The notes under the pieces: model-generated
What the model saw: only the letters and a program-made list of their open reading frames with translations
What the model was told of the DNA's origin: nothing
The model's database searches: none
Assembly (NCBI GenBank): GCA_963782525.1
Contig: CAWAKC010000005.1
Location: 32,001-96,000 of the forward strand
Direction of reading: 5' to 3'
Length of the DNA: 64,000 bases
DNA from: Candidatus Bathyarchaeota archaeon
GTDB lineage: Archaea; Thermoproteota; Bathyarchaeia; Bathyarchaeales; Bathycorpusculaceae
Part shown: piece after piece, positions 1-64,000 of the stretch
How positions within the stretch are numbered: the stretch's first letter is position 1
Layout: every line of letters starts with the position of its first letter
Made by a program: the position numbers and the translations under genes

Positions 1-1209
1 TGCGCAAGACACGTAGCATGGATGATGAATATAACCAAAGGTTATGCCATAAAAATCGTTAATCCAGGCGGTTTAGAATCTTGGGGTTTTGGACACAACG
101 TTCACAGCATCGACGATCAAGTACCAAACTTCTGTATTACCCCACGCGAAATCGTATGTGGCTTAGCTAAAGTTAATGCAATGCTAAACTTGCCTCACTC
201 GATTCATCTTCACACAAACAACCTTGGACTACCTGGCAATTATACAACAACACTGGAAACGATGAAAGCGCTAGAAAGCGTCCCGCTTCAAAACGGCAGA
301 CCCGTTGGCCACATTACTCATTTACAATTCGCCAGTTTCGGCGGCGATGGCTGGGGCAACATGAAATCGGCTGCAGAAGAAGTCTCAAGTTACATTAATG
401 CCCATAACCATATGACTTTTGACATGGGACAAGTCATTTTCACAGACACCACAACCATGACAGCCGACGGACCCTTCGAGTTTACTCTCTACCAGCTCAG
501 CGGACACAAATGGGTAAACAGCGACGTCGAAACGGAAACCAGCGGCGGAATCATACCCTTCCACTACAAAAAGAACAACGCCGTAAACGCAAAACAATGG
601 TCAATCGGTTTAGAATTAGCCCTCCTAATCAAAGACCCCTGGAAAATGTTCCTGTCAACCGACCACCCCAACGGCGGACCATTCTTCTCTTACCCCAGAG
701 TTCTCGCCTGGCTATATAGCAAGAATGCGCGTGCAGCAACTCTCAAGCGTTGCCACAAGAAAGCTCAAAGAGCAAGCCTACTCACCTCAATAGACCGCGA
801 GCTTTCACTCTACGAGTTAGCTATAATGACCCGCGCTGGGCAAGCCAAAGCGTTAGGTCTCAAAAACAAAGGTCACCTTGGCGTAGGCGCAGACGCAGAT
901 GTTGCAATTTACGCAATTAACCCTGAAACAACCGACATAGCCCGCAAGTACAAGACAGTGCGAAGAGCGTTCAAACATGCGGCTTATACAATTAAAGACG
1001 GACAAGTCGTCGTTAAAGACGGCGAAGTAGTTGGGCAAGCTGATGGTAGAACCATGTGGATAGATGTCCAAACAAAGGAACCGTGCATAATTGATGACCA
1101 AATGAAGAGTAAATTCAGACAATACTGGACCGTTGACTACGAAAACTACCCAGTAAGCGACCACTACGTAAAAGTTAAAGACCCAATAATCATCAAGGCG
1201 AGCGTCTAA
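1..1209 (+). CDS. fwdA: Formylmethanofuran dehydrogenase subunit A (5'-truncated by window edge)
   Basis: Frame open from base 1. Amidohydrolase motifs HLHTNNLG, HITHLQF, STDHPNGGP and GHLGVGADADVA; directly followed by fwdC. Confidence 0.95.
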   Translation, partial: CARHVAWMMNITKGYAIKIVNPGGLESWGFGHNVHSIDDQVPNFCITPREIVCGLAKVNAMLNLPHSIHLHTNNLGLPGNYTTTLETMKALESVPLQNGRPVGHITHLQFASFGGDGWGNMKSAAEEVSSYINAHNHMTFDMGQVIFTDTTTMTADGPFEFTLYQLSGHKWVNSDVETETSGGIIPFHYKKNNAVNAKQWSIGLELALLIKDPWKMFLSTDHPNGGPFFSYPRVLAWLYSKNARAATLKRCHKKAQRASLLTSIDRELSLYELAIMTRAGQAKALGLKNKGHLGVGADADVAIYAINPETTDIARKYKTVRRAFKHAAYTIKDGQVVVKDGEVVGQADGRTMWIDVQTKEPCIIDDQMKSKFRQYWTVDYENYPVSDHYVKVKDPIIIKASV

Positions 1210-1210
1210 A

Positions 1211-2023
1211 ATGATAGTATTAACTCCACTCAAAAAATTCACTTTCCCAATCAATGCTGAATGCATAAACCCGGACATATTCCAGGGCAAAGACACCGCT
1301 GAAATAGGCAACCTCACCGTTTTCGAAGGCAACAAACAGAGAAAACTAAGTGACCTCTTCAAAATCGAAGAAGACAACGTTGAAGCAACTATCACCATAA
1401 ATGGCGACGTTAGCGAGGTCCGCAAGATTGGTGCGGGAATGAAAAACGGCGAAATCATAATCAATGGTGATGTCGGCATGCACCTGGGTGAAAAGATGGC
1501 AGGTGGCAAAATCACAGTCAACGGCGACGTATGCCAATGGGCAGGCGCATCAATGAAGAAAGGCTTAATCGAAATCCACGGCAACGCAGGAGACTATTTA
1601 GCTTCTCCGTACCGAGGAAGCACCGAAGGTATGAAAGGCGGCAAAATAGTTGTCGATGGCGATGTTGGAAGCGATTCCGGCGCTTATCTTCATGGAGGAT
1701 TAATCAAAATCAAAGGCAACAACGTCGGCCAGTTTTTAGGGTACCACATGAGCGATGGGACTATCCATGTTGAAAAGAACGCCACTACACGAGTAGGTGC
1801 AAACATGACTGGTGGAAAAATCATCGTTTCAGGTTACGTGGAGGAAGTCATGCCGAGCTTCACTATCGATAGTGTAAAACCAAAAGTCAAAGTTGATGTC
1901 ACCGAGTCTGCAGCTGGACCCTTCTACGTGTTCTTCGGCGACCTCGCAGAAAAAGGCACAGGCAAACTCTTCGTTTCAAAAACGAACAACCCACAAATGA
2001 AATCGTATGAAAAATACTTATAA
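1211..2023 (+). CDS. fwdC: Formylmethanofuran dehydrogenase subunit C
   Basis: Repeated GxxMxxGxIxIxG beta-helix motifs; 1 nt after fwdA stop. Confidence 0.95.
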   Translation: MIVLTPLKKFTFPINAECINPDIFQGKDTAEIGNLTVFEGNKQRKLSDLFKIEEDNVEATITINGDVSEVRKIGAGMKNGEIIINGDVGMHLGEKMAGGKITVNGDVCQWAGASMKKGLIEIHGNAGDYLASPYRGSTEGMKGGKIVVDGDVGSDSGAYLHGGLIKIKGNNVGQFLGYHMSDGTIHVEKNATTRVGANMTGGKIIVSGYVEEVMPSFTIDSVKPKVKVDVTESAAGPFYVFFGDLAEKGTGKLFVSKTNNPQMKSYEKYL

Positions 2024-2278
2024 TTTCTTTTTTGTTTGTTTTTGAAAGCTTTTTAAAACTTTTCTTTTATCCAAATAGCTTATGAGTATCACTATTAGGA
2101 ATGCAAGTAAGATTACGGTACCTATTGTTGAGATAATAGCGAGGTATATGTCGATGTATATTTTTAGAACTATGTACCCGTAAAAATTGCTCGCTGCGCC
2201 AAAAATAAAAAATGCTTCTAAAGCTAAGAGTCCTATTACGGCTAATCGGTCTTTAGTTTTTTGGTTTAGTGGTGTTAT
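2018..2278 (-). CDS. Putative small two-TM membrane protein (86 aa, ATA start; not in ORF track)
   Basis: Open frame ITPLNQKTKDRLAVIGLLALEAFFIFGAAS...YLAIISTIGTVILLAFLIVILISYLDKRK...KKKL*. GAGGAG lies 9 nt before ATA; there is no upstream in-frame ATG/GTG/TTG. Confidence 0.45.
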   Translation of the reverse strand: MTPLNQKTKDRLAVIGLLALEAFFIFGAASNFYGYIVLKIYIDIYLAIISTIGTVILLAFLIVILISYLDKRKVLKSFQKQTKKKL

Positions 2279-2527
2279 TTTTCTTTGCTCCTCTGAGAAC
2301 CTGGCATTTCAAGGTAAATGGATATTCTATTTTGTCATTGTAATAGATATATTAAAATGGATTTCTTAAGTCGTTTGAATCAGACATTTGATTTCTAACA
2401 AAACAAAAATCATGACGAAAACTTGAACAAATTGATTTAGAATTTTTGATTTTAGTTTCTTTCAAGAAGCCGAATGCCTTATCAACAGGGCTGAGTTCAA
2501 AACACAACAACACAAGAGGACAACATT

Positions 2528-3313
2528 ATGTGTCAAGTTGACATCGTAAAAATTGATTTGTCCAGTGGAAAAGCTCAAAAAATAGTTGATTACGTCGCAG
2601 AAGAATTTCCTCTCCAATTATTTGTTAACACAACTTTTTGGGCAACCATCCTTTGTTCACCAACCAACCTTAGGGAACTCGCTGTTGGGCACTTGCTCTC
2701 AGAAGGCATAGTGAAGTCGATAGGTGAAATAGAGGAAGTCACCCTCAACGAAAAAGAGCAATCCTGCACTGTTAAACTCATGCCCACGATCAAGGTAGAA
2801 GACAGAATCCAGATTTCGAGGCTCCATGCCCGCGTTATCCTGTCCGCATGCGGCAGCGGCTCACCCTATCAGTACAAAGGCAAAACCCCAAAAGTAGGAT
2901 CAACCTTGACAGTTAAAGCTCAAGTAATTTTCGACAGCGTTAACCAACTGAACTTTAAAGCTGAAGGCTTTAGGAAAACAGGGGGTTTGCATGTTGCAGC
3001 GATCTACAAGAGTGATGGCACACTCGTTTCTTTGGCTGAAGATGTTGGCAGGCACAACGCTGTGGATAAGGTGATCGGGATGGCAGCTTTGGGAAAGGTG
3101 GATTTTGGCGGCTGTTTTGTGGCTTTGAGCGGACGCATATCTGGCGATGTCGCGTTCAAGGCGGCTAAAGTTGGGTTGCCCATAGTAGCTTCACTGTCAG
3201 CTGCGCTTTCTTCAGGAATTGCCACTGCACAGGAATCGAACGTGACTTTAGCTGGGTTTGTACGTGGAAAACGCCTAAACGTTTACACCAACCCCGAACG
3301 AATAATCATCTAA
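2528..3313 (+). CDS. fdhD: FdhD/NarQ sulfurtransferase (Mo/W-bis-PGD cofactor sulfuration)
   Basis: Motifs EEFPL, LAVGHLLSEG, SACG, FRKTGGLH, EDVGRHNAVDKVIG, SGRIS, GFVRG. Confidence 0.93.
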   Translation: MCQVDIVKIDLSSGKAQKIVDYVAEEFPLQLFVNTTFWATILCSPTNLRELAVGHLLSEGIVKSIGEIEEVTLNEKEQSCTVKLMPTIKVEDRIQISRLHARVILSACGSGSPYQYKGKTPKVGSTLTVKAQVIFDSVNQLNFKAEGFRKTGGLHVAAIYKSDGTLVSLAEDVGRHNAVDKVIGMAALGKVDFGGCFVALSGRISGDVAFKAAKVGLPIVASLSAALSSGIATAQESNVTLAGFVRGKRLNVYTNPERIII

Positions 3314-4358
3314 CTTTTAACTTTTCGATTTGGGTTTCGCACCATGACTTGTCTGCCCTTGCCCTCTCAGCCAACATGTAACAGCCGTTTTTCTCGTAGA
3401 TTTCTGCTTCTGAAATATAATTGCGGGCAGCTTTTCCTAGAATTTCTTTGATTTCCTCAACTAATTCTTGCCTGCCACATTTCTCAAGAGTACTTAACAG
3501 ACTTTTGGCTTCATACTCACGGCTAATTGCAGCCCAAAATGCTGCGTCTTCGGTTTCAAACTGAACAGCACATTCTAAAAACTCCTTTGTTGCTCCCAAA
3601 AAATCAGAATTGTCTCGTTTCAGGGATGCTTCAGCTAGGCGCTGAATTTCCCCAGTGGCTAATGCCCCAAGGTTTAATTGTACATTTTCACCGAGTGCTC
3701 CTTGCCCTTGACGGGGAATCAGTCGACTTAGATCTTCTTGACAGTTTATGTTTATGAAACTTTTGAGTTCGGGGTCTATGTTTTTGATTTCGCCAAGTGG
3801 CGATAAGAGCAAAGTTTTCATAGCGCCTCTAATGATGTCGTCTGGGTGTGAGCGTCCCAGCAGGCAGAGAACAGTTGTGATCTCTAAAGCGCTCTTTCGT
3901 TCTAAAACCATGAGTAGTGTTTCGAGTCTTCCGTTTGGCCACATTGGAACTGCAACAATAGAACCGTCGATTTCGTTAAACATATATTCAGCGACTTTTG
4001 GGTTAAGCTTGGGGACATCACATGGAATTGTGATGCAGTGATCTGCGGTGGTCGCATTCAAGCCTGTTAAAATCGCAATTAAGGGACCGCTTAGGTCCTT
4101 GATTTTTAGGTCGGTTACAATTCTTGCTTTTTGTATATTATACTTTTCTAAAACTTCCCGATACTGAGATATCCTTATTTCATTCTCATTAACTACCACG
4201 ACTATCTCGTCAATGGTACCTTGAATGTTTTCGATGACATGAATTAAAAGGGGTTTGCCGTCCAGTTCAGCGAGTGCTTTATCCTGCCACTTGTCATTTG
4301 TGGTTTGGAATCTTTTGGCTTTTCCCCCCGCAAGAATGATTGCTGCCCGCTTAGTCAT
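3306..4358 (-). CDS. mobA: Molybdenum cofactor guanylyltransferase with extra C-terminal helical domain
   Basis: ILAGGKAKRF, DKAL, GPL, PCDVP and FININ motifs; adjacent to mobB. About 125 extra C-terminal residues. Confidence 0.85.
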   Translation of the reverse strand: MTKRAAIILAGGKAKRFQTTNDKWQDKALAELDGKPLLIHVIENIQGTIDEIVVVVNENEIRISQYREVLEKYNIQKARIVTDLKIKDLSGPLIAILTGLNATTADHCITIPCDVPKLNPKVAEYMFNEIDGSIVAVPMWPNGRLETLLMVLERKSALEITTVLCLLGRSHPDDIIRGAMKTLLLSPLGEIKNIDPELKSFININCQEDLSRLIPRQGQGALGENVQLNLGALATGEIQRLAEASLKRDNSDFLGATKEFLECAVQFETEDAAFWAAISREYEAKSLLSTLEKCGRQELVEEIKEILGKAARNYISEAEIYEKNGCYMLAERARADKSWCETQIEKLKVR

Positions 4359-4429
4359 TAACACTCTTGATAGTAGAAATCAGGGCAGTTTATCTAATTT
4401 TCTTGGAGCATACTCACTTTTGGCTCGTC

Positions 4430-4957
4430 TTAGATGGTTTTTTTTACTATTTCCAGCAGCTTAGCGCCTTCGTCAGGCAAGTTAATGAAAGGTATATCGC
4501 TGGGAGGCTGCTTGGCTTTAGCGATTAGTCCAGTAATTGCAATTATGGGTGGAACAGTCATGTTTAACGTCGTTTGGAGGTCTTCAGGCGTTTTTGCGGT
4601 TATGATTTTTAGGATTTCTGGTCTTTTGGAAATTTCTCCCTTAAATCCCTCGACGAAAATGATGTCTAATTTTTCATTTTCTAGATATTTAATGACTTTG
4701 TTTAAATCGTTTAGGGCTGCGGTTGTTTTTTCTATTATTGCTATTTCTTCAGGAGAAATAGCTACAGTAATTCTCGACCCTGCTTTGCTGAATCTCCAGG
4801 TGTTGGTGCCTTCTTTATCGATGGTGAAGCCTTCGCGGTGAATATGTTTTATTGAACCGATTCGGTAACCCTCACTGCTAAGATGGGAAATTAGATATTC
4901 TAGTGTGGTTGTTTTTCCTGAACCACTTATTCCGATAGCAGCAATTATAATAGCCAT
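4430..4957 (-). CDS. mobB: Molybdopterin-guanine dinucleotide biosynthesis protein B
   Basis: GISGSGKTT P-loop, IKHIH, IDKEGTNTWRF, VEGFK. Confidence 0.92.
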   Translation of the reverse strand: MAIIIAAIGISGSGKTTTLEYLISHLSSEGYRIGSIKHIHREGFTIDKEGTNTWRFSKAGSRITVAISPEEIAIIEKTTAALNDLNKVIKYLENEKLDIIFVEGFKGEISKRPEILKIITAKTPEDLQTTLNMTVPPIIAITGLIAKAKQPPSDIPFINLPDEGAKLLEIVKKTI

Positions 4958-5326
4958 TTGGCAGGTTACCTCTTCTGAAAAACTATTTGATGCGCTTTAA
5001 TAAACTCGGCGATTTAGCGCTCAACAAACCATTTATGTCTCGTATTCTTTGAGTTTTACCCGTATCTCGACTGGTTTTACTTCTTCCAATCAGTTCGTTG
5101 TTTCCTGCAACTAACCTTTCAAAGGTTTCTAGAATTAAGTGCTTAACCGCCCCGGATTGATTAAGAAAACGGGATTAAAGACGGGCAAGGAAGAAGTTGC
5201 TGCTGCTGATGCAACACCTTTTTGTACCTCGACTATTGCATCTTTCAGAACTAAACCCAAATTAGAATATTGAATTTTCCGAAGGTCTAATTGATTCGCG
5301 CCGGATAGGAGCCAGAGAAGTTGTTG

Positions 5327-5446
5327 TTGTTGTTGCAACTGCTTTCTGCAGACCGGTTGCAACAACAATCAAAGACAAACCCAATTGTAAAATTTGGCCT
5401 AATGAAAGAACAACAACAGCCAAAAAATTCAGCGTGTTGTTGTTCT
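5327..5446. repeat. Two perfect inverted repeats built on TGTTGTTG/CAACAACA
   Basis: TTGTTGTTGCAAC (5327-5339) / GTTGCAACAACAA (5356-5368) and AGAACAACAACA (5407-5418) / TGTTGTTGTTCT (5435-5446); both have 16-nt spacers. Confidence 0.7.
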
Positions 5447-5685
5447 ACCACAGACTTGCCTGCATTCACAAGCAATAAACATACTCATCAACAAAAACGA
5501 CAAACAACTACAGCTACGCCTTCAGCCCTTTATAGAAAGCTGTTTCCTATCAATATTTTATGAAATTCTATCGATACCTTTCCCACTTTTGAATAACAAA
5601 GGAAAAGCCATAACAAATAATGAGAATACTTTTCCTTTAAAAAATGTGATTCAAAACTAACTATCGCACGCTCTACTGATTAAGC

Positions 5686-6060
5686 CTACTCCGTGTCTTC
5701 TTCAAGTTTAACCCAGATTTTTCCAGATTTAATCTTCCAATCATACATAGTTAATTTAAAACCAGGCGCTTCCTCGTACTCACCTATCGTTAAATCGAAT
5801 CGCCAATCATGGCAGGGACAAACAATAACCAAGCCGTCAAGTGTGCCGCCTGATAAACTACATGCCATGTGGGGGCAACGGTTGTTTATAACGAAGATTT
5901 CGCCCTGTTTTTTAATGAATAGAACCGGCGTGCCTTCGACAGAGACGAGTTTCATTTTTCCTTCCTGCAACTCTTTTTCATCTAAGACCGGCACAAAACT
6001 ATTAGGGACTTCCATTTCAGGTACTCCATAAGTCTGATTAATAATTTGCTGAACAGACAT
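5686..6060 (-). CDS. Rieske [2Fe-2S] ferredoxin
   Basis: CPH...CPCH Rieske ligands (NRCPHM; IVCPCHDWRFDL). Confidence 0.9.
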   Translation of the reverse strand: MSVQQIINQTYGVPEMEVPNSFVPVLDEKELQEGKMKLVSVEGTPVLFIKKQGEIFVINNRCPHMACSLSGGTLDGLVIVCPCHDWRFDLTIGEYEEAPGFKLTMYDWKIKSGKIWVKLEEDTE

Positions 6061-6177
6061 TTAGAACTTGCCCATGGTCTCACCCAAAAAACAAAAGTAA
6101 CCCAATCCACAACAAAAAGCTGAAAAACCAACACCGCCAACAATCGAGCACAAAAAAATTTTAAATTGTGTAAACAA

Positions 6178-7806
6178 CTATTTTTCTCTGAACTTCACAA
6201 ACCAAACTGCGCCGCCAACCGCCGACGCCACAACCAAACCAATAATGATAAACAATGAATATTTCACGTAGATGGGCGGTTCATTTACTGTTATGGTTAA
6301 GGGTTCGCTGTCGCATCTCCAGGAACTTTGCGTTTCAGGAACGGTTGCGCTGACAGACCAAGCACCCGAAGAATCAGGCTTAAAGTTGGCTGTAAAATTG
6401 CCATTCTGGGTTACTGTGGCATTTACTGTTTGAGTGGAGTTGCTTGTAGAAAACTGCACCTTGACTTTTGAGTTGTTGTCGTTGGGTGTTATTTTCCCTG
6501 TTATAGTGATGTTTTCGCCGAGGCGTATGGGGTCTTTGATAACGTTGATGTTTAACGTAGGCTGCGCCTTCACTTTGTAGTTGCCTGTTGCCGTCATATT
6601 ATTGTTCAAAACGTCGCATGCATTTATTCGGTACTGCACAATTGAACCAGCCGTTTGTCCTGGAAGAGTAGCGTTGCATGTTTGGTTGCTGATTGCCATG
6701 TCAACGTTGGTGGTACTGGTCCAGTTGTTGGTGGTGTAGGATAGTTGAGCTGTTTGTAAGCTGGCGTTATTGGATAGATAAGAGATTTTTGCTGGGGTCT
6801 CGGGGTAAACTCTTGTTGGAATAACAAGTGGCGTCATCGATGTGTTTCCAAACTGGGTTTTAAGCATGAATTGGATGATTCCGCTACCTACTTCGCCGAT
6901 GAGAACTAAATGGTAGAGGTTTGCGCATGTGTTGGGTGATGTGTAGTTTAGAAACATTGATTTTCCCATGTATTCGCAGCTTGCATAAGCGACGCCTCGG
7001 TACCCGTTGCTTTCAAAATTGTAGCCACCCACCGAACCCGTCAAGTTACCGTACAATCCAGATTCCAGGGGCAATGGAAAAGAGTTTAAAGTGGGTGATT
7101 TAGCGTTGTTCATAAGGTAAAGTCTTGCTTCATACATATCTAGCGTTTGAGGAACATTGACGTACAACTCAACTTTGGATGCGTTGGTGGCGAATTCAAA
7201 GGCCCAGTTTGTGTAGAAACTTGAGTCAGGGCCGCTGGCTCCTTCCATGGGCGTTGTGTACCATTGGTCAGTTTCAAGATTTTCAATAATCATAAATGTT
7301 GCTTGCTGAGCACTTTCGCTGTCGTTGGGGTTATTTATTATGACAAAAGAGTAGTTTCCCGTTTGGGTGGGCGTAAAAAGTGCGTCGTTTACGGTTGTGC
7401 CTAAATGTTCTGGGAGCCCTGCTGCTTCGGTGTGTGTGCTCTCCAAGTTTCCAGATGGATCATAAACGTAGATGTCGTAGTCTGTTTTAGCTTGGGAGGA
7501 TATGTTTATGCAGGCTCCATAAAAGTACACGTGGTAGTTATGGTCTGCTTTTAAGGGGCAGGTGATTGTCCAGTTTGCGCCAATCTGTATTTGAGAATTG
7601 TTTATCATAACAGGGAAGATGGGTTTTTCAATGTAAGTGTAGTTTCCAGAGGCAGAGTTGACGTTGGTATGAACGTAGTTGGTGTATTCTGAGGCGGTGG
7701 TTAACTGTAGAACTGAAGCTTGCGCCAGAAATATAGGGCTGAACGCTAACACTATGATTGTAATCAACGATAGGATTTTTGTTTGGGGATGGGTTTTTGG
7801 GGGCAT
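6178..7806 (-). CDS. Secreted, C-terminally membrane-anchored surface (glyco)protein with Ig-like domains
   Basis: N-terminal signal peptide, Asn/Thr-rich beta sequence with many N-x-S/T sequons, Ig-like C-terminal domain, TM helix plus basic tail. Confidence 0.75.
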   Translation of the reverse strand: MPPKTHPQTKILSLITIIVLAFSPIFLAQASVLQLTTASEYTNYVHTNVNSASGNYTYIEKPIFPVMINNSQIQIGANWTITCPLKADHNYHVYFYGACINISSQAKTDYDIYVYDPSGNLESTHTEAAGLPEHLGTTVNDALFTPTQTGNYSFVIINNPNDSESAQQATFMIIENLETDQWYTTPMEGASGPDSSFYTNWAFEFATNASKVELYVNVPQTLDMYEARLYLMNNAKSPTLNSFPLPLESGLYGNLTGSVGGYNFESNGYRGVAYASCEYMGKSMFLNYTSPNTCANLYHLVLIGEVGSGIIQFMLKTQFGNTSMTPLVIPTRVYPETPAKISYLSNNASLQTAQLSYTTNNWTSTTNVDMAISNQTCNATLPGQTAGSIVQYRINACDVLNNNMTATGNYKVKAQPTLNINVIKDPIRLGENITITGKITPNDNNSKVKVQFSTSNSTQTVNATVTQNGNFTANFKPDSSGAWSVSATVPETQSSWRCDSEPLTITVNEPPIYVKYSLFIIIGLVVASAVGGAVWFVKFREK

Positions 7807-8117
7807 GGATTGCTCAGCTTGCAAGTTCAGTAAACTAAGTGATGCGTGCTAAACAATAATGGTTATGAAGGCTGAATCAATATTTCCACGACGTAATTGA
7901 CCGCCTGCGCTTTTTTGGAGTTTTTTGGGGAAACTTGGCAACTTTAACTATTTTCATTTTGGGTGATTTGGTGATTTTGGGACCTTATTTTTGATTTAGA
8001 TTGGTGAAGTGGCTTTAGCTTATGTAGTTGTGAGCAGAAGAGAGCGTATTGAATCTTGCTACGGAATACATTAATAAGGAATTGTCTGTCTTAACTGCTA
8101 CAGGTGAAAATAATCGC

Positions 8118-8642
8118 ATGAACCGCCTATTAAAAAACCGCCTCGCACTAAGCACAGTCATAACAACACTCATCATTCTAGTTGTATCCATCTTGCTCGC
8201 AAGCGTCCTAACATACTTCGCCATAAACGTAGTCAGCACAAGAGTTCAGGAAGAAAGTTTACACGTTTCTAATCAGCACATCTGGGTCGATCAAACAACA
8301 GGCAGCGCAGTAGGTGCAATAACGATAGCTAATATTGGTGGACGTGACGTAGTCATTAACAAAATTGCTGTACGTGGACAAGCAAGCGCATGGACAAATG
8401 TATACACCAATTCATCAGCTCTTGCCTCTAGCGGCGACATAGATTATGCCGCAGCCGCAGCACAGACAGATTTCACAGTAGCTTCAAAGGATTTGGTGCT
8501 ACCATCAGGTTCAACCATAGGTATAGTGATTACTGCACCAGACAGCATCACCCTCAATGACATCGGCCTAACAGTAAGCATCGGCGTTAACAGTGCTCAA
8601 GCCGTGTACTATAGCGAGACAAACATACAAGCAAACCCATAA
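8118..8642 (+). CDS. Type IV pilin/archaellin-like protein 1 (class III signal peptide)
   Basis: MNRLLKNRLA|LSTVITTLIILVVSILLA basic leader plus hydrophobic helix; AGGTGA Shine-Dalgarno before ATG 8118. Confidence 0.85.
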   Translation: MNRLLKNRLALSTVITTLIILVVSILLASVLTYFAINVVSTRVQEESLHVSNQHIWVDQTTGSAVGAITIANIGGRDVVINKIAVRGQASAWTNVYTNSSALASSGDIDYAAAAAQTDFTVASKDLVLPSGSTIGIVITAPDSITLNDIGLTVSIGVNSAQAVYYSETNIQANP

Positions 8643-9226
8643 AACTCAAAAACATATCCCGAAGACCTCTATTTTTTTATTTTTAATTATTTTTTGTAGA
8701 GTGTATTTTTTTTTACGCACAAGGTTACTTATTCAAAAATAGTGTAATTGCTCTTTCAAGGAGTAAAAAAATAATGAGAAACATAATGAAAAATCGTTTA
8801 GCTCTAAGCACAGTCGTAACAACGCTGATCATTCTCGTAGTTTCAGTGCTACTCGCAGGTGTCGTTACATACTTTGCAATCAACGTAACAAGCACAAGAG
8901 TTCAAGAAGAAAGCCTATCTGTTTCAAACCAGCACCTCTGGGTTTCTGGAACTGATGGTTCTGCAGTAGGCGCAATTACGGTGACTAACACTGGCGGACG
9001 CGACGTAGTCATTAGCAAAATCACTGTACGTGGACAAGCAAGCGCATGGACAAATGTATACACCAATTCATCAGCTCTTGCCTCTAGCGGCGACATAGAT
9101 TATGCCGCAGCCGCAGCACAGACAGATTTCACAGTAGCTTCAAAGGATTTGGTGCTACCATCAGGTTCAACCATAGGTATAGTGATTACTGCACCAGACA
9201 GCATCACCCTCAATGACATCGGCCTA
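8368..9226 (+). repeat. 203-bp perfect direct repeat (8368-8570 = 9024-9226) inside the two pilin genes
   Basis: Compared base by base from CTGTACGTGGACAAG to GACATCGGCCTA with no mismatch; flanks differ. Confidence 0.95.
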
Positions 9227-9298
9227 TCAGTTGCATTCACCGTCTTCACCTCGCAAGCGATGTACTATAAAGAAACAAACATACAAGCAGCGCCATAA
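8774..9298 (+). CDS. Type IV pilin/archaellin-like protein 2
   Basis: MRNIMKNRLA|LSTVVTTLIILVVSVLLAG; paralog of pilin 1; AGGAG Shine-Dalgarno. Confidence 0.88.
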   Translation: MRNIMKNRLALSTVVTTLIILVVSVLLAGVVTYFAINVTSTRVQEESLSVSNQHLWVSGTDGSAVGAITVTNTGGRDVVISKITVRGQASAWTNVYTNSSALASSGDIDYAAAAAQTDFTVASKDLVLPSGSTIGIVITAPDSITLNDIGLSVAFTVFTSQAMYYKETNIQAAP

Positions 9299-9506
9299 TC
9301 ATAGGTTAAAATAAATAACCTAAGAAAAATCCCCCCCCACTTTCTTTTCTCTTTTTAAAAAACTTTTTCAATAACATTAATTATGAGGCAATTTGATTTT
9401 TCACCCAATTTTTCCAAAACAATCTGTCTATTGTTTTACACACAAACGGCTTAATCCAATTTTTCCCATGTATTACAAAATAAGCGTTTATGTGTGAGAG
9501 GATAGC

Positions 9507-10340
9507 ATGAAGGTAAGTTTACGCCATTTCAAGAGATTTGCCCGTTCCAAGTACGCTATGGCCTTACCTGTAACTTTCCTGATTCTATTCGTGTCAACTC
9601 TAAGCATAGTATCATTCACTTACTATTTTTCAGTTGAAAAAATTAATTCACAAGGGCAAACCCTTAAAGTTTCCACATCTAAAGAAAGTCTCATTGCTTT
9701 GAACGATGAAATTATTTCGACTCTGGGGCAGCCTGGGTCCTCAACCACGTTTGATTTGAGCGATTCAGGCGGATTACTAAAAATCCTGCCCAATAGCAAC
9801 GTTCTAACCCTACGCATCAACGGTAACTCAGAGGTTCAAGACACCATCTTTAACATTTCAATCGGCAAAATAATTTATGAACTACCATATTCAAGCACCT
9901 CAGAAACAGGCTTATACCTCGCAGGTGACAGCCGAACAATAACCAACCAAAGCGGATCCTCAACAAGCCAACTTTGCATAGCGCAGGGCTCTGAACACCC
10001 CGAAATCCAGCTGCAATACCGACCAACAGTGACGTATGCAGTTTCGGGCGAAGAAGGCGGCAAAGCAGTCAACAACATACGCGTCTACATCGTTAACCTG
10101 AACTCTTCAATGGAGATAGCGGTGCAGGGTGAGCTTCCACTTCAAATATCCTGCACAAGCACGCAGCTTGAATCGCAAAATTATGCGGTTTCTTATGCAG
10201 TAGGAAACTTAGCGTTAACTTCAGTCTTAAATGGTTCAAGCGGAAGCGTTTCAGTTCCAATTTCAAGCACAAGCGAAGGCGCCATTATTCATATAGAGAC
10301 AGTTGTTTCCAACGTTTCGATCCAGAGGTGGATCCGCTGA
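9507..10340 (+). CDS. Minor pilin-like protein
   Basis: Basic leader RHFKRFARSKYA|MALPVTFLILFV, then Ser-rich beta domain; first gene of the pilus operon. Confidence 0.7.
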   Translation: MKVSLRHFKRFARSKYAMALPVTFLILFVSTLSIVSFTYYFSVEKINSQGQTLKVSTSKESLIALNDEIISTLGQPGSSTTFDLSDSGGLLKILPNSNVLTLRINGNSEVQDTIFNISIGKIIYELPYSSTSETGLYLAGDSRTITNQSGSSTSQLCIAQGSEHPEIQLQYRPTVTYAVSGEEGGKAVNNIRVYIVNLNSSMEIAVQGELPLQISCTSTQLESQNYAVSYAVGNLALTSVLNGSSGSVSVPISSTSEGAIIHIETVVSNVSIQRWIR

Positions 10341-10784
10341 ATGCCTTCGATAATTCCTGGCTACGTATATTCCATTTTTGCTGCCCTTATAGTTGGAGCA
10401 ATCATTGTTTACGCCTGCAGCATCGCCACTTTGAACTTAAAAAACCAAGCAAGTACCCAGCAGCTCAAGAACATCGATGAGTACGTAGCAACCCAAAGCC
10501 TAACACTACTTTCGCACACCACAATAGACAATCAGAACATAACCCAATACCTCGATATTCCTTCATCGATTGGAAACCAACGTTTCTGGATACAAATAAC
10601 CAACGACTCGTCAGGTGCATGGGTTGAATCAGGATTTGGAACAGCAGTTAGTTTAAACAACTTTCAGATGAGTATACCCGCCAACGTTGCGGCGTCAGGC
10701 TCATTTATTAGCGGTTCAGGCAGGGCAAAACTGCAATGCACCTTCGAAAACCAAATTGCAAATTTAACATTAACCAGCGAGTGA
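10341..10784 (+). CDS. Minor pilin-like membrane protein
   Basis: N-terminal hydrophobic helix, amphipathic helix and beta domain; abuts the previous gene. Confidence 0.65.
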   Translation: MPSIIPGYVYSIFAALIVGAIIVYACSIATLNLKNQASTQQLKNIDEYVATQSLTLLSHTTIDNQNITQYLDIPSSIGNQRFWIQITNDSSGAWVESGFGTAVSLNNFQMSIPANVAASGSFISGSGRAKLQCTFENQIANLTLTSE

Positions 10785-10788
10785 TAAA

Positions 10789-12372
10789 ATGAAGCTAGGG
10801 AAAAAGAACAAAGAAGAAATCAAAGAAAAACAAGAAACCCCCGACGAAGAAATGATAGCGTACCTGGGAATTCAAGGCTATCAAGTTCCGGAAGGTTTCA
10901 CGCAAATTGAAAGTTACCCCCTCAATCCGCCTTTCTCTTACGCTTGGATATTCCAGGATGAGTCGGAAGGCAGTTACTTTTACGTCGTTGACGACTTACC
11001 CATGTCGCGAAACGAGCGAGACGCCTACAAACGTTTAAAGAATATTCTTGAATACGAACTAAAAGCTCCACGAATAGATGAGACACTTGTTGATTCATTC
11101 CGTCGGCAGCTCCCAGTCATACTTGAAGACCACAAGGAACCTTTCGGCGACACCAACCAAGTCGGTTTAAGAAAAATCGTATATTACCTCGAAAAAGATT
11201 TGATTGGATACGGAAAAATCGACGGGCTCATCAGCGACCCATACATAGAAGACATAAGTTGCTTGGGCATAAACAAACCCGTCTACATTTACCACAGAAA
11301 ATACGCAAGCACACGCACCAACATAATTTTTAGCGATGAAGAAGAACTTGACGATTTCATAACCCGCGTGGTGCACAGGCAAGGTAAACACGTCAGCATC
11401 GCCCACCCCATAGTTGACTTAACATTGCCTGGAAAACACAGACTCGCCGTATCCTTCGGAAAAGAAACAACCCCAGCAGGAACAAGTTTTACCATAAGAA
11501 AATTCCGCGACGACCCCCTAACAATCGTGGATTTGATAATGAACGAAACCATCGATGAATCCATCGCCGCTTACCTTTGGATGCTGATGGAGAACAAAAT
11601 GTCCGTTATGGTCGTTGGACCTACTGGAGCGGGAAAAACAACAGCGTTAAACGCCATTGCATGTTTGGTGCGACCGGATTTCAAGATGATTTCTGTAGAA
11701 GAAGTGCAGGAAATCAACTTGCCACAGGAAAACTGGGTATCCACGATAGCGCGTACAGGTTTTGGTGGAGACAGCGACGGCGAAGTCACCCTATACGACC
11801 TAATCAAGTCCGCTGTTCGACATAGACCTGCATTGATTCTTGTAGGCGAAATCAGGGGCGAAGAAGCGTACGTGTTATTCCAAGCGTTAGCCACAGGCCA
11901 TGGCGGCTTATGCACTATGCACGCTGACGACGTCGAAACCGTCATTAAACGATTAACTCAGCCGCCCATGAACATTCCCCAGAACATTCTGTCCCTGATG
12001 AACTGCGTTATCGTAGTCAAACAAGTTAACACTGCAAGCATCAACCTTTTGGAACGGAAAAAATCCATGAGAAAATTTGTTAAAGTCTCAGAAATCGACA
12101 GCAACGGCACCCCACATGAAGTATTCAACTGGAACCTATCCTCCGACACTTTCCACCAAGACCTGGAAAAAAGCTACCTCCTCAACAAAATCGCCCAAAA
12201 CCTAGATGCCCCCTTAAGCGTTGTCCAGCAAGAGTTTGAACGCCGAAAACAAATCCTCCTCCGCATGGTTGAACAAAACCTACGCGATTTCCGAAGCGTC
12301 CACAAAGCACTTAACAGCTCTCTTAACTTGCAAGCTTTAGCAGCAGCAAACGAAAAATCAAAGGTGCAATAA
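10789..12372 (+). CDS. Type IV pilus assembly ATPase (PilB/ArlI/VirB11-like)
   Basis: Walker A GPTGAGKT, Asp box VEEVQE, Walker B LVGEIRG, His box TGHGGLCTMHA, FTIRKF. Confidence 0.95.
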   Translation: MKLGKKNKEEIKEKQETPDEEMIAYLGIQGYQVPEGFTQIESYPLNPPFSYAWIFQDESEGSYFYVVDDLPMSRNERDAYKRLKNILEYELKAPRIDETLVDSFRRQLPVILEDHKEPFGDTNQVGLRKIVYYLEKDLIGYGKIDGLISDPYIEDISCLGINKPVYIYHRKYASTRTNIIFSDEEELDDFITRVVHRQGKHVSIAHPIVDLTLPGKHRLAVSFGKETTPAGTSFTIRKFRDDPLTIVDLIMNETIDESIAAYLWMLMENKMSVMVVGPTGAGKTTALNAIACLVRPDFKMISVEEVQEINLPQENWVSTIARTGFGGDSDGEVTLYDLIKSAVRHRPALILVGEIRGEEAYVLFQALATGHGGLCTMHADDVETVIKRLTQPPMNIPQNILSLMNCVIVVKQVNTASINLLERKKSMRKFVKVSEIDSNGTPHEVFNWNLSSDTFHQDLEKSYLLNKIAQNLDAPLSVVQQEFERRKQILLRMVEQNLRDFRSVHKALNSSLNLQALAAANEKSKVQ

Positions 12373-12374
12373 AA

Positions 12375-13883
12375 ATGAAGGCTCCTGGAGGTTTTCTCGG
12401 TAAAATCTTCGGTTTCCTAGATAAAGCTACGAGTGAGGAACGGGAGAAAACTGAGCAGGAACTGCCCTTCGCAGTCATGATTTTTACTCTCATGGCAGCA
12501 AGCGGGATCTCTCCTTATGAAAGCTGGAAAAAAATGCGCCGACTCAGCTTTCTTCCAGCTTTCAAGAAAGAAGCAGACGAAGTTGTGCGTCAAGTTGAGG
12601 TGCTGGGCAAAGACCCACTGACCGTGATGCAACAACGGGGCGAACAGACTCAATCGAAACTATACCGCAACTTCCTCGGCGGCTTTGTTTCCTCAGTCAG
12701 AAGCGGTGGAAAACTGCCGGATTACATGAAAAGCCAGCTGAAATCGATTTTCGAACTCAGATACATCAACTTGAACCGTTCCATCGAAAGGATAGCTGCG
12801 TTAGTTGAAGCTTACTCAGTCATGTTAATCGTTGTTTTATGCACTTACATTCTCTTCGTTGTTTTCTCCTCATCCAGCGTTATGGATTTGATGTCAAGCA
12901 GTTCAATCTCGATTTCCCCAGTCATATCTTACCTGATAGCATTCGTAGCCATGCCAGTTATGTCGGGAATTTTCATATTAATGGCGCATAACATGCAGAG
13001 AAGCGCATTCCCTGACCTCAAAGACCTATACAAAAAAGCATTAATCTTCATAATTCCAGTATTCGCCGTCATAGGCGTTTTCGGAATGATTGGCACAGAC
13101 TTCATCAAACCTATCGGACTACCCGAAATCGCAACCATTGGATTAGTCGCTGCCTCTCTGCCGCTTGCCTACCAATACTACCGCATCTCAAAAATCAACT
13201 ACAATGCCGAAGAATCCATCCCCAGCTTCATCCGAGACATTACAGAATCGCAGAAAACTGGTCTTTCACCAGAAAAAAGTATAGTGCAAGCAACAAAACG
13301 CAAAGATTATGGTCCATTCTCTAAATTCTTGGATTTAATTCGTAGCCAGATCGAATGGGGTATACCTTTGAGACGAACCTTCGATAATATGCGTAAGGAA
13401 ATCCGCAGCTGGTTTGTCATCGTAAACTTTGCCATGATGGTGGAAACAATTGAGGTCGGAGGCAACTCAATTCAATCATTGGAAATTCTCTCGGAGTACA
13501 GCGAGAAGGAAAGGGAGATGCAGGTTAACCGTCGTGCTCTCTTGAAGCCGTACATTCTGTTGGCTTTCATGTGGAGTGCCTTAATTGCTGTTACAACGAC
13601 TATTGTGGCTCTGACCACATCTATGATGACAGGTGTTGTAAGTTCAGACCTTTCTTCAGTTGCCCAGATTGCAATGCAAGGACAACTCAATGTGTTCTCT
13701 GTAGGCATAATTATTCAATGCTGGATTTCCGGGTTCTTCATTGGAAAAATCAGTGAAGGCAATTTTGGCGCAGGATTCAAACACTCCGCTTTGCTGGCAG
13801 CAACCGCTTACCTATCTTTGGTTGTATCTCAAATCTTGCTTTCGGGTATCTTCTCAATGAGTTCAATAAAACCGATGACTTAA
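12375..13883 (+). CDS. Type IV pilus platform protein (PilC/TadC/ArlJ; two T2SSF domains)
   Basis: Two cytoplasmic T2SSF-like segments (ELPF...AASGISP; IPSFIRDITESQKTGLS) and multiple TM helices; directly after the ATPase. Confidence 0.9.
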   Translation: MKAPGGFLGKIFGFLDKATSEEREKTEQELPFAVMIFTLMAASGISPYESWKKMRRLSFLPAFKKEADEVVRQVEVLGKDPLTVMQQRGEQTQSKLYRNFLGGFVSSVRSGGKLPDYMKSQLKSIFELRYINLNRSIERIAALVEAYSVMLIVVLCTYILFVVFSSSSVMDLMSSSSISISPVISYLIAFVAMPVMSGIFILMAHNMQRSAFPDLKDLYKKALIFIIPVFAVIGVFGMIGTDFIKPIGLPEIATIGLVAASLPLAYQYYRISKINYNAEESIPSFIRDITESQKTGLSPEKSIVQATKRKDYGPFSKFLDLIRSQIEWGIPLRRTFDNMRKEIRSWFVIVNFAMMVETIEVGGNSIQSLEILSEYSEKEREMQVNRRALLKPYILLAFMWSALIAVTTTIVALTTSMMTGVVSSDLSSVAQIAMQGQLNVFSVGIIIQCWISGFFIGKISEGNFGAGFKHSALLAATAYLSLVVSQILLSGIFSMSSIKPMT

Positions 13884-13895
13884 GGAGAACAACAG

Positions 13896-14936
13896 TTGCC
13901 GACGAGCTCTTTTGATACCTTCTTCGCATGCACAATCATTGTAGCAGTGGCGCTGATAAGTATGGCTTTTTTGGGCTCAACGATGCAAACCAGAATAGCC
14001 AGTACCCAAGACATCAACAAAGACAGTTACCTAAAAGCCATAGCTGACCACATCTTAACAAACCCGGGGTCGCCAGCAGATTGGGGAACCAACGATGTCT
14101 TGCCCGTTGACTTCGGATTAGCTGCAAGCAACTCCAACAGCGCCTACGAATTAGACATAGACAAAGTCTCTAGATTAAACAACCTCAACAATTTCTCAAT
14201 TTCTTATCCTGAGCTATCAAACGCTGCAAAACTAAACATAGCGTTAGGCATTAAGGTCTCCCAACTCATGACAGTAAATGTGTTGCAATCGAGCAACTCT
14301 ACAGCTGGAAGCAACACCATTTTCACGTTCCAAGTTTCAACGAACATCGACTCAAAGCCGACGAGTGCAAACTTACACTGCTATGTTGCCGCAGACACTT
14401 ATCTAACTGCGGTTAACGCCTCAATTCCCGACACCGGAATTGTCCAAATTACCATCCAAATTCCAACAGCAGAAACCGACAACGCTCTACTCATTACCTT
14501 TGCTCGAGCGTCAATCGATGACCGAATAACCTCATACGCAATCTACAATTTCGCTGACTCAGCGCAGGAGTCAACACCCAGTAGCACAGAGTTGGCTTTA
14601 AGCCAACTTGATTACACCTTAAGCCTCAACGATAGCGTGCCAGGTTTAACAGTTCAAAATGGTTATGTTTTCTCCTATTCATACCCGCAAAACCTCCCAT
14701 CCATAGGAGAGTCACAAACATCTATTCCAAAATTACTCGACAAAAGCCCAATAATTCTGGTTGTCGCAGGTTCCAACGGCACAAACCATTTCCAGGAATG
14801 GACCACTTACCCTCAGGTTCCTTTGAAGGCAGGCGCAAACTTTGGTGGTTCAGAACAGAACATCTTCAGTTACATAGTCACAGTCAACGGTGTCCTCTAT
14901 AGGCTTGATTTAAGTTTAGGAGACCTACCCCAATGA
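13896..14936 (+). CDS. Minor pilin-like / pilus-associated protein
   Basis: N-terminal TM helix, LTNPGSPADW motif; overlaps the next gene (ATGA). Confidence 0.65.
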   Translation: MPTSSFDTFFACTIIVAVALISMAFLGSTMQTRIASTQDINKDSYLKAIADHILTNPGSPADWGTNDVLPVDFGLAASNSNSAYELDIDKVSRLNNLNNFSISYPELSNAAKLNIALGIKVSQLMTVNVLQSSNSTAGSNTIFTFQVSTNIDSKPTSANLHCYVAADTYLTAVNASIPDTGIVQITIQIPTAETDNALLITFARASIDDRITSYAIYNFADSAQESTPSSTELALSQLDYTLSLNDSVPGLTVQNGYVFSYSYPQNLPSIGESQTSIPKLLDKSPIILVVAGSNGTNHFQEWTTYPQVPLKAGANFGGSEQNIFSYIVTVNGVLYRLDLSLGDLPQ

Positions 14937-15355
14937 GGTTGCTTAGCAACAAGAAAGGACAAGTAAGGGTTATAGAAGCATTTTTTGCTTCTATGCTAAT
15001 ATTATCATGTTTAGCGCTCATTCCCGCGCAGGCAGCGCCGAAAAGCTCACAGGTTAACCTCGCCTGGAAAGCCCAAAATATTCTGTTAGCTTTGGACAGC
15101 GACGGTCAACTGGCAAGTCTAGTCGACAATCATGAATGGACAAAACTTGGCGAATGCATCGAATCTGCCCTGCCGCTTACAACATGGTTTAACTTAACAG
15201 TCTACGATAAAAACCAAAACGTTCTAAATGATTTTCCTATTTCTAACGGCGGCTCTGTCAGCGACAGAATCACTTCGGTCAACTACGTTTGCGTCAGCCA
15301 AAACAGCACTTACTCAATCTATGTTTTACAGTTGCAACTGGCGGTGATGGACTAA
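14933..15355 (+). CDS. Minor pilin (class III signal peptide)
   Basis: NKKG|QVRVIEAFFASMLIL. Confidence 0.8.
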   Translation: MRLLSNKKGQVRVIEAFFASMLILSCLALIPAQAAPKSSQVNLAWKAQNILLALDSDGQLASLVDNHEWTKLGECIESALPLTTWFNLTVYDKNQNVLNDFPISNGGSVSDRITSVNYVCVSQNSTYSIYVLQLQLAVMD

Positions 15356-15356
15356 T

Positions 15357-16115
15357 ATGACGAAACGCAATTTTAAATCCGATAAATCTGGTCAAGTGAT
15401 AATCGTTACTGCTTTACTCGTGTCCGCTCTATTGTTGTCCACGGCGCTCTATGTCATCGAGGTTGGGAAAGAAGTGCCAACTATTGACGAAAGCCAAAGC
15501 GATGTTTTCTCAGTTTACAAGCAGTCAACGACGAGTACCCTGATTAGTGCATTAGCGAACGCATCTTGCGGCGGCAATTTAAATGTTTTAGGTGTGGATT
15601 TGGATGCCTTGAAAACAGTGATTCTCTCCAATTCATACCAAGCCCTACTAACTATGGATTACAACACCCTGAACTCGAACAGTTGCCAGAATGGACTGTT
15701 AATTTCTTGGGGCGACAGCGGCTTCGGCATCTCAAGTGCTTGTTCCTCTTTTGTTTTTGCTTCATCAAGCCCCACTGCAACATCTAATTTAGAATACACA
15801 TTAAACGTGACTTCAACTGTTTACTTGAGCGGAAACTACCACCAAATCGACGACACCACAAAACAAGTTAACCTAACATTTACCGTTCAAAACGACGGTA
15901 AAGCAGCGTTAACCCAAAGCTTCAGCGTTTCGTACCGAAATGGAACCGACTGGATACAAGTCAATTCATCAAACACGACAGATTTTGGCAACGGAACATA
16001 CACCGTAACCTTTAGCGCTGAATCCCAAGTCAGCGACCCAATGGCTGTTTCACTACTGTGTCAGGACCAACGAGGAATATTTGTAGGAGCAAACCTTACA
16101 TGCACAAGCACATAA
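15357..16115 (+). CDS. Minor pilin (class III signal peptide)
   Basis: DKSG|QVIIVTALLVSALLL. Confidence 0.78.
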   Translation: MTKRNFKSDKSGQVIIVTALLVSALLLSTALYVIEVGKEVPTIDESQSDVFSVYKQSTTSTLISALANASCGGNLNVLGVDLDALKTVILSNSYQALLTMDYNTLNSNSCQNGLLISWGDSGFGISSACSSFVFASSSPTATSNLEYTLNVTSTVYLSGNYHQIDDTTKQVNLTFTVQNDGKAALTQSFSVSYRNGTDWIQVNSSNTTDFGNGTYTVTFSAESQVSDPMAVSLLCQDQRGIFVGANLTCTST

Positions 16116-16149
16116 CACGCGATAGAGCGTCAAACAGGAGGAACGCGGA

Positions 16150-17490
16150 GTGAATCAATCTAAAACCGTAAAAATAATCGTGACGCTACTCGCAATCCTA
16201 ATTATTTTAACAATAAGTTTTAGTGCAGCTCAAACCCCCACCCCCCTAAAAGTCAGTGACGGCACCGAAATGAGCGTATTACCTGCCAACCTAATTTGGG
16301 ACAAAACCTATGGCGGGCCATCTGACGACCGCGCATTTTTTGCTGTGCCTGCAGGAGATGGTTATTTGGTTGTCGGTTCAACCAGGTCGATTGTGGTAAA
16401 CACGACTGTCGGCTGGGTTTTAAAGCTCGACGAAAACGGCAATGAGGTGTGGAATAAAACCTTCCTCGAAGGCTTTGGTATGGAGCTCCGGTATGCTGTA
16501 AATTTAACTGATGGTTTCCTGCTTGTAGGCAACCAGTTCTTGGCGTCAGGAGACGTCAACGGCTATGTTGCAAAAATAGATGACGAAGGTAACTTGTTAT
16601 GGCAGACTTTCTTGGATGGGGGAAGCGTCAACAAACTCTTCTCAGGGATCGTCACATCAGACGGATTTGCAGTTTTCGGGTTAACCCAATCCAATGACAA
16701 CAATCCATCGGCTGCCTGGGTCGTCAAATTAAACGATGATGGAAACGTTGTTTGGAGCGGAACCTATGGGCAACCAAACGAAACTGCCCTAAGATCAGGA
16801 GTTTTAGCTCAAGACGGCGATTACGTCGTTGCAGGCTACATAGATTTACCTAACGTCAACAACTATGACTTCTACTTATTGAAAATTCACCCTGACGGCA
16901 GCTTAGTTTGGAATAAAACCTACGGCGGAGTACAGAGCGAAAAAGCATATTCGATGACCAAAGCTGCTGATGGATACGTTTTAGTTGGTGAGGTTGAGTC
17001 TCAAATCACGTCAACCGATGCTTGGGTTTTAAAAGTTGACGAGAACGGAAATAAAATTTGGGATATAACTTTGGGTGGCAAAGAAGCCGATTCCCCCGCA
17101 TACGTAACTCAGTCGAAAGATGGCGGCTATTTGGTTGCTGGTTTCACTTTCTCTTTTGGAGCAGTAAACCGAGATTTTTGGCTCTTCAAAATAAGCGACC
17201 AAGGACAAGTCCTCTTTAGTTGTACTCAAGGCGACGCTGGTTACCAAGAAGCTTACGGCGTCATCGAAACAAAGCACAATTCGTATGTTATGGTAGGCTG
17301 GACGGATCCACTTGGTCAGCCTGCTTTAATCGGTAAAAAAATGTATGATTTCTATATAACAGAACTCACACTACAGAAAGGCGTGGGAGCTTCGAGTCTT
17401 CCTCTGACAGATTATGCGGTAATAATTATTCCCATTTTGGCTGTAATTTCGCTTTTGCTCTTTAACTTCGCACTAAAAGTGAAAAAATAG
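16150..17490 (+). CDS. Secreted, membrane-anchored beta-propeller repeat protein (possible adhesin)
   Basis: Repeated WxKTYGG...DGYxxxG...WVLKxDxxG blades, signal peptide, C-terminal TM helix. Confidence 0.8.
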   Translation: MNQSKTVKIIVTLLAILIILTISFSAAQTPTPLKVSDGTEMSVLPANLIWDKTYGGPSDDRAFFAVPAGDGYLVVGSTRSIVVNTTVGWVLKLDENGNEVWNKTFLEGFGMELRYAVNLTDGFLLVGNQFLASGDVNGYVAKIDDEGNLLWQTFLDGGSVNKLFSGIVTSDGFAVFGLTQSNDNNPSAAWVVKLNDDGNVVWSGTYGQPNETALRSGVLAQDGDYVVAGYIDLPNVNNYDFYLLKIHPDGSLVWNKTYGGVQSEKAYSMTKAADGYVLVGEVESQITSTDAWVLKVDENGNKIWDITLGGKEADSPAYVTQSKDGGYLVAGFTFSFGAVNRDFWLFKISDQGQVLFSCTQGDAGYQEAYGVIETKHNSYVMVGWTDPLGQPALIGKKMYDFYITELTLQKGVGASSLPLTDYAVIIIPILAVISLLLFNFALKVKK

Positions 17491-17512
17491 TTAAAATTTA
17501 AAAAAAGGTTGC

Positions 17513-18439
17513 TTATTCTTGCAATAGCTTCGAGAAAAGCATTTGCAAAGTGTTAACTAGTGCGCTGTAGTTCGTCCAAATTGCAGCTGTCCTGGGCTTC
17601 TTTTTTACGTCGTCTTCACTGTCGTTGTCTTTTTCGTGAAAGGCAATTAGCACTTCTTTGTTGTCTGAGAGCATGAAGCAGGGCAAATTTTGTTCGTCAG
17701 CTATTTTGTGTGATTCACTAAGCCACTTCATTTGGCCGATAAAATAAGCGCTCTTCAACGAATCGTCAGTTACCAACGTTACTTGAACTTTGTCAGCTTG
17801 ACCTTTTAGGTTGTCGGAGAAGTCGTTGTAGAATAGTTCTGAGAGGTAATCTGCTGAAGCGAAGACGTGGAATTTTTCCTCGGTTTTTTCGAGTAGTTCG
17901 TTGGCTTTCATGAGTACTTGTTGTTCACCTTCGAGCATTTGGAAGAGTTCTTTTTTGGCGTTTTCACCTTTTGGTTGAGGCATCGATTGCCAGAGTTCAA
18001 CGAGGCTTGTTTTTTCTTGTTCTAAGAGTTTAATTTTGATTTTCTGAGCATCCACGAGCAAATCTATTGCTTTGTCCAATGGGACTGCTGTGAATTTTAG
18101 TGGTTTCTCGAAGATTGAGAAAACGATTCCTTTCTTTTCCAAATCGCGAAGGATTCGGTAGGTCTCTGTCCGGTGAAGCGAGATTGCTTCTGCTATTTCT
18201 CCCGCTTTCTTTTCTCCTGCTCGTGCAAGGTACATGTAAACTCTGATTTCGTTCTTGAGTAATCCGAACCTTGCAAGGGTGTCTTCTATGGTTGAGAGTT
18301 GCTTGATGTAATTTTGGTCTTTTTTAGCAACCTTCCATGCATCAGTTTGTTTATCGTAAATTTTCATTAGTTCGTCGTTTTCTAATGCGAGTGCCATTTT
18401 GAGTTCATCCTTTCCTGTATTTTGGGTATTGCTACCCAA
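17513..18439 (-). CDS. TrmB-family transcriptional regulator
   Basis: FGLLKNEIRVYMYL...AGEIA...RTETYRILRDLEKKGIV...P.KF.AVP wHTH, coiled coil, PLD-like effector domain. Confidence 0.9.
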   Translation of the reverse strand: MGSNTQNTGKDELKMALALENDELMKIYDKQTDAWKVAKKDQNYIKQLSTIEDTLARFGLLKNEIRVYMYLARAGEKKAGEIAEAISLHRTETYRILRDLEKKGIVFSIFEKPLKFTAVPLDKAIDLLVDAQKIKIKLLEQEKTSLVELWQSMPQPKGENAKKELFQMLEGEQQVLMKANELLEKTEEKFHVFASADYLSELFYNDFSDNLKGQADKVQVTLVTDDSLKSAYFIGQMKWLSESHKIADEQNLPCFMLSDNKEVLIAFHEKDNDSEDDVKKKPRTAAIWTNYSALVNTLQMLFSKLLQE

Positions 18440-18678
18440 TTCTGACTAATTATATATAATATCATTACGACTTGAGAATCTGAATTCATAATTCATGTTT
18501 ACCAGGCTGCTTATTTTGAATCAAAATCAACATAGTTTATCCATAGTAAGCAACGGCTTTTTGATTCTTTAATGACTAGCAAAAGACAGTTTGGATTTTA
18601 CTACGAGGTTCCATGGTGGTAGGTCCTATTTGCGATTTTCAAGGACATTGGCATGTTGAAATTCAATGATGTGGAGTA

Positions 18679-18960
18679 TTATTGCATTTTATCTTTGGTT
18701 TTACGTTTATTTTCAGTTTTCTTTGTGGGTTCATCCCAATACTTATCAAATTCCTTTGGTAGCATGAGGTTCAGACTCCTGAGCTGCTGGCTAAAGGCAT
18801 CCAATGCGCAGGGGTTGTTGAGGTGGGCACGGTAAATCTCCATAAGCAAATCCACAGCCATCGAGACGGAAATGGGTTTTTTAGCCATCAACGTAAGTTC
18901 TTCAGAAACCTTAACTAAATCCTCATGAACACGCAACGGCAAAACAACGGTCTTAGTCAA
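18679..18960 (-). CDS. Small ribbon-helix-helix-like DNA-binding protein
   Basis: KTVVLPLRVHEDL...ISVSMAVDLL beta-helix-helix pattern. Confidence 0.55.
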   Translation of the reverse strand: MTKTVVLPLRVHEDLVKVSEELTLMAKKPISVSMAVDLLMEIYRAHLNNPCALDAFSQQLRSLNLMLPKEFDKYWDEPTKKTENKRKTKDKMQ

Positions 18961-18973
18961 TCCAACACTTCCA

Positions 18974-19507
18974 TTACACGCTTTTAGCTATTTGCTGAGC
19001 ATCCTTTTTAATTTTCGCCAACTCATCCGCAGTCGGTTTCCCCCGTATGTCGCCACGTTTGCCCTGTGTGCTCAAATCTTCTCGACCACGAAACTCACTT
19101 GGGACGTACCACTCGCCAAGTATGTTAAAGCCGAAATGCTCAAAATACTCCTCATAGTTTTTCCCGCTGGGATAGCCTCATCAATCCTTGTGTGTGGTCC
19201 GGAGTAGGTGCAGAAAATCAAAGCGTTTTTGCCAGCCACTTTTGGGCGCATGGCTTAATTTTTCCTTGGTTGCGGTTTAGGGTCAGTTTAGCTCTCAGTA
19301 AATCAGCTATGATTTTGCTGGCTGCCACTCAATCGAGGGCGAACCCACGCAAAACAAATCATAATCGTAAAAATCAATGTTGGCTGCTTCTTGAGGCTTC
19401 TTCAATTCTACGTCTAAACCTCCCCTTTCCAACCCCACACAGATTGAAGGTGCAACTTTCTGAGTGTTCCCCGTTCGAAAAATAAATTATTAACGCTTCT
19501 TGAACAT
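18974..19507 (-). pseudogene. Flavodoxin-family pseudogene with several frameshifts
   Basis: Pieces across frames: ALIIYFS / GNTQKVA...GLERGG...IDFYDYDLFCVGSPSIEWQP / GKIKPCA / PKVAGKNALIFCTYSGPHT / YFEHFGFNILGEWYV...GDIRGKP...KSV*. Confidence 0.8.
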
Positions 19508-19640
19508 GGTCATTATTTTATCTTTCTTAAAATAAAAGCATTTAACCTAAATGCAAAAAATTTTTGATTGATTCAAAATCAGTAGTTCACTGTATTAAGG
19601 TATAAATAACATTCAAGCAATAGATAAATGCAAGTTACAG

Positions 19641-20888
19641 GTGACTTTTTTGAGAATAGGCTTCTTTGTTTACGAATATCCGCCTCAACTAGTCGGCGGC
19701 TTAGGAACATACGCCGAATACATCACTCAACAATACGTTGATCTTGGACATGACGTTTCAGTTTTCACATTAAACAATAACGGATTAAAAACAAGAGAAA
19801 TAATGAGGGGCGTTGAAGTTCACAGACCCTTAATAGCTGACGCAAGCAACGTATGGCCGTTCTTTGTTGCTGACGACCTTAAAAAATGGGGCACCAACAT
19901 CAAATTCTTCAACGACATATTCATTTACAACATTTTGAGCGCCACTAAATTCATCAACGGCTTAATTAAAAAAGAAGGCTACAAATTTGACGTGGTTTGC
20001 TGTCACGATTGGTTAAGCAGCATCGCAGGCTTAGTTATCAAGAATGAAACCAAAATCCCAGTTGTCTTCCATACGCACAGCACTGAGTGGGGCAGAAGCG
20101 GGGGGCAAGGCTCCGAAACAGTTTCCCACTTTGAAAGTGCAATGGCTCAGAATGCTGACAAAATAATAACCGTAAGCTACGCCATGCAAGAAGACCTCAT
20201 AAAACACGGTTGGCAACCCTCAAAAATCAGCGTGGTTTGGAACGGCGTGGACCCAGACCGTTATGACCCGGTACTTGTTCAAAAACAAGATGTCACTACA
20301 ATCAGAAGGAAATATGGCATTCCAGACAATTGGAATATGCTGCTTTTTGTGGGAAGACTAACATGGGTAAAAGGTGTACGTAACCTCCTACAAGCAATGC
20401 CCCTTGTTCTAAAAGAATACCCCAACACCAAACTGGTCATTTTAGGCAAGGGTGACGAACAAAACGACATAGAAGAAACAGCGGAAAGACTAAACATAAA
20501 AAACAATATTGTTTACAGATTTGACTTTGTTTCAGAAGAAGAAAGAATAATTCATTACGCCGCCTCAGACGTGTGCATTTTTCCTTCTATCTACGAACCT
20601 TTCGGAATTGTCAGTTTGGAAGCGATGGCCATGGAGAAACCTGTCGTGGTGGGCGCCCGCGGTGTAGTTGGTTTTAAGGAGCAAGTTGTAAATGGGGGAA
20701 CTGACCAAACAGGCGTGCACATTAATGGTGAAGACCCCGCTGACATCGCTTGGGGCATAAAAGAAACTTTGCGTGACCCTGAAAAAGCAAAGAATTGGGG
20801 CGAAAACGGCGGGCGAAGAGTACTGGAATATTTCACTTGGCAAAAAGTAGCTGAACAAACTGCTAAAATCTATGAATCATTGTTGTAA
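19641..20888 (+). CDS. GT4-family glycosyltransferase (glycogen synthase-like)
   Basis: YEYPP.VGGLG, HDW, HSTE.GR, NGVD, VGRL..KG, YEPFGIVSLEAMA. Confidence 0.88.
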   Translation: MTFLRIGFFVYEYPPQLVGGLGTYAEYITQQYVDLGHDVSVFTLNNNGLKTREIMRGVEVHRPLIADASNVWPFFVADDLKKWGTNIKFFNDIFIYNILSATKFINGLIKKEGYKFDVVCCHDWLSSIAGLVIKNETKIPVVFHTHSTEWGRSGGQGSETVSHFESAMAQNADKIITVSYAMQEDLIKHGWQPSKISVVWNGVDPDRYDPVLVQKQDVTTIRRKYGIPDNWNMLLFVGRLTWVKGVRNLLQAMPLVLKEYPNTKLVILGKGDEQNDIEETAERLNIKNNIVYRFDFVSEEERIIHYAASDVCIFPSIYEPFGIVSLEAMAMEKPVVVGARGVVGFKEQVVNGGTDQTGVHINGEDPADIAWGIKETLRDPEKAKNWGENGGRRVLEYFTWQKVAEQTAKIYESLL

Positions 20889-20910
20889 AAAACAAAGGAA
20901 ATTATGGATT

Positions 20911-21876
20911 TTAGATAGATAACATTTCAGCCACTTTAAGCAGCCTCAAATCCAACGTTTTCTTCTTAGTCGCTGCTTCCTCAAGATTTAAACTATTGAC
21001 TGCACCCTTCTGCAATCCCACGGCCATGTTGCCCTTCCCTTCGCAAATCAACTCCACTGCTCTCTCCGCAAACAAACTAGCCAGCAATCTGCTGCGAGCT
21101 GTCGGGCTTCCTCCTCGTTGCGCATAACCGATTATGGATAGTCTTACTTCGGAGTCTGTTTGCCGCTGTATGTCCTGTGCCAATTTGCTTGAGTCGCCGA
21201 AACCTTCCGCGGTCACGATTATCCCTGCTTTTTTGCCCTTTTTGGCGTTATCATCCATGATGTTGCATACGTCTGCGGTTGCTAACGGTTTTTCAGGGAT
21301 CAAAATAACCTCTGCACCGACGCACATTCCTACTTCTAAGGCTAAGAAACCTCTTTTGCGACCCATAACTTCCACAATAAAAATTCGTTCGTGGGAAATG
21401 GCGGTGTCCCTGATTTTGTCGATGGTACCCACCGCTGTGTTGACTGCCGTGTCAAAGCCGATGGTTTCGTCGGTGCCGTAGACATCATTGTCGATGGTGG
21501 CTGGGATTCCAACCATCAAAGCGTCACTTTTCTTGCCCAAAGCTAAGGCTCCGCGGAGTGAGCCATCTCCACCAATAACGACTAAACCGTCCACAGAGTT
21601 AATTTTCAGGGTTTCAGCGCCTGTTTCAACACCGCCGGGCTGCTCAAATGCGGGGCAACGTAACGTGTGAAGCATGGTGCCGCCAACCTGAATTATGCCG
21701 CCGACGCTACGGGGCGTCAACTTCTTGCAACTGTTAGACAATAACCCATCCCAGCCGCGTTCAAACCCAACTACTTGGAAACCCATCGAGTGCCCAACAC
21801 GGGTGACTGCACGGATAGCTGCATTCATGCCTGGTGCGTCTCCTCCGGAGGTTACGATGCCGATTGTTTTTGTCAA
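20911..21876 (-). CDS. pfkA: 6-phosphofructokinase, PfkA family (ATP-type signature)
   Basis: TSGGDAPGMNAAIR, GGDGS, PATIDND, IGFDTA, EVMGR, AEG, QRGG. Confidence 0.93.
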   Translation of the reverse strand: MTKTIGIVTSGGDAPGMNAAIRAVTRVGHSMGFQVVGFERGWDGLLSNSCKKLTPRSVGGIIQVGGTMLHTLRCPAFEQPGGVETGAETLKINSVDGLVVIGGDGSLRGALALGKKSDALMVGIPATIDNDVYGTDETIGFDTAVNTAVGTIDKIRDTAISHERIFIVEVMGRKRGFLALEVGMCVGAEVILIPEKPLATADVCNIMDDNAKKGKKAGIIVTAEGFGDSSKLAQDIQRQTDSEVRLSIIGYAQRGGSPTARSRLLASLFAERAVELICEGKGNMAVGLQKGAVNSLNLEEAATKKKTLDLRLLKVAEMLSI

Positions 21877-21995
21877 TTAAATTATGCCTCTTCTCTAACA
21901 TTTCTTGCTAAAAGATTAAAATGTTTAGTATGGCATAAGATCGTGGAAAATGCCAAAACACATAAATTCTTTTGGTTTGTCTTTATGGTCTTTGT

Positions 21996-22149
21996 CGGGA
22001 GGTAGCTCAGCCTGGCAGAGCTCTCGAGCTGGCTAACATGCTTAGCTGGTGGAGAAGCTGTAGAGGTCTACCCATGGTGGGCTTCATTCTAGCCTGTCTA
22101 GGCCACAGATACCGAGCTGTCGCAGGTTCAAATCCTGCTCTCCCGACCA
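21996..22149 (+). tRNA. tRNA-Tyr(GTA) with two introns (30/31: 22027-22056; 37/38: 22064-22110), CCA encoded
   Basis: Acceptor CGGGAGG/TCTCCCG with C1:G72 and A73 (archaeal Tyr identity); D arm GCTC/GAGC; T arm GCAGG-TTCAAAT-CCTGC. Removing both introns gives CTCGG-CTGTAGA-CCGAG, and both introns form BHB motifs. Confidence 0.92.
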
Positions 22150-22218
22150 AACTTAATGACTAAAAAAAGGAAAATTGAGTTTTTAATTGAAAATGAAAAT
22201 AAGGTTATGCCTTTTTCC

Positions 22219-22671
22219 TTAGGGCCCTGGTGCAGTGGCTACAGTGGCTTGTACCAGTGTCTGAGTGAAGTATGTGGCTTGGCTTGTGGAAATTACTATG
22301 GTGACAGGGCGTCCTATGTCGTCTACATTAATAAAGTTTCCAGTGAACTCTACGGTTAAAGTTGTTTCCGCTCCTTTTGCAAGGCCAGTTGTGCTGATGT
22401 CGGGTGCGCTTGTGTAATTGAGTTTTTCTCCTTTGATTATTACTTGGTTAACCATGATGGATGTTGGGCCCGTGTTCTTGATTGTAATGGAGGCTTGGGT
22501 TGTATCCATTGTTGTTCCTGAAATGTAGAGGCTTTCTTTTTGGACTTGGTTAGCGGTTACGGTTGTGGCATAGAGTACCACCGTTGTCGACAGAATAACG
22601 GCTGCCAACAAAATAATAAGATTGCCAACGGGTGCACCTAACCCACGTTTATTCTTTAGGAATCTTATCAT
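22219..22671 (-). CDS. Third, unlinked paralog of pilins 1 and 2
   Basis: KNKRG|LGAPVGNLIILLAAVIL; shares VQxESL, NTG, DIG and TSQA.Y motifs with pilins 1/2. Confidence 0.82.
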   Translation of the reverse strand: MIRFLKNKRGLGAPVGNLIILLAAVILSTTVVLYATTVTANQVQKESLYISGTTMDTTQASITIKNTGPTSIMVNQVIIKGEKLNYTSAPDISTTGLAKGAETTLTVEFTGNFINVDDIGRPVTIVISTSQATYFTQTLVQATVATAPGP

Positions 22672-22913
22672 TGGTTTTTCCCTCGGGGGGCTACTTCAAT
22701 CGCAAGGTTGGGGGTTTCTACGGCGAATTTTACGCCTTCGTTTTTCTCTACATGCAAGTAAGTGAGTGATTTGCACTGGTAAATTACCTTTGCACCGTTG
22801 CGGTTGTTCACATACTTTAGCAAGTTCACGTACTGTTTTTCTGAACCCTTCAAAACTAATGCTATGTAGTAGAATGGCTCAGCAGATTTGGATTCGGTTT
22901 CTTTGTTTTTCAT
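22668..22913 (-). CDS. Small hypothetical protein coupled to the pilin gene
   Basis: 81 aa; ATGA overlap with the pilin; TATA-like sequence upstream. Confidence 0.6.
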   Translation of the reverse strand: MKNKETESKSAEPFYYIALVLKGSEKQYVNLLKYVNNRNGAKVIYQCKSLTYLHVEKNEGVKFAVETPNLAIEVAPRGKNQ

Positions 22914-23021
22914 TCTTTCAATTCACTCGTTCCCTCGTTTCAAAGCGAAGTATTGAGTAGTGAGTATTGCTATATAATAAGTATTTTGACTAAAGATGCA
23001 AAATACACAAAAACTAACAAA

Positions 23022-23531
23022 CTAAATATGCATTAAAACAACTTCACCTGGAGCAAACCAAATATCACTATAAAAACTAAAAACACGCCAACCAAACAGC
23101 CGCCACAACCCCAAAAAACCCACCCGCACAAACCCTGCCCTGCCCAAAGTTGCCAAAGCAGCCTTATTTCCTCTTTGGGTAGAAGCAAAAACCGCATATG
23201 ACCCATCTTTATTTAGGGAATCTGCACCTGCTTTTGTTAAGCTGAGAGCAATTCCACGGCGTCGATGTGAAGGGTGAACTGCAATCCAAAGAATACAGCC
23301 GTATTTGGCTGCGCCGATGTTGAATTCGATGAGTTTAGCAAATCCAGAGATTGTACCTTGCGTTTCGGCAACGATGACTTTTCCTTCTTCGGAGTTTACG
23401 CTGTGGCTGGCGAAGAATCGGAAGAACCTTGGAAAAGATAAATCGATTATTTCTTTAATTTTTGCGTTGTCATCTGTTGTAGCTTCCCTTATAGTTGGTT
23501 CATTGTACACTTTGGCCACTCCCAATTCCAA
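23022..23531 (-). CDS. GNAT acetyltransferase
   Basis: IAVHPSHRRRGIA motif A; GN.AA...GF. Confidence 0.85.
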   Translation of the reverse strand: MELGVAKVYNEPTIREATTDDNAKIKEIIDLSFPRFFRFFASHSVNSEEGKVIVAETQGTISGFAKLIEFNIGAAKYGCILWIAVHPSHRRRGIALSLTKAGADSLNKDGSYAVFASTQRGNKAALATLGRAGFVRVGFLGLWRLFGWRVFSFYSDIWFAPGEVVLMHI

Positions 23532-23573
23532 CTTGTGCGATGTAAAGAATAAAGCTGTCTCAGAATTCAGGGC

Positions 23574-24686
23574 TTAAAGCGGCGTTGCGGGCGGTGGTAG
23601 TGTTGTTGTTTCAGCTGGTTTTTTGCGAGTGAAGATTAGGCTCGTGGATTTCACTATCTGAGGTACTCCTGCAAGATCCTCCACTATCAACAGACCTCGT
23701 GCTAAGATTGCGAATGCCAAGATAGCGCCGGTGTTTGGATTAACAAAAAGTAAACTCATAATCCCAACAATCCCAAATTCTTGAACACCTGCTCCTGCTG
23801 GAGTAATTGGAACAAACGCCAACGCAGTTACTAATGGATGGATCAAGAAGAACCCCAGCCATGCGATTGCAAAGTTGCTGTTGAGAGTTATTCCTAATGC
23901 GGCTCCTAAGAAGTACCATTCAAATCCTTTTAGAACCCAGCAAATCATGGTTAACCCAAATATTTCTGGAATTGCCGACCTAGTTTTCTGAGAGCTGTCT
24001 TTGTATTCTTCAAGTTTGCCCAGTAATCCTCCGGTAAATCTTTTAAGATATCTGGAATTAGCTATCCGGTCAAAAATGGATATGGCTCTCTCTGACCAGG
24101 AAAATGCAGCTAGCAAAAGTGCACCAGTTAACATTAGGGCGATGCCCAAACCTATAACGAAGAAGGTTACGTTAATTCCCAAGATAGTGGTTGAAGGCCA
24201 GTTGCCTGCTGGAACCATGTAGATGAGGAAAATGGCTGCGCCGATTCCCCCGATAACTTTGACTAGAAATTCTATTGTTTGTATGCCTAAGATACTGGAT
24301 AATCCTTTTGAAGCGGGCACGTTTTGGTCTCGAAGGTAGACTGGCGTTAAAATGTAGCCTGAGCGTCCAGGGGTAACGTCGCTTGTTAACATTCCTGCAT
24401 ATTGAGCAAGAAGTGTTTTGCCAAAAGATGTTTTTACCCCTCCTTTTGCAAGAACTCTCCTAAGTCTTACAGTGAAGAAGATGTTTATTCCAAAATACAT
24501 CAGAAAAGCAAGAGCCAAATATTCTACTTTTATGGTGAGTAGGGCGTTATAGAGAGAACCAATTCCTATATACCAAAACAAAGCCGCGAAAATAGCGACC
24601 ATAACCACTACTTGAATGAGAATTCTTAGGATTTTTTTCGAGGAGCTTTGAGGTTTAGGAACAGGGCTGGCTTGGGGATTTGTCAT
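23574..24686 (-). CDS. Lysylphosphatidylglycerol synthase TM / flippase-like membrane protein
   Basis: Multi-TM; VTPGRSG, PITPAGAGVQE and LARG motifs. Confidence 0.85.
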   Translation of the reverse strand: MTNPQASPVPKPQSSSKKILRILIQVVVMVAIFAALFWYIGIGSLYNALLTIKVEYLALAFLMYFGINIFFTVRLRRVLAKGGVKTSFGKTLLAQYAGMLTSDVTPGRSGYILTPVYLRDQNVPASKGLSSILGIQTIEFLVKVIGGIGAAIFLIYMVPAGNWPSTTILGINVTFFVIGLGIALMLTGALLLAAFSWSERAISIFDRIANSRYLKRFTGGLLGKLEEYKDSSQKTRSAIPEIFGLTMICWVLKGFEWYFLGAALGITLNSNFAIAWLGFFLIHPLVTALAFVPITPAGAGVQEFGIVGIMSLLFVNPNTGAILAFAILARGLLIVEDLAGVPQIVKSTSLIFTRKKPAETTTLPPPATPL

Positions 24687-24799
24687 GTTAGTTTAGGAAA
24701 TCGCCTATGAAGGTTAAATGGATTGTGGAAATACCCGTTGAATTATTCCATTCATTTTTTTGATGAGATTTACTTTCTAAATGGTTCTCCAAAAAACAT

Positions 24800-24982
24800 T
24801 TATGGTCTCACGCATTCAACTTTAGGTCTATACGAGCGTTTTGAGGTTCTTCTGCGTTTGTGGTACCCGCATTCATTTACTCTGGTAAGCATCCAACCTT
24901 TGTCCTGGTATACGCAGCCGCATGGCAAATGTATTTCTTTTAAAGCGACGTTTTTTTCGTTGTTTTTTTGGGTTTCAGCCAA
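24800..24982 (-). CDS. Zn-binding microprotein (CxC...CxxH)
   Basis: LPCGC...ECGYH; GAGGGAG Shine-Dalgarno before TTG. Confidence 0.55.
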   Translation of the reverse strand: MAETQKNNEKNVALKEIHLPCGCVYQDKGWMLTRVNECGYHKRRRTSKRSYRPKVECVRP

Positions 24983-25348
24983 TTGTCTCCCTCAAAGGAT
25001 TCTAAGACAAATCACAGTATTAACTTAACGTTGACTGTTTGGTTTTAGACTGATGGACAAAAAGAAGAAGGGCAAGTTGTTTTAGCTTTTTTACAAGTTA
25101 GATGCGGCTGTTGGTCCGCTATGTCTATTTTGTAGTGACCGCAGAAATCCATTCTGGCGTCATAGTTGTCCCAGTCTGGTGCTTGTGTGCCATCGGTGAC
25201 TTTGAACGGGTTGAATTGGATTGTCTTTGAATTGATCGGAATACTGACACTGTCTATAGGAAAAAACTAACTAAAGTTCCATTCGTTCTTCCATTTTTGG
25301 CGGGTTGCTACTTTTATATAGTCTTTTAGCGTATTTTGCGTTACGGTA

Positions 25349-28300
25349 ATGAATTTGAATGCTCAATCTGAAGCTGACCAAAACCAGAGTTTGCCAACAA
25401 ATTATTCTCCGCTTGTGCTTGAAGTTGAAATGCGTGAATTCTGGATAAAAAACGACATCCGCAATAAATTGGAGCTTCTTGAAAAAGACGCTAAGGGTTT
25501 GTTGGGCTATGTGGAAGGTCCACCCACACTTAATGGCATCCCGCATATTGGGCATGCACGCGGCAGAATAATGAAGGATATTCGTTACCGCTGGAAAACT
25601 ATGGAAGGCTATTACATGCCGTTTTGGGCAGGATGGGATTGCCAAGGCTTACCTGTGGAACTCGAGGTTGAAAAACTCCTCGGAGTCCGCAACAAACGCG
25701 AATCCATCGAGAAATTCGGCATGGAACGCTTCATTGAGGAATGCAAGAAAGCCATCATGCGTTATCACCAGATGTGGCTTGAAGCTGACAGCCGATTGGG
25801 CATATCGATTAATCAGGATAAGGCATATTGGACCTACAAGGACAGTTACATTGAACGGGAATGGTTTTATCTTAAGCGAGCTTGGGAACAAAACCTCCTC
25901 GAAGAAGGCCACTATGTGGTTGCTTATTGTCCGGGATGCCAAACCAGCTTGAGCAGCGCCGAAGTTGGGTACGAAGGCAGCTACAAAGAAGTAGAAGACC
26001 CATCAGTTTACTTCAAATTCAAGGTCACAGGAACACAAAACGAGTATTTTCTAGTTTGGACCACCATGCCCTTTACAATCATAACTGACACGATGCTGGC
26101 GGTTCAGCCAAAAGCCGAGTATGTGAAAGTGAAAGTTGGCGAAGAAGTTTGGGTAATGATGCGGCAACGAGTCGAACCAGTCATGGCAGAACTAGAAATC
26201 ACCAACTACCAAATTACCGGATCCATGACAGGCAAAAGCTTGGAAGGAACAGCCTACGATTATCCACTCAAAGATATCATTCCTAAGCAGGCGGAACTTG
26301 AAACCAAACATCCCTTAGTCCATAAAGTCGTAGCGGAAGACTTCGTTGACGTCGAAACCGCAACGGGTGTGGTACATCTTTCTCCTGGTAACGGTGAAGA
26401 CGATTTTTGGGCAGCAAACCGCAGGGGCGTTCCAATCTTTGTTCCCCTCGATGACGAAGTGAAGTTTACAAACGACGCAGGTATCTTCACAGGTGTGTTT
26501 GCTCGCGACGCAGACATGTTAGTGGTCGAGGAACTCCGCAATCACAATGCTTTCGTCAAAGTAAAAAAAATCAAACATGAGTACCCAACCTGCTGGCGTA
26601 GTCACCATAAACTGGTTTGGCTGGCACGGAAAGAGTACTTTCTGCGAACCGATAAAATAAACAGCAAAGTATTGGAAGCAGCTGGAAAAATTGATTATTT
26701 CTTTGATGAACCCAAAAACCGTTTCTTGGGCTTCCTAAAAGAGGGTAAGCCATGGTGTATCAGCCGCGAACGCATCTGGGGCACACCTTTGCCGATGTGG
26801 ACCTGCGAGAAATGCGGCAATAAACGCTTAATCGCAAGCAAAAAAGAACTCTTCCAAAATGCCCAAGAACCTATTCCAGAAAACTTTGAGTTGCATAAGC
26901 CATGGGTTGACCGAATCACACTCAAATGCGATAAATGCGGCGGCAATATGCGGCGGGAAGACTTCGTTTTAGATACTTGGCACAACAGCGGAGCTTCGCC
27001 ATACGCACGTTTCACTGATGAGGAGTTTGAGAAGTTTGTTCCGACCGCCTTTTTGACTGAAGGTATCGATCAAACTCGTGGTTGGGCAAATTCATTGCTC
27101 CTAGAATATGTTATTTTGACGGGGAAACCTGTTGCTCCGTACAAGGCTTTTCTATTTCAAGGTTTAACGCAGGATGCGAAGGGCAGAAAAATGAGCAAAA
27201 GCCTCGGCAACGTCATCGAAACTAATAAACTCCTCGAAAAGAACAGCGCAGACCTTTGCCGGTTTTACATGACACGCAAATGCAGCCCAGTTGACTTCAT
27301 GAGCTTTGACATGCAGGAACTAACACGCAGACCCTACCAGGTACTCTCAACACTCTACCACCTAAGCCGCTTTTTCTTGCAGAATGCAACTTTTGACGAG
27401 TTTAACCCTGAAAAATACAGTTTGGATTGGGCTTTTAAGGGAGGTAAACTTCAAGCTGCCGACCTATGGCTGCTGTCTAAGTTGCAGCAGAAAATCGAGG
27501 AATACACCCAAAAACTCGAAGCATGCGAATTCAACGTTGCATTAGCGGTTTTGGAGGATTTCGTGATTGAAACCCTAAGCAGACTCTATGTTCCGATGAT
27601 TCGCAAGGAACTTTGGACTGATGAACCTGAAACGTTTGAGCGACGGCAAACCATCTACGCACTACTGCACCACACCTTAAAGACTGTCACGTTGCTGTTC
27701 AACCCAATTACACCATTCCTCAGTGAAGCACTCTACCAAAAAATCTATCGCCCATTGGAAACAGACTTGCCTGAATCCGTCAATTTTGCAGCTTGGCCAA
27801 CTCCGAACGAAAAAATGCGCAACAAACCGCTGGAAGAAGATTTCGATATGCTTCTTAAAGTTGTTTCAATCTCATATGCTGCAAGAGGACAGGGAAAACT
27901 CAAGCGTCGCTGGCCACTAGCCAAAACAATCGTAATTGCACCAGAAAAAACTCTGCAAGCCCTCAAAAGCCTCGAAGCACTGCTTCTGGAACAAACCAAC
28001 GTTAAATCTGTCGAATATGCAACGGTGGTTCCTGAATATGTTGGGGGCGAAAATTGGGTTTTCAGCCAACAAGACGAAGTCACCGTGTTCCTCAGTGGAC
28101 AACGTGACGACAAACTGCTGGGCGAAGGCATTATGCGGGACTTGGCAAGGCGTGTGCAAGCCTTGCGTAAGGAGATGGGGTTTGTGCCGACGGAAACCTT
28201 GGAGTCTGTTCATATTGCTGATTTAGACAACGAAAGCATGGGGCTTTTGGAGCCGTATTTGGAGGAGATGGCAGGGTTAGTTCGAACACGGAAAGTCTAT

Positions 28301-28384
28301 TTACACAGCAGCTGCCGCGAAGTTGAAGCACAATGGAATGAATCCGAATTAGACGGCAAAAAAATCAACATAAACATCCACTGA
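25349..28384 (+). CDS. ileS: Isoleucine--tRNA ligase (archaeal type)
   Basis: GPP, HIGH, GWDCQGLP, WTTMP, WCISR, EGIDQTRGW, KMSKS. Confidence 0.97.
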   Translation: MNLNAQSEADQNQSLPTNYSPLVLEVEMREFWIKNDIRNKLELLEKDAKGLLGYVEGPPTLNGIPHIGHARGRIMKDIRYRWKTMEGYYMPFWAGWDCQGLPVELEVEKLLGVRNKRESIEKFGMERFIEECKKAIMRYHQMWLEADSRLGISINQDKAYWTYKDSYIEREWFYLKRAWEQNLLEEGHYVVAYCPGCQTSLSSAEVGYEGSYKEVEDPSVYFKFKVTGTQNEYFLVWTTMPFTIITDTMLAVQPKAEYVKVKVGEEVWVMMRQRVEPVMAELEITNYQITGSMTGKSLEGTAYDYPLKDIIPKQAELETKHPLVHKVVAEDFVDVETATGVVHLSPGNGEDDFWAANRRGVPIFVPLDDEVKFTNDAGIFTGVFARDADMLVVEELRNHNAFVKVKKIKHEYPTCWRSHHKLVWLARKEYFLRTDKINSKVLEAAGKIDYFFDEPKNRFLGFLKEGKPWCISRERIWGTPLPMWTCEKCGNKRLIASKKELFQNAQEPIPENFELHKPWVDRITLKCDKCGGNMRREDFVLDTWHNSGASPYARFTDEEFEKFVPTAFLTEGIDQTRGWANSLLLEYVILTGKPVAPYKAFLFQGLTQDAKGRKMSKSLGNVIETNKLLEKNSADLCRFYMTRKCSPVDFMSFDMQELTRRPYQVLSTLYHLSRFFLQNATFDEFNPEKYSLDWAFKGGKLQAADLWLLSKLQQKIEEYTQKLEACEFNVALAVLEDFVIETLSRLYVPMIRKELWTDEPETFERRQTIYALLHHTLKTVTLLFNPITPFLSEALYQKIYRPLETDLPESVNFAAWPTPNEKMRNKPLEEDFDMLLKVVSISYAARGQGKLKRRWPLAKTIVIAPEKTLQALKSLEALLLEQTNVKSVEYATVVPEYVGGENWVFSQQDEVTVFLSGQRDDKLLGEGIMRDLARRVQALRKEMGFVPTETLESVHIADLDNESMGLLEPYLEEMAGLVRTRKVYLHSSCREVEAQWNESELDGKKININIH

Positions 28385-28393
28385 GGCAAGCAG

Positions 28394-28573
28394 ATGACGA
28401 CCCAAGAAACCAACCAAAACAAACACTACAAATGCCCAAACTGCGCCTGCATCTTTCTAACCCAAGCAGACCTTCAAAAACACATGACCATCTTCGGCAC
28501 CTCAAAAGAACAACATGAATTCGCCTACAAAAAAACTCATGGCCGAATGGAACATGGATACGGCGAAGAATAA
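28394..28573 (+). CDS. C2H2-type zinc-finger microprotein (59 aa; below ORF-track cutoff)
   Basis: MTTQETNQNKHYKCPNCACIFLTQADLQKHMTIFG...; starts 9 nt after the ileS stop. Confidence 0.7.
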   Translation: MTTQETNQNKHYKCPNCACIFLTQADLQKHMTIFGTSKEQHEFAYKKTHGRMEHGYGEE

Positions 28574-28691
28574 TCCTTCCTAAAACAGTTATTTTATTTT
28601 ACGGCTGCTTTTGGGGGCGGTCATTTTAATTATAAAAGATAGCCCTTATATGCAAACCATTTTACATAGTTAAAAGTGAAAGGTACAAAAA

Positions 28692-29882
28692 ATGGGGAAA
28701 TTCCATTTAGCCGTCTTTAACACGCAACCGCCTTACCTGTACTTTGGGGGAGTTGAACGGCGCATAATGGAAACGACAAAGCGGCTGCAAACCGAAGCAG
28801 ATATAACAGTTTACAGTGGAACCAAAGCAGGCTTCAAAGAACCCACAGCCATAGATGGCGTAAACTTTGTTCCCTGCTACTCAACAGACAGGCTCTTTCC
28901 ATTGGATAATTGGTTTTTTAATCGAAGCCTTACCAGAAAAGCAAGCGAGGTCTACGCCGAAGTCTACGAAGCCCATGCGGTAAGCGGGTATGGTTTTCCA
29001 AAAGCGCTCAAAAAACGCGGAATACAAAAACCTTTCATACACACCATACACGGCGTCTTAGCCGATGAGTATGAGCAAGCAAAGAAAAGCGGATATGAAT
29101 CGTTTAGGGGCAGAATAGCAAATAGTTTCATGTATAGACTTGCCAAATTGGAAAAGCAAATGGCCCATGACGCAACATTAATTGTGACGATAAGCAACTA
29201 TTCGGTCGAAAAAATCCAAAGACATTACGGTATCGAGCCACAAAAAATAAGGATTGTTCCAAACGGCGTGGATGTAGAAAAATTCAAACCAATCCAGAAC
29301 TCCAATGAACTCAGGCACCAATTCGGATTGGGCAACGGTCCCGTTGTGCTTTTTGTAGGCAGTTTGATTCCCCGAAAAGGGTTACCTTATCTGGTTGAAG
29401 CAGCCAAAAAAATAGTCAAAGAACAACCAGACATCACTTTTTTGATTGTTGGGGAAGGACCACTAAAACAACAAACAACTGCCTCCATAGAAGCTGCAAA
29501 TCTTTCAGTCAACTTCAAATTTTTGGGCACTCTCAAAGACGAGACCCTTAATGCAGTCTATAATTGTACTGACATGTTTGTTTTACCGTCCATTCAAGAG
29601 GGACAAGGCATTGTACTGCTTGAAGCGCAAGCGTCAGGTAAGCCGATTGTGGCTTTTGACATCGGCGGAGCAAACGAAGCAGTTCGCAACAATGAAACAG
29701 GCTTGCTGGTTAAGCGGGGCAACACGGATGAACTGGCGGATGCCTTACTTCGATTTCTTTCTGATGACGCTTTGAGGGAGAAAATGGGAGCTAATGGCCG
29801 CAAGTTTGTTAGTGAAAACTTTACTTGGGATATATGCGCTCAAAAAATGCTTAAAGTCTATCATGAAGCGTTAGGCAACTGA
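28692..29882 (+). CDS. GT4-family glycosyltransferase
   Basis: GGVE, PNGVD, VGSLIPRKG, EGQGIVLLEAQASGKP. Confidence 0.9.
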   Translation: MGKFHLAVFNTQPPYLYFGGVERRIMETTKRLQTEADITVYSGTKAGFKEPTAIDGVNFVPCYSTDRLFPLDNWFFNRSLTRKASEVYAEVYEAHAVSGYGFPKALKKRGIQKPFIHTIHGVLADEYEQAKKSGYESFRGRIANSFMYRLAKLEKQMAHDATLIVTISNYSVEKIQRHYGIEPQKIRIVPNGVDVEKFKPIQNSNELRHQFGLGNGPVVLFVGSLIPRKGLPYLVEAAKKIVKEQPDITFLIVGEGPLKQQTTASIEAANLSVNFKFLGTLKDETLNAVYNCTDMFVLPSIQEGQGIVLLEAQASGKPIVAFDIGGANEAVRNNETGLLVKRGNTDELADALLRFLSDDALREKMGANGRKFVSENFTWDICAQKMLKVYHEALGN

Positions 29883-30398
29883 GACGTTAACTGACTTGGC
29901 CAACCGCTTAAAGTCATCTTCGCCCATCCACTCTGTCCAAAGGTAACAGCGAATTCGCTCCTCACTTAAACCCAGTCGCCTAGCTTCTTTAATGCAGTAA
30001 CGGTATGCTTCAATCTCTGTGGGGCGGTCAACATAGTCGTAACGGGGGTCGAAGAGTTCTTTCCCTTCCATGAACTGTTTAACATGGCAAAGCTCGTGGA
30101 TAATGTCCAGGTAAATGTCGGTTTTGTCGCCGTTGTTGAGGTAGCCTTTACTTATCACAAGGTGCCCATCTGAGCCGTCAACGTACATGTAACCCATAAC
30201 CCAGCTAATCTCCACAGTAAGATTACTCAGAATTTCAGCGGTCTTTTCACCAAAAATACCTTTTACAGCATCAACTTTTTCGAAGCCTTTGAAAAACTCG
30301 GTGAAAATAACCTTCTTGTTTCCAACACCAAGAATGTTGACTGGGAGTTTCCTAAATAAACGCAAGATTCTAAACAGGGTGAATTCTATAGCCGTCAA
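29871..30398 (-). CDS. Putative zincin-like metalloprotein (HExxH)
   Basis: DIIHELCHVKQ followed by PTEIEAY (third-ligand-like E). Confidence 0.7.
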   Translation of the reverse strand: MTAIEFTLFRILRLFRKLPVNILGVGNKKVIFTEFFKGFEKVDAVKGIFGEKTAEILSNLTVEISWVMGYMYVDGSDGHLVISKGYLNNGDKTDIYLDIIHELCHVKQFMEGKELFDPRYDYVDRPTEIEAYRYCIKEARRLGLSEERIRCYLWTEWMGEDDFKRLAKSVNVSVA

Positions 30399-30413
30399 AT
30401 CGCAAGCCTGCTA

Positions 30414-31775
30414 TTACTTGAAAGTTGGAAGGTACTCAAGCCTCATACCTCGATGTGCCAAGTCAGGTAGGTCTTCTACGCTGCCGATGCTAGCGTCGAT
30501 GTTGCGGTGGATTGGGTGGCTCCATATACCTTCGGGCGCCAGGTTAAACTGCAGGGGGACATCCACTTTTATGTTGTATTTTTCGCTTAAATTCTTAATT
30601 AATCTTCCCTCTTTGCAGGCTATTCGGCCAGAACGGTAGCTCTGGAGCAGTTGTGGTGCCGCGAAAGCTCCTATTCCATGCCAAAGCGTTGCGTCTTCGG
30701 GGGACCCAATCGAGTACAAGAAAAATTGGGGTGAAGATGGCGTTTCTGCGTAACTGTAGTCGGAGAGTTTCTCGCCGGGAACAGTAAAGTCATCTTCGCA
30801 TACCGCGACTGCTATGTCTTCAGGGTCCATGGCGTTGGGGTAGAGTGGCGTGGTCTTGTATTTGACGACGGCGTCGAGTAGTTTGCCGTCTTCAAAGTGC
30901 AGTTTACCTCGCGCGGCACGTTTAGAGCCAAAGCCCTTTTTGGAATGGGGTATCGTCAAGAGTGTTGTGCGGTTTTTCATACTGCGTCCCATGCAGGTGT
31001 ACGCCTCTTCGACAGATGCATAGTCGCGGTTGCTCTCTTGAATAATGTAATGTAGCAAGTCATCTTTATTCTCGGTTTTCAAAGTTGAAAGCGGCATACG
31101 CAGCGTATATAGCGAAAGATCCATCCCAAAGAACGCCGACAACTCCACCAACTGCACATACTTGATGGAATCGACCAAATCAAGGTATGAACCATTGTTG
31201 GTTTGCAAGCTTTCTGTAATAAGTTCGGTTTCTTTTTTAGAAATCATACTGCCATCGTATTTTTTGCAGTACGCGTCATCGATTTTAAGCCCCTCGGTTT
31301 TGACGTTGGCTGCTGGAAAAGCGCTTTGCCCACTGTCAACAATGGACTGTTTTAGGGGGTTCATAGAGTAGCGGTCTGCTTCAACATCGTCGGTGTTTAG
31401 AAGAAAGGGAACGATGTAACCTTGCGTGGGTTTCTTAAGTAACTCTGCCAGTGTAGCAACATCGCCGTCGTCTGGCTGGCGTAAGCCATGTTCGTAGAAG
31501 TAGTTAGCGCAGGTTTCAAGCAGTCGTGTGCCGAGGATGCCTTGGATTTCTTCAACGGTTAATTGCGGATTAGTGTATTCAACTGAGCCGCGGAGGTAAA
31601 ATCGTTCATCTATGAAGGGGAATGATACTTTTTTGCCGTTTACATAACGGAACAGGGCAACCTTGCGATTGCTGTTTTGACCCTTCGAAGCCGTGGCTCC
31701 TTCAACTAGGACCTTCACGGTTGAAAAAGAGGTCTTTAAAAAATCCACGAGCAAAAGTCTGCAATAATCTTCCAT
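30414..31775 (-). CDS. Uncharacterised 453-aa soluble protein
   Basis: Long ORF tightly spaced within an operon; no family recognised. Confidence 0.8.
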   Translation of the reverse strand: MEDYCRLLLVDFLKTSFSTVKVLVEGATASKGQNSNRKVALFRYVNGKKVSFPFIDERFYLRGSVEYTNPQLTVEEIQGILGTRLLETCANYFYEHGLRQPDDGDVATLAELLKKPTQGYIVPFLLNTDDVEADRYSMNPLKQSIVDSGQSAFPAANVKTEGLKIDDAYCKKYDGSMISKKETELITESLQTNNGSYLDLVDSIKYVQLVELSAFFGMDLSLYTLRMPLSTLKTENKDDLLHYIIQESNRDYASVEEAYTCMGRSMKNRTTLLTIPHSKKGFGSKRAARGKLHFEDGKLLDAVVKYKTTPLYPNAMDPEDIAVAVCEDDFTVPGEKLSDYSYAETPSSPQFFLYSIGSPEDATLWHGIGAFAAPQLLQSYRSGRIACKEGRLIKNLSEKYNIKVDVPLQFNLAPEGIWSHPIHRNIDASIGSVEDLPDLAHRGMRLEYLPTFK

Positions 31776-31778
31776 AAA

Positions 31779-32618
31779 CTATCCTCTTTCTAGAGATTCA
31801 GCCAAGTATATACAATTTCTTGCAGTACTTGGACCAAAATACATTCTTACTACAGAGAAATCCTCTTTAAACCCCGCCTTAAGGAGCGTTGCAATTAGCG
31901 TGGTTTCTTTTTTCGGCAGCGCTGCGAAGGCTGTCTTGCCTGATAATTCCCCAAGAACACATTTAAGCAATTTGACCGCTTCGTCACCATTGGTTTCTTT
32001 GCACATTAGGGGTCCAACCCACGCCATTGTTTCGTAGACTGTTGCCGCCACGTAACCAACAAACTCATTGCCTCTGGATATGTAGTAGGCTAAGTTGCTT
32101 TCTTCAAGGATGATGGATTCAAGTAGTTTTGTCCGGTCGCCGCCAAAACATTCCCTATCAAACTTAACTGTGGCTTGAAAGAGGTTTTTCTCAATTTTCT
32201 GCAGCTTTTCTTCAAGTAAAGGCTTGACATTTTTGGCTTGGAAGACAGCTACTTCCTCATCCGCTTTAAATCCCAAATCTCCATAATATTTTTGCAGGTT
32301 TGGGTACGCATAGAGCCCAATCGTTTCAACACCTTTACCCCGCAAATAGTCGATTGCATGCTTTACCAGCAAGCTTCCTACCCCTCTATGTCGGGCTTCT
32401 TTTTTCACAATAAGGTTGCCAAACCACCCTACTTTACCATAGCTTATGCAGGTAGCAATACCCAGCGGCTTTGAGTCGTCAAAAAGAATCAAACAACCTT
32501 CTGGTTCAAGCATTGCGTTGAACTGGAAATCTTCAGCTGCCATGTTCCAATCCATTGTGTTGGCTAATTCAGTCGCAAACAAGAAATCTTTAGGTTGCAT
32601 CGGTTTTACTTTGAACAT
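31779..32618 (-). CDS. Tandem-GNAT acetyltransferase
   Basis: GNLIV..EARHRGVG motif A; second domain FGGDR...VGPL. Confidence 0.85.
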   Translation of the reverse strand: MFKVKPMQPKDFLFATELANTMDWNMAAEDFQFNAMLEPEGCLILFDDSKPLGIATCISYGKVGWFGNLIVKKEARHRGVGSLLVKHAIDYLRGKGVETIGLYAYPNLQKYYGDLGFKADEEVAVFQAKNVKPLLEEKLQKIEKNLFQATVKFDRECFGGDRTKLLESIILEESNLAYYISRGNEFVGYVAATVYETMAWVGPLMCKETNGDEAVKLLKCVLGELSGKTAFAALPKKETTLIATLLKAGFKEDFSVVRMYFGPSTARNCIYLAESLERG

Positions 32619-32692
32619 TACTGAATTTAGAGTATGCGCTGCAATTAAGCTTGTACTTTGAAAATATTTTTGGTGGAAACAAAAAAGTGAGT

Positions 32693-33223
32693 TTATTGGC
32701 CAGTAGACATGGCCGCTGATAGTGCCTCGGAGCTTTTCTGTAGTTCTTTTGTTATGCTTGAGAGCAGTTTGATGCGGTTTTCGAGTTTGTGTTTTTGCTG
32801 GCTGGTTAAGTTTTTAAATTTTGGGACGACATCGCTGACGACTGCCATCATGAGGTCTCGGTTTTTTTCTTCACTTAAATCTTCCAGTTCAACATGGTCA
32901 TCTTCAAACTGCAGAACCAAGTGCCCTGTTGGGTCGATGTGGGCTTGTACGACGTCGCCGACTTGGGCAGGGAGTGCCAGATGGTTTACGGCGATGGATG
33001 GGGCTAAAGGCTGCATAAGCTTAAACAATGAGATGAAGAATTGTGAAACGAGGATTTTTTCTTCGGAGCTAAGTTCGCTGATTTGTCCGATGTCGTCTGC
33101 TGTGCTTTTGAGGGATTCTACGAGTTCTTGGATGGAAACCTGCTTTTTTCTTTCTGCCTGTTTTAGTGTTTGTGAAGCAGAGAGTTCTGAGGTTTCAGGT
33201 TTGATTACGGCTTCTTGAGTCAA
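32693..33223 (-). CDS. Hypothetical coiled-coil protein
   Basis: 176 aa; helical N- and C-termini around a short beta insert. Confidence 0.65.
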   Translation of the reverse strand: MTQEAVIKPETSELSASQTLKQAERKKQVSIQELVESLKSTADDIGQISELSSEEKILVSQFFISLFKLMQPLAPSIAVNHLALPAQVGDVVQAHIDPTGHLVLQFEDDHVELEDLSEEKNRDLMMAVVSDVVPKFKNLTSQQKHKLENRIKLLSSITKELQKSSEALSAAMSTGQ

Positions 33224-33893
33224 TTTGCATCAAGGGGTAATGGGGTCTTAGTTGAAAAAATGCTTGTGTGTCTCAAAAATCATGCACAAAACTCAGCTTC
33301 CAGCAATTCTGTTCCGCCAACAGTTGATACTGCTTTGCGTGATTGTTTAAAAAAATGATTCCGCTTATCAACTGTTTACACCCGATTTAACTCTTTAGTT
33401 TAGAAGATGTTTATTGTTGATGGAAAAGGTTCGCATGGAAAGGCTGAAATGAATGCATCGGTGAGCTTACCCCCCACTAAGCCCGGCTTCAACAGCTAAT
33501 TTGCCGCTGAATCCAACACTCTTCTTTTGCTCACAACTGCTTCCACTCTGCCATATCCATTTGAACCTCTTCCATCGATTGTGGATATGTGTGTATTTCT
33601 TTTATTCTTGTTATATTAAATCGTACGATAACAATATAAAAGCATTGTGAACACGTGTTAAGTAGTGCTGTACACTATTTTGAAGCGTTAAAAACGCAGA
33701 TTTTTACTCATTTGATTAACACATCGACAAGTTTTCAATCATGTGTTATTTTTGCAGTTATTTGTGTAACGTTATTGTTTGGTTTTGGGTTTATTTTATG
33801 TTGAAGTTAATGTGGATTTTGTATATGGAGTAGTACTCAATAATACTTATTTATTCAGTCCAAGCACTTAAACGCCTAAGAGGAGGCGCCAAA

Positions 33894-34919
33894 ATGAGCT
33901 ACGGACACCAAGGTCTAAAAGAAAAAGAAGCCGCCAGCAGAATCCAAGAGGTATCCTCGCTCAAACAAGACAAATTCAAAGTCACCGTCTCCCTCGACAA
34001 AGAACGCCCCATGTCCACCTCACCCCTCTACAACAAATACAACATACAACGCTTCGACCTTCACCCAAACTTCAACTTCGGTCACCTAGACAGCATGATA
34101 CCCAAGGGCACACCCGAATACCTCGACCACGGATTAAACTATGTCGAACGCATCGTCCGAGCGCTTTATTATTTTAAACAGTGCAGTTTGATTGGTCCTT
34201 CGGGCACGGGTAAAACCCACATCGTCTACCTCGTCGCCGAATTAACCGGGTTGCCAATTTGGGAAGTCAACTGCGGATTATCCACCTCGTCCTTCGACTT
34301 AATCGGTCGATTCATCGGCTTAGGCAAAGAAAACTGGGTCGACGGCTTGTTAACGCAGTGGCTACGCAAAGGCGGCATAATGTACCTTGACGAAGCCAAC
34401 ATGATGAAACAAGACGTTGCCACACGACTCAACCCCGTCCTCGACACAAGAGGACACCTTGTCCTAAACGAAAAAGACAGCGAAGTCATAGAACGCCACA
34501 AATACGGGTACATGATAATCAGCATGAACCCCGCCACCGCCGAATTCTCAGGCACCAAACCCCTCAACGCAGCCATGAGACGACGCATGGCCGTCTGGAT
34601 CAACTTTGACTTCCTCAGTGTAGGCGAAAAAATCTCACCCGACGAAGTAGAAATGCTCCGAAAAAGAACAAAAATCGACCAAGATACCGCTTATAAGATT
34701 ATTCAGGCAGGCGCCGAGTTGCGAAGACAATACAAAGCCGGCGACTTGCCTTATGGTCCTTCGTTAGGAGACCTCATCAACTGGGCAACATTGGTTAAAG
34801 ATGGAAACACACCGATGGATGCCGCCGAAGAAACCCTTATCGGATTAACCAGCGACAACATCGAAGTCCAATCAGATGTACGGAGAATTCTCGAAGCTGT
34901 CTTCAACAAATCGCAATAA
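33894..34919 (+). CDS. MoxR-family AAA+ ATPase (CbbQ/NirQ/NorQ-like)
   Basis: GPSGTGKT, DLIG, WVDGLL, YLDEAN, SMNP, AMRRR; AGGAGG Shine-Dalgarno. Confidence 0.9.
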   Translation: MSYGHQGLKEKEAASRIQEVSSLKQDKFKVTVSLDKERPMSTSPLYNKYNIQRFDLHPNFNFGHLDSMIPKGTPEYLDHGLNYVERIVRALYYFKQCSLIGPSGTGKTHIVYLVAELTGLPIWEVNCGLSTSSFDLIGRFIGLGKENWVDGLLTQWLRKGGIMYLDEANMMKQDVATRLNPVLDTRGHLVLNEKDSEVIERHKYGYMIISMNPATAEFSGTKPLNAAMRRRMAVWINFDFLSVGEKISPDEVEMLRKRTKIDQDTAYKIIQAGAELRRQYKAGDLPYGPSLGDLINWATLVKDGNTPMDAAEETLIGLTSDNIEVQSDVRRILEAVFNKSQ

Positions 34920-34933
34920 GGGAGCAAATTGCT

Positions 34934-36646
34934 TTGGGGTTTATTGATTATGCTTGGGCGGTTTCTCTACAGAAAGATGAAACCAAAGTCAAGATACTCC
35001 AAGATCCTGCCTTAACGCAGCCTCTATTGCAGCAAGACAACTTTGGATTCACAATCAGGTTTCCAACCGTTCGCATGCTGGAAAACGGCGGTATTTCTTT
35101 TCTCGGCCACAAATTCCCCGGAAATGCCACAGGAAAAGCAAAGATTGGACGATTGTTTAGAGCTTCTGTTATGCACCTGACAACTCACACGTTGGCGCCG
35201 TTTTCAAAAGAAAAAATCGTTCCCCACGAAAAAGACTCAATCGTGGAAGCCTATGCCAAAGCATTAATCAATGATACCTATGTTAACGCGTACATCCAAA
35301 ACTGGTACCCTGATAGGATAGTTGACCTAGCCTACGCAAACGCTTTAGCTTACCAAAAAATAAAGTCCTCCAATAGAATTTTTACAACTTCCACAAAACT
35401 CATGGCCGCACTATTGACCAAACTTAACGTTGGATTAATTAAGAATTCTCCAGGCTTAAATGAAGAACAAACTGTTGACTTGTTGTATAACGATCTGAAG
35501 ACACTCAAAGAAACTTTCATAGTTGCTATGCCTGATGAAAAAAGCAATTTTGACGGATTATTCGATGAAAAATTAAACTTTATAACCGATTTACTTGAGC
35601 CGTATGGGCCATTTTTGGAAGCACCTTCTTTTAGGCATACTGAGAGCATTGGGCGTTGCAGCGTTTACAGTGAAGTTGAAACATCAGGCGAGGGATTTGA
35701 AGGTTTGTTTAGGCAATCGATGAATTCTTTAAGCGGCACGTATCCAACAGAAAACATGGAAGAGTGTTGGCGACCTGAACAAGAAGCAGAAGCGCAACAA
35801 GCATTCAACTCTGATCAATACCAAAAACAAAGAGAAGAAAAAATAATCACAAAAATAACGCCATATATCGCCTTAACCAGCTTCAAATCAGTTTCAATTC
35901 CAGAAGAAGATTATACACAATATCTTAGGGCAAGGAATTTGGCGCAGGGCGCAAGCCGCCGTCTACTCGATATTTTGCGGTCAGCATTCAACTATCTTGA
36001 TGAAGATCCCCGCCAAGAGATGGGACAACTGGATTTGTCTGCTGTCATCCAATCTTTAGCCAGCAATAAACCTGCAACAGACGTGTTTGTCCTTGATGAG
36101 TACCTTAAGCCAAGTTTTGCTTGGTCAATAATTTTTGATGTTAGCAGTAGCATGCAGGTGAAAGGTGAGTATGGCAGAGCGTTGGCGATTGCGGTGGCGG
36201 AGGCAGCAAAAGAGTTGATGACAGATCCAACCTCTTGGACGTTTTTTGCTTTCAGCGACAGATTCTATGTATTAAAGGATAGCAATGAATCCTATTCGAA
36301 GAGGGTTAGGGCAAGGATTGGAGGATTAAAATTTGATGGACTCACCTACATCCCAGACGCTATTACGATGGCTGGTAAAATGCTGGCTAAACGATTCGAG
36401 GAACAACGCTGTTTAATCGTTATTTCGGATGGTTGGCCATACGGTTATCCTGACATGCCTGAAGCGTTGAAGAAGGTTGTGGAAGATTTGATAAGAAAAA
36501 ACGTTCTGGTTCTCGGCGTCGGCGTCGAAACAGACAGGATGAATAAATTCTTCCATTTGCATGCTTCAGTTTTCTCTCAGAAAGATTTGATTAAAAAATT
36601 CGGCAACGTGTACTCTGAGGCTTCAGCAAAAGCGCTGGAAACATAA
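34934..36646 (+). CDS. VWA-domain partner of the MoxR ATPase (CbbO/NorD-like)
   Basis: C-terminal MIDAS DVSSS...T...ISDG; G.LD motif before the VWA domain. Confidence 0.85.
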   Translation: MGFIDYAWAVSLQKDETKVKILQDPALTQPLLQQDNFGFTIRFPTVRMLENGGISFLGHKFPGNATGKAKIGRLFRASVMHLTTHTLAPFSKEKIVPHEKDSIVEAYAKALINDTYVNAYIQNWYPDRIVDLAYANALAYQKIKSSNRIFTTSTKLMAALLTKLNVGLIKNSPGLNEEQTVDLLYNDLKTLKETFIVAMPDEKSNFDGLFDEKLNFITDLLEPYGPFLEAPSFRHTESIGRCSVYSEVETSGEGFEGLFRQSMNSLSGTYPTENMEECWRPEQEAEAQQAFNSDQYQKQREEKIITKITPYIALTSFKSVSIPEEDYTQYLRARNLAQGASRRLLDILRSAFNYLDEDPRQEMGQLDLSAVIQSLASNKPATDVFVLDEYLKPSFAWSIIFDVSSSMQVKGEYGRALAIAVAEAAKELMTDPTSWTFFAFSDRFYVLKDSNESYSKRVRARIGGLKFDGLTYIPDAITMAGKMLAKRFEEQRCLIVISDGWPYGYPDMPEALKKVVEDLIRKNVLVLGVGVETDRMNKFFHLHASVFSQKDLIKKFGNVYSEASAKALET

Positions 36647-36743
36647 TTACAGTAAATCTCGAGAGCACAAATAGCGACCTGCTCCGTATTAGGGTTCTGC
36701 AATGAATTATTTTTAGGATCCAAATATGCTGTTCTGGACTCGT

Positions 36744-37292
36744 TTAAATTGTATTCAGAGCTTTTCTAATTAATTGGTCAGCAAGTTTTTCCCTATTAGA
36801 GAAAGTTACGTTAAATATCTCTGCGTCAACTCTCCGCTTCACCTGTGTTACTATCGGGTCTTTGGCTTTTCCATGCACAACCGCCACTACCAGCTTTTTG
36901 CTCTCCAACGCCTTTGCTACGGCTTGCTTGAATTTTTGCGAGTAAAGTTCCATAGGGCCAATTTCGTCGATGGCGATGACGCCGCATTTTTCAACGGCTT
37001 GCGTGATGGCTGCGGTCCCGAAGTAATCGAGGTCGTTGAGGTTAACATGGTACTTTCCTACCTGTGGACCAAGCCCATTTACGTGAGCCAGCCACCCATG
37101 TTTGCTGTTGGTTAAATCCACAATTTCAAAGCCCACCCGTACCTTGTTTTCGCGTACTTCGCGGCTAATCATGCCACCGACACTCGCACCCTTCGCTTTT
37201 AAGGCATCCACCGTTTTAGTAAGCACCGTGGTTTTTCCAACTCCCGGTGCTCCCGTTAAAATTAAAACCCTCGTCGTTGCCATCTTTTTCAT
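36744..37292 (-). CDS. THEP1-like nucleoside triphosphatase
   Basis: LTGAPGVGKTT, EVRE...RVGF, VGKY, IDEIGPME. Confidence 0.92.
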   Translation of the reverse strand: MKKMATTRVLILTGAPGVGKTTVLTKTVDALKAKGASVGGMISREVRENKVRVGFEIVDLTNSKHGWLAHVNGLGPQVGKYHVNLNDLDYFGTAAITQAVEKCGVIAIDEIGPMELYSQKFKQAVAKALESKKLVVAVVHGKAKDPIVTQVKRRVDAEIFNVTFSNREKLADQLIRKALNTI

Positions 37293-37359
37293 CAACCATA
37301 CCATAAGTCTATTATGCCGATTAAATTCTTTTCATACAAATACCTCTGGAGCAGACCCA

Positions 37360-38580
37360 ATGGCAGATAAAGAAGGCTACGTTGCTGATTTTCCGAGCGA
37401 AATAATCAAGGAAGGCAAAGTCCAGGTCTTAGTTCCAAAACTGGCGGCGTACGGCGTAGTGCCATCGGATTATGCGCCTTCTAAAGCTCCAGTCTTCTAC
37501 AACCCCGTCATGGAGTTCAACCGTGACCTGACCGTTTTAGCGTTCAAAGCATACCAGCACACAGTAAGCCATGAAATTAGCATCTGCGAACCCTTTACAA
37601 GCCAAGGCATTCGCGGAATCCGTTTTGCAGCTGAAGTTGAGGGAGTAACGCGGGTGTTGCTAAGCGACATCAACGCTTCCGCCTTCGAGTTGGCAAAACA
37701 CAACATTCAATTAAACAATGTTCAAAACAAAATCACAATTGAAAACAAAGATGCCAACTGCGTCTTAAGCTGCAATGCCTCACCCAAAAAACGCTTCGAC
37801 ATAGTAGACATCGACCCCTTCGGCACCCCCGTGCCCTACTTGGATTCAGCCGTTCGCGCATTAAAGAACAAGGGATTGATGTCGGCTACTGCCACAGATT
37901 TAGCGCCACTCTGCGGGGTTCATGCGAAGGCATGTGTGCGAAAATACGGGGGTAGGCCGTTGCGAACGGAGTATTGTCATGAGTTGGCAGTTAGGCTTTT
38001 AGCTGGCTACATGGGCTCAACAGCAGCGAAACAAGATATCGGAGTTCGCATTCTCTTTAGCCACAGCAGCAACCACTACATCCGCGTCTACGCTCAGATC
38101 GGCTATGGCTGCCAAAAAGCTGACGAAAGCCTCAAACAAATCGGCTACATCCTGCATTGCTTTAATTGTATGCATCGCGAAGCAGCAATCAAGATTTTTG
38201 GAAAGAGTGATGAATGCCCTGAGTGCGGCAGCAAAATGGATTATTCAGGACCCTTGTGGATAGGAGCTATTTCTGACCTATCTTTCATTGAACAAATCCA
38301 AAAGGAAAACCAGAATACAGCATTCAAAAACAGCGCAAAAATAACCAAAATCCTGAACCTAACAAAAAACGAAGCCATCGCACCCGCTACCTATTACGTG
38401 ATTGACAAATTAAGCGGGAAACTCAACTTGCCCGCGCCTTCCAACGAAAGCTTCTTATCGGCTCTCCAACGCAACGGTTTCCAAGCCGTGCCCGTCCATT
38501 TTAACCCTCGCGGCATAAAAACTGATGCCCCAGCATTAACCATGCACAAACTGCTCAGAGAAATTCTGGCAACCAGATAG
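37360..38580 (+). CDS. trm1: tRNA (guanine-26-N2)-dimethyltransferase
   Basis: VFYNPVMEFNRD, GIRGIR, DIDPFGTP, TATD, CxxC...CPEC, GPLWIG. Start moved to ATG 37360. Confidence 0.93.
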   Translation: MADKEGYVADFPSEIIKEGKVQVLVPKLAAYGVVPSDYAPSKAPVFYNPVMEFNRDLTVLAFKAYQHTVSHEISICEPFTSQGIRGIRFAAEVEGVTRVLLSDINASAFELAKHNIQLNNVQNKITIENKDANCVLSCNASPKKRFDIVDIDPFGTPVPYLDSAVRALKNKGLMSATATDLAPLCGVHAKACVRKYGGRPLRTEYCHELAVRLLAGYMGSTAAKQDIGVRILFSHSSNHYIRVYAQIGYGCQKADESLKQIGYILHCFNCMHREAAIKIFGKSDECPECGSKMDYSGPLWIGAISDLSFIEQIQKENQNTAFKNSAKITKILNLTKNEAIAPATYYVIDKLSGKLNLPAPSNESFLSALQRNGFQAVPVHFNPRGIKTDAPALTMHKLLREILATR

Positions 38581-38649
38581 AATAGGGCTTTTTTGGCGAC
38601 AAAAGTTTTAAAGGCAAAACCAATGTTTCTATCAGGTAAGTGAGCACCC

Positions 38650-39456
38650 ATGAATGATAGAATCACAGTTATAGGCGCAGGCATGATGGGAAGCGCCATA
38701 ATCAAAAGCCTCATCAAAGGCAAGTACGCGGGGAAAATAACCGCTGTCGATATTGCACCTGAAAAACTGGGTGATTTGGAAAAGTTAGGGGTCAAGGTTT
38801 CATTGGATATCTACAAATCTGCTGCCGAGGCAGACATCGTTTTCATAATTGTTAAGCCCGGCGACGTCGAGAAAGTTCTCAAAGAAATCAACGAAGAAAT
38901 CAAAAGCAAGCTGCTCATCTCCGTTGCTGCTACGGTACCCATTGCGTTTTTGCGGAAAAATGCTCCAAACGCGAAGATTGTTCGGATTATGCCTAACTTG
39001 GGTGCTTTGGTGCAGGCGGCTTACACGGCTTACTGCTGCGAACCAAACGTGACTGCTGAAGACAAAGAAAAAGTCAAGGCTCTCTTGAATACGTTTGGCG
39101 TTTGTGATGAGATGGATGAGAAGTATATGGATGCAATCACCGCGGTCAGCGGTAGCGGACCTGGCTACTTGTCTATCATAATTGAAGCCTTAACTTATGC
39201 AGGGTTAAAAGTTGGCTTGCCGCGCAACATAGCTCTAAAAGCAGCTGCCCAAACTGTCATGGGTACCGGCAAACTTATAATTGACCTCAACGAGGACCCA
39301 GCAAAAATAAAAGACATGACCACGACGCCGGGCGGAACAACAATAGAAGCCATCTATCAAATAGAGCAATCACAAATCCGCGCAGCCATGATACGGGCCA
39401 TTGAAGAAGCCACCAAAAAAAGCCAAGCAATCCGCGAAAAACTAAACCTCACTTAG
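38650..39456 (+). CDS. proC: Pyrroline-5-carboxylate reductase
   Basis: GAGMMG, VKP, RIMPN, TAVSGSGP, TTPGGTT. Confidence 0.95.
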   Translation: MNDRITVIGAGMMGSAIIKSLIKGKYAGKITAVDIAPEKLGDLEKLGVKVSLDIYKSAAEADIVFIIVKPGDVEKVLKEINEEIKSKLLISVAATVPIAFLRKNAPNAKIVRIMPNLGALVQAAYTAYCCEPNVTAEDKEKVKALLNTFGVCDEMDEKYMDAITAVSGSGPGYLSIIIEALTYAGLKVGLPRNIALKAAAQTVMGTGKLIIDLNEDPAKIKDMTTTPGGTTIEAIYQIEQSQIRAAMIRAIEEATKKSQAIREKLNLT

Positions 39457-39465
39457 AGTCTTGTA

Positions 39466-40122
39466 ATGTTTGAAGCAGTCATCTTCGACTGGGACGGAAC
39501 CCTCGCCGATACCCGAAAAGCCATTGTTATTTCTTTCCAAAAAGCACTAAAAGAAATCAACCTCGAAGTCCCCGCGCACTACATTGAACGTAGAATGGGC
39601 ATCGGCGCATCCGAGACCTTCCGCGAAATACTCGCCGCGGCGAACAGGCGGGTTGACGAGAAAGTTGTGAAGAAGTTGGTTGAGCGGAAGAGTCAAGTGC
39701 AAATCCAATTAGCCGATAAAGTGGTGTTGTTTGAGGGTGCACGGGAGCTTTTGGAAGCGTTGCGGGGTAAGGTGAATGTGGGTTTGGCGTCGATGAATAA
39801 CCGCTCCGTCGTCATGGATTTGCTTCAAATCAACGATTTAATGGGTTGTTTTGACTCTGTTTTAACGGTTGAGGCGGTTTCCCAATCGAAGCCTGACCCT
39901 GAAATTTTTTTAAAAACTGCTGCTCAGCTGAAAGCCCTCCCTGAGAAATGCGTGGTTTTGGAGGATTCTCTTTTCGGAGTGAAAGCCGCTAAAGCAGCAA
40001 AAATGGGCTGTATCGCTGTTACAACAGGTGTCTATACTGAGCAAGAGCTTGAAGTTGAAAGGCCTGATTTAATCGTTAAATCTCTAAAAGATTCTCAAAT
40101 TCTCCGTTTTATTCTCCGGTAA
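39466..40122 (+). CDS. HAD-family phosphatase
   Basis: FDWDGTL, KPDP, EDS..G..AA. Confidence 0.9.
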   Translation: MFEAVIFDWDGTLADTRKAIVISFQKALKEINLEVPAHYIERRMGIGASETFREILAAANRRVDEKVVKKLVERKSQVQIQLADKVVLFEGARELLEALRGKVNVGLASMNNRSVVMDLLQINDLMGCFDSVLTVEAVSQSKPDPEIFLKTAAQLKALPEKCVVLEDSLFGVKAAKAAKMGCIAVTTGVYTEQELEVERPDLIVKSLKDSQILRFILR

Positions 40123-40215
40123 TAAGAACTTGTTGTTGTGCAACAACAGTCACATAGCTTTAAACATTTTTCGAAGAGATATACAGTTACTCTCAACTGA
40201 AAGGAAGATGTATCC

Positions 40216-40482
40216 ATGACTGCGATGCTCAAGAAAAAGTCTAAGCCATCGGTTTTTCAAGTGTTACTGCTTGATAACGATGCCAGCGAAGACGTCGAGG
40301 TTCAGGAATCCAAACAAGTAGATTTCTGCCAAGTTAAAGCACACCTCAAAAACGGCGGCTCCGTCTTCATAACAAGCAAAGGCTCACAAAAACTCAGCCA
40401 CCCCAAAGCCAAAGCCCAACAAAACTACAGCCGCTCCAGACGAACCTGTGGTTTTCTCTTCCGTCAGCACCTGAGAAGCTAA
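40216..40482 (+). CDS. Small hypothetical protein
   Basis: 88 aa with upstream TTTAAA box and GGAAG; no family recognised. Confidence 0.6.
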   Translation: MTAMLKKKSKPSVFQVLLLDNDASEDVEVQESKQVDFCQVKAHLKNGGSVFITSKGSQKLSHPKAKAQQNYSRSRRTCGFLFRQHLRS

Positions 40483-40993
40483 ACTGTGTGACGTGCATCC
40501 AAAGTTTTTCTTCACCCCTTCTCTCTTCCACATGTTTTTGCGGTGCACGCCACTCCCAATAACGCTAATTTTTTTGTGCTGAGTGATTGCGATTAATCTG
40601 AGGCCTGAGGATTGAGAGTTTATACATTTTGTATATACAGTTTGTTTATATAATCGTCTGCTTTTGGATGAATATTAAGTCGGTTTTTTTATTTCTAAGA
40701 AATAAATGGGAAGAAGCCACATCTTGGGTTCAGAGCCGAATATGTCGCCCGTATAGAAAAGTACTGCGGTATTTGCTCCCAAGTAGATTTATTTACGATA
40801 TTTTTGTACTTGGGATATCAATAAACATTTTTAACTAATTATTCCTTTTTTGGTATTTTCTCCGAATCGGTAAATTGTGCAATAAAACATTTGAGGTTTT
40901 AATCCGCTCAAATTCAAAAATCCTTAAATTCAAAATACTCAATATCACCGCTTGGATAGCAAAAGAAAAACATGTGGTAGGTTGGGTGTTTTC

Positions 40994-41965
40994 ATGTATA
41001 AGATTGAACTGGTAGGTCTATTTGCTGTAGTCCTAATAGTATTCAGTTGCAGTTCTCTTGCAGGTTCCTCTCCACTCCCTTTGACATCTGATGGGGATCT
41101 CACCTACCGTCAACTAGCCAATGGAATGCCATTCGTTTTCCCAACTCCAACAGCTACACCATCGCTTACACCTGAACCAACCGTTACTCCAGTTCCAACG
41201 CCTCGACCGGAACCTACAGCTAGACCTACAATAGAGCTAGACTGTAAAAGCACCGCCGCCGCTGGCAACCTCAAAGTTCAAGTAACGGGTACCTTAACCT
41301 ACAACAAAACGGGCATACCTGGTGCAGCCATATACGTCGGATACAGCGCTGACTGCGGAAACAAATGGGAGAACTTCTCGTTGGTTCAAACTCATGATGA
41401 CGGTGGTTTTGAAACGCTTTGGACTCCCAATGCAACCGGCTACTACTTGATTACTGCCCAATGGGAAGGAAACTTGACGCTACACTGGGTAAACGCTACC
41501 GCAAACCTAGCGTTAACACCTGATTCAGCAGGCAACGAATTCTCAGTCGCCTCGAACTCAACCATATCTAATCTTACCTATAATTCAGTAGCACAAGAAC
41601 TCAGCTTCAACACTAATGGAACCTTAAGCACAACTGGATATGCCTACGTTTGTCTTCCAAAAACTCTCGTAAGCGATATCCAAACGGTAGAAGTAAAGAT
41701 AGATGGAAAACCAGCTACTTCTACAAGCGAAGCCCAAAACGACGTTTGGGTCATCTCTTGTGTGTATACTCAGAGCCAACACTTCTTAAGCATAAAACTA
41801 CCTCTCATGCAGGCGCTAAGTTCTGCTACGGCACCGTGGATAACCATCGTTGTGATCCTCTCTATATTGATAGCTCTTGTAGCTATAGCGGTGGTTATTA
41901 GACGTAGGCGCAGAACCGCTGCAACTGTTGCAGCCATACTCAAACAGAATCGTCCAGTAAACTAA
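40994..41965 (+). CDS. Membrane-anchored surface protein with Pro/Thr linker and Ig-like domain
   Basis: Signal peptide, PTPTATPS...PTP linker, beta-rich domains, C-terminal TM plus RRRRR. Confidence 0.75.
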   Translation: MYKIELVGLFAVVLIVFSCSSLAGSSPLPLTSDGDLTYRQLANGMPFVFPTPTATPSLTPEPTVTPVPTPRPEPTARPTIELDCKSTAAAGNLKVQVTGTLTYNKTGIPGAAIYVGYSADCGNKWENFSLVQTHDDGGFETLWTPNATGYYLITAQWEGNLTLHWVNATANLALTPDSAGNEFSVASNSTISNLTYNSVAQELSFNTNGTLSTTGYAYVCLPKTLVSDIQTVEVKIDGKPATSTSEAQNDVWVISCVYTQSQHFLSIKLPLMQALSSATAPWITIVVILSILIALVAIAVVIRRRRRTAATVAAILKQNRPVN

Positions 41966-42120
41966 GATAATATTGACTAAAGAAGCCGCTATTCGATAGT
42001 CTCTCAGTATTTTCTAATCCTTTCAGTTCCCCCGGAACCTAAGTTCCCATTAAGAAAAATCGGTTGCTTGACATCTATCAAAGAGCTAAACCGTCAATGG
42101 TCACAAAAAAGCTTTGCTAT

Positions 42121-43194
42121 TTAATGTGGCTTCATATTTCTAAGAGCCATTGGAATGTAGGCACATCTTAGATCGGAACCCAAAATGTCCCCTGTATAGA
42201 ACAGCGCTGCTGATCGGCAGCCGCCGCAGAGTTCTTTGTATTCACAGACGCCGCATTTCCCCTTGATGTTTCGTTTGTCTTTGACTTTGTTGAAGAACTC
42301 GCTGCTCTGCATTTCAGCCCAAATCTGCTTGATTGGTTTGTTTTTGATGTTTCCGACTCGGTAGGTATCGTTGTAACTGCAGGGGATGGCGTCGCCGTTT
42401 TCCGCGATGCTCATGAATTTGCCGAAGAAGCATCTGCCCAAGAAGAAGTTGTTGTACCATTGCTCGAAGTTGGGCATGCCGCGTTGTTTGGCGACTCGGG
42501 CATAGAAGGGTATGTAGACGTTGATGGCTGGTTTTCCATTGTACTCGGGGGTGAGGTCGTAGAGTTTGTTGCATACCCACTCGTATTGGGCTGGGGTTAA
42601 GTCGGCTTTAAGGCTGGTTTTATCGCTGCTGTAGGGTATCATGCCATGGAAGACTACCCAACGTGCATCGTACTTTTTGGCTAAATCCAACACGTGACGA
42701 ATGTCGGCTTCGTTGGCATTGGTGACTTCGCCTGCATTTGCAAAGGTGTAGACTAGGCAGTTGAGGAGTTTTTCTTTAGCGAACTGCTCGATAGCTGAGA
42801 CTGCTGCTTTATAAGCGCCTCTGCCGCGGATGGCATCGTCGGTTTTTTCTGCGCCATCGATACTTACGGAAATTTTGGTTTGGTTCTTAACTATTTTTTT
42901 GAAGGCTTCCTCATCGAGGAGTCGCCCATCTGTTATGATGCTGGTGCACAGCCCTTTTTCTGTGGCGTAATCTAGCACTTCGAACAGGTCTTTGCGGAGA
43001 AACGGCTGCCCACCTGTTATGCCAAAGAAGGTTGCACCGAAATCGGCTGCTTGATCAACGATTTTTTTTGCGTCATCTGTGCCTATCTCGTCTGGGACGG
43101 CCTTTTTTCCTGCTGAAATGCAGTGAACGCATTGGCTGTCACAGGCGTAAGTGCATCGCCAAGGAACAATGAAAACTGGACCTTTCACCGTCAA
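42121..43194 (-). CDS. Radical SAM/SPASM domain protein
   Basis: CDSQCVHC (CxxxCxxC), TGGQP, SIDG; SPASM C...IPC...CGVC...CGGCR...C. Confidence 0.9.
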   Translation of the reverse strand: MTVKGPVFIVPWRCTYACDSQCVHCISAGKKAVPDEIGTDDAKKIVDQAADFGATFFGITGGQPFLRKDLFEVLDYATEKGLCTSIITDGRLLDEEAFKKIVKNQTKISVSIDGAEKTDDAIRGRGAYKAAVSAIEQFAKEKLLNCLVYTFANAGEVTNANEADIRHVLDLAKKYDARWVVFHGMIPYSSDKTSLKADLTPAQYEWVCNKLYDLTPEYNGKPAINVYIPFYARVAKQRGMPNFEQWYNNFFLGRCFFGKFMSIAENGDAIPCSYNDTYRVGNIKNKPIKQIWAEMQSSEFFNKVKDKRNIKGKCGVCEYKELCGGCRSAALFYTGDILGSDLRCAYIPMALRNMKPH

Positions 43195-43330
43195 GCCTTA
43201 ATTTCTCCAAGAGGTTTGTGTATTTCAAACGGGCTTTTTGGTATTTAATGCTTCACTTTAAAACAATGGATTCGAATGATGATGCTGGGCAACAGAATTC
43301 TTGAATTGACAGTGTCATAATTCTTTATCA

Positions 43331-43756
43331 GTGAATTTTATGGCTAAATTAGAAGGAAACGCAAAACTTCTAGAAAACGTTCGTTTTGAAACCGACAATG
43401 GAAGGGGACACAAAGTAATATGTGATTTATCTGAAGCGGCAGGTGGAACAAACGCTGGACCAACCCCATTAGAACTGGCAGTTATGGCGCTGGCCGGCTG
43501 TGGAGTCATAATCTACGCTGACGTCTGCAAGAACAGCAAAATCGAACCGGGAAAAATTGAGATTAACGTTGAAGCAGAAAAAACAGCCAGTTCCTCAACA
43601 CTAAGTGGTGTAACGATGAAGGTAAACATTGATTCGCCCACTCGAAAAGGGTTGGTGGAAGCGGTTTGGCGTCGAACAGAAGCAAACTGCCCAGTAATGT
43701 TTGTATACAAAGAACAGGTGCCTGTCAAAGTTGAAGCAAACATAAAAGGGATATAG
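43331..43756 (+). CDS. OsmC-family protein
   Basis: GGTNAGPTPLEL...LAGC...NCPV. Confidence 0.88.
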   Translation: MNFMAKLEGNAKLLENVRFETDNGRGHKVICDLSEAAGGTNAGPTPLELAVMALAGCGVIIYADVCKNSKIEPGKIEINVEAEKTASSSTLSGVTMKVNIDSPTRKGLVEAVWRRTEANCPVMFVYKEQVPVKVEANIKGI

Positions 43757-43840
43757 CAATCACCCTTCCTGTATTGCTCTTCCATATTCGAAAATTTTTT
43801 TAAGCAACCATTTTTTTAACTGTTAACGAGGAGAAGGTGA

Positions 43841-44008
43841 ATGGAAGAAGACATACTGTTTACTATGCGCCAGCTAAATTGCAATCATCATGAGGAACTG
43901 TACACTCAAAGACGCTTCGACATACTCAAGGGCTTCGAATTTAATTTGACCCGTTGCCTTAACTGCCACAAAATCGTGGAGTTAGATGCAAAAAAGTTCT
44001 CTAAATAA
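43841..44008 (+). CDS. Zn-ribbon-like microprotein (55 aa; below ORF-track cutoff)
   Basis: MEEDILFTMRQLNCNHHEE...TRCLNCHKIVE; strong GAGGAG/AGGTGA Shine-Dalgarno. Confidence 0.65.
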   Translation: MEEDILFTMRQLNCNHHEELYTQRRFDILKGFEFNLTRCLNCHKIVELDAKKFSK

Positions 44009-44011
44009 TCC

Positions 44012-44422
44012 CTACCTGTCTTTTGAGGTCAGATAGAGATGTCCCTGTTTTAGCTGGTCTAAAGCATTCTGTGTTTCCAGGGATGTTAGCTTGCAGGTCT
44101 TGAGGTCTTTTAGGAATGCAAGTTTTTCTGGGGCATCTTGAAGCAAATGCAAGTCTTCCCATGTTACTTTGAGGTCCTCGGAGGGTATGTGTTCATCAAC
44201 ATCCATGGCCCAGGCGCCCGCGTCCAACTCGTCGCCTTCAGCTAACGCTGTGAAGGGACCAAGCAAGCTTTTATCGTCCAGGTTAAACAAGAAAATTATC
44301 GAGCCTACCTTGATTTCTTCTTCTTTGGGTCTGGTTTTTTCGTCAGCGCATGTGTAGCGTTTGTTACTTAAACACTGTTGCTGGGATTCTTTTGTACAGT
44401 AAAATACGTATCCGTCATACAT
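44012..44422 (-). CDS. Stand-alone DCD-like (PUA/EVE superfamily) domain protein
   Basis: GYVFYC...C...IKVGSIIFLFN...LLGPF.A...LD..AW matches the DCD-domain pattern as recalled. Confidence 0.65.
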   Translation of the reverse strand: MYDGYVFYCTKESQQQCLSNKRYTCADEKTRPKEEEIKVGSIIFLFNLDDKSLLGPFTALAEGDELDAGAWAMDVDEHIPSEDLKVTWEDLHLLQDAPEKLAFLKDLKTCKLTSLETQNALDQLKQGHLYLTSKDR

Positions 44423-44560
44423 AAGTCAATAAAACCTTCTTGCATAGTTTGAAGCGTGTCGGCGTTTATTTCCTTTTCTTTTTTTAGATTGGTCTGTTGT
44501 TTCATTTATGAACCTTAGAAAATTTTATTAAACCAGCCCGTATGTTGCTAATTCGGATAG

Positions 44561-45985
44561 GTGGAATGCGCTTTCAAGACTGTTTCAGTTGCAAAATTCG
44601 GCGGTAGCCTCCTTGACGTGGAAGGCAAGGGAATCCCCAATATCGTTAAGCGAATCAAAGAAACCCAGGAGAAAGATGGCTGCGGACCAGTCGCCGTTTT
44701 CTCCGCACCCATGGGCGTCACTGATGCGCTCATAAAGATAGGGGAATCCTACGCGCAAGAATGCCGGTTGTCTCTTGAGCCAGTTTTTGAAGTTTACGAG
44801 CATATAGCAAAACACTATGTTAAAGGCAAATGGCTAAAACAAGCCCAAACCGAAATAGCCAACTACAAAAAAATAACCCAAACAACCCTCAACTCCGTGA
44901 ACAAACGTTTCAGCGGGCACATCAAAGCCAAAACCCTCACCTTAGGCGGCGAACTCGCTATGTCCACGCTCATGGATTACATCCTAAAAAGCAATGATGT
45001 AGACTCCTGCACGCTATCCATGAATGAGTGGCCAATCGTCACCGACGACAACTTCGAAGACGCCTTACCCAACTACGAACAAAGCAAAAAACGACTTCAC
45101 ACCCTAATCGAACCCCTTGAAGAAGGCAAAGTCGTTTCTATGGCGGGCTTCTTGGGTGTCACGGCCGACGGACTCGAGACCATTCTCGGCAGAGGCGGCT
45201 CAGACTTAACAGCCGTTTTAGCCTCCTGCCTCCTAAAAGATGTTTACTCCACACAAACGCTGCTCTACAAGGACGTTCCAGTGCAAAGTGCAGATCCCAA
45301 AGTTGTGAAGGGACAGAAAACCGAACATGTAAACGCCTTAACCTACAACGAAGCACACAAAGCTTCAATGATGGGCATGAAAATCGTTCAGAGTCCTGCA
45401 ATAGCGACGGCAAGACGTTTTGGTCAACCGCTAATGGTGGTGCCCATCGATGAGCCCAAAATGTTCTCCGTTATTGAAGCAGAAGTAAGCGGCGGCGAAG
45501 TCGTTAAATGCTTAACGGGCAAAAAAGGCTGCGCTATACTGTCCATGAATGACGAAAAAAGTCGTTCACTCGAAGATTCTCTGCGTATATGGGAACGCAG
45601 AAACGACTTCATAGATCTTGGAGCAGAAACCATGGAGACAGGCGAGCGGATTCGCGATTTTCTATTCTTGGACGCAGATTTCCTAAAGAAGAATGAGGAA
45701 AAACTCAAAGGCTTCGACGAAGACCTAAAAATTGATTATGGTTTAGGTGTGGTGACGCTCATCGGTGACCGAATGAAGGATTCCCCAGGGGTCGCATCGC
45801 TCGCAATTGGTGCCATCTCGGGCATAAACATTAAACGCGGCATATTTGCACCCCACACTTCACAAATCATCCTCGTCGTCGAGGAAAAAAACATAAACGC
45901 AACTGTCGCAGCCATCCACCAGAAAAAACAAGACCTAAACAAAACCCCGCCAGATTGGCCCATGGGATTCCAACCAACAGCTTAA
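44561..45985 (+). CDS. Aspartate kinase
   Basis: KFGGS, SA..GVTD.L, GE, GF.G, LGRGGSDLTA, ADPK; C-terminal ACT domain. Confidence 0.9.
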   Translation: MECAFKTVSVAKFGGSLLDVEGKGIPNIVKRIKETQEKDGCGPVAVFSAPMGVTDALIKIGESYAQECRLSLEPVFEVYEHIAKHYVKGKWLKQAQTEIANYKKITQTTLNSVNKRFSGHIKAKTLTLGGELAMSTLMDYILKSNDVDSCTLSMNEWPIVTDDNFEDALPNYEQSKKRLHTLIEPLEEGKVVSMAGFLGVTADGLETILGRGGSDLTAVLASCLLKDVYSTQTLLYKDVPVQSADPKVVKGQKTEHVNALTYNEAHKASMMGMKIVQSPAIATARRFGQPLMVVPIDEPKMFSVIEAEVSGGEVVKCLTGKKGCAILSMNDEKSRSLEDSLRIWERRNDFIDLGAETMETGERIRDFLFLDADFLKKNEEKLKGFDEDLKIDYGLGVVTLIGDRMKDSPGVASLAIGAISGINIKRGIFAPHTSQIILVVEEKNINATVAAIHQKKQDLNKTPPDWPMGFQPTA

Positions 45986-46222
45986 ACACTATTTTTCGGC
46001 ATGCCCAAGCAGCCAAAGAATACTCCGTTGGGAACCGTTTTTTAGCTCTCAAAAGATACAATAACCCTAGATCAAAGATAATTGATGCACGTTGAAAATA
46101 TTATTTTTAACCGCAAAACTGCGGCAGCGGTTATTTGCTAATTTTAACCAAGCGGTGGAACAAAACATATAACCTTTGAATTAATAGTAAAAAATACTCG
46201 AATTTGTTTAGCGTGAACCATT

Positions 46223-47365
46223 TTGTCTTCAGTTTCCAAGTATCTCTCGGTAAGACGGTCTATTCTATTCATGATTGCTGGCTTAGTAGTCTTCATCATA
46301 TACTTGTACTTCTACATCGGCATACCCCAAATTCTAGAGGTCATAAGCGGCATAAACTCCACTCAATACGCATTCTACTACACGCTTGCACTTTTGGCAG
46401 TGATAGCTTCAGTGTTTTGTTGGGCGTGCGCCTGGAACATCATCCTTCGATCGTTAAACGTTAAAATCTCTTACCGAAGAGCCTACCTCTATTATTGGGT
46501 CGGATACTTTAGCGATTTAGTCTTACCCTGCCTAACAATATGCGGCGAAATAACCAGACTCTATCTTGTGCAGAAAGAAACTGGAGAAAGCTACGGCGTC
46601 CTTGCGGCTTCAGCCATAACTAACCGATTAGTCGCCTACACCATAGTTGTTGTCGGATTATACAGTGGAGCCATCTTAGTCTTCCTAAAACCTGGCATTT
46701 CACCCGTCATATCGAACATTTTTATTCTTTTCCTAATAGGAGTAACAGTTTATCTGGCAGTCCTAATTTACTTAGCTTTTGTTAAACAAGCTGCAAAAAA
46801 TATTGAAAGAATTTACGTAAAAATCTTAAACGTAATAAGACCCAAATATGTTCACCCTTGGAAGGACGCCCAAAGAGAACAATCACTCGCTAGCTATTAC
46901 ACGGGTTTTAAAAAATTCCGCGAAAATCCGCGGCTTCTAATAACACCACTCATTATCCATACAATCTCGTATTTGCTTGGATTGTCCGTCTACATTCTGG
47001 TTTTTTATGCGCTGGGCATTCCTTCAACCCTCGAATTTTACATTGTGGTCTACTTCATTGCAACAGCTGTTCAAGATGCTGCGGCAAGCTTCTCTGTGGG
47101 TTCGCTGGATATTATTTTGGCAAGTATCTTCATTCTTTATGGGTTAAATCCTGGTATCAGCGGAATAACAGCCCTTTTAGTTCGTAGTGTAGGGTTCTGG
47201 TTCCCCTTGTTTGTGGGCTTTTTGGCAGTTCAATACTTGGGAACTAAAAACCTTGTGTCTCAAACCCCCTCTTTGCAAAGGATAGTGCGGAAAAAAGATA
47301 ATGATTCTCAGTCGGAGGAATCAATGAATTCCGTCAAAACCAATTTTGATAAACACTTTCAGTGA
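46223..47365 (+). CDS. Lysylphosphatidylglycerol synthase TM / flippase-like membrane protein
   Basis: Multi-TM; LP...CGE..R motif and L.R...FWFP. Confidence 0.82.
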   Translation: MSSVSKYLSVRRSILFMIAGLVVFIIYLYFYIGIPQILEVISGINSTQYAFYYTLALLAVIASVFCWACAWNIILRSLNVKISYRRAYLYYWVGYFSDLVLPCLTICGEITRLYLVQKETGESYGVLAASAITNRLVAYTIVVVGLYSGAILVFLKPGISPVISNIFILFLIGVTVYLAVLIYLAFVKQAAKNIERIYVKILNVIRPKYVHPWKDAQREQSLASYYTGFKKFRENPRLLITPLIIHTISYLLGLSVYILVFYALGIPSTLEFYIVVYFIATAVQDAAASFSVGSLDIILASIFILYGLNPGISGITALLVRSVGFWFPLFVGFLAVQYLGTKNLVSQTPSLQRIVRKKDNDSQSEESMNSVKTNFDKHFQ

Positions 47366-47445
47366 CCTCTCCACGGTTCAGCTGTGTCGCCTCTGCACCC
47401 GCCTTTTAAGCATTATCCACAATATCGGTGGCATCGTGGAAAACC

Positions 47446-47700
47446 ATGACTCAAACTGAAACAGCAACCGAAAAAGACCTCCTCATATCCCTAACACTGC
47501 ACAACTTCTCCGCTGAAATGCTAAAAGAATTCGCCCAAACAATCGTTAAACCCTACTTTGGCGGCAACCTAAACCAAGCCATAAGAAGCCTGATGGAAAA
47601 AGCCATAGCTGAAGAAGCAATGGTCACCCAATCTCTAAAGCGAAAGAGCAAGTTGGAGTCAGGAAGATTCTCAGGTGGGTTTGAAGTAGCTTCACCATAG
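47446..47700 (+). CDS. Small RHH-like protein
   Basis: ISLTLHNFS.EML.EF......YF.GNLNQAIRSLM pattern. Confidence 0.6.
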   Translation: MTQTETATEKDLLISLTLHNFSAEMLKEFAQTIVKPYFGGNLNQAIRSLMEKAIAEEAMVTQSLKRKSKLESGRFSGGFEVASP

Positions 47701-48200
47701 TCATTGGAAACCCGATTTCTATCTTTTCGATATCTCAAGAGAACAATCAAAATAACTCCTACAATGACAATAAGCAAGATTGCCAGCCAGTAGGTAAGAG
47801 GTATTCCAGTGGAATTGTCGTTTGAGGTAATGTCTGGATTTGTAGTGTAGGAGAAAGTTACTTGAACGGGGTTGGCGTATGGTAGGTCATTCTCAAAGTT
47901 CATCGTGTAGTTCCCGTCTTCTTGCGCTACAAAACTGAACACCTCGGATTGGTCGACTAACCCCAGGTTAAGGATTTGGTAACCGCTTGGAGCATTTACC
48001 CAGAATCTCAAAGAGCTAGAGACAGAGATTGAGCCGTTAAACGTGGTACCAGCCGGCAGCAGAAACTGTATTTGAGAGGACTGAGAAACGGTTAAGGTTG
48101 AAACGGTAGTAGCGGACGCCGAAAAAACCGTAAAAGACAGCAACAAAAGCAGCACCAATACGGCATACAACGAGAGTTTATTTTTTTGCATTTTATCCAC
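47553..48200 (-). CDS. Type I membrane protein with GOLD (emp24/p24)-like domain
   Basis: Signal peptide; LRFWVNAPSG and FSFVAQEDGNYTMNFEN motifs; TM helix plus basic tail. The 3' end overlaps the convergent gene. Confidence 0.65.
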   Translation of the reverse strand: MDKMQKNKLSLYAVLVLLLLLSFTVFSASATTVSTLTVSQSSQIQFLLPAGTTFNGSISVSSSLRFWVNAPSGYQILNLGLVDQSEVFSFVAQEDGNYTMNFENDLPYANPVQVTFSYTTNPDITSNDNSTGIPLTYWLAILLIVIVGVILIVLLRYRKDRNRVSNDYGEATSNPPENLPDSNLLFRFRDWVTIASSAMAFSIRLLMAWFRLPPK

Positions 48201-48387
48201 TTCGAATACGTTATGAGAAATGCTGATTCGCCCTATTAATAATCATGCAAAAAAAGAAAAATTGCTTTGATAAAAAACGAATTTAGCTGGCATCTTATGT
48301 ATTCATTTTTGAAGTGTCAAGGATGAGTGAATCCAAAAAATATGAGACTACCACCGCAATAAAACAACCGAATGAACCAAATGGAAG

Positions 48388-48403
48388 TGGACCGGGCGGG
48401 ATT
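48388..48403 (-). repeat. tRNA-Ala-like 3'-end fragment (att-like), copy 1
   Basis: Minus strand AATCCCGCCCGGTCCA; 15/16 identical to 54545-54560. Confidence 0.6.
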
Positions 48404-48618
48404 ATTATTTTCAAGCGTTAATGTGCTAAACAGACATAGTCCAGCAGAACAGATAGTTGGGCGGGTCTGGCTGCCAAAATCAGGTAAGACATAACAACCC
48501 CCTTCTCGTCTTATCAGATGTTGGCGTAAGGCTAAATCCACCCAATCATCAATTTCCTCCCCTTAAAAAAAACTCACGTGTTTATTCTGTTGCAGAATTA
48601 TTTTCTATGGTTTGAAAA

Positions 48619-48804
48619 TCAGAAAATGTTTTCGTTCTTTATCTCTTTAATCGTTAAACCGTGTTTTTTTGCATATTCTTCGATTCCTACTCTGTTATAA
48701 TAAGACTTTATTTGAACCTGGTAATCGTTAGGCTTCCTTTCGCTAATGGACACGTAAGACGGCTCAACTAAATTATTAGCAATTAAGTCTTTCAAAATAG
48801 CCAT
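48619..48804 (-). CDS. Small hypothetical protein, possibly truncated
   Basis: 61-aa protein-like frame; no good RBS. Confidence 0.4.
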   Translation of the reverse strand: MAILKDLIANNLVEPSYVSISERKPNDYQVQIKSYYNRVGIEEYAKKHGLTIKEIKNENIF

Positions 48805-49277
48805 GGCTTCGAGTCAATTTAATTGTGTTCAAAAAATAAAAGAAAAAGCCAAAGATGTGACCTCAATGTCGCATGTATCAGTGGAAACAAGAAAAAATAG
48901 CCGCGCAAGAGCAGCTGCGTTGTATTCTTCTTCCCCAAAAATCCCTAACCCCATAAAAACAAAGACGCAAAAAAATGAAATGTCTGAAGTTAATCGCATA
49001 ATACAAAATACACCAAACAAGAACGAAAAATATTAGCGTTGGAAAAAATCTTAATTCTAAGTATTTTTGTTTCTTAACTTTTCTTGATTCCGCTTCTATA
49101 CCCTTGCAAGAAAATAGCTACGCTAATAAAATTAGAATAACTACAACATACGTGATCCAATAGCAAGGTCGGAGCCCAGTGAGTTGAAAACGGTTTCCTC
49201 AAATTTGACTTCTAGCTATAATTTTGAACCGTTCAAAAGATTCTTATTCTTCGCGAACTAAAAGGATATGATGTTTT

Positions 49278-50279
49278 TTGAAGAGAATAAATGTCACTGT
49301 AACTACAGACCAGTCTGAAGATGTTCGTGAAATCTTTGAAAAACTTAAGCTTCCCGTTGTTGCTTCAGCGGGAACCCAAGATGACATAACTGTTAGCAAT
49401 TTTTCAGCGCTTATTCCTGATGAACTTGTAGATAATTCTATCGAAGAATTAACGAAAAAAATAGACCTGCGAATAAAAGAAAATGTAATCAGCGTTTACG
49501 ACGTAGAATCCTTTGTCTCCACTGCACTTGACAAAATTAACGAAAAAGCCGCTAAGGAGAAATCCAAAAAGAACCCATTGGAAAGACTGATTAGCCAGAC
49601 AGACAAGCACGTGCGGCTAAACAAAGATACGTTAGCTATGGCTTTGTTTGCGACTCTTGTTGCTTTCGCCGGTCTTGTTTTAGATAATGTTGCTATTGTA
49701 ATTGGAGCTATGCTCCTTTCGCCTCTTCTAGGTCCATTAAACGCCTTTGCGGTCAATACGAATTTGGGAAGACTGCGAAAAGTCGCAGTTAGTCAGTTGT
49801 CGATTCTAGGTCTTTTAGGTGCCATAATTACTTTGTCGGCGGTCACAACCTTTTTGGTTTCACAATTTGTTAGTGTGCCTTTGACTTCGGGTCAAATAAT
49901 TTTGCGTATGCATGCTTCTTTTCCCGACATTGGGATAGCATTGGTTATCGGGCTTGCAGGTGGATTGGCTTTGTTTGTTGCTCTTCCTGAATTGCTGGTT
50001 GGTGTTGCTATTGCCGTCGCTCTTGTTCCACCTGCTACTGTAGCTGGGATAGGGTTAGCTTTGGAAGATTTTGGTCTTTTCGCAGGAGCTCTGACGCTGA
50101 CGTTTGTATACTTGATTGGATTGGAGCTGGGTTCTAGTGTTATGCTTAGAATTAGAGGGGTTACGCCTAGACATTATTATAAGAAAGGCGAAGTTAGAAC
50201 GAAATTCATGTATTCTGTCGCAATTCTTGCTGTATTATTCGGCATTTTGGCTGCTATAGTTTTTTTCCTGAACATTTAA
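49278..50279 (+). CDS. TIGR00341/DUF389-like membrane protein
   Basis: IVIGAMLLSPLLGP and GVAIAVALVPP motifs. Confidence 0.88.
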   Translation: MKRINVTVTTDQSEDVREIFEKLKLPVVASAGTQDDITVSNFSALIPDELVDNSIEELTKKIDLRIKENVISVYDVESFVSTALDKINEKAAKEKSKKNPLERLISQTDKHVRLNKDTLAMALFATLVAFAGLVLDNVAIVIGAMLLSPLLGPLNAFAVNTNLGRLRKVAVSQLSILGLLGAIITLSAVTTFLVSQFVSVPLTSGQIILRMHASFPDIGIALVIGLAGGLALFVALPELLVGVAIAVALVPPATVAGIGLALEDFGLFAGALTLTFVYLIGLELGSSVMLRIRGVTPRHYYKKGEVRTKFMYSVAILAVLFGILAAIVFFLNI

Positions 50280-50397
50280 CCAGAGGCTTTTGCGTAAACT
50301 ACATACCGCTCTGTTTCTTCTTAGCAAACGAAAAATAATGTAGAGAAAGAGTTTGAATTCCTCTAAAGACCATTGCAGCGAGTATAGCTAACCTATT

Positions 50398-51345
50398 CTA
50401 TTCATTTTGGGCTTCTTGATCGCTTGTTGGTTTTTCTATCTTTATCTCTGGCTCTGTTGAGTGACTTCGATGCGCTGTATTTGATTCTATTCTTACTTTG
50501 ATATCTATAACGCTTTCAAATTCTTTCTTTATTTTTTCTTCTACTGCGGTGGCTATTTTATCGGCTTCTTTAACAAGCATGTCATCGTCTACAACTATGT
50601 GCATATCACCTGTCATGTATGGTCCAAGCCTTCTAATGCGGATGGTGTGAACTTCTCTAACTCCCTTAATGTTTTTGGCTATATCTGAAATGGCGTTTAC
50701 AACATCGCCGCATTTGCATGCGTCAACAAGAACAAGAGAGGCTCCCTTAAAAATTAAGTAAGCACCGACGAAAATCGCCACCGCAATTAAGATTCCGGTG
50801 ATTGAATCTGCATGAAGAATTCCAAAGTAGGCGCTCAGGGTTACGCTGATTGCAACCCCAACTGAGGAAAGCACATCGATGGTTCCAGTAAGTCCTCCTG
50901 CTCCTAAGGCGCTTGAATTGTATTCTTTTGATGCTTTTTCAACCCGCCAAGAAACAATACCGGTTATTACGGCGGCGGCTAAAGCGACTATGATAGCAGC
51001 TTCTGGGTGAACAATTGCTCTTTGTGCTAACCATGCATCGTAGGCTTCAAATAAAATTAATCCCCCAAACGCCGCTAAAGTAAAGGCTGCAATTAGGCTT
51101 CCTAGCGCTTCTATTCGGTAGTAGCCAAAATGGAATGTGCCGTCAGGTGATCTTCTTGAAAGGTGCAGACCAATCCAAACGACGAGAAAAATTACCGCCG
51201 TTGAAATGGAGTGAATTCCATCAGCTAATAGCGAAACAGTCATTGCGAGAGAACCAGCAACGATTTCTGTTAAGCCGACTACTAGCATGATCAAAAAAGC
51301 CTTTTGCGCGATTGCGCTGGCTTGTTTCAAGTCGGTCGAAGACAA
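50398..51345 (-). CDS. Cation diffusion facilitator (FieF-like) transporter
   Basis: SLLADGIHS, PD..FHFGYYRIE, DVLSS; C-terminal dimerisation domain. Confidence 0.9.
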   Translation of the reverse strand: MSSTDLKQASAIAQKAFLIMLVVGLTEIVAGSLAMTVSLLADGIHSISTAVIFLVVWIGLHLSRRSPDGTFHFGYYRIEALGSLIAAFTLAAFGGLILFEAYDAWLAQRAIVHPEAAIIVALAAAVITGIVSWRVEKASKEYNSSALGAGGLTGTIDVLSSVGVAISVTLSAYFGILHADSITGILIAVAIFVGAYLIFKGASLVLVDACKCGDVVNAISDIAKNIKGVREVHTIRIRRLGPYMTGDMHIVVDDDMLVKEADKIATAVEEKIKKEFESVIDIKVRIESNTAHRSHSTEPEIKIEKPTSDQEAQNE

Positions 51346-51751
51346 GAATTCACCTTAGCAAGTTGATCCCTAGAAAAGTTCGTGTATTTTAAGGTGTTCT
51401 GTAACTCTTTATCACATATTAAAAATATCACTGAAACCAATGAAGTTCGAAATGCCTTAAAATACCAAGTAATTAATTGGACTTAGCCCAACAGCGATTA
51501 TTTTAAAAAGCTTTTACTTCTCAATAACCCTCTAACTTGAAATGAAAACTTCTTTAATCGTCTCCAGCTCTCCGTTTGCCAAGCTCACCAAACCCTTAGA
51601 ACATATTTGCTTCAGTGAAGAACTTAAAACTGCTCTATCGTCGTAACCTATGATTACTAACGCTTAAAAAAACCGTCTGGAGGTTACTAATGCCAAGAAA
51701 AGGCATAAGAAGATTGAACGATAGCCTAAACCAGCGTTCCTTTTACTACGC

Positions 51752-52048
51752 CTAGGTTGGTCTTAAGTAGAGGGATAGTTGGTCTTTTGTTACCTTAAGG
51801 TTTACTCCGTTTTCGGTGCAGCATAAAGTGCCTTTTTCTAATGCGGAAATTGCTACTGTGTTTCTGGGAAGGTCAAACAACGCGGGTTTTACGCCATGGA
51901 TTTGTTCGCTAGCTTCCTTGGTTAATTCGATTTCTAGGTGAGTTATTTTCCATTCTTCGGGACCTATAACGATGTCTTTTACTTTGCCTACGACAAAACC
52001 GTTTGCGCCAGTCACAAGTAGGTTAACTAATTGATTAAATTTCATCAA
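51752..52048 (-). CDS. PRC-barrel domain protein
   Basis: L....V.G.NG.VVGKVKDIVI....WKITHL. Confidence 0.75.
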   Translation of the reverse strand: MMKFNQLVNLLVTGANGFVVGKVKDIVIGPEEWKITHLEIELTKEASEQIHGVKPALFDLPRNTVAISALEKGTLCCTENGVNLKVTKDQLSLYLRPT

Positions 52049-52374
52049 AATCTACTCCAACAAAGTAACTATTGTATTTTTATAAAGCATATCGGTTGGC
52101 GCCCGCGAACTCCGTCTTGAAAAATTCCAATCCTATTAGGAAAGAATTGTTCGGCATCGCTAATTTTTTTAAAATCGTGCAAAAGCACATTTAACACAGC
52201 TCAACATGAACTTCCTCTTCCTCTTTATTTGCAATCAATTATAGATCCTAAAGCAGGGCTAAAAATAATATTAAAAAGTTGTCTTAAAGAGTGCATCACT
52301 TGCGGGACACGTGAAGGTGCAGCGCTCGATGAAAATGCATAAATTCGTATTCTCTTTTGATATTTTAGGAGTGA

Positions 52375-52776
52375 TTGTTTTTGAAGAAAATTGGAGAATT
52401 ATTTCAAGAAGCCGATTGGAAGATGGAGAAGCATGTGCCTGTTATTGAATGTGCGGACTCGGTGAAGGCTGATGAGCTTTTCGAAGTTAAAGTTACCGTT
52501 GGCAGAGAAGTTGCTCACCCGAATACTACAGCGCATCATATCAGTTGGATAACGCTATTCTTCCTGCCTGAAGGCGAAAAGTTCCCATATCAGGTTGCAC
52601 GCTATGAGTTCGGAGCCCATGGCGCTTCAGCACAGGGACCAAACACAAGTACGGTGTATACACATCATGCAGCGACTGGTTGGATCAAAACAGGCAAGGC
52701 AGGAACGTTCATATCGGTTTCACTCTGTAACATCCATGGGTTATGGCAGTCTTCTAAAGAAGTTAAGCTCGAATAG
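52375..52776 (+). CDS. Superoxide reductase (1Fe, neelaredoxin type)
   Basis: EKHVP, HPNT.AHHI.W, CNIHGLW iron ligands. Confidence 0.93.
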   Translation: MFLKKIGELFQEADWKMEKHVPVIECADSVKADELFEVKVTVGREVAHPNTTAHHISWITLFFLPEGEKFPYQVARYEFGAHGASAQGPNTSTVYTHHAATGWIKTGKAGTFISVSLCNIHGLWQSSKEVKLE

Positions 52777-53099
52777 ACTCGATCTTGGCGCAGCACTTAA
52801 TCGCACTTTCTTTTTTTGTTTGATTAGGTTAGAGCATACTTAGCTATCTGCCTTAGCACCTTAGATATTACAAAATGTTTCTACATTTCTTTTCTACACT
52901 CTATTAACGTTGACTTCTTAAGAACCGCTAGTGCGGATATTTTTTTAGTTTCGGAAAAAGCGGGGGACAGTTGTTTATTTTACTGTGACTTTTAGTTTTT
53001 GTTTTGGTGTTTTCTTGTTTTCGCTCATAAAATTCGCTATGTTACGGCAGCTGCCGGAATTATTTAATTATTTATAGTTGTCAGCATGTAGCCACATTG

Positions 53100-53696
53100 T
53101 CCGCGGGCTAAACTATGGTGATTTTGTGCTGAACAATTTTGTTGAATGGCAAAAGCCAATGCTAGCCGAGCCGCAGGACATGCCTATGTATGCGCCTAAA
53201 GTGCGCGTTTGGGATTTCGCAACCGCAGCTGAAGGGGAAACTGCCAACCTGACTACACGAACTGTTTGCTCGCTACGCTAGTTAGTGGTCAGATGTTTAT
53301 TTTGGATGTAGGCGTTTTCAGGGTTCGCCAAAGCAGATCGAGGATAGCGTTAAGATGTGTGATAAGCTGAACGGTAGAGCGGATTCTGTCCACATTGAGC
53401 AAGACAAAGGTTCAGCGGGCAAAAACCTGGTGGATCAGTATAGCCGCAATGTTCTGTTAGGTAGTGTTGTTGTCGCGGAGTCTCCCACTGGCAACAAGGA
53501 GGTTAGAGATGCGCCATTGGCTAACGCTCTGCGGAACGAGGCAACGTCAATTCGTCAGGGGCGTTTGGTACACGGCTTTTCTGGAAGCGGTGGAGGCTTT
53601 CCCGTTGGTACTCATAAAGATTAGATGGACTGTGCGGCTTATGCCTACAATGTTTTGCACAGAGGGGCTAGACCGCCAAGAGTGAGGCACGCATGA
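53100..53696 (+). pseudogene. Phage terminase large subunit C-terminal (RNase H-like nuclease) relic
   Basis: Across frames: VRVWDFA, PDYT, FILDV, IEQDKGSAGK, PTGNKEVR.AP, W..AFLE.VEAFP, GTHKD*MDCAAYAYN; several frameshifts and one stop. Confidence 0.8.
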
Positions 53697-53911
53697 ATCG
53701 ACCCAAAATCTGGAAGATCCAGAAGGATCCGTTGAAGCATCCTTGGGATAAGCTGCGCTAGAAGCCCGGGATCACGATTAAGGCAACGGCAAGGAACAGC
53801 TGAATTGAAGCGGAGGTTTCTACCGCAAACTAATCTAAGACTGAGAAGTTGAAAATAAATAAGTCACCGATAACCGCGCGGGTTGTTTTGAGCAACATTT
53901 TTCTTCGTTGT

Positions 53912-54325
53912 CTACTCCGGCTTTGGTGGCGGCGTGTCTGGCTGTAACAGCCCAAAGGCGTTGCCTTCAGGATCTGCAACAATTGCAAACCATCCAACTG
54001 TGGGTATAACGTTTTTTGGCACCAGGATTTTTCCGCCTTCTTTGATTACCATGGCCGTGTATTTGTCGATATTTTCTATGCTTATGTAGTTGACTTGTGG
54101 TGCGCTTTGCATTCCGGGTGTGCGCGGATATAGCCCGCCGTTTACTCCTGGACGCTGAGTCGTTCCCTTCTCGTCAACGGGAACCGTAGTTATATTGTAG
54201 TATTCTACATTTGGCATAGGGGCTTTCGTGATTTTCCATCCTAGTACATTTTCATAGAATTTTTGGAGTTTCTTAAAATTGTTTGCAGGAATTTCAAAAT
54301 GAACAACTGTGTGATCCAATTTCAT
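53912..54325 (-). CDS. VOC/glyoxalase family protein
   Basis: VVHFEIPA, FY..VLGW, NGG, GGKIL.PK, DPEGNAFGL. Confidence 0.9.
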   Translation of the reverse strand: MKLDHTVVHFEIPANNFKKLQKFYENVLGWKITKAPMPNVEYYNITTVPVDEKGTTQRPGVNGGLYPRTPGMQSAPQVNYISIENIDKYTAMVIKEGGKILVPKNVIPTVGWFAIVADPEGNAFGLLQPDTPPPKPE

Positions 54326-54544
54326 ACAACTCTTTTGTTTAGGATTTCAAACTCAGCTGTTAAGTTAAGTATATGTGTTTGTTCTATGCCTACCACATGC
54401 GGTTAAGCCCTTAAACATATAGAACCAAGAAAAGAAAATATGAAACAAGCAAAAGAGTCTTGCAGATAATAGTTCGGATGCTAAATGCCCTTAGGAATTA
54501 GCTATGAGTTTTAACATAGTCTGAAACGGGTTCAGACCACATTA

Positions 54545-54567
54545 TGGACTGGGCGGGATTTGAACCC
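54545..54567 (-). repeat. tRNA-Ala-like 3'-end fragment (att-like), copy 2
   Basis: Minus strand GGGTTCAAATCCCGCCCAGTCCA: T loop plus acceptor 3' strand with U70 and A73. Confidence 0.7.
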
Positions 54568-54771
54568 AATTGGGTTCAAACCACAATAACAAGTGGAGCA
54601 GAAAATTACTAAAATGATCAATCGGGAACACTGTAAATTGATATTGGTGCCAAACTAAGCCGTACCGGACTTAACCCCTACACAGACTGTGTAAAAACCT
54701 GGAGTCAAAACCAAAGAGCGCTTGGCATTCATACCTGTTCTAAGGCATAGTCAATAGTTGCCTTGGCTTTT

Positions 54772-56241
54772 TTACGCCCTCAAAAAAGAAATCAACATAC
54801 CAACTCCGAGTATATTGATGGCCCTTCTAATGTTATAGGCCAACATTGTAAACCCGACTTCTCCTTTAACCTTCCGAAGTCCCTTTAAAAGCAAATATCC
54901 CTGATTGAAAGCCCGTTTAATTGTTCCAAACGGGTGTTCCGCCAACATACGCCTCAAACACACCTTCTCTTTTCCCTCAAAACTCTTCAACCTAAGCCTA
55001 AGACGATCAACGGCACCATCATACTCTCCTCTGAACATGTACCTTCCACGCTTATTCCTCGTACACTTACCTCTCTCCAAACAAGAAGCACAACACATCG
55101 ACCGGTACAACCTACCCTCAAAACCCTTGCCACGATTACTATGCTTCCAAAAAGGCATATCGTTTCCCGCGGGACAAACATAGACGTCTCTGGCAGCATC
55201 ATAGACAAAACGGTCAGAATAAAACTCAGGTACAGGAACACCTACACGCTTATACGGATTCATAGCCTCAGGTATCGGCATAAACACAGTTACACCGTTG
55301 TTCTCGCAGTCAAAAACGTCCTTCTCAACATAGAACCCCTTACCACTCACAACATCCAGCCTGTCAACACATAGGATCTGTTTTGCTGCTTCTGCATCCT
55401 TGGCAAGTTGATGATGGTCAGTTGAATTGTTTATCACGTCATAATCCACAATGAGGTGCCTTTTGGCATCCACGGACGTTTGGATGTTGTAGCTGACCTC
55501 GAGTCTTTGGCTGTCAACGCGCATCAAACGGCTATCTGGATCCACCAGCGAAACCTCCTTCTGGCCTGTCGCCTTCATTTGGTTTTGAACTTGCTCGTAT
55601 CGTTGCTTTTCTTCTTCAAGCTTGCCTATCTTGTCATTGAGACCATCAACCTTGAGGCACTCATCTTCATCTGAATCTGCCGCTGCCGTGTCGTTTTGGT
55701 CCATTTCTTTGAGGTACTCTGCTATCTTTTCTTCTGTTTTTTTGAGTCTCAAAGCGACTGTTTTGTCGTTGAGGTTATTGCTTCTTGAGTTCACGGCTTT
55801 GAATTTGGTGCCATCAATGGCAACGAGTTGAGCACCATACAAATCGAGGTTTCTGCAGAGGTAAACGAATTCTTTGAATACCGGTTTGATGCAGTCTACG
55901 TTGTCTTTGCGAAAGTCAGCTATGGTTTTATGGTCTGGAGCAAGTTTTTTCATAAGCCAAATGACTTCGAGGTTTCGGTGGCATTCTCGCTCAAGTTTCC
56001 TGCTGGACCGAACCTGGTTGAGGTAGCCATACACGTAGAGCTTGAGCAGATCTGAAGGATCATATGATGGTCTTCCCGTCTCACTTGGGGTGGAATGTTT
56101 GAAGCCGAGCTTCTCTATTTTGAGGCTTTCAACAAAGGCGTCTATGAACCTTACAGGGTTTTCTTTGTCGACGTAATCGTCGAGCATGTCTGGGAAAAGC
56201 ACTGCTTGCTTTCTGTGGTTACCAGTTACGTGCTCACTCAT
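54772..56241 (-). CDS. IS1182-family transposase
   Basis: GRPSYDP..LLKLY.YGY..SSR.LE, PDHKTIADFR, AIDGTK, DPDSR, YN.Q, CPAG, EHPFGTIK, YNIRR. Confidence 0.93.
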   Translation of the reverse strand: MSEHVTGNHRKQAVLFPDMLDDYVDKENPVRFIDAFVESLKIEKLGFKHSTPSETGRPSYDPSDLLKLYVYGYLNQVRSSRKLERECHRNLEVIWLMKKLAPDHKTIADFRKDNVDCIKPVFKEFVYLCRNLDLYGAQLVAIDGTKFKAVNSRSNNLNDKTVALRLKKTEEKIAEYLKEMDQNDTAAADSDEDECLKVDGLNDKIGKLEEEKQRYEQVQNQMKATGQKEVSLVDPDSRLMRVDSQRLEVSYNIQTSVDAKRHLIVDYDVINNSTDHHQLAKDAEAAKQILCVDRLDVVSGKGFYVEKDVFDCENNGVTVFMPIPEAMNPYKRVGVPVPEFYSDRFVYDAARDVYVCPAGNDMPFWKHSNRGKGFEGRLYRSMCCASCLERGKCTRNKRGRYMFRGEYDGAVDRLRLRLKSFEGKEKVCLRRMLAEHPFGTIKRAFNQGYLLLKGLRKVKGEVGFTMLAYNIRRAINILGVGMLISFLRA

Positions 56242-56423
56242 GGCTGTTCGCTTCCTTCTGCAGGTTCATCCACTATGACTAGGTAGACTGTTTTGCCCAT
56301 GTACTCTTTTGGGCAGGTGACTTTGGCGCCTGTTCCGTAGGCAGTGACTTTTCTTTTTAAGAAGCCGACTATTCCTGTGACTTTGATTTCTGTTGCTGGC
56401 TCAAAAACTATTTTCTTAGGCAT
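56238..56423 (-). CDS. DUF2080-like transposon-associated small protein inside the IS
   Basis: KRKVTAYGTGAKV.CPKEYMGKTVYLVI; ATGA overlap with the transposase start. Confidence 0.75.
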   Translation of the reverse strand: MPKKIVFEPATEIKVTGIVGFLKRKVTAYGTGAKVTCPKEYMGKTVYLVIVDEPAEGSEQP

Positions 56424-56878
56424 ATATAGCTGATATTAATCAATTATACATATAAAACTATCATTCCCTCGAAAACCTAACATAGTTTTCACACACTCTG
56501 TACACGGTATGAGTCCCTACACCAAAATTATTGAATAAGACTAATCTTTGCAAATTTTGACCAAGTTTGAAGGTGCCCGTCTCCATACCCAAAAAGATTC
56601 AAAACTTTTCTTAACACTTGACTTCTGATTTTTTTCTCAAAGCGCTGGGTGGGGGATTCTAGACCCAATTTACCAGTAAAAGACTCAAATTGAGTAGGAC
56701 TGGACTTACCCCAAAATGGCATGAGTTTCTACATCATGGTTGCAATAATGGCTGCAGTTGCTTTGAGTCTCGCGTTGGTTTCCAAAAGAAGAGGCTGGAT
56801 ATAAAGGAAAACGCTGGTTTATGTGAGCAATATTAAAATATTAGTTAGAAAAGCTAATTGTTAGAAGATGCAATTAAT

Positions 56879-57352
56879 ATGACTTTGTCCCCAGAAGAAG
56901 CCGCACGCCAATTACTTGAAGTAATTCCAGTCGTCATGAAAGAGATACGTTCGGAAATGCGTAGTCGAAGATCACCAGACTTAACAGTTCCTCAGTTTCG
57001 CGCCCTTTCTTTCATAAGCCGAAACGTCGGTTCCTCGCTTTTGGATGTGGCAAATCATCTCGGTTTGACTCCACCCTCAACATCTAGGCTAGTGGACGGG
57101 TTAATTTATCGTAACATGATGACAAGGGAAGATCATCCAGACGATAGGCGACGGGTAAAATTAACTGTAACTCATGTTGGAGAACAGATCTTGGAAGCCT
57201 CGCGTCAAGAGGCATTAACCTATTTGTCCACAAAATTAAGCAATATTAACGCTGACGACAGAGAAGCCATCGTTAAAGCCATGAACGTTTTGCAGCCAAT
57301 CTTCACAAGTGCTGCAAAAACCAGAAGGGGTTGTAATAAATGTTTATTTTAA
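56879..57352 (+). CDS. MarR-family regulator
   Basis: LT.PQF..L, VA..LGLT..STSRLVDGL, DDRR motif. Confidence 0.9.
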   Translation: MTLSPEEAARQLLEVIPVVMKEIRSEMRSRRSPDLTVPQFRALSFISRNVGSSLLDVANHLGLTPPSTSRLVDGLIYRNMMTREDHPDDRRRVKLTVTHVGEQILEASRQEALTYLSTKLSNINADDREAIVKAMNVLQPIFTSAAKTRRGCNKCLF

Positions 57353-58137
57353 CAACGGAGCATCTTACCCGCCGCTTTGGAGACCTGACTGCGGTTGATG
57401 ACCTGACCATATCAGTTGAGGAAGGGGAAATCTTCGGTCTCCTCGGTCCTAACGGCGCTGGCAAATCGACCGCAATCAAGATGATTACCACCCTTTTGCC
57501 TCCGACCTCTGGATGTGTTAGTGTCGGCGGTTTTGACTTGGCGCATGGCGCAAACAAGATCAGAAGATTGATTGGCTACGTGCCCCAAATCCTCTCAGCT
57601 GATGGAACACTCACAGCCAGCGAAAACCTCACTGTCTTCGCAAGCCTATATGACATTCCAAGAAAGGAACGTTCCAAAAGAATTGACGAGTCGTTGGCAT
57701 TAATGGAACTCACGGAAGCCTCGGATAAACTTGTGAAAAATTATTCGGGCGGCATGATTAGACGTTTAGAGATAGCACAATCAATGCTTCATCGACCTAA
57801 AGTTCTGTTCTTGGATGAACCAACTATAGGTCTTGATCCTGTTGGGTGCAAAGCAGTTTGGGACCACATCCAAAAACTACGCGATAACTTTGGTACAACC
57901 ATTTTTCTTACAACACATTACATGGAAGAGGCAGACAAATTGTGTTCCAGAGTGGCTATTATGCATTTAGGAAAATTAGCTGTTGTCGGTGTACCAGCCG
58001 ATTTGAAGATGTCTCTATATTTAGACAATGCGACACTTGAAGATGTGTTTACGCATTACACTGGAGGAGCACTCGACAGGGGAGACAGTTACCGAGAAGC
58101 AAGAATGACAAGACGAACAGCGAAGAGGCTCGGTTAA
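57340..58137 (+). CDS. ABC exporter ATP-binding subunit (DrrA-like)
   Basis: GPNGAGKS, YSGG, LDEPT, TTHYMEEAD. Confidence 0.93.
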   Translation: MFILTTEHLTRRFGDLTAVDDLTISVEEGEIFGLLGPNGAGKSTAIKMITTLLPPTSGCVSVGGFDLAHGANKIRRLIGYVPQILSADGTLTASENLTVFASLYDIPRKERSKRIDESLALMELTEASDKLVKNYSGGMIRRLEIAQSMLHRPKVLFLDEPTIGLDPVGCKAVWDHIQKLRDNFGTTIFLTTHYMEEADKLCSRVAIMHLGKLAVVGVPADLKMSLYLDNATLEDVFTHYTGGALDRGDSYREARMTRRTAKRLG

Positions 58138-58138
58138 A

Positions 58139-58945
58139 ATGGCCACAGTTAAATTGAAGACCGCCTACAACTCAGTCAGTTGTTTCTTTAGTAAAACTTT
58201 GAGTATAGCCGCAATGGATGTTCGGAAACTTCGTCATGACCCAACTGAATTGATTACTCGTGCAGTGCAGCCAGCGCTTTGGCTGCTGGTCTTCGGAGAA
58301 GTTTTCACAAGAGTGCATATCATACCGACGGGTAATCTGTCTTACTTATCTTTCATGGCGCCGGGGATTTTGGCTCAAAGCGTACTTTTCATAGCTATAT
58401 TTTTCGGCATAACTGTTATTTGGGAACGAGACCTAGGTATTATCCATAAGTTTTTGGTCAGCCCTACTCCTCGTGAAGCATTGGTTCTTGGAAAAGCCTT
58501 GTCCGCAGGAGTCCGTGCTCTTTCTCAGGTGGTTATCATTTATGTGTTGGCTATGTTGATTGGTGTTGGAATAAATTGGAATCCCATAAATCTAACATTG
58601 GTCGCAGTCGTCGCAGTATTGGCTTCAGCAGTGTTCTCCACATTTTCGCTCATCATAGCTTCGGTCGTGAAGACAAGGGAACGTTTCATGGGTATAGGTC
58701 AAATCTTAACCATGCCCCTGTTTTTTGCAAGCAACGCAATTTACCCCTTGTCCATGATGCCGAGTTGGCTGCAAGCGGTGGCACAGGTTAACCCACTAAC
58801 ATATACAGTTGATGCTTTGCGAGGGCTTATGATCGTCGGAGGAACCAGCGTGTATGGTGTTGGTTTGGACATGCTTGTACTTTTAGTAAGCATGATAGCC
58901 TTGATAATAATCGGCGCTAAGCTCTATCCGAAAGTGATCGTTTGA
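58139..58945 (+). CDS. ABC-2 type permease
   Basis: FMAPGIL, WERDLG, PLFFAS...YP, NPLTY.VD. Confidence 0.92.
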   Translation: MATVKLKTAYNSVSCFFSKTLSIAAMDVRKLRHDPTELITRAVQPALWLLVFGEVFTRVHIIPTGNLSYLSFMAPGILAQSVLFIAIFFGITVIWERDLGIIHKFLVSPTPREALVLGKALSAGVRALSQVVIIYVLAMLIGVGINWNPINLTLVAVVAVLASAVFSTFSLIIASVVKTRERFMGIGQILTMPLFFASNAIYPLSMMPSWLQAVAQVNPLTYTVDALRGLMIVGGTSVYGVGLDMLVLLVSMIALIIIGAKLYPKVIV

Positions 58946-59066
58946 GACTCTTTCTTGCTAAGGATAAGCTATCGTTAAAAAATAAATTCTTGAAGCATTC
59001 AACAAAAGTAGAAGCATCTCCGCTAGAATTTGAAGCAATCCCTTAAGCAGCATTTTTACCGGTAAA

Positions 59067-59095
59067 CGGGGGTTCAAATCTCTTCCCCGGCGCCA
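59067..59095 (+). repeat. Degenerate tRNA-Ser-like 3'-end fragment
   Basis: CGGGGGTTCAAATCTCTTCCCCGGCGCCA; no 5' half present. Confidence 0.55.
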
Positions 59096-59263
59096 TTTTT
59101 TAGAGCTAATTTCAAGGCTATTTTTTAGAATAGAGTATAATTTAACCATATCTAGCATTTCTTTCAAAACAGTCAAAATTTGAGAAGGATTTCTTACTAG
59201 TACACCAGATGCAGAAGAATTAAATTCCTTTATGGCTTAACGAATAAAGAAGTGAACAATTAA

Positions 59264-59584
59264 ATGAAAGTTACACAAGTATGTGAGACTAGTTGTTTCC
59301 AGAATGCGCATGGAGTAGATGCTAAAGAAATCTACGACTCAGAAAATGCTCAAGTCATTCACATGGCACTATCAAAGGATCAGTCATTAAAGAAACATGT
59401 AACTCCTGTTGATGTTTTCTTTTATATCCTTGAAGGCAAAGGAATTGTGGAAATTGGAGAAGAAACACAAGAGGTAGAAAAAGATACAATAATTGATAGT
59501 CCTAAAGGCATCCCACATTTACTCCGTAACAATGGAGACGGCATCTTTCGATTTCTTGTAATAAAACTGCAAAAGTCAAAATAG
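59264..59584 (+). CDS. Cupin domain protein
   Basis: H.TP...FYILEG.G...SP.GIPH...N. Confidence 0.88.
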   Translation: MKVTQVCETSCFQNAHGVDAKEIYDSENAQVIHMALSKDQSLKKHVTPVDVFFYILEGKGIVEIGEETQEVEKDTIIDSPKGIPHLLRNNGDGIFRFLVIKLQKSK

Positions 59585-59601
59585 CCCAACAAGGTGTCTG
59601 T

Positions 59602-60132
59602 ATGTCGTTACCTGTTGATATGTTGATAAATGAACACAAACTAATAATCCAAGCAGTCGATGCAATCAAAAAAAGAATAGCCATAATCAAAACAAGCCAA
59701 ACTATTGAGCCAAATAACATAACGGTTATGGTTGATTTTTTCAGGGTATATGCTGACAGGTTTCATCACGGAAAGGAAGAAGGCATACTGTTTCGGGCAC
59801 TGTACCAAAAGAAGATGAAAGAAAATGATAATAAAATTATGAAAGACCTAATGCAAGAACATGCTTTTGTACGAAAAACCGTGGCTTCCTTAGAAAAAGC
59901 TAATCAAAGCTATGCTTCAGGTAAAAAAGAGGCGCTCAAAGAAATATTGGAAATGTTATCCACATTGTCAACATTCTATCCTAAGCACATCGAAAAAGAA
60001 GATAAACAATTCTTCTATCCTTGCATGGAGTATGTTTCTCCAGAAGAAAGAGAACAGATGATGAGCCAATTCCAACAGTTCAATTTTAGTTTTACCGATA
60101 ACAGGTACACGCAAGTGATAAAATCATTATAG
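59602..60132 (+). CDS. Hemerythrin-like (HHE) domain protein
   Basis: EH..I, HHGKEE..LF, EH, HIEKED..FYP. Confidence 0.9.
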   Translation: MSLPVDMLINEHKLIIQAVDAIKKRIAIIKTSQTIEPNNITVMVDFFRVYADRFHHGKEEGILFRALYQKKMKENDNKIMKDLMQEHAFVRKTVASLEKANQSYASGKKEALKEILEMLSTLSTFYPKHIEKEDKQFFYPCMEYVSPEEREQMMSQFQQFNFSFTDNRYTQVIKSL

Positions 60133-60250
60133 CAACAAATTCTTCTGATACACAAGCTCACAATCTATGAGAAACAACAGTTTAAACTCACATTTTCTTA
60201 GTAAAAAGTGTAGAAGAACATAATTACGCTATAGGACATTACGCTTACTC

Positions 60251-60847
60251 ATGAGATTGCTAAACGAAACTCTATCCGACCTCAAAGTCTACGCAAGAAA
60301 GAAATATTCCTTGACTAAAAACGCTCCAGTCCTTGTTATCCTAGTGACCGAACAGGAGCATAAGATTCTAACAGAAACCTACACTAAACTAATGCAAGAT
60401 TATGAAAAGAGCACAACCGCAAGTGATGGGTCTGACGAAGAGCATTCGCCAATTACCTCTGAGGAGTTCTTCCCAAATGTCGCTAGTATTTTCGAACTTG
60501 CACATAATTATTCTAAAGAAACAACGCCTATTGTCACGCCAATGCTGAGAGATGCGTTTGACATTCCCCATTTTGAAAAATACAAGTATGCTATCTTAAT
60601 TCGAGAAGAGAAACTGCTTGAATGGGGTAGTCAAATGGATATTCAGGTGGATGGTGCGCAAGCTACGGGTAAGAAACGGAAACTTGTTATCTTTTACAGG
60701 ATACTTGCACAAGAGTTTCTTCACGTGGTGGAATGCGAAAAAGGTATTCAAATATTCGGAAACAATGACAGTGCAGATTCTGAGATAGTGCAACGAGCGT
60801 TGAAGGCAGTTAAGGTATTTCGTGATATCGATATCTTTTCTGAATAG
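60251..60847 (+). CDS. Hypothetical protein (degenerate zincin-like QExxH)
   Basis: 198-aa ORF containing ILAQEFLHVVE. Confidence 0.6.
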   Translation: MRLLNETLSDLKVYARKKYSLTKNAPVLVILVTEQEHKILTETYTKLMQDYEKSTTASDGSDEEHSPITSEEFFPNVASIFELAHNYSKETTPIVTPMLRDAFDIPHFEKYKYAILIREEKLLEWGSQMDIQVDGAQATGKKRKLVIFYRILAQEFLHVVECEKGIQIFGNNDSADSEIVQRALKAVKVFRDIDIFSE

Positions 60848-60891
60848 CGGTTAGTTTATTTGAAACTCTTAAAACTCGGATAAATGCAGAG

Positions 60892-61152
60892 TCATGGAAT
60901 TTGTGTCATATTGTCACGCAGAGCCAACCAACGTTTAAACTCTAGTCCTGTGCACTTGCCTTTCCCTATGCAGTTGTTACCGTACTTCTTTCTCAGCTTC
61001 TCGTTGTAGGAGTCAAAAGTTTCTGATTCACTTACTTCTATGCTATCTTTCTTCTTCACTAATTTATAACTCCAATTTGATTCTTGTGCATATCTCTTCT
61101 TAAAGTTACGTCTAACTGTTAACATTGAAAAGCAGAAGTCAGTTACTTCCAA
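60892..61152 (-). CDS. Hypothetical protein or gene fragment
   Basis: 86-aa ORF; upstream frame has a Cys-rich broken ORF. Confidence 0.35.
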   Translation of the reverse strand: MEVTDFCFSMLTVRRNFKKRYAQESNWSYKLVKKKDSIEVSESETFDSYNEKLRKKYGNNCIGKGKCTGLEFKRWLALRDNMTQIP

Positions 61153-61646
61153 ACAAGCATGCTAAACCTTGCAACATATCACATTCAGATTTTTTCCGAT
61201 AGACCGCACATCGATTATTTTCAAGGAACATGCCACAAGCCACCATGCCTAAACTGCAAAAATTCCATTCTTTCAAGTAATCTTACTTGTAATTTGGGTA
61301 CTTCTCATAGACCTGGGGCTGCATAGTTCGCAACCGCATGTCGGCTTTTCTTACAGAGGCCTTTTCACTATTCTCAGTCAGCACCATTCTATCCAACCTG
61401 AAACACTCTTTTCTAACCTATACAACTTAGCCCCTGGAACACTCTTTAATGGAGAAGAGCGAATGCAAATACCTAATTTTGTGAATTTAACCAGAGCCCA
61501 CTCAGCCCTCGTCTTGTTCTCCAATGTTTTTTTAGAAAAGCATATAGACTGGGAAAAAACCGTCAGCTCCAGTCATAGTATTACGAATAGCACACGCTGA
61601 TTTTGGCTAAACTATATTTGGGAGCTTAAAAAAAGAAGAGATTGCA

Positions 61647-62075
61647 CTATAATATGTAAATTCCCAGCTCTATTAATTTTGGAAGACTGTTAATTTCTAT
61701 AGCTTTTGTTCCAGTCACTAAACGCGAAATCCCTGCACTAGCTTGGGCTCCTGCTGTAGCTACGAGGTCGGCTTTATACGAAAGTGTTATTGTTATTCCT
61801 GCTTGTTTTAACTCGTTTGCAGTATCAATTAGCGTTTCGCGCATGCTCATGGCGGTTTTGACCATTTGGGGGCTTTCTTTGGCGGTTTCGGTTGTGCTGA
61901 TGTTTTTGCTATCTTTGCGTACGCTTGCGATTAAGTCTTTTATGAACTCCTTATCTTTTAAGTTAACATCGATTCTTTTGTTTACTGCTACAACTTCAAG
62001 GTTTTCTTTGTTATTTGTTGATAGCGTTACTTTCCCTGATTCAAGCATTTGCCCCATCATCGTTACTATTTGCAT
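61647..62075 (-). CDS. Hypothetical protein
   Basis: 142-aa ORF, co-oriented with its upstream neighbour. Confidence 0.65.
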   Translation of the reverse strand: MQIVTMMGQMLESGKVTLSTNNKENLEVVAVNKRIDVNLKDKEFIKDLIASVRKDSKNISTTETAKESPQMVKTAMSMRETLIDTANELKQAGITITLSYKADLVATAGAQASAGISRLVTGTKAIEINSLPKLIELGIYIL

Positions 62076-62106
62076 GTTTTGCCCGCCATAGACATGGATT
62101 ACGGCG

Positions 62107-62370
62107 CTACTTTATTTTACTTGATTTGCTCGGAGAATCAGTTTCAGCTTCTTTTGCATAAACAACGTCTAAGATTATTGCACCGTTTAGCTTTGCCTTC
62201 ATCAACCCAACGTCAAGAGTAAGGTCTTCGAAACTGAGTTTCAAGTCCGATTCTTTACCTGCAAGTTTGTCAATGATTGCTAGGAGGGTATTTGCCATTG
62301 TTTCAGCAGTTTTTTCCATACCGTGAGCAGTCTTTTCTGATATGCTAGAATTTTTTTCCATTAAAATCAC
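62107..62370 (-). CDS. Small hypothetical protein
   Basis: 87-aa ORF with TATA-like sequence upstream. Confidence 0.6.
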   Translation of the reverse strand: MILMEKNSSISEKTAHGMEKTAETMANTLLAIIDKLAGKESDLKLSFEDLTLDVGLMKAKLNGAIILDVVYAKEAETDSPSKSSKIK

Positions 62371-62807
62371 ACACTTTAAAAGTGACTTTCAGTGATATAA
62401 ACTTTTTAAAAAACCAAAAATTGTTATTCACTGTTCATAACATTTTGCTCCATTTCAAATCACCTCTCTTAGCTGCGAGTGCATTTTCTTAGGCGTGTCA
62501 GAGGTTTTAGCGGCTGGGTACTTGTTTTTTTGGCTGCAATCTCAGATGCCCCTGTGCTGTTGGTTTATGTTTATCAGAAGTCTCCAAGGAATAACTTGCC
62601 TGTTTAACCGAAAACGGATAACCATTTCACTGCAATATGTTCCAGAAAAAAGTCAGCATCCGTTAAAAGAACCATCGGCAACGGTGCATAACTCAAGCAT
62701 AGGCGTTTATGGGGTTGAATAACTTTTCCATGGGGCATTTTATTTGTCCGTTCATTGTTGCAGTCTATTCAGTAACTGAACAAGCCAACTCTTTTTCTTT
62801 CTTATTT

Positions 62808-63170
62808 TCAACATGAGATTAGTGGGGCTGATTGTATTCGGATGCTGTCGGTTCCCATATTTTTACAGATGATGTTGAGTGAGTTTTCGGTGAAATTTAG
62901 TAGTGCTTTGCCGTCGTTTGTGAGTTGGTACACTTTTCTGGGACGTTCTGTATCCACGTTCCAGTTGCTCTTTACGTAGCCTTTTTTCTCCAGTAGTCCT
63001 AGTAGGGGGTAGACGGTGCTGGGTCCGAAGTAGACGCCGAAGCCTTTGCGGATTGTAGTTATGAGTTGGTATCCGTGCATGGATTTTTGGTCTAGATATT
63101 GAAGGATAATCATGTCTAAGAGGCCTTTGGTAAGTTTGGTTTGGACTTCTTTTTGATATTTGTTATTCAT
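62808..63170 (-). CDS. PadR-family regulator
   Basis: GLLD.IIL..L...MHGY.L...GP.TVYPLL..LE..GY...RKVY.LT..G; AGGAG Shine-Dalgarno. Confidence 0.92.
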   Translation of the reverse strand: MNNKYQKEVQTKLTKGLLDMIILQYLDQKSMHGYQLITTIRKGFGVYFGPSTVYPLLGLLEKKGYVKSNWNVDTERPRKVYQLTNDGKALLNFTENSLNIICKNMGTDSIRIQSAPLISC

Positions 63171-64000
63171 TCTTTTTTTTCTCCTGTTGCTGTGATGTAC
63201 GTGTGAACAATATGTCTTTTTAAGACACATCTCTTACGTCTTCATAATGTCCCAACAGCCAAATAAACCCTCGGACATAACGTAAGCATATCAAAACCCT
63301 TCAGACTACCTGATTGTTGAACACAAGAACAGATCAATACATGAAATACAGCCCAAAAATCAATATTTCAATTCAGCAAGGAAACTGTACAACAGAAAGA
63401 CAAAAAACCCGTCAAATAATTAGCGGTTGACTTGTTGTTGATTGCGAGCCAACATTATTTTATATTTTTTTAAAATGCATTTGGCAACAGCCAACAAACT
63501 TGCTAAGTGGGTTCGGCTGCTAACGCTTGATCCGGCAAATCCCCCTCTATTTCTACGTCTAATCAGATGTTAGCACATGGCTAAATCCACTTAACGCAAA
63601 ATATTTTGCCCCTATTACTCGAGAGTCAGAATCCTTTTTTAATATAGAAATATCGCCCGATTTTTAACTCTGCGAATCTAACGCTTAACAGTTTAACAGA
63701 ATCAGCAAAGCAATCTTAATCTATTTCCACATGTATTTTGGGTGGAAAAGGTTGAGGGGTAGCTTTTAGGAGAAAAGTGGGGTAAATGTCTGAGTAAACC
63801 CAACTGCCCAACCCCTCAGCCCTAACGAGTTATTCAACTGATTTAGGTTAAATAATTTTGGATAATCCAAAAAATAGATGTGTTTGTTGCATCAATTTTT
63901 CTCGTTTTTTCTGGGCAATTACATTTAGCTCAATTGCGTAAATCTCCTTATGTTGAAGAATAGCGAAGGCAGTTTTGAGTTTTTAACTAGCATCTCCAAA

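Follow-up and report, generated by a model that had tools for sequence, protein, structure and literature searches.

The pilE/pilS system of Neisseria relies on a large set of silent partial cassettes that lack promoters, on a G4-forming element near the expression locus and on switching at high frequency. Antigenic variation of this pilin is among the topics mentioned in PMC4877100 and PMC5422504. The tandem flagellin genes flaA and flaB of Campylobacter undergo concerted evolution by intragenomic recombination according to the passages on these genes in PMC5126078 (citing Meinersmann and Hiett 2000; Harrington et al. 1997; Wassenaar et al. 1995), where both genes are described as expressed and escape from immunity or phages is proposed as the benefit. 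In the lpl cluster of Staphylococcus aureus, recombination at conserved segments shuffles variable regions, as described in Tsuru and Kobayashi 2008 (PMC2568036). In PMC13705601, the archaeal T4F classification lists simple Aap-like systems in Bathyarchaeota, and the term gene conversion has 0 occurrences; a Halobacterium paper mentions gene conversion only with regard to polyploidy. In the published literature we found no paper on gene conversion of archaeal pilins or archaellins, and nothing on the case described below in this lineage.

This case concerns two tandem pilin genes, A and B, of a Bathyarchaeota genome (hereafter G000; metagenome assembly, 2.87 Mb, 95.8% complete), which share an exactly identical segment in the part coding for the pilin head. 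Bathyarchaeota are an uncultured, environmentally abundant lineage, and we know of no pilus biology described for them. We attribute the shared segment, with a probability of roughly 0.9, to interlocus gene conversion between two old paralogs, probably from B to A, that was recurrent and took place independently in the related genome G047. Such an event would resemble Neisseria pilE/pilS in the non-reciprocal transfer of head-coding sequence next to a constant N-terminal helix region. Like flaA and flaB, A and B are tandem surface-filament paralogs that appear to swap internal segments by homologous recombination; unlike this bacterial flagellin pair, which is homogenised over most of its length, they are archaeal pilins with distinct scaffolds (dS about 1) and only a mid-head segment in common (flaA/flaB as portrayed in the same passages of PMC5126078). 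The lpl genes are also tandem surface-protein paralogs with incongruent within-ORF phylogenies through intragenic recombination, but there the crossover lies in a central conserved region and the variable ends are shuffled, whereas in A and B the ends are conserved or paralog-specific and it is the variable centre that is replaced (lpl as described in PMC2568036). Structural counterparts are the Aap and Ups pili of the Sulfolobales (AapA/AapB, UpsA/UpsB; 8q30, 6w8x, 6nav), which have the same combination of N-terminal helix and Ig-like head and whose operons likewise contain two pilins, an ATPase and a platform protein. Gene order and accessory genes of the A/B locus differ from those of the Sulfolobales operons.

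The pilus operon and the identity of its pilins

The window, i.e. the whole 64,000-nt stretch of DNA that was analysed, contains A and B at the head of a pilus operon (Table 1). Gene A has the A-type scaffold (N-terminal ...ASVLTYFAINVVSTRVQ..., C-terminal ...SAQAVYYSETNIQ...) and gene B the B-type scaffold (...AGVVTYFAINVTSTRVQ..., ...TSQAMYYKETNIQ...). Neither gene is truncated, and each has a start codon, a Shine-Dalgarno-like site and a signal peptide. The spacer between them is outside the repeat, i.e. similarity at an offset of 656 nt is confined to the coding regions, and its oligo-T runs may represent an archaeal terminator. Gene 3 possibly encodes a minor pilin or an accessory protein. 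The assembly ATPase scored 345.9 bits against NCBIfam FlaI and 238 bits against BasE, both under their cut-offs, and the matches of the platform protein to NCBIfam BasF and UpsF were also under theirs. A Peptidase_A24 gene is located elsewhere in the genome (contig C6; 50.1 bits, over the cut-off), so that an ATPase and a platform protein for pilus assembly as well as a prepilin peptidase accompany A and B in this genome.

Table 1. Features of the pilin locus, with positions counted from the first nucleotide of the window
Feature	Position	Strand	Description
Pilin gene A	8118-8642	+	174 codons/aa; first gene of pilus operon; ATG at 8118, AGGTGA 8 nt upstream of ATG; probable conversion recipient
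Conversion tract (probable), copy in A	8368-8570	+	identical to 9024-9226; dS 0
A-B intergenic spacer	8643-8773	+	downstream of gene A, long oligo-T runs; ahead of gene B, GGAG (Shine-Dalgarno-like)
Pilin gene B	8774-9298	+	174 codons/aa; second gene; ATG at 8774, GGAG upstream (Shine-Dalgarno-like); probable donor of head tract
Conversion tract (probable), copy in B	9024-9226	+	identical to 8368-8570
Gene 3	9507-10340	+	277 aa; N-terminal hydrophobic segment; no Pfam/NCBIfam match
Gene 4	10341-10784	+	147 aa; N-terminal hydrophobic segment; no significant Pfam/NCBIfam match
Pilus assembly ATPase (T2SSE/FlaI-like)	10789-12372	+	Pfam T2SSE 5e-33
Platform membrane protein (T2SSF; UpsF/BasF/FlaJ-like)	12375-13883	+	Pfam T2SSF 7e-21

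Archaeal pilins have a short, positively charged leader and a small residue before the cleavage site, followed by a hydrophobic helix of ~20-30 residues. The N-termini of A and B read M..KNRLA/LSTV(I/V)TTLIILVVS... and follow this class III-type leader rule in all three respects; relatives carry K-G at this leader site (KNKKG/LSTV). Scores against Pfam Pilin_N (PF07790) were 22.9 bits for A (E 1.6e-4) and 24.9 bits for B (E 3.9e-5), both just under the cut-off of 25.2. The AlphaFold model of the pilin (pLDDT 88.4) predicts a helix (residues 2-45) and a beta-sandwich. Foldseek against the PDB matched this model to the S. solfataricus pilus 6w8x_A (E 5.9e-6, 166 columns), the Aap filament 8q30 (E 1.7e-5, 168 columns), the P. 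arsenaticum pilus 6w8u (E 6.6e-5) and the S. islandicus pilus 6nav (E 2.5e-4), with modest TM-scores (0.36-0.49) and an unrelated Ig-like copper chaperone as the top match. Comparison of pilin B to the sequences of solved structures gave just two chance-level matches (E 0.79 and 1.6), and the match to UpsA (NCBIfam NF046073) was restricted to the N-terminal region and, at 23 bits, far from the cut-off of 130, which places the pilins outside this family. Because of the near-threshold Pilin_N scores, the predicted fold, the Foldseek matches, the adjoining ATPase and platform protein genes and the Peptidase_A24 gene, A and B are identified as pilins; in our reading they are two paralogs of long standing, each tied to its position, that encode the major subunit of an archaeal type IV (Aap/Ups-like) pilus.

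An exactly identical tract between diverged flanks

The longest identical run between A and B at the offset of 656 nt is an exact match of 203 nt, which spans codon 84 (positions 2-3) to codon 151 of both ORFs. In the structural model, the encoded segment comprises strands 4 to 6 of the head together with the end of strand 3 and the variable loop with its short helix, which lies between strands 4 and 5; it reaches up to the conserved PDSITLNDIGL motif. All 90 differences between the two genes (522 nt aligned) fall in the 319 nt of flanking sequence, and identity outside the tract is 71.8%. The Nei-Gojobori method gives a dS between the two genes of 1.08 for codons 1-83 (5' flank; dN 0.18), 0 for the tract and 0.73 for codons 152-174 (3' flank; dN 0.38), and third positions differ at 37 of 83, 0 of 68 and 9 of 23 codons, respectively. 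Random placement of the 90 differences produced a difference-free run of at least 203 nt in 0 of 20000 permutations (mean longest run 26 nt, maximum 77 nt), and the analytic bound for such a run is P <= 10^-19.8. Exactly two copies of the tract are present in the whole genome (blastn with word size 7, tblastn). A search of positions 7000-10500 against Rfam gave 0 matches at E <= 1, i.e. no RNA element that would explain the conservation at the nucleotide level.

These values bear out the description in the first-pass annotation of this DNA, which had reported two segments identical including their third positions, N-terminal helices that are near-identical as protein with many synonymous differences, and 3' ends that differ again. 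Its further suggestion that the exposed surface had been homogenised or swapped holds for the homogenisation of the head region, but goes too far in extent, as the model places the tract in the middle of the head only (residues 84-151) and not over the whole exposed surface.

Discordant trees of flanks and heads

Of the 116 pilin ORFs recovered, 31, drawn from 16 genomes, entered the trees. In the flank tree, A and B genes are on opposite sides of one branch (100/100); G000_A groups with G093_A and G129_A (100/93), and G000_B with G093_B (100/97). Gene order agrees with this division, A being upstream of B in 13 of 13 tree genomes that hold both. The head tree unites the two genes of each of three genomes: G000_A and G000_B are identical, and the pairs G093_A/G093_B (99/97) and G047_A/G047_B (100/100) are recovered. 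The A/B label changes once on the flank tree versus 8 times on the head tree (at least 6 of them forced by starred branches), a number that misalignment of distant heads may have raised. Monophyly of the A heads is rejected by the AU test (p = 0.0002). Site patterns among the four genes of G000 and G093 agree with the trees: in the tract, 17 sites group by genome and 0 by locus (4 singletons), whereas 51 flank sites group by locus and 3 by genome. Grouping of the tract by genome and of the flanks by locus position was the outcome that the first-pass annotation had anticipated, and both trees and site patterns support its proposal of concerted evolution, in which the heads of two old paralogs were made alike by a recent and probably non-reciprocal exchange.

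Homogenised heads are the exception among the genomes scored. Pairs of A and B were scored in 24 genomes, after 10 pairs from G099, G100, G105, G111 and G120 with a missing anchor motif had been dropped, and head identity exceeded both flank identities only in G000 (1.00), G093 (0.98), G047 (0.89) and, marginally, G097 (0.72). The head is the most diverged part in the remaining scored genomes (identity 0.37-0.67). Polarisation of the tract sites with the B copies of G129 yielded 4 G000-derived, 8 G093-derived and 5 ambiguous sites, and every derived state occurs in both copies of the genome concerned. Conversion has therefore recurred, with at least one event each in the G000 and G093 lineages.

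Every genome compared is a metagenome assembly and the 203-nt tract exceeds typical k-mers, i.e. heads that truly differ, or are merely similar, might have been made identical by the assembler or a consensus step. Short-read (Logan) contigs of run X1, a single low-depth run that possibly represents the source sample, bridge the tract to A-left (8313-8397, 1 mismatch) and to B-left (8872-9053, 0 mismatches) and run through the entire tract into B-right (9024-9288, 0 mismatches); no exact independent contig joins the tract to A-right, the sole X1 contig at this junction (8424-8623) having 19 mismatches, and the contigs of runs X2 and X3 stem from relatives at ~85-95% identity and not from variants of the present strain. 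However, the same segment is homogenised in independent assemblies of other species (G093, 4 differences; G047, ~16 in ~250 columns), the G000-specific derived bases are found in both copies, and an artefact would not end at the same codon boundary as in G093. We regard an artefactual origin as extremely improbable, although consensus polishing could have sharpened a near identity, of the kind seen in G093, to the exact identity of the two tracts. Exchange between lineages, on the other hand, did act on the pilin locus: the block ~8208-9298 is far closer to G093 (90-94% identity, dS 0.12-0.16) than are the genes adjoining it (67-80% identity, dS 0.70 and 1.20), and inter-lineage import is therefore part of the history of the locus and blurs the count of strictly intragenomic events. 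That both head segments were imported from another lineage by homologous recombination, and not copied within the genome, is nevertheless very unlikely. The imported block must itself have held two identical tracts, which merely shifts the conversion to the donor lineage, and the 4 substitutions of G000 and 8 of G093 that postdate the separation of the blocks are common to both copies within each genome; intragenomic copying is therefore needed.

Probable conversion between A and B compared with programmed variation

In the favoured reading of interlocus gene conversion, the tandem copies, 656 bp apart, would misalign and recombine homologously, whereby the mid-head coding region of one gene would be copied over the other and the donor would stay unaltered. 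Neither the N-terminal helix specific to each paralog nor the first strands and the last two strands of the head would have been affected. In G093, the same segment is homogenised as well, with at least one conversion of its own, as lineage-specific substitutions occur in both copies, and G047 shows an independent, older conversion with other boundaries and in the opposite direction, probably from A to B. The transfer in G000 was probably from B to A: the G129 B heads form the sister group of the G000 and G093 heads (96/92), and the tract of G000 has fewer differences from G129_B (41 sites) than from G129_A (66 sites). This polarity comes from a single outgroup genome, G129, and from a region that is hypervariable and rich in indels. 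An AU test of the locus-concordant alternative, in which the A heads of G000, G093 and G129 form a clade, gave only p = 0.03, and this group was chosen after the alignment had been inspected. Possible benefits would be that two co-assembling subunits are kept with one surface, or that a new surface variant is spread.

We read the A/B case as a fairly ordinary gene conversion and not as a dedicated variation system; it reveals no new mechanism. It suggests that the exposed part of an archaeal pilus subunit is remodelled by homologous recombination, which spares the assembly scaffold of each paralog. The scaffolds have been kept distinct though the heads are interchangeable, which suggests that A and B divide their labour by way of the helix and terminal strands rather than the variable surface. 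A warning for annotation and population genomics is that pilin heads in these genomes follow neither species nor locus trees. It is conceivable, if doubtful, that the mid-head segment is a selected mobile surface cassette that moves both ways between two permanently distinct, co-expressed scaffolds as well as between species. If so, a favoured new pilus surface, such as one that evades a pilus-binding virus or alters partner recognition, could be installed on both subunits at once, which would be an analogue of antigenic variation on an evolutionary scale that needs no silent cassettes.

A programmed system of the pilE/pilS type, in which heads are moved often into an expression locus and the surface is varied, e.g. 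against viruses, would agree with the inclusion of the most variable loop of the family in the converted segment, with the occurrence of head types on either scaffold across the genus in the head tree, and with the recent duplicates G129_2 and G129_3, which differ mainly in a mid-head patch (37 of 46 differences in nt 285-354). Unlike in Neisseria, however, both genes have their full length and retain a start codon, a ribosome-binding site and a signal peptide, and the genome holds two tract copies only. The search for silent partial copies that the first-pass annotation had proposed yielded none in the 2.87-Mb, 95.8%-complete genome with blastn (word size 7) and tblastn. No G-quadruplex motif was matched by a regular expression on both strands of positions 5001-14000 (0 matches), and no recombinase or reverse-transcriptase domain was detected in the 23 ORFs scanned (1-24.7 kb of the window). 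The restriction of homogenised A/B heads to just 3-4 of 24 genomes fits sporadic events on an evolutionary time scale. A gene-conversion system with Neisseria-like cassettes, as considered in the first-pass annotation, is therefore unsupported, and we consider it highly improbable. Diversity-generating retroelements have a reverse transcriptase and template and variable repeats that differ at adenines; this candidate was rejected, as the two copies are identical and the same 23 ORFs (1-24.7 kb) contain no reverse-transcriptase domain. The only other paralog in the genome has 27-29% protein identity, and only two inverted repeats, both weak, are present in 7000-11000.

An identical tract in two tandem pilin genes

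Pilin genes A and B of the genome under study (G000) are tandem ORFs that share an exact 203-nt match, the two copies being offset by 656 nt and located at codons 84–151 in both. The first-pass annotation had claimed such an identical tract, and this was confirmed: all 90 differences between A and B fall outside it. Third-position differences amount to 37 of 83 in the 5' flank (codons 1–83; dS 1.08, dN 0.18), 0 of 68 in the tract (codons 84–151; dS 0, dN 0.007, the latter due to a single change in codon 84 just 5' of the tract), and 9 of 23 in the 3' flank (codons 152–174; dS 0.73, dN 0.38). A run of at least 203 nt was obtained in none of 20,000 random placements of the 90 differences (longest run, mean 26, maximum 77), and the analytic bound on its chance occurrence is 10^-19.8.

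Features of the pilin locus and its surroundings (window coordinates)
Feature	Coordinates	Strand	Description
Divergently transcribed gene	6178–7824	−	548-aa protein
Pilin gene A	8118–8642	+	174-codon ORF
Identical tract in A	8368–8570		203 nt
Pilin gene B	8774–9298	+	174-codon ORF
Identical tract in B	9024–9226		203 nt
Block similar to relative G093	~8208–9298		about A codon 31 to end of B
Gene 3	9507–10340	+	downstream of A and B
Gene 4	10341–10784	+	downstream of A and B
Region directly after platform gene	13896–16115	+	
Region directly after platform gene	16150–17490	+	
Distant paralog	22219–22671	−	150 aa

It is unlikely that the identity is an assembly artefact, because assemblies of other species carry the same homogenised segment, G000-specific bases are present in both copies, and contigs of sequencing run X1, which may be the source sample, link the tract to the left flank of A and to both flanks of B with 0–1 mismatches. 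A point in favour of an artefact is the junction from the tract to the right flank of A, where the sole X1 contig has 19 mismatches at low X1 depth; as this junction lacks an exact contig, near identity of the two tracts is firmer than exact identity. Contigs of two further runs, X2 and X3, represent relatives at about 85–95% identity. Their listed variants (positions 8369, 8382, 8415, 9025, and 9050) match alleles of the related genome G093, and they do not represent variants of the G000 strain.

Both proteins start with a short basic leader followed by LSTV(I/V)TTLIILVVS and score just below the Pfam Pilin_N cut-off of 25.2 bits (22.9 and 24.9 bits). For B, an AlphaFold model based on an alignment of 63 sequences has a mean pLDDT of 88.4, an N-terminal helix (residues 2–45), and a beta-sandwich head. 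Foldseek matched it to experimental structures of archaeal pili, namely 6w8x, 8q30 (Aap), 6w8u, and 6nav (E 6e-6 to 2.5e-4), with modest TM-scores and an unrelated Ig-like copper chaperone at the top rank. The pilins are followed 3' by two small genes whose products have a hydrophobic segment at the N-terminus, and by genes for a T2SSE ATPase and for a T2SSF platform protein; a Peptidase_A24 gene is present elsewhere in the genome. Leader, Pilin_N scores, model, structural matches, neighbours, and peptidase therefore identify the locus as an archaeal type IV pilus operon in which two genes resemble those of major pilins; by sequence they fall short of UpsA (23 bits, cut-off 130). Start codons of A and B are preceded by AGGTGA or GGAG, the spacer between them carries long oligo-T runs, and by these sequence features neither gene looks silent. 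In the model, the tract (residues 84–151) covers the end of strand 3, strand 4, a loop with a short helix, and strands 5–6, reaches up to the conserved PDSITLNDIGL motif, and is predicted to make up the central part of the head rather than all of it. The loop and short helix have the lowest model confidence of the head and vary in length across the family.

The 548-aa protein encoded divergently from the operon starts with a signal-like segment, contains many N-x-S/T sequons, gives weak matches to Ig-like domains, and carries a C-terminal membrane anchor; its gene is the most divergent of the neighbourhood (67–76% nucleotide identity to relatives). Three ORFs directly after the platform gene (346, 140, and 252 aa), without Pfam or NCBIfam match, may encode accessory components of the pilus; next to them comes the gene for a PQQ-like beta-propeller protein.

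Discordant histories of heads and flanks

Matches to pilin B were found in 25 of 41 genomes of the genus and order, and to the 1181-nt DNA in 63 of 120 genomes of the genus. We recovered 116 intact pilin ORFs from 64 loci in 61 genomes; three loci gave none, and several copies contained stops or frameshifts. The interrupted copies in G010 (locus L047), G011 (L045), G118 (L046), and G108 (L051) could be pseudogenes or assembly indel errors. Relatives usually have a tandem pair, with the A scaffold (NVVSTRVQ, AVYYSE) upstream and the B scaffold (NVTSTRVQ, AMYYKE) downstream.

Trees were calculated for the 16 genomes closest to G000, which contributed 31 genes; the remaining 85 ORFs were left out. 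The tree of the combined 5' and 3' flanks (322 columns) separated A from B (100/100), grouping G000 A with the A genes of G093 and G129 (100/93) and G000 B with G093 B (100/97). The head tree (236 columns) was discordant: the two G000 heads are identical, and A paired with B within G093 (99/97) and within G047 (100/100). A/B labels change eight times on the head tree, at least six of them forced by starred branches, versus once on the flank tree, and a single clade of A heads was rejected by the AU test (p = 0.0002). Grouping of the tract by genome and of the flanks by locus, the test proposed by the first-pass annotation, thus turned out in the 31-gene trees as conversion predicts. For A and B, interlocus gene conversion between tandem genes for surface proteins is real and well supported.

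We surveyed 29 A/B pairs from 24 genomes after dropping 10 unsplittable pairs from five genomes; labels were assigned by a short motif, with tree support limited to the nearer genomes. Head identity exceeded that of both flanks only in G000 (1.00 vs 0.73 and 0.67), G093 (0.98), G047 (0.89), and marginally G097 (0.72 vs 0.70 and 0.59). In the remaining pairs the head was the most diverged part (0.37–0.67).

Recurrence, probable direction, and probable exchange between lineages

Between G000 and G093, sites that separate the genomes with both copies alike number 17 in the tract and 3 in the flanks, sites that separate the loci 0 and 51, and singletons 4 and 43. Polarised with the G129 B copies as outgroup, the 17 tract sites comprise 4 derived in G000, 8 derived in G093, and 5 ambiguous. 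Each genome thus has changes common to both copies that postdate separation of the two tracts, which implies at least one conversion per lineage. The four singletons in the tract are the only A–B differences in the tract of G093 (L042) and cluster within 13 nt (gene nt 370–382); they may reflect a conversion tract that is interrupted, or else a second, small patch. The tract begins after gene nt 250 in both genomes, whereas its 3' boundary is nt 454 for G000 and nt 459 for G093. These boundaries are compatible either with an ancestral tract common to both genomes that stayed homogeneous in an identity island or with a preferred pair of end points. G047 is an independent event, with a homogenised segment at about nt 205–411 (G000 coordinates) and about 16 differences. 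Its head nests among A-type heads, and the direction was therefore probably A to B. In G000 and G093, the heads form the sister group of the B heads of G129 (96/92), and the G000 tract differs at 41 sites from G129 B and at 66 from G129 A; conversion in these two genomes thus probably proceeded from B to A, as judged from sequence comparison.

The block extending from within A to the end of B is 90–94% identical between G000 and G093, with dS of 0.12–0.16 (0.117 in the 5' flank of B and 0.156 in the tract), as compared with 0.70 to saturated in flanking genes (gene 3, 0.70; gene 4, 1.20). In the 5' flank of A, dS is 0.79. Outside the block, identity is 67% in the upstream gene and 80% in genes 3 and 4, and in gene 3 G093 is no closer to G000 than G129, G114, or G118. 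Because the block is closer than its neighbours and G093 does not stand out in gene 3, the pilin block was probably exchanged between lineages by homologous recombination after genome divergence. Intragenomic conversion is still needed since shared derived sites remain, and the shared changes are to be dated since the separation of the two blocks, not since the species split.

Mechanism and comparison with known systems

The tract is non-random and genome-specific between locus-specific flanks, and conversion recurred, probably in two directions across lineages. This would be explained if the tandem copies misaligned and recombined homologously, either within one chromosome or between sister copies, and the event was resolved without crossover. 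One unequal crossover was rejected as the sole cause, because it would fuse A to B and alter the copy number rather than give a mosaic in which the ends of A enclose a head segment of B. Homogenisation may be neutral or selected; selection might match the surfaces of two co-assembling subunits or spread a new surface variant. The head-only, recurrent, two-directional pattern, together with inter-lineage exchange, involves no new mechanism and may show how the two pilins divide labour.

The cassette-type variation raised by the first-pass annotation was not borne out. DNA transfer resembles that of Neisseria pilE/pilS, but the defining features of that system are absent: the genome (2.87 Mb, 12 contigs, 95.8% complete) contains exactly two copies of the tract, positions 5001–14000 hold no G4 motif, and no recombinase or reverse-transcriptase domain was detected in 23 ORFs scanned at 1–24.7 kb. 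The suggested search for silent partial copies found none in the genome, and the only other relative of A and B is the paralog with 27–29% protein identity. Nothing points to a programmed variation system. The paralog is distant, lies outside the operon, has no family match, and takes no part in conversion. Around the pilin genes (positions 7000–10500), Rfam gave no match at E ≤ 1.

The closest described analogue is recombination and concerted evolution of the tandem flagellins flaA/flaB of Campylobacter, as cited in PMC5126078. Tandem surface-protein clusters (lpl) of S. aureus are similar in that trees of gene parts are incongruent (PMC2568036). Our literature search of main texts turned up no study of gene conversion among pilins or archaellins of archaea, and covered Bathyarchaeota pilins only as presence and classification.

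Other mosaics are common in the pilin family. Whole-gene tandem B duplicates are 100% identical in G024 (L029), G040 (L013), and G131 (L085) and 99% identical in G069 (L061), in each case adjoining a diverged A-type gene. B duplicates whose ends are identical but whose mid-heads have diverged are present in G003, G105, G111, G123, G127, G129, G114, and G132; those of G129 (L043, 2157–2672 and 2854–3375) and G114 (L050, 2212–2724 and 2937–3449) are recent and otherwise nearly identical. In G129, 37 of 46 differences, indels included, lie within gene nt 285–354, which looks like replacement of a patch rather than point mutation. This patch falls within the stretch that A and B of G000 share without a difference.
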